Below are positions 1-13,023 of a stretch of DNA of 13,023 bases, in pieces. Source of the stretch: an uncultured archaeon (GTDB lineage: Archaea > Asgardarchaeota > Lokiarchaeia > Sigyniarchaeales > Promethearchaeaceae); assembly GCA_964426185.1 (NCBI GenBank), contig CAYRPF010000082.1, positions 1-13,023 on the forward strand. The letters are read 5' to 3'. Positions within the stretch are counted from its first letter, which is position 1. Every line of letters starts with the position of its first letter. The notes under the pieces are model-generated. The model was not told the DNA's origin, made no database searches, and worked only from the letters and a program-made list of their open reading frames with translations. The position numbers and the translations under genes were made by a program.

Positions 1-124
1 ATCTTCGCAGCTTTTTTATCACCTTCATATAGCATGGTACACCCCCACATGCGTGGGGAGAATTGTTTGACGACATCAAGCGAAAGATTCCTGGGCGGTA
101 CACCCCCACATGCGTGGGGAGAAT
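1..124 (-). CRISPR. Leader-proximal end of a type I-E CRISPR array (continues beyond the left edge)
   Basis: Identical 28-bp repeats at 36-63 and 97-124 (minus-strand reading ATTCTCCCCACGCATGTGGGGGTGTACC; hairpin CCCCAC-GCAT-GTGGGG), 61-bp period. Spacers of 33 bp at 64-96 and 3-35. Bases 1-2 (AT) match the expected end of the next repeat. Orientation taken from similarity to the E. coli I-E repeat and the position of the leader and cas2. Confidence 0.97.
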
Positions 125-322
125 ACTAACTTTTTCGCCCAATTTTCCAATTCGGAAGAAATTTTTAAAGATAAATTTTTTTAGTGATTTCCTTCCTCAG
201 CACTAATAATACAATAACATTTTCCTATTTTAAATATTTGGAGAAGAAAATTCGTTCGATATTTGCCAGTTTTTAGCTCTTTTGAACAGATGAATTTTCA
301 CAACTTCTAAATTTAATTAGTT
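125..322 (-). promoter_or_regulatory. CRISPR leader
   Basis: AT-rich non-coding 198 bp between the cas2 stop and the first repeat. Ends ...AAAAAGTTAGT at the repeat junction. TATA-like TTTAAAAA at 169-162 (minus). Confidence 0.8.
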
Positions 323-1501
323 TTAGAAAAGCACTTGTTCATCCAATCCTCCTGATTTTAACAAATAAAAATACAATCCTAAAATAATTTTCAAGAGATT
401 AAATCTTCCGATTGGAATGATATTCTTCTGAATTTGTGTAACTGCATCACCCTTAAACATTTGATAATATTCCGAAAATTTAGAGGAATATTGTAGCGTC
501 AAGTCTTGGTTACACTTAGAATTAAATAATTCAATTAATTCTTCAATGGTAGAAAAGTGTTCAGAAATATCATAGATTTTTAAGAATTCTGGTGGTGTAA
601 ATTTATTCTCCTTTGAAAGAAGCGAAAATTGGGAAAGAATTTTTTCCCGATGCATAAGAATGAGTTGATCGATGTTTTGGAAAAATGGCCAAAATTGAAA
701 TAACAATGCAGGAGCTTGGGATCTTTGTCTTGTCATATTAAATCCTTGATGAAAACTCAGAGTAGGACATTGTGTTTCTTGAGAAACATAAATTGAACAT
801 AGACCGATAACATTAACATAACCTTCAGCGGCTTTTGGAGAATAATCAGTGGTTTCCAAAGAGAAGCTCAAAATTTTTTCCGATTTTTTTTCAGGGTGAT
901 TTTTCAATTCCATATTCCATAGATCTAGACAAAATTTGCTTATATTTTGAATTTCTGATATTTCAGAGTGAGCCCAAACTCTTTCTGGGGGGTATTCAAA
1001 ATATGAAGATTTTGCGGCGTAGTTTGAAATATATTGGTTGTTTTCCAAACGGATGCTGAATGTTCGGGTAATTAAGTTGGGAGGAAAATTTTTCGGGGTG
1101 GGCCAGCTAATTTTTGCAGCCATACCGGGCTTTATATCCAGACGATTTGCAAAATATGTGAATGGATTGAATTTTGTAGAATTTGTTGAATTTTTTTTGG
1201 CATTATTAGTAGAAGGAGCAGTAGGTATTGTCATTAAATTAATTCCTTCGAAATTACGGGAGGTTCTACTGAACGATCCGATTGATTTGATTTGATATTT
1301 TTGTTCGTTAGCAGCGGGTTCAATAAAAATAGCACCTCCCTTAAGTATATTTTTAGATATCTTTTCCCAAAGAAGATCTCTAACTAGACGTGAAAGAGTT
1401 CCAATAAACACACCTGATTTTACTTCAATCATCCAGCGAGTAATTTCGCCCCTTAAACTGGCTGGAAATTTTTCGGTGATGAGAATAGATAATTTTGTCA
1501 T
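323..1501 (-). CDS. cas2: Type I-E Cas2 fused to a long C-terminal extension containing a degenerate RNase H-like (YprB/DEDD 3'-5' exonuclease-like) domain
   Basis: aa 1-93 carry Cas2e motifs (P.SLRGEITRWMIEVKSGVFIG, VRDLLW, NEQ.Y, R....FEG..L). The gene is directly downstream of cas1, with RBS-like GGAG upstream. aa 210-380 contain LSFSLETTD..., IYDI and GRFNLLKI, which align by eye with the FDIETTG, HIDL and YNxxDV motifs. The Cas2 call is firm; the C-terminal domain call is moderate. Confidence 0.92.
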   Translation of the reverse strand: MTKLSILITEKFPASLRGEITRWMIEVKSGVFIGTLSRLVRDLLWEKISKNILKGGAIFIEPAANEQKYQIKSIGSFSRTSRNFEGINLMTIPTAPSTNNAKKNSTNSTKFNPFTYFANRLDIKPGMAAKISWPTPKNFPPNLITRTFSIRLENNQYISNYAAKSSYFEYPPERVWAHSEISEIQNISKFCLDLWNMELKNHPEKKSEKILSFSLETTDYSPKAAEGYVNVIGLCSIYVSQETQCPTLSFHQGFNMTRQRSQAPALLFQFWPFFQNIDQLILMHREKILSQFSLLSKENKFTPPEFLKIYDISEHFSTIEELIELFNSKCNQDLTLQYSSKFSEYYQMFKGDAVTQIQKNIIPIGRFNLLKIILGLYFYLLKSGGLDEQVLF

Positions 1502-1522
1502 CGTTTAGCACTCCAATCTGAT

Positions 1523-2542
1523 TTAATCACTTCTCTCAAGTTTCTCAAGTTTCTCAAGTTTCTCAAGTTTCTCATAATTAATGCCACCTTTTATGAGGCC
1601 CTCATCGGGATCCCAAATATCTCCAGCTACGGCTTCTCCTGCGTCAATTTTTAAATCCGAGAGCAAGGAGGGAATCGAATCTGCATTTTTGTCATCAGAA
1701 CGAGAGAAATCCAACAAGATATCAATATCTGGGAGAATTCGTTCAATTAAGTGAGTTTGATAAAATAAATCACGACAGGCTATTCGCACCCGTTGTTCTA
1801 AGTTAAAAGGACTTTCGGCAACCATCTGAAACACTAAAGGAATAATTATTTCTCCTTTGTAAAGGTCCCCAATATCGAATACAAACGAAAGCTGTTGCCC
1901 CGTATGAATGAAGCCTAATGCGGGTGAATAACCAGCAGACACAATGGCAGCATGACAGAGGCCATATAGACACGAATTTGCGATTGAAAGTGCGCGATTC
2001 AACGGATCACCTTCATCCCATTTTGTTGGATTATATTTTCTACCTTTCCATTCCAACCCTGCAGCTTCGGCTGCATCTTTATATATTTTTCGCATGCGGG
2101 CGCCTTCCATTCCCCGCATCTGTTTTATCGTTAAGTCGGGTGAGAGAGATTCTTTAAATCGCAACATGTACATGCGTCTTACTACCTCGGTGCGTAACTC
2201 TTTATCGGAAACTAATTTCGCTTGGTGAATTATTTTTTTAGCGGATCGTGTTTCTCCGGTTCCTAATGCATAAAATCGCACTCCATGTTCACCCAGCCAA
2301 CACACAAGACAACCATTCCGAGCCAACGATTGGATAGCAGAGTGAGTGATACTGGTTCCAGGGCCGAGAAATAATAGAGAAAGATTTGCACATGGTACAG
2401 GTGTTTTTCCAAATCGGTCAAAAATAGCGATAGCTTTGGAATCTTGTTCAATTTTACAGTGTTCTACATATAGATATGAAAGTCCGTCACGAAATTTGGG
2501 TAATTCACGTAAATTTTGGGGCATTTGAATTCCTTCCATCAT
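1523..2542 (-). CDS. cas1: Type I-E CRISPR-associated integrase Cas1
   Basis: Motifs LSYLYVE, LGPGTSITH, MRGMEGARMR (catalytic E), GYSPALGFIHTG (H) and SFVFDIGDLYK (D) are all intact. The true start may be the ATG at 2524 (GGAAGGA upstream). Confidence 0.98.
   Translation of the reverse strand: MMEGIQMPQNLRELPKFRDGLSYLYVEHCKIEQDSKAIAIFDRFGKTPVPCANLSLLFLGPGTSITHSAIQSLARNGCLVCWLGEHGVRFYALGTGETRSAKKIIHQAKLVSDKELRTEVVRRMYMLRFKESLSPDLTIKQMRGMEGARMRKIYKDAAEAAGLEWKGRKYNPTKWDEGDPLNRALSIANSCLYGLCHAAIVSAGYSPALGFIHTGQQLSFVFDIGDLYKGEIIIPLVFQMVAESPFNLEQRVRIACRDLFYQTHLIERILPDIDILLDFSRSDDKNADSIPSLLSDLKIDAGEAVAGDIWDPDEGLIKGGINYEKLEKLEKLEKLERSD
1535..1574. repeat. 9-bp tandem repeat (CTCAAGTTT x4 plus partial) in the cas1 3' end, encoding (EKL)4
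   Basis: Perfect copies at 1535, 1544, 1553 and 1562, then CTCA. Confidence 0.95.
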
Positions 2543-2594
2543 TTTATATATGACTGGTTTTCGATGTTGCTAAATTAAACTTACAAGTAATTCT

Positions 2595-2614
2595 TTTATA
2601 AATATTTAAATTTC
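2595..2614 (-). promoter_or_regulatory. Candidate archaeal-type TATA boxes for a separate cas1-cas2 transcript
   Basis: Minus strand reads GAAA-TTTAAATA-TTTATAAA, about 55-70 bp upstream of cas1. The AT-rich background weakens specificity. Confidence 0.4.
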
Positions 2615-2705
2615 GATTGCCTATGTATTTCTTAAATCATTAATCTAACGCATCAATAAAGCAAAGCAGAAAAGCAATCATAAAAAAATATACAGATATC
2701 CAATC

Positions 2706-2760
2706 CTAAAAATCAATCAGTTTAGAAATCAATTAGTCTAAAAATCAATCAGCATAGAAT
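2706..2760. repeat. 16-bp imperfect tandem repeat x3 plus partial
   Basis: CTAAAAATCAATCAGT (2706-2721), TTAGAAATCAATTAGT (2722-2737), CTAAAAATCAATCAGC (2738-2753), ATAGAAT. Confidence 0.85.
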
Positions 2761-2831
2761 TTGACATAATTTGCTGAGGGTCAAACTAACGTTTTAACGT
2801 GATAAGGAGCTAAATTCACAAATGGTTGAGA

Positions 2832-2852
2832 CATAGTAATCGGATTACTATG
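2832..2852. repeat. Perfect inverted repeat with 10-bp arms and a 1-bp centre (candidate operator or hairpin)
   Basis: CATAGTAATC-G-GATTACTATG in the cas6-cas1 intergenic region. Confidence 0.85.
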
Positions 2853-2923
2853 GATAAGTGAAGCATTAACCCAGACTTTGGGTATAATTCGAAAAAAAAT
2901 TGAATGTAAAACAACTAAGCCAT

Positions 2924-2960
2924 AAGAAGAAAAAAAGTTAAAAAAAGAAAAGAAAATAAA
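2924..2960 (-). terminator. Oligo-T tract terminator candidate downstream of cas6e
   Basis: Minus strand has two T7 runs (2946-2940, 2936-2930) and TTTTC units 17-50 bp after the cas6 stop, with no GC-rich hairpin in front. This resembles archaeal intrinsic terminators. Confidence 0.5.
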
Positions 2961-2976
2961 GGTAGAATAAGATAAA

Positions 2977-3843
2977 TTACGACAGCATCAACAATCCGAA
3001 TCCATAGGCTTTCGCAGGACCGATACCATTGATTAAAGTTTGAATAAAGGTTTCGGGATCAGTGACGACCAAAATTCCATCAAAAATAACCGAAAAGAAG
3101 GTCAATTTGATCCTTTTCGCTTTTGATTTCTTATTTAATTTCTCATCTTTGGTTTCATCATTTAGTACTTTGTACCCTGCAAATTTTCCTTCGGGTATCC
3201 CAACTACGTTAATTTTACTCAGATCTAAACCGGAATCCGCACCATTTTCAACACCGTTTTTTGAAGATGAAAAGTGGGAAAGTACTTGCTCAACAGAAAA
3301 GCGATTTGGATGATAAAGATCTTTTTTCAACTGGACTTCTTGTATTTTAAAGCCACCGCTTTCAGCCTTGCGAATCAACCACTTAATCTGATCTTCTTCC
3401 TTGTAAAGCGGCATTCTTCTACCGTTGGATTTCTTGCCTGCTAAGCGTTCTTTTTTAGTGGTAGTACCCACCTTCTTCGTGACGTTTGCTTTCAACCTGA
3501 AGTGAAATTTCTGCCCACTGGCAAATTTAAAGGTAGAATAATCGACCTCTTTAACTGCAACTCCTGGGTTTTCATCTGATGGATTGGTGTTAGTGAAATT
3601 TACCGTATATCCTGGTTTTAAGTGGGACCAATTCGGTTTTTCTTTAGATTGAACTAGCAGTTTTGGAAAAATGTCACGTTTAGATGCATCCAGATAATAA
3701 AGTACTTGAAGATTTTCCCTACATGACTCCGAATGTTGTCCAGAAAAGGCGTTCATTATAGTTCGATGCATCTCATGACAGTTTCCCAGATCACGACGGG
3801 CTTTAGAATTACGTGGATTTAGATACAAACATGAAAGATACAT
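2977..3843 (-). CDS. cas6e: Type I-E crRNA-processing endoribonuclease Cas6e (Cse3/CasE)
   Basis: MYLSCL.L N-terminus, MHRTIM catalytic His, LLVQS...P.W, F.FRLKAN, and C-terminal Gly-rich loop GIGPAKAYGFGLL. Confidence 0.97.
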   Translation of the reverse strand: MYLSCLYLNPRNSKARRDLGNCHEMHRTIMNAFSGQHSESCRENLQVLYYLDASKRDIFPKLLVQSKEKPNWSHLKPGYTVNFTNTNPSDENPGVAVKEVDYSTFKFASGQKFHFRLKANVTKKVGTTTKKERLAGKKSNGRRMPLYKEEDQIKWLIRKAESGGFKIQEVQLKKDLYHPNRFSVEQVLSHFSSSKNGVENGADSGLDLSKINVVGIPEGKFAGYKVLNDETKDEKLNKKSKAKRIKLTFFSVIFDGILVVTDPETFIQTLINGIGPAKAYGFGLLMLS

Positions 3844-3844
3844 T

Positions 3845-4615
3845 TTATTTCACCTCCGGAGAATTTCCACTTTGTTTGTCGCTTGTAGCGGTAATTTCAG
3901 CCATCCCAGGGTTTTTCATGTATTTCACTTGTACACGACGGGCTCTGTACATTCGACTCCGCTGTAAAGTTATTTCGTCATAACGAATTTCAGACCCCGA
4001 AATATCTTCCAGCACACAACGAAGTAAAGCTGGAGGTTCATTTCGGGGATCTTTGCGTTTTGGGAGATATGAAGGAAAATATGATCGAGGTTCCCAAGGA
4101 ATCCGAGCCAATGCATCATCTATAGAAGCATATTCGCGAGTTAAGCCTTCAAATACCGGACGAGTCGGAACACAACTTTTTCGCCCCAGATATAGCAGCC
4201 ATTGTGGTGATTGAAGAGCTTCTGCTATTTTCTTCAGTAGTTCACTATCACCTTGCAATACGACTAAAAAAGAAGCGTCTTCAAGATACATTTTCGGAGT
4301 CAGAATGGTATTCGATTCTTTTCTTTCTTTTCTATCCGCTTGTAGTACCTTTCCTGTAATTGTCTGAAAATCCCGAAGCAAAGTTCCTGGGATTTCAGTG
4401 CGGACACCCATTAATAATCGGGAAGATATTTTTTCTAATTCTGCATCAAATCGAGGCAAGCCTAAAGCACAACCAATTAATCCCACGATTCCACTTTTAG
4501 AAGGTTCCGTTCCAGTATCCCGCATATCCCAGCGAGATTCAAGCCCCCATGATTGGAGCGGTCCTTCTAACCGCATTACTAACAAAAGGGGGTTTTGTTC
4601 AGTAATTTTAATCAC
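3845..4615 (-). CDS. cas5e: Type I-E Cascade subunit Cas5e (CasD)
   Basis: RLEGPLQSWG, R.T...PSKSGIVGLIGCALG, DFQT, YLEDASF, LYLGRKSCVP. The start overlaps the cas7 stop; exact start codon uncertain. Confidence 0.97.
   Translation of the reverse strand: MIKITEQNPLLLVMRLEGPLQSWGLESRWDMRDTGTEPSKSGIVGLIGCALGLPRFDAELEKISSRLLMGVRTEIPGTLLRDFQTITGKVLQADRKERKESNTILTPKMYLEDASFLVVLQGDSELLKKIAEALQSPQWLLYLGRKSCVPTRPVFEGLTREYASIDDALARIPWEPRSYFPSYLPKRKDPRNEPPALLRCVLEDISGSEIRYDEITLQRSRMYRARRVQVKYMKNPGMAEITATSDKQSGNSPEVK
3850..3857 (-). promoter_or_regulatory. Ribosome-binding site GGAGGTGA for cas6e
   Basis: GGAGGTGA lies 6 nt upstream of the ATG at 3843. GGTGA/GTGA motifs also precede the ATGs at 8202 and 5765. 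Confidence 0.8.
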
Positions 4616-5774
4616 CTTGAAGAACAGATGTCAAAGAATCAACTAATTCTTGAATATTTTCTTTCTTTTCAAAATTTTTGGGGATTGACTCCTCAAGATT
4701 GTTGAAATCACGACCTTCAAACCAGAATTGGTGGGTTGCCTCAAGATTGAAACGTTTAGAAAGAGTATTGATGTGATTTACTAGCTTTTCAACAGAAACT
4801 TCTTCTAAATCCTTCTTACCATAAGGTGAAGCAGGAGACACAAAGGCATTTGCAAAACTAACAGGACATTTCATAGGGCGAACTACCACAGCCACTACTG
4901 CAGGTAATTGATGAGCAGCGAAAGTGTTTTGCTTACCAGACGGTGAAGTAAAAATGGCCGCTTTCAAGAATGCTTCAATGGTTTTAACCATTAAATTTCG
5001 GAGTTCAGAATCATTTTTGCTCTCAAAATTGTCTATAAATTGCTCTGTATCGAAAGAGAAATATTTATAGAAGCAAGATGAATTAAATTCGATATCACCC
5101 ATCATTGCCGAGCCTTGATCCTCCATATCTCCTCCTCTTTGTTGAAGATCATCAACGGCAGTAAAGAAGTCAAATTCATTGAATATCTTGTTGGTTGAAA
5201 TTGCATGAGCAACCTGCATGGAAGCTTCTTTATCGACGAAAGCTTCGGAGGTGATCATACGACCAAACAAGGAAATGTCTGCAGTAATAGGAATGATCCC
5301 CATCTTCTTTATTTCATTTTGAAGATCTTTTGCCTTCTTTTTCTTGAAATCAGCAATATCTTTGCTATTTTTGATAGCTTTTTCAATAACATCAGTTACC
5401 TTCTCTATATCTGCCTGTGAGAAGAACATAATTTGCTTTGTTTTATAATCTTTTGTTTCTTTTGCATCTTTATTTCCAAATCCAGTTGCTTTTTGAGCAG
5501 CTTCTATAGCAAAATCTTCTGAAATACCTCGTTCAATCAATTTTTCCTTAACGAGATCAGGTAAATGACGGGTTCTAATTCCAATTCCAAAATCTTTCAT
5601 GGTTTCTTGGAAAATGGGTGATTTTCGAATGGCATATTTCAAACTTTGACTCGAAACACGAGCTCGAGGATAACCCCCGAAATTGCAGCGTTTAGGACTC
5701 CCAGTATCATCTCGATTGAGATTATTGGGAGCATAGTTGTGGAGCATGTGAATTTCTACTAACATGGTTTTCAC
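4608..5774 (-). CDS. cas7e: Type I-E Cascade backbone subunit Cas7 (Cse4/CasC)
   Basis: EIHML...PNNLNRDDTGSPK...FGG..RARVSSQSLK, DISLFGRM, QVAHAIST, DFFTAVDD, PSGKQNTFA, SFANAF. Likely start is the ATG at 5765. Confidence 0.98.
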   Translation of the reverse strand: MKTMLVEIHMLHNYAPNNLNRDDTGSPKRCNFGGYPRARVSSQSLKYAIRKSPIFQETMKDFGIGIRTRHLPDLVKEKLIERGISEDFAIEAAQKATGFGNKDAKETKDYKTKQIMFFSQADIEKVTDVIEKAIKNSKDIADFKKKKAKDLQNEIKKMGIIPITADISLFGRMITSEAFVDKEASMQVAHAISTNKIFNEFDFFTAVDDLQQRGGDMEDQGSAMMGDIEFNSSCFYKYFSFDTEQFIDNFESKNDSELRNLMVKTIEAFLKAAIFTSPSGKQNTFAAHQLPAVVAVVVRPMKCPVSFANAFVSPASPYGKKDLEEVSVEKLVNHINTLSKRFNLEATHQFWFEGRDFNNLEESIPKNFEKKENIQELVDSLTSVLQGD

Positions 5775-5813
5775 TTTTTTATTATTTCATTTTGGTTTAG
5801 TCAAAAAAATATC

Positions 5814-6506
5814 TTAATTAGTTTCATCTTTACTTTCTGATGAAGAATCTCGTGACGCTCCATAATAGGCGCGTGCCCATTCTTTTTGAACTCTTCGACT
5901 ATTATCTAAATCGCGACTCCAGAAATAAAGATCTGTTAGCAAATTATACCATGAAATACCAACTTGCTTACTGGCAACCAAACTAACACATTGGCGTAAA
6001 CGGTAGGAAAATTCTCGAAATGAATCCAAATCACCGTATTTTGGATCAAATGAACTAGAATCCAAGGAACTCTCCAATAAATTTTGGAATCTATGATCAA
6101 TACTATCGGGTTCTCCAAATTGCTTCTTAGTTAAAGCCATCGATTTTCCAAAGTTCCCCGTTCCAGACAGAGGTTGGATAGGGAATAAAGTCGCGATTAA
6201 ATAATAGATTGGTTCTAATCGGCTATTTTGCTCTGAATAAGGCAAAATCTTGTAAAACGCTGACATTGCTGGAATTGAGTCTCCTAATATGGTTCCAGAA
6301 GCGCGTTTAAGTACGGCATACATGCCTCTATTTGAATCTTCCAACTTTTCTAACGAAGAAAGAAATTTTCGAAAGACTTCTGTTTTATGGTGAGTTCTTT
6401 CTTTCAATTTTTTTTCTTCTCCCGTGGATTTATTCGAAGAAGCTTGCTGCATTTTTTGCGATTTTTTTGATTTTTGCTTATTTTGCGAGGGGTTAACACT
6501 TTCCAT
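5814..6506 (-). CDS. cse2: Type I-E Cascade small subunit Cas11 (Cse2/CasB)
   Basis: Lies between cas8e and cas7. Motifs G..A.LKR, NFG.S, RF..LL, RLRQ...L, W..L..DL..W and V...WA..YY. AGGAG RBS. About 40-aa K/S/Q-rich N-terminal extension. Confidence 0.93.
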   Translation of the reverse strand: MESVNPSQNKQKSKKSQKMQQASSNKSTGEEKKLKERTHHKTEVFRKFLSSLEKLEDSNRGMYAVLKRASGTILGDSIPAMSAFYKILPYSEQNSRLEPIYYLIATLFPIQPLSGTGNFGKSMALTKKQFGEPDSIDHRFQNLLESSLDSSSFDPKYGDLDSFREFSYRLRQCVSLVASKQVGISWYNLLTDLYFWSRDLDNSRRVQKEWARAYYGASRDSSSESKDETN

Positions 6507-6615
6507 TTTAATTCTCCTGCATTTTTTTTGTTGAAAGTAAAAAAAATAATAATTTTAATTGGTTAGATATTTTCTATGGAAATTTTTCATATCTTATCGG
6601 GTTTTTCTGTAAATT

Positions 6616-8214
6616 TTACGGTTGTGCTGGCATTAATCGCTTAGCTAACCCATAAACCTTGGGTCTGTAATCATTCCGAACTTCTTCAGCTTTTTTTAAA
6701 TATTCAGCTGAACCATCGAAAGAATCTAAGATCTCCTCTACCACCGAATTTGCAGTTTTTACCAGTAAATCACCCCAAAAAGTTTTAATTTTTTCACTAA
6801 CGTTCGGGTCATCTAAATTCTCTTTTAGAAAATGCACTACTTTCTTTTCAAACGGAAGATGCAGTCGATTCCAGTAACTGGTGGTCGCTTGTTCCCTAAT
6901 TAATTTGAATCCACTGGAATTGCCTTTAGTATCACGAGGGTACAAATGTTTCAAAGATGTATTAATATAATACTCTACTAATTCTGCAGCATCAATTAAT
7001 TCTTGAATTATTTGGCCAGAATGTTCAGAAAAGACGATTTCCTTTGGAAGTGATAAGATAGAACGGCGCCAATTCTTTAATTTGGCTTTATCAGATTCGA
7101 GTACATATAAATTTAAGGAAACTCGCTCCAATTCTAGATCTTGAGAATCTTGGTTAATTTCTCCAAGTTGCTTAATTATTGTAGGACGATTGAATCGAAT
7201 GTGTGTTTTTTCATTTTCATAATCTTTTTCGGTTAATAGCATCAAGGGGCCGTAGTCACGCCAAAAATCCTTGCCAGGGGTATACCGAATAGGAAATCTA
7301 CCCTTTTTTGTGGTTCGATAAGCAACGTTTGGATCACGCCAGATATTGGCATCATCAACAAATTTCCAACCGGGTTTGAATACGATTTGCTTTACCAAAA
7401 TTTGATTGGGCTCATTAGAATACCTACAAACACCCTTCTCTTTCATCGGAGTCAAAACACAATAACGCGGCATCCAGGTTAAACCGTGGAGATATGAAGT
7501 TACCATTTTAATTGCCTTAGATTCTACAAATTCATTTGAACGCCACGGAACTTCAAAGGGTTCAGCAGGAAAATCTGTATAGCCCGTATATGTATTTAAT
7601 AGAAGTGTTTGAAAAAGGTTTTTACCCTCTATCAATTCATAAATCGGCGGAGTTCCGTTAATACTTGGTGAGAACCCGACACCCCCCGCGGTACTAAAGG
7701 CAGGCAAAGCACATAAAGCTCGAGCGCAAATTTTTGCACTGACTGCGATTTCATCTTCAAAAAAATGATGAAAAAATATAGGATTAATCCCAGATGGTAA
7801 ATGGTGGAAGAGCTTACACACCGATCTTAAATCCTTTTTTTCTATATTATGAGGAGATCCTTGGTAAAAAGGATGCTCGGGATCAAAAAGATCGAAGCGA
7901 TTTTTAATCGATATCAATTCATTTGGAATTGTTTCGTCAAATTCCCCTCTTTCCAGAAGGTCTTTGAGATCTTCCAAGTTTGAGATTTTGTAACAATCCA
8001 TGATAAGGGCAATAAGGAATCGGTATATCCCAAATTCATGCTCAGGTGAAGCATCTTGGATCTGTTTTATATGATGAGCATGCCGGAAAACTTCGATGAT
8101 ATTAAGCTCCCTTGATTTTCCTGTCTCGTCTAAAATCGGAATCCAAGCTTCTTCCAGTAGGTTAAAATGCACTTCAGGAAGTTCTACAGTGTTGTTAGTC
8201 ATTTTTTTCACCAC
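6616..8214 (-). CDS. cas8e: Type I-E Cascade large subunit Cas8e (Cse1/CasA)
   Basis: FNLLEEAWIP, RFDLFDPEHPFYQ, ARAL, GG.G...S, G.NLFQTLLLN, TW.PR, DP and WRD motifs. Likely start is the ATG at 8202 (GGTGA upstream). Confidence 0.96.
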   Translation of the reverse strand: MVKKMTNNTVELPEVHFNLLEEAWIPILDETGKSRELNIIEVFRHAHHIKQIQDASPEHEFGIYRFLIALIMDCYKISNLEDLKDLLERGEFDETIPNELISIKNRFDLFDPEHPFYQGSPHNIEKKDLRSVCKLFHHLPSGINPIFFHHFFEDEIAVSAKICARALCALPAFSTAGGVGFSPSINGTPPIYELIEGKNLFQTLLLNTYTGYTDFPAEPFEVPWRSNEFVESKAIKMVTSYLHGLTWMPRYCVLTPMKEKGVCRYSNEPNQILVKQIVFKPGWKFVDDANIWRDPNVAYRTTKKGRFPIRYTPGKDFWRDYGPLMLLTEKDYENEKTHIRFNRPTIIKQLGEINQDSQDLELERVSLNLYVLESDKAKLKNWRRSILSLPKEIVFSEHSGQIIQELIDAAELVEYYINTSLKHLYPRDTKGNSSGFKLIREQATTSYWNRLHLPFEKKVVHFLKENLDDPNVSEKIKTFWGDLLVKTANSVVEEILDSFDGSAEYLKKAEEVRNDYRPKVYGLAKRLMPAQP

Positions 8215-8374
8215 TTTATTTTTTATTTAAAAAATTGGATACAATATAAAAAATATTATGTTAGCATAATTGAAATCTTATTGTTTTATAATTACATGAG
8301 TGCTTACAAGTATTTTTTAACAATTTTGTTGCAATATTTTCATCTTTTTTCTTCATTATTAATTTAAGCCACCA
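8215..8374 (-). promoter_or_regulatory. cas3-cas8e intergenic region, probable Cascade operon promoter
   Basis: 160 bp, very AT-rich. TATA-like TTTTTATA (minus, about 8252-8245). Short inverted repeats ATTATG-TTAG-CATAAT (8255-8270) and AACAA-TT-TTGTT (8319-8330). Same position as the E. coli casA promoter. Confidence 0.45.
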
Positions 8375-11300
8375 TTACTTAATCTTTTGAACAATAAAAC
8401 CTTCTTCTTTTGTATATTTAAGTTTTACTAATTCATCTTCCTTATTTATTCCCTCCCAAATTAAGCTGTCTGATGAACCGGTTGGTTCGGACTTCGCGAT
8501 AATTACGAAGTAGCCATACATCCATTTTGGAGTCCGACAAATGGGTTCATATCCTTGCTCTGGTTTAACATTTTCAATGCTGGAGTACCTGATAGATAAG
8601 GAACGATTCAAAAGTTCCTCTTTCCATTTCTTCGAAACTCCTGTTTTATTTTCCAATTGGGTATATTTTTGATGAATCAAGCTTCCTTCTTCGATCAAAA
8701 TTACCGCACACGAATCTTCAATTAATCGAGTTTTTGCTTTAAATTTGGATTTTGTTTCATGATCTTCACCTTCTTCGAATGCATCTCGATAAACCTCCGC
8801 ATAACGATATGAATCCCTAACTGGAGGGGGAATTAAATATTGAAGTGTTTGTCTACTGGATTTTTCTTCACTTTCTTTGTATTTTCTAAAAAGATCGTTT
8901 AATTCACTCTGGACTGATGAGAGATAACAAGGTTTAGCACCACGAGGAGATGGAGGGAACGATATTTTCGGTTGATAAACCCGTTCAATCAATTCTCTTA
9001 GGTCTTGGGGAAATTTCACTTCAAATTGAAAACCGTTCTGAGTCAAAGCATCGAGTAAAATTTGGGTTCGAATGAGTAGGTACGGTGAATAAACATAACG
9101 AGACTTTCCGGTGATTTTCAAAATTTTTCCCGAAGTCTTTGATAAATCTGTCGAAACTGACGAATCTAACGAATCTGATGCATTATTCAACCATGATTTT
9201 TCATTGATAATAGGTCCAAAATAAAAAAATTCCCAAAATTCATCAGCCGAATTATCTTCAACAATTTTTCTTCCAACCGTATTATTTTGGGAGAAAGAAG
9301 CCCCAAAAATGAATATGCACGGAAAAGGATAAAGAGATGCAGTTGGTCGATTTTGGCGAGAATGTCGCCATACCCTTCCCATTCTTTGAACCAATAAATC
9401 GATTGGAGCCAATTCAGTAAACATCCCATCAAAATCTAAATCTAAACTCTGTTCAACTACCTGAGTTGCAACTAAAATTGTATTTGCAGGCCGAATAAGC
9501 TTTCCATCACCATTGTTTTCTGATAAAGCCTTCCCAAAATATTTTTTAACCTGATTTTCGATTAAATTGCGATCTTTGACTGTATAACGGCTGTGAAAAA
9601 GCAATACTTGGGTATTTTTCGGAACCCAAGACTCTCTTAACGAAGAACTTCCATCTAATACTTCTTTTAACATCTTGTAGAGTTCTTGTGCTGTTGAAAC
9701 AGTGTTTATCAGAACGCAGTGACATCCAAAATTCTTCTCGTGTTCGGGAACATCTTGACTTTTTAGTATTTTATATAAAGTATTCACGATAACGGAACCC
9801 ATTCGAAATACATTACCTTCTGTTCCAGGTAAATTACAAATACGATAGGTTTTTTGTTCCAGAGAAATCGAGGGATCTTCGGTAAGACTGCCAATATTTC
9901 CCTCACTATCCACAAATGAAATCATAGGATAAGGTTCTAATGGAATATCCGAGCCAGACTCTGGTATTTCAAGTAATTCATCATTTTTTTGACCAATACT
10001 TTGATTTGAGTGAAATTGTTGATCTAAACCATTTAAAACACCATCTAAAACACTATCTAAAACACCATATTTTTGTTTGGCTTCTAAATAATGATTAAAT
10101 ATGTGCTCCTTTTTATTTTCAGGAAGTGTAGCCGAGAGAAGAATCAAAGGAATATCTAATACTGCAGCCCATTCTAACAAACGGTCGAAGATTTCCATCA
10201 TATAGGCATCGTAGGCGTGAACCTCATCAACAATTAATATTTTTCCGGCTAATCCTAATAATCTGAGAAATCCGAATTTTACGTTTAAAACTGACATTAA
10301 TGATTGATCAATAGTACCTACTGCCAAAGGGCTTAATAGGGCACGCCTTTTCGGCTCAAACCAACGAATTGCATCAAAATAATCTTGCATGACATCTTGA
10401 TGATGAGGATCAATAGAACCAAAGACATCAGATTTGGTCATTGTCAACTTATCTACGATCCACGAACGCCCATGCACTAATTGATTGTAAAAAGTAAAAA
10501 ATCGAAAAGCGGGATTGGAATTTTTTAAAAATTCTTGAATCCGGTGATACATCTGATTCGACGTAGCCGTTGTAGGTAAAGCTATATAAAAGCCAGAAAG
10601 ATACGATTGCCTTGAATTTCTTCCTGCCACCATCATTTTACCTGCAATGGTTAGGGCAGCTTCAGTTTTTCCATCACCCATTGGAGCCTCGAGAATCACT
10701 ATTTTTTCCTGTCCAGTTAGCCTATCCGACAATTTCTGAATGGGGAATAGATTTGTGAAATTATTTTGCGCAAAAAGAGTTCTCAATGTAACATTTTCCG
10801 GTAAAAAATCGGAAAAACGGGTAATAAAACCCATTTTCTCTAAAACTGCCTTCGCTTGCACACGGGCTTCTTCAATATGTTGCTGCAAAATCTCTTTCAA
10901 ATCTCCTTCCGAAGGAATCTGGTTGAGACTTTGCCAGTGAAATAATTCCTCATTGGATGCAAGCCAATCCGCCAAAACTAAAAGACTTTGCAGCGATATT
11001 CCCACGATACTTGCATGTTTAATCTGAATTTTATTCCAAACATTTGGGTGGCAATCTAAAATCTCTAGAAAAAGGTTCCAAATATTTTGACGAATAGATC
11101 TCCACTCATTTTTAATAACTTGATGCTCTTCACTGTTTTGAACATCAAAGCGCCCATGATGACCTAAAATAATTTTTCGAATTATTGATTTCACTCGCCT
11201 GGGAATTTGGTAAGAAGAAGATAAATCACTAAAAAGTTTCATTCCTAAACCTGGATGATTGCTCTTTTCAGAAGTAAAATTTATGGGAAATCCATAGCGT

Positions 11301-11749
11301 TCCAAGGCAGTTGTAATTATACTTCCCCCGCGATTTTGAAAGTGGGGAGATATTTTCCCCAAATCGTGCATGGCAAATAAGAACCAAACAAATGATTGCA
11401 CCTCTTTTTCCTCGCTGAAATTATTCTTCTCAAAAGAAATATTATTATTACTATGCAAATGAGATGAAAAATCCTCCAAGCGAATCAATTGCCAGATCTT
11501 ATTAAAAACACTCCGAAAGGCACTTATTCTTGCCAATTCTTGCCCAAATACCATTACATCTGCCATATGATAAACAGCAGGATAAAAATCATATAAAGAA
11601 TTTGGAGTATCACCAGTGGTTTTTCCCCAAAGACTTAACAAACTCAGGCCGTTTGTATTGAAACTCACTTTTGTTCTCCGTGATTTTATCTTACCTATAG
11701 AGATCCGATTTGCATTTTTAAATTCATCGCTTCTTTGTTCATTATCCAT
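8375..11749 (-). CDS. cas3: CRISPR-associated HD nuclease/SF2 helicase Cas3
   Basis: HD domain: LWGKT, HMADV, HDLGK, GHHG, LADWLAS. Helicase: APMGDGKTEAA, LPT, DEVH, SAT, HSR, ATQVVEQSLDLDFD, QRMGRVWRH. All motifs intact. The true start may be the GTG at 11668 (GGAG upstream). Confidence 0.98.
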   Translation of the reverse strand: MDNEQRSDEFKNANRISIGKIKSRRTKVSFNTNGLSLLSLWGKTTGDTPNSLYDFYPAVYHMADVMVFGQELARISAFRSVFNKIWQLIRLEDFSSHLHSNNNISFEKNNFSEEKEVQSFVWFLFAMHDLGKISPHFQNRGGSIITTALERYGFPINFTSEKSNHPGLGMKLFSDLSSSYQIPRRVKSIIRKIILGHHGRFDVQNSEEHQVIKNEWRSIRQNIWNLFLEILDCHPNVWNKIQIKHASIVGISLQSLLVLADWLASNEELFHWQSLNQIPSEGDLKEILQQHIEEARVQAKAVLEKMGFITRFSDFLPENVTLRTLFAQNNFTNLFPIQKLSDRLTGQEKIVILEAPMGDGKTEAALTIAGKMMVAGRNSRQSYLSGFYIALPTTATSNQMYHRIQEFLKNSNPAFRFFTFYNQLVHGRSWIVDKLTMTKSDVFGSIDPHHQDVMQDYFDAIRWFEPKRRALLSPLAVGTIDQSLMSVLNVKFGFLRLLGLAGKILIVDEVHAYDAYMMEIFDRLLEWAAVLDIPLILLSATLPENKKEHIFNHYLEAKQKYGVLDSVLDGVLNGLDQQFHSNQSIGQKNDELLEIPESGSDIPLEPYPMISFVDSEGNIGSLTEDPSISLEQKTYRICNLPGTEGNVFRMGSVIVNTLYKILKSQDVPEHEKNFGCHCVLINTVSTAQELYKMLKEVLDGSSSLRESWVPKNTQVLLFHSRYTVKDRNLIENQVKKYFGKALSENNGDGKLIRPANTILVATQVVEQSLDLDFDGMFTELAPIDLLVQRMGRVWRHSRQNRPTASLYPFPCIFIFGASFSQNNTVGRKIVEDNSADEFWEFFYFGPIINEKSWLNNASDSLDSSVSTDLSKTSGKILKITGKSRYVYSPYLLIRTQILLDALTQNGFQFEVKFPQDLRELIERVYQPKISFPPSPRGAKPCYLSSVQSELNDLFRKYKESEEKSSRQTLQYLIPPPVRDSYRYAEVYRDAFEEGEDHETKSKFKAKTRLIEDSCAVILIEEGSLIHQKYTQLENKTGVSKKWKEELLNRSLSIRYSSIENVKPEQGYEPICRTPKWMYGYFVIIAKSEPTGSSDSLIWEGINKEDELVKLKYTKEEGFIVQKIK
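10022..10066. repeat. 12-bp in-frame tandem repeat in cas3 (encodes GVLD-SVLD-GVLN-GLD)
   Basis: ATTTAAAACACC (10031), ATCTAAAACACT (10043), ATCTAAAACACC (10055) and a 9-bp partial ATCTAAACC (10022). Confidence 0.85.
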
Positions 11750-11751
11750 TT

Positions 11752-11795
11752 AACAAGTTTATAAATGATTATTTGAAAATATTCAAACATGATTA
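11752..11795. promoter_or_regulatory. Candidate bidirectional promoter/operator between cas3 and the mini-array
   Basis: Palindromic TATA-like TTTATAAA (11758-11765), inverted repeat TTTGAA-AATA-TTCAAA (11772-11787) and flanking direct repeat ATGATTA (11765-11771, 11789-11795). Confidence 0.5.
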
Positions 11796-11884
11796 ATTCT
11801 CCCCACGCATGTGGGAGTGTACCATGAAGCATACTATCTATTGAAAGGGATATTAAATTCTCCCCACGCATGTGGGGGTGTACC
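11796..11884 (+). CRISPR. Single-spacer CRISPR mini-array, divergent from cas3 and inverted relative to the main array
   Basis: Repeat 11796-11823 (one G>A change at 11816) and perfect repeat 11857-11884. The 33-bp spacer 11824-11856 is ATGAAGCATACTATCTATTGAAAGGGATATTAA. Same 61-bp period as the main array; no third repeat 61 bp away on either side. Confidence 0.95.
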
Positions 11885-12145
11885 AAGTTGTCTTTGCTTA
11901 TTCTAGAAATATGGCTCGGGAAGAATCGATTTCAAATTTAGATATGCAGAGTAGTTTATCATAAAAAATACACGTATTGACTTAATAAATATAAAAATTG
12001 AGAAAAAGCAGCAGACTAATTCAATATCAAGACTAACTTCGACAACTTGTATTGCAATAAGAATAAAAGGTTGGGATTTCGGATTTAAAAATAACTGGGG
12101 ATGAATTCATTGAATAAAAGCTTCGATAAAAAGACAAATCGAAAT

Positions 12146-13023
12146 TTATTCACTGGAATTAAAAACTTCTTTTGCCTTTTTTTGGATTTTTTTCTGGGCT
12201 TTTCTATCATTGTGATAATATGCAACAAGAATCCGATGATGTGTGGATAAATTTCTTATGGAAGAATTTCGTCTATTTTGTAGATATTCAATATATATCC
12301 CTGATGGTCTTTTCTTTAAAATTCGAATTGATTTGAAATCTTGTTCTTCATCGATAGACGGGGTGAGCGGATGAGTTATTCTTATTGGTTTTCCAGGATC
12401 ATGCCTCAGAAATGACCAATGATGTGAAATTTCAGAATCTTGTTGGAATTCGTTAAATAATATGTTCTCTTTTTCACATATTTCGCCCTTTTTAATTTGC
12501 TTTTCAGATATTTTTGTAAATAAATCAAATTTAAAACAATTTTTAATAGGTGTTCGTCTTCTTATTGTATCATATAAGTAATTTAATTCTTCAATTTGTG
12601 ATTGGTTTAGCCCGGTATTTGTTTTTTGTTTTAATATTTCTTGAATGGTTGTGAAAAATGAAGCTTCGGTTATTCTACAAAATTCATTCTCATACCAATC
12701 AGCATCTTTCGTTTTAAAATCCTCCTTTGCAGGTAGAATAAAACCATTGGTAAGGTTTGGATTTGATTTCTGGATATAATTTTGATACAATTTATGAAGA
12801 ACTAAATCATAACATACTGAGGTTTTGTGGATATAAACAATTTTATACATCTGATATCTCGAATATAAAAAATCTTCCAAAGCATCTTGAGATTTTTCAG
12901 AATAACATATTTTATTTTCATAAAGATTAACGAATTTACATATTCTATTAATATCAATATTCCCATAAGGTACTCCTGCAAAATAAGAATCTCGTAACAA
13001 ATAGTCCAATCGATCTGCATCTG
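12146..13023 (-). CDS. HD-superfamily phosphohydrolase (dNTP triphosphohydrolase/SAMHD1-like), C-terminal part; 5' end lies outside the window
   Basis: The frame is open to the window edge and reads DADRLDYLLRDSYFAGVPYG...RYQMYKIVYIHKT, the conserved post-HD motifs of this family. The listed start at 13009 is an internal TTG (Leu). Confidence 0.85.
   Translation of the reverse strand, partial: DADRLDYLLRDSYFAGVPYGNIDINRICKFVNLYENKICYSEKSQDALEDFLYSRYQMYKIVYIHKTSVCYDLVLHKLYQNYIQKSNPNLTNGFILPAKEDFKTKDADWYENEFCRITEASFFTTIQEILKQKTNTGLNQSQIEELNYLYDTIRRRTPIKNCFKFDLFTKISEKQIKKGEICEKENILFNEFQQDSEISHHWSFLRHDPGKPIRITHPLTPSIDEEQDFKSIRILKKRPSGIYIEYLQNRRNSSIRNLSTHHRILVAYYHNDRKAQKKIQKKAKEVFNSSE

Follow-up and report, generated by a model that had tools for sequence, protein, structure and literature searches.

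A Cas2e protein from an Asgard type I-E CRISPR locus carries a selectively constrained YprB-like exonuclease fold with a degenerate active site

The DNA analyzed here (the window, 13,023 nucleotides) is an entire 13-kb contig, C82, of a 3.26-Mb metagenome-assembled Asgard genome that is 92% complete. Profile matches place a complete type I-E gene set on its minus strand, with CRISPR repeats adjoining. The genes and features of this I-E operon and its array are:

8375-11749, minus strand: cas3
6616-8214, minus strand: cse1
5814-6506, minus strand: cse2
4608-5774, minus strand: cas7
3845-4615, minus strand: cas5
2977-3843, minus strand: cas6e
1523-2542, minus strand: cas1e (TIGR03638, 365.6 bits), partner of the Cas2 fusion protein
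323-1501, minus strand: cas2 fusion gene, a single ORF of 392 aa plus stop
125-322, minus strand: presumed CRISPR leader of 198 nt, from its position between cas2 and the first repeat; AT-rich and ORF-free
97-124 and 36-63, minus strand: first two repeats, 28 nt each, of the main array, truncated where the contig ends
64-96, minus strand: leader-proximal spacer between these two repeats

The catalytic motifs of Cas1 (RGMEG, FIHTG and DIGDLYK) are all found. The cas2 fusion is encoded directly downstream of cas1e, within the operon and beside the array. Metagenome runs that contain the sequence come from hydrothermal vents and sediments.

From the sequence alone, 323-1501 had been read as one uninterrupted ORF of 392 aa with Cas2e at aa 1-93 and a C-terminal domain at about aa 210-381. 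The single ORF was borne out, and so was Cas2e: matches to PF09707 (82 bits, E 3.3e-23, cut-off 24.7) and TIGR01873 (48.9 bits, cut-off 33.15) cover aa 6-89, and this part of the protein also matches PDB Cas2e chains with E 1e-13. The C-terminal domain exists as well, but its start had been placed too late and the folded part begins near aa 128. Judged from the structure model, aa 128-205 correspond to the N-terminal insertion that is typical of YprB/MrfB, and the linker is limited to aa 94-127. The protein can thus be subdivided as follows:

1223-1501, minus strand: Cas2e domain, aa 1-93 (PF09707, TIGR01873; pLDDT about 90)
1121-1222, minus strand: disordered linker, aa 94-127, rich in N, S, T and K (pLDDT below 50 over aa 97-123)
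887-1120, minus strand: N-terminal extension of the exonuclease-like fold, aa 128-205, a beta-hairpin and a long helix (pLDDT 93-98)
338-886, minus strand: core of the DEDD (RNase H-like) fold with a degenerate active site, aa 206-388 (structure search, family alignment)

The linker motif FNPFTYFANRLDIKPG is conserved across the three closest orthologues, and R146, S165 and W176 of the N-terminal extension are conserved throughout the family. Orthologues with 66-69% identity were found in a Ca. Harpocratesius sp. assembly and on one metagenome contig. The closest named homologue of the fusion ORF, from Candidatus Harpocratesius sp. (Asgard, Promethearchaeaceae), is annotated as Cas2e. The possibility that the fusion is an assembly artefact was ruled out, since over 40 proteins, drawn from independent assemblies, share it and both domain junctions are spanned, at 99-100% identity, by metagenome contigs from separate runs (which may include the source sample).

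The C-terminal domain had been assigned to a YprB/RNase_H_2-like fold of the DEDDy type rather than to DnaQ/DEDDh, an assignment that is supported by the PF13482 matches of its relatives and by structure matches. The AlphaFold2 model of aa 120-392 (47-row alignment) reaches a pLDDT of 94 and a pTM of 0.91, and displays an RNase H-like DEDD fold with an N-terminal insertion before beta-1. In the full-length model a confident Cas2 is followed by disordered residues 97-123 and a confident domain at about aa 130-388. In a structure search of all against representatives (VIA-align, wide), the exonuclease domain of a family B polymerase was matched with Z 12.7 (5mdn_B, 155 aa, rmsd 2.7). Further matches were the core of MrfB, formerly YprB (8un9_B, Z 11.5, 198 residues, model residues 9-269), Pol III epsilon (1j53_A, Z 9.2, 138 residues) and the exonuclease domain of Cas2-DEDDh (8fyc_K, Z 8.7, 133 residues). 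The N-terminal extension falls inside the alignment to the MrfB core. Neighbors in the ESM Atlas are PF13482 clusters with a TM of 0.58-0.63. Foldseek against the PDB returned DEDD enzymes (RNase T, the S. thermophilus DnaQ domain, QIP and Egalitarian), at a global TM of only about 0.29. The same hybrid character has been described for MrfB, which combines a long alpha-C helix like that of DEDDy enzymes with a long insertion ahead of beta-1 (PMC11194089).

Pfam scans of aa 95-392 and of aa 200-392 alone gave chance-level matches only, PF13482 did not match aa 95-392 even at E <= 10, and PF00929 had no match in the protein. When PDB sequences were searched with phmmer and with a profile, the Cas2 part alone was matched. 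Homology to PF13482 is hence established only transitively, through relatives that do match it.

Together with the window protein, these relatives make up a family centred on Asgard archaea and characterized by a fusion of Cas2e to a domain that resembles both YprB/MrfB and PolB exonucleases. A phmmer search with aa 100-392 against 1.8 billion representatives returned 38 representative sequences related to the C-terminal region (E <= 1e-10 in 25 cases), and a word-indexed profile search added 29 further cluster representatives. Among 35 aligned members, 24 contain Cas2e (PF09707) and 12 match PF13482 (best E 7e-9). Their named sources are Promethearchaeota, Helarchaeota, 'marine sediment metagenome LCGC14' and, once, Deltaproteobacteria. 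The family consensus reads D-I-E-T-T at ExoI, V-F-N-x-x-F-D at ExoII, an invariant I-x-D-L, and Y-N-x-x-D at ExoIII; the full DEDDy set (D-x-E, N-x3-D, Y-x3-D) is found in 55 of the 63 aligned members. In Asgard genomes, some members whose motifs are intact stand alone, outside CRISPR loci, and one of these neighbors a NurA nuclease gene. This suggests that Cas2e acquired the domain from a host exonuclease of the repair type. A canonical PF13482 protein, more distantly related and with its motifs intact, is encoded in the genome of the window itself; its equivalent of the D311 motif reads HFDL. Full-text searches of PMC and bioRxiv yielded no account of the fusion; in databases, proteins of the family are simply labeled Cas2e.

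In the window protein the catalytic motifs of this family are largely gone. The sequence-only reading of their remnants proved correct in every detail when checked against the 63-sequence alignment:

854-862, minus strand: ExoI remnant S214-L-E216 (family consensus D-I-E)
638-655, minus strand: ExoII remnant M283-H-R-E-K-I288 (family consensus F-N-x-x-F-D)
389-403, minus strand: ExoIII remnant F367-N-L-L-K371 (family consensus Y-N-x-x-D)
569-571, minus strand: D311, invariant in 63 of 63 members, intact or dead, and part of the equivalent of the h-x-D-L motif in PF13482

Three of the four carboxylates are lost, as had been claimed (D214S, D288I and D371K, with E216 kept). The tyrosine has also been replaced (Y367F), and ExoII is further altered by the change of N284 to H284. 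From the four carboxylates and the Tyr/His that define DEDD exonucleases, the ExoI Glu is the sole survivor. The damage extends beyond the motifs, with E323I, R334L, K339S and E362I affecting sites that are 84-100% conserved among members with intact motifs.

The same kind of catalytic loss is seen in three relatives that are 45-68% identical to the window protein, and all four proteins of the resulting clade share K371. The Cas2-fused members P0016 and P0020 are also devoid of the motifs; clear cases of motif loss were encountered in fused proteins only. P0016 is placed apart from the other dead forms by a quick tree, although a tree that unites all six is the more likely one in an AU test (p-AU 0.73). 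Given that a single clade of six withstands this test, the number of inactivation events lies between one and three.

Parts of the domain that might contact nucleic acid have been retained, namely the post-ExoI loop T-T-D-Y-x-P-K-A-x-E-G and the basic residues R146, K223, R258, K350 and K359. Some nucleic-acid contact is possible on this basis. The pocket, however, is now hydrophobic, has gained two lysines and has lost R334 and K339, which argues mildly against a simple retention of the old DNA-binding mode.

It had also been suggested that the domain may simply be decaying. This is now unlikely, as model confidence, substitution rates and conservation across loci speak otherwise. Over three orthologues (L001, L003 and the more distant L004) the exonuclease-like core shows a pN of 0.21, whereas pS reaches 0.78 and is saturated, and whole-gene dN/dS is about 0.06-0.09; the domain is under purifying selection. 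Between the window and the Harpocratesius locus it is 63-66% identical, compared to 56% for Cas3, 68% for Cse2, 70% for Cas6e, 76% for Cse1 and 86% for Cas1. Its conservation lies within the range of functional Cas proteins and is similar to that of Cse2 and Cas6e. The four-member dead clade is fully supported and sits on a stem of 1.46 changes per site, while the tips of the three closest members are short (0.15-0.26). Such a long stem with short tips fits a burst of change that was followed by renewed constraint. A neutral relic on its way to loss could still be read from the missing catalytic residues and from another Asgard I-E Cas2, that of G130, which is without any exonuclease domain. 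This reading is nevertheless highly improbable: the four orthologues are all full length with zero frameshifts, pN is far below a saturated pS, conservation matches that of Cse2 and Cas6e, the model is confident, and the clade has fixed invariants of its own in four of four members (including L215, F326, L334, Q356, K371 and G375).

The closest known architecture is the bacterial I-E Cas2-DEDDh, represented by the Megasphaera NM10-related protein (PDB 8fy9-8fyd) and the DnaQ domain of S. thermophilus DGCC 7710 (8h18). The fusion of Cas2 to such a DnaQ-type DEDDh domain is well established in bacterial I-E systems (PMC10284694; PDB 8fy9, 8h18). Both proteins consist of an N-terminal Cas2e, a linker and a C-terminal fold of the DEDD superfamily, and the gene for each directly follows cas1e. 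Their Cas2 parts can be aligned with E 2e-11, and the exonuclease folds superpose with Z 8.7. In contrast to Cas2-DEDDh, the window family is YprB/PolB-exonuclease-like and of the DEDDy type, contains an 80-residue N-terminal extension and does not belong to PF00929. Its ExoIII motif is Y-N-x-x-D, and the PolB exonuclease and MrfB are structurally closer to it than DnaQ. The two fusions lie on different branches of the superfamily and so arose independently. Furthermore, Cas2-DEDDh requires its catalytic residues (D132A is dead; PMC10284694), whereas these have been replaced in the window protein. For the dead version no counterpart was found among described Cas2 fusions.

MrfB from B. subtilis (YprB, 8un9; PF13482) shares the fold, including the long insertion before beta-1. 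It functions in repair as an active DEDDh enzyme that stands alone and ends in a TPR tail (PMC11194089). The window domain, in contrast, is of the Y-x3-D type at ExoIII, has no catalytic set left and is attached to Cas2. The exonuclease domains of family B polymerases (such as 5mdn, 4flt and 8d0b) are the best structural matches (Z 10.8-12.7), although there is no polymerase context here and, at 9-15% identity, the sequences are unrelated beyond the fold. In POLA1 the exonuclease domain is inactive (PMC11194089). Pol alpha is accordingly a precedent, and conceptually the nearest one, for a DEDD fold that is kept as a structural, non-catalytic domain.

Spacer uptake appears to continue with precision despite the absence of a canonical nuclease site in Cas2, as indicated by the intact Cas1 motifs, the regular array of a dead-domain locus and a spacer match. 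In the Harpocratesius relative with a dead domain, 83 of the 86 spacings between 87 repeats are exactly 61 nt. For comparison, 132 of 141 spacings are regular in a locus with an intact-motif domain and 45 of 46 in a domain-free locus. The long arrays could pre-date the inactivation. The leader-proximal spacer at 64-96 is matched exactly, over the spacer only, by other contigs in two metagenomes; one of them (1529 nt) has a higher depth. The matched stretch resembles a protospacer carried by a co-occurring element.

A candidate for the missing activity was found on another contig of the same genome. The only RNase_T gene (PF00929) above the Pfam cut-off lies on contig C108, with a weaker homologue on C65. 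At its start, C108 carries the CRISPR repeat of the window seven times, oriented such that the minus strand of C82 continues into the plus strand of C108. The junction itself is inferred from the identical repeats and their compatible orientation. The gene in question is:

C108 493-1056, plus strand: DEDDh RNase_T gene, 187 aa, 64 nt past the last repeat and co-oriented with the array

Its product has an intact set of five catalytic residues (D13, E15, D106, H159 and D164). In L004, the most divergent locus of the dead clade, an RNase_T gene sits between cas2 and the array. In G130, where Cas2 carries a SWIM-like tail and no exonuclease domain, the 47-repeat array ends at an RNase_T gene. No such gene was found within 10 kb in L061, which has an intact-motif domain and a visible array trailer. 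The pairing of a dead or absent Cas2 exonuclease domain with an array-linked RNase_T gene is suggestive, but very few loci bear on it: three show the pairing, and one or two others can serve as controls. Homologues of RNase_T are widespread in the rest of the order, being present in 40 of 154 genomes, also outside CRISPR contexts, and none of 19 such loci checked in other genomes had repeats or cas genes in the 1.5-kb flanks. Three contig-start RNase_T genes (G143, G253 and G255) were considered as further array-linked cases and rejected, being truncated and free of repeats. G227 was likewise set aside as an intact-motif control: its cas1 and cas2 look damaged, and merely 500 nt are available beyond its array.

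Taken together, the domain is probably a pseudo-exonuclease that persists in the Cas1-Cas2 integrase in a non-catalytic capacity, while trimming is performed in trans. In this mechanism the Cas2 subunit of the I-E spacer integrase would tether a YprB/MrfB-like DEDD domain via a flexible linker of about 35 residues. In Asgard relatives with intact motifs the domain presumably trims the 3' overhangs of prespacers, by analogy to the bacterial Cas2-DEDDh trimmer-integrase. In the lineage of the window the two-metal site would have been dismantled (D214, N284, D288, Y367 and D371, together with E323, R334, K339 and E362), so that the domain should no longer act as a canonical exonuclease. Since it is folded and selectively constrained despite the lost site, it would serve a non-catalytic role in the Cas1-Cas2 complex. 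Candidate roles are an architectural one, or the handling of duplex ends and overhangs through the retained post-ExoI loop and basic residues. Binding or protection of prespacer 3' ends had been suggested from the sequence alone; the idea of end-binding would be weakened if the former mode of DNA contact were gone as well, as the loss of R334 and K339 suggests it may be. Trimming is most likely supplied in trans, for which the intact DEDDh gene of the RNase_T family on C108 would be the prime candidate. A similar division of labor is known from E. coli, where host exonucleases of the DnaQ/ExoT type trim the prespacers of Cas1-Cas2 in trans (PMC10284694, PMC10470216). In both cases the integrase would measure and protect while a separate DEDDh enzyme trims. 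In contrast to E. coli, the candidate nuclease is encoded at the array trailer, co-oriented with it, and the integrase carries a dead exonuclease of a different kind.

A domain that is still a nuclease would need a non-canonical site, either a one-metal site built from E216, D219 and D311 or a lysine-assisted one that employs K287 and K371. The invariance of E216, D219 and D311 across the four-member clade speaks for it, as does the finding that the D172A and D262A variants of MrfB retained some activity on ssDNA (PMC11194089). On the other hand, a single ExoI-type mutation, D132A, abolished processing by Cas2-DEDDh (PMC10284694), and in three of the four clade members the ExoI Asp, which bridges the two metals, has given way to S, A or C. 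The ExoII positions differ among all four (HI, DD, DN and QK), which argues that no alternative site has been conserved. D219 and D311, which had been named earlier as possible substitute acids, do not stand up as such: D311 is invariant in intact and dead members equally and D219 varies among intact ones (N, T, S, V or F), so that neither is a clade-specific replacement. Activity at such a site is quite improbable.

A different function for the dead domain would be that of a docking platform, which recruits the stand-alone DEDDh enzyme or another host nuclease to the integrase. Pseudo-enzymes often scaffold their active paralogues, and dead or absent domains co-occur with an array-adjacent RNase_T gene in three loci. 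Such a platform is not needed, however, as G130 possesses the RNase_T gene without an exonuclease-like domain on its Cas2, and the docking reading is unlikely. Leader targeting in place of IHF had also been suggested, in which case the domain would bind or bend the leader; IHF is needed for I-E integration in E. coli and is not known from archaea. Asgard fusions with catalytic motifs share the same need, though, and the loss of catalysis in this lineage only would be left unexplained; moreover, no leader-related feature was found that correlates with the dead state. A role as IHF substitute is accordingly very unlikely.

The preferred reading, a non-catalytic domain with trimming in trans, can be taken one step further. 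In a 'split trimmer-integrase', the fused exonuclease would have been inactivated and repurposed while trimming moved to the co-oriented DEDDh gene at the trailer. This extension is speculative and rather doubtful. If true, expression of the nuclease could be coupled to read-through of the pre-crRNA, and the Asgard I-E systems would form a series from an intact fusion, via a dead fusion with a trans nuclease, to a trans nuclease without any fusion.

Cas2-exonuclease fusions are the best model for the measuring and trimming of spacers in CRISPR systems that lack Cas4. To these, the present family adds a second, independently evolved fusion, of the YprB/PolB-exonuclease DEDDy type and centred on Asgard archaea. 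A natural dead version that is under selection can separate the effects of the mere presence of a tethered domain from those of cutting. The array-linked DEDDh gene, in turn, offers a concrete candidate for the missing activity and makes this locus a testable case of a hand-over from cis to trans.

The CRISPR repeat of the window recurs on a second contig of the same genome, C108, where it is accompanied by an exonuclease gene.

C108 (locus L039), 36-429, plus strand: the window's CRISPR repeat, occurring seven times
C108 (locus L039), 493-1056, same orientation as the array: intact DEDDh RNase_T gene

The RNase_T gene begins 64 nt past the last of the seven repeats, and the orientation is compatible with the window's contig (C82, minus strand) running on into C108 (plus strand). 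RNase_T is followed by a gene for an archaeal ATPase_2/DUF234 protein. At the P0005 locus, the most divergent one in the window's clade of dead exonuclease domains, array and RNase_T gene together make up one unit (L004, 2037-2864), which points the opposite way to cas1-cas2. The order 'array then RNase_T' is therefore preserved, with a different orientation towards the cas genes.

The leader-proximal spacer of the main array (window 64-96) exactly matches the middle part of a 1529-nt contig (depth 13.9) from metagenome run X1, and is also matched exactly by a 256-nt contig in run X4. Both matches are confined to the 33 nt of the spacer and probably represent a protospacer carried by a mobile element that co-occurs with the host.

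Further features lie elsewhere in the window.

11795-11885, immediately upstream of cas3: mini-array of two repeats and one spacer
12146-13009, minus strand, upstream of the mini-array and reaching the contig end: ORF of 287 aa
2543-2976, between cas6e and cas1: non-coding gap of 434 nt

The mini-array is inverted compared to the main array, and one of its two repeats contains a single mismatch. For the 287-aa ORF, the sole match is a weak one to HD_assoc_2 (E 2e-5). The cas6e-cas1 gap contains a 16-nt tandem repeat (2705-2760), and a similar gap of ~650 nt is found in the orthologous Harpocratesius locus. Within the 3' end of cas1e, four copies of a 9-nt tandem repeat (1527-1574) give the protein a C-terminal (EKL)n tail (…EKLEKLEKLEKLE…); the window's Cas1 is longer than that of Harpocratesius (339 versus 327 aa).

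Two further observations concern other Asgard genomes.

L062 (G130:C163), 8689-9318: Cas2e of a type I-E locus, 210 aa
L015, 1525-2298 and 2525-3793, and L014, 1492-2253: stand-alone members of the exonuclease family of the window's domain, outside CRISPR loci

The L062 Cas2e has a C-terminal extension unlike that of the window's Cas2, with a weak SWIM zinc-finger match. The array of this locus (47 repeats) terminates at an RNase_T gene, after which a TatD DNase gene comes next. The stand-alone exonucleases measure about 255 aa and have intact catalytic motifs; one of them neighbors a NurA-domain gene and an NYN RNase gene. These stand-alone members may represent the source of the Cas2-fused domain.

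Follow-up and report, generated by a model that had tools for sequence, protein, structure and literature searches.

Upstream of cas3 in a type I-E CRISPR-Cas locus of a Lokiarchaeial genome, two repeats enclose a single spacer. Is this mini-array a guide set apart for one purpose, be it the regulation of its neighbours or defence against a fixed competitor, or is it what remains of an ordinary second array?

Organisation of the locus

The window, as we call the whole stretch of DNA that was analysed, is the entire 13,023-bp contig C82 of a metagenome bin of 3.26 Mb in 155 contigs. The host is a Lokiarchaeial MAG of the genus Ca. Harpocratesius, which has been placed in Lokiarchaeia (Wu et al. 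2022, PMC8813620). The closest relatives of its Cas3 are found in Ca. Harpocratesius and other Asgard archaea. Every cas gene of the type I-E locus is carried by the minus strand, and the features referred to below are the following:

1-124, minus strand: leader-proximal end of the main I-E array (repeats 35-63 and 96-124), which leaves the contig at base 1
125-322, minus strand: main-array leader, 198 bp, from cas2 to the first repeat
323-1501, minus strand: Cas2 fusion, 392 aa
1523-2542, minus strand: cas1
2977-3843, minus strand: cas6e
3845-4615, minus strand: cas5
4608-5774, minus strand: cas7
5814-6506, minus strand: cse2
6616-8214, minus strand: cse1
8375-11749, minus strand: cas3 (HD nuclease and helicase) of the type I-E operon, longest ORF
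11668-11749, minus strand: first 27 cas3 codons, or 5′ UTR if the alternative start GTG 11668 is used
11750-11795, no strand: gap of 46 bp between ATG and R1, with no main-leader homology
11796-11824, plus strand: first repeat (R1), 29 nt, G>A at 11816 (repeat position 21, hairpin base)
11825-11856, plus strand: single spacer, 32 nt
11857-11885, plus strand: second repeat (R2), an exact match to the main-array repeat and the start of a segment duplicated on contig C41
11886-12008, plus strand: 123-bp trailer flank, paralogous to C41:2838-2958 but truncated (on C41, the native region ahead of a conserved small ORF)
12020-12073, minus strand: 54-bp scrap of a non-I-E cas3, encoding QPFILIAIQVVEVSLDIE, with about 85% DNA identity to the cas3 of the same-genus genome G001

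The main array interrupts contigs in the assembly. Contig C108 begins within an array of the same repeat and holds its trailer end with seven repeats, and a JGI contig (L032) is 98.9% identical to C108 over 5.5 kb, array trailer end included. On C108 (36-429), the first base is G in repeats 1-4 and A in the three final ones, as well as in the leader-end repeats of C82; the array seems to be composed of blocks of differing history. As side observations on the neighbouring genes, the ORF at 323-1501 matches the Cas2 family in residues 6-89 only, the rest having no Pfam match, and the C-terminus of Cas1 contains a 9-bp tandem repeat encoding (EKL)x4 (window 1523-1574).

On its other side, the mini-array is followed by an HD-domain gene (12146-13021) that is single-copy, chromosomal and conserved, so that the site is framed by this gene and the chromosomal cas3. 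We considered whether the HD-domain ORF is a cas3 remnant and rejected this, as it has no similarity to the Cas3 of G001, and orthologues of 60% identity are encoded at other sites in G001 and in G011, with no adjoining CRISPR. Nothing was found for a virus- or plasmid-borne mini-array either: the site is chromosomal, and the spacer has no target in the collections searched below.

Structure of the mini-array

The first-pass annotation had described a repeat-spacer-repeat unit inverted relative to the cas genes and to the main array, and this description proved right wherever it could be checked. Two type I-E repeats and one spacer, 61 nt from start to start, lie on the plus strand just upstream of cas3. 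The sense of the repeats corresponds to the leader-to-array sense of the main array, hence the mini-array is directed away from cas3. R2 matches both main-array repeats (35-63 and 96-124, minus strand) and repeats on C108 exactly, and R1 has a single mismatch, G21A; the variant repeat is indeed the first of the two, as had been noted. The 61-nt period and the 32-nt spacer are common to the mini-array and all eight other assembled units, and the spacer is preceded by an A at repeat position 29, like most spacers of the genome. This length and this nucleotide indicate that the spacer was acquired normally by Cas1-Cas2.

The canonical repeat is predicted to form a 7-bp hairpin (positions 5-11 with 16-22, −11.9 kcal/mol) whose stem, CCCCAC/GTGGGG, is the same on either strand. 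For R1, the predicted fold reaches −8.4 kcal/mol in a slipped register. By analogy with the Cas6e proteins of E. coli and Thermus, we take position 21 to be the nucleotide that closes the stem beside the cut.

A 58-aa antisense ORF runs through part of R2, the spacer, the variant codon of R1 and the 5′ end of cas3, and it is identical on an 800-nt ENA contig. As this contig shares both the spacer and the R1 variant, the structure is not peculiar to the C82 assembly. In addition, a 7,691-nt JGI/NCBI contig encodes a Cas3 with a single residue changed (T75).

No further decayed repeat was found in the window by a genome scan allowing up to 9 mismatches; apart from the copy on C41 described below, this relaxed scan yielded just two isolated single matches on other contigs. 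No Rfam family matches the window or related loci. [quoted passage not shown] Upstream of cas3, no repeat is present in the I-E loci of three further Asgard genomes (G251, G014 and G003), where Cas3 identity is 36-39%; in G251, whose repeat is a related I-E one, an array of 24 repeats lies downstream of cas2. The same-genus genome G001 carries a different CRISPR type with 37-nt repeats. On a 38,448-nt NCBI contig of Harpocratesius with a 59%-identical cas3 (protein WP_457557381.1), an antisense ORF (P0123) reveals an array of at least five repeats, which, judged by the peptides that the repeats encode, is built from the same repeat. We also examined a terminal I-E array on an IMG/VR contig (L058:4178-4757) and set it aside as unrelated: its repeat has a near-identical core but starts with GTTTT, not ATTCT, and its spacers are GC-rich. 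This array is probably that of a different host and not a viral one.

Absence of leader homology and probable loss of acquisition

When the main leader was aligned with the 200 nt upstream of R1, the local alignment score was below the shuffle mean, and in register 19 of 60 positions are identical. The flank sequences quoted in the first-pass annotation are correct, and its view that the upstream flank does not resemble the main leader stands over these 200 nt, where no similarity rises above shuffled controls. Its description of the mini-array as non-adaptive is supported as well, by the missing leader homology, by an assembly as one clean path unlike that of the main array, and by the G21A change in R1 but not in R2. 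Since the change of R1 is absent from R2, no spacer seems to have been acquired after it arose. The spacer is unchanged on the ENA contig and differs at the paralogous array end on C41.

The start of cas3 and the gap to the mini-array

A distance of 46 bp between the mini-array and cas3 had been reported. It holds for ATG 11749, the start of the longest cas3 ORF. The homologue P0002, a Cas3 of 59% identity, starts opposite V28, that is GTG 11668. This GTG has a GGAG (11676-11679) 7 nt upstream, as do cse2, cas6e and cas2, while ATG 11749 has none. Such a motif precedes 17% of the genome's genes with a free upstream region versus 4% in a control window. On these sequence grounds GTG 11668 is slightly more likely than ATG 11749 to be the start of cas3; the gap would then be 127 bp and Cas3 27 residues shorter.

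The 46-bp gap holds a palindromic TATA-like box, TTTATAAA, at 11758-11765, which matches the consensus and lies 30 nt ahead of R1. A scan of this gap for bacterial-type promoters found nothing. Given archaeal spacing, the TTTATAAA box could serve as a promoter for both strands.

A paralogous array end on a second contig

The relaxed repeat scan revealed a second one-spacer I-E mini-array at C41:2748-2837, beside an orphan non-I-E cas6. Its repeats are decayed, one by six substitutions and one by a deletion of 2 nt, and its spacer is unrelated to that of C82. Its last repeat and the adjoining 123-bp flank are 91.4% identical to window positions 11857-12008 over 152 bp. On C41, the flank runs on for about 300 bp into a region 78-84% identical to G011 and G002. 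There, the homologues of the flank precede a conserved 58-60-aa ORF and have no CRISPR nearby. Since the homology continues into G011 and G002 at C41 only, the C41 flank is native, and the copy in the window is derived and truncated. We had considered the flank as a CRISPR leader; this was rejected because its homologues in G011 and G002 lack nearby repeats and precede the small ORF.

The region on C41 has peculiarities of its own. The 58-60-aa ORF (L038:3057-3233; L041:1218-1400), with its conserved upstream region, is present in this genome, G002 and G011 and has no Pfam match. A 233-bp direct duplication, 99.6% identical (C41:2506-2738 and 3372-3604, on L038), brackets the mini-array and the small-ORF region, and one of its copies reaches into the 3′ end of a gene for a 1001-aa NYN-domain protein.

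In the window, the non-I-E cas3 scrap starts twelve bases past the flank end at 12008 and contains the helicase motif QVVEVSLDI. Sequence comparison resolves the 260 bp beyond R2 into a patchwork of rearrangement debris, and the I-E locus seems to occupy the ruins of a non-I-E CRISPR-Cas locus that was there before. Which of C41 and C82 came first in these events is deduced from the homology of the flanks. As two copies of one array end carry differing spacers, their ancestor had at least two spacers, or else spacers were turned over.

The two copies also differ in how well their repeats are kept. By hand count, with G011 and G002 as outgroups, the window lineage shows about five changes in the 123-bp flank. 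The repeats, also counted by hand, show one change in 58 nt against about 2.4 expected from the flank (P about 0.3), which is in keeping with neutral evolution. The near-perfect repeats of C82, compared with the decayed copy on C41, could also go back to gene conversion by the main array or to selection.

A stranded second array as the preferred reading

Altogether, we consider the mini-array to be an ordinary but stranded second type I-E array, a one-spacer remnant, with a probability of about 65%. The first-pass annotation had mentioned the remnant of a once longer array as its alternative, and it is this alternative that the paralogous array end with a different spacer on C41 favours. An array with no leader-like sequence would no longer acquire spacers. 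Transcription, if any, might start for instance from the TATA-like box upstream of R1. Cas6e would then be expected to cut R2 normally, whereas G21A, by disrupting the C6-G21 pair that closes the stem, should lower its efficiency at R1. A single standard 61-nt crRNA would result and direct Cascade and Cas3 to a foreign element, and the mini-array would have no dedicated regulatory role. If transcribed, it would thus give the cell one extra ordinary guide.

The target of the spacer and the fixed-guide alternative

Comparing the spacer with the host genome and with viral databases had been proposed as a check. No target was found in its own genome, in IMG/VR, phage records, plasmids or JGI metagenome contigs, nor in 399 other Asgard genomes with up to three mismatches. 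These negative searches are uninformative, because three control spacers likewise have no match in IMG/VR. In the host, the best match is a 14-mer at the seed end of the spacer (C6:28169-28182; E about 0.2). It lies about 650 codons into a gene of the N6-methyltransferase/Eco57I type, and we took it as a chance match and not as a target.

These searches bear on the main reading of the first-pass annotation, a non-adaptive guide maintained to counter a fixed competitor (a virus, a plasmid or an integrated element); its single spacer would be co-expressed with cas3. The near-perfect repeats beside the decay of the C41 copy, the same spacer and R1 variant on the ENA contig, an assembly that shows no heterogeneity, unlike that of the main array, and the well-placed TATA-like box all speak for such a guide. 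The lack of a target carries no weight here for the reason just given. However, the preservation of the repeats remains within neutral expectation, the site is missing from the three other Asgard I-E loci, and the paralogue with another spacer indicates that the spacer content at this array end was not fixed. We therefore regard a fixed guide as unlikely, though it is the alternative that fares best.

A bolder proposal, which we hold to be very unlikely, is that the mini-array and cas3 share the palindromic TATA box, so that a fixed guide would always be made together with the nuclease, and that G21A would tune or delay processing by Cas6e. If true, this would place a hard-wired sentinel guide, or a switch sensed by Cas6e, in the control region of cas3, where it would outlive the turnover of the main array.

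The regulatory alternative

The first-pass annotation had favoured a dedicated guide with a possible regulatory function. A crRNA-like RNA of the kind of CreR, CreA or the mini-arrays of Shmakov et al. would guide Cascade, by partial complementarity, to a cas promoter or to a toxin gene nearby and thereby repress it. The position next to cas3 and the opposite orientation, as in the published I-E and I-F1 mini-arrays, fit such a role, as does the absence of an acquisition-competent leader. In published regulatory mini-arrays, the upstream repeat is intact and the downstream one degraded, the spacer has a PAM-flanked, seed-anchored match of 10 bp or more in a cas8, cas10d or cas6 promoter, and the orientation is opposite to cas3 (Shmakov et al. 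2023, PMC10120712). Of these three features, the mini-array of C82 shares the orientation only. Its spacer is full length, and its variant repeat upstream and perfect repeat downstream are the reverse of the published pattern.

For autoregulation of the cas genes, no seed match was found in the leader, the cas3-cse1 gap, the cas6e-cas1 gap or the region upstream of cas3. Between the genes of the window, the spacer matches 8 of the 10 seed positions at best and never as a contiguous seed, whereas ordinary spacers (a comparison set of eight from the same genome) reach up to 9 of 10. Likewise, there is no match with a PAM and seed within 1 kb either side of the mini-array. No adjacent small toxin gene with a promoter matched by the spacer was found, and the duplicated flank beside the mini-array retains no ORF. 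A CreTA-like pairing with the flank was looked for and not found; a 10-mer shared by spacer positions 9-18 and C41:2980-2989 is not seed-anchored. The 14-mer in the host lies inside the methyltransferase ORF and, with its E value of about 0.2, does not point to regulation either. With no PAM and seed match in the cas promoters or the adjoining 1 kb, and with a decay pattern opposite to the published one, the regulatory role that had been proposed finds no support, and we judge it highly improbable. A tidy repeat-spacer-repeat unit beside cas3 invites a regulatory story, and caution is advisable because the defining tests fail here.

Cis-acting element or assembly artefact

The mini-array might also act in cis on the expression of cas3. 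If cas3 were transcribed from further upstream, its 5′ UTR would contain two antisense repeat hairpins, or sense and antisense transcripts would interfere. This would agree with the stem being identical on both strands, with a strong TATA-like run on the minus strand at about 11985-12000 in the duplicated flank and, if ATG 11749 is the start, with the lack of obvious room for a classical promoter. However, GTG 11668 with its GGAG and the TATA box at 11758-11765 make a simpler promoter layout, and the flank is a truncated copy of the upstream region of another gene. We consider a cis-acting role very improbable indeed.

Finally, a collapsed or chimeric join through CRISPR repeats is conceivable in a metagenome bin whose main array does interrupt contigs, but the unique flanks on either side, the private variant in R1 and the independent ENA contig that encodes the same R2-spacer-R1-cas3 junction make an assembly artefact a negligible concern.

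Comparison with known systems

Inverted second arrays that flank type I cas operons are known, for example the CRISPR1 and CRISPR2 arrays of the I-F system of Pseudomonas aeruginosa, and in I-E loci. They have their own leaders and many spacers. Like them, the mini-array of C82 lies on the cas3 side of the operon, is inverted relative to the array downstream of cas2 and uses the same repeat; unlike them, it has one spacer and no recognisable leader.

The paralogue on C41 shares with it the repeat family, the single spacer, the divergence from a cas gene and the homologous last repeat with its 123-bp flank. The C41 copy differs by its decayed repeats, its other spacer and its native, full-length flank.

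In the haloarchaeal I-B systems, CreA and CreR combine degenerate repeats with a pseudo-spacer that partly matches the adjacent toxin or cas promoter (PMC10120712). The C82 mini-array resembles CreTA and CreR in being archaeal, crRNA-like and adjacent to cas genes, with two repeat-like elements, but in contrast to them no adjacent target was found for its spacer.

Stand-alone repeats and mini-arrays on the cas3 side are reported to be common, if sporadic, in I-E loci. About 8% of archaeal I-E loci were found to have mini-arrays, and 25-29% of the flanks of cas3 to have repeat-like sequences (PMC10120712). With the cas3-side mini-arrays of I-E, I-D and I-F1 systems described by Shmakov et al. 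(2023), the C82 mini-array shares two repeats and one spacer in an untranslated region by cas3, an orientation opposite to this gene and the lack of an acquisition-competent leader. In the published I-E cases, the mini-array lies between cas3 and cas8e, its downstream repeat is degraded and its spacer matches the cas8 promoter over at least 10 bp with a PAM. The array of C82 lies upstream of cas3, its downstream repeat is perfect, its spacer is of full length and no such match was found. The locus adds a documented cas3-side mini-array, of a kind that has already been described, in an archaeal (Asgard) type I-E system, which is a rare one.
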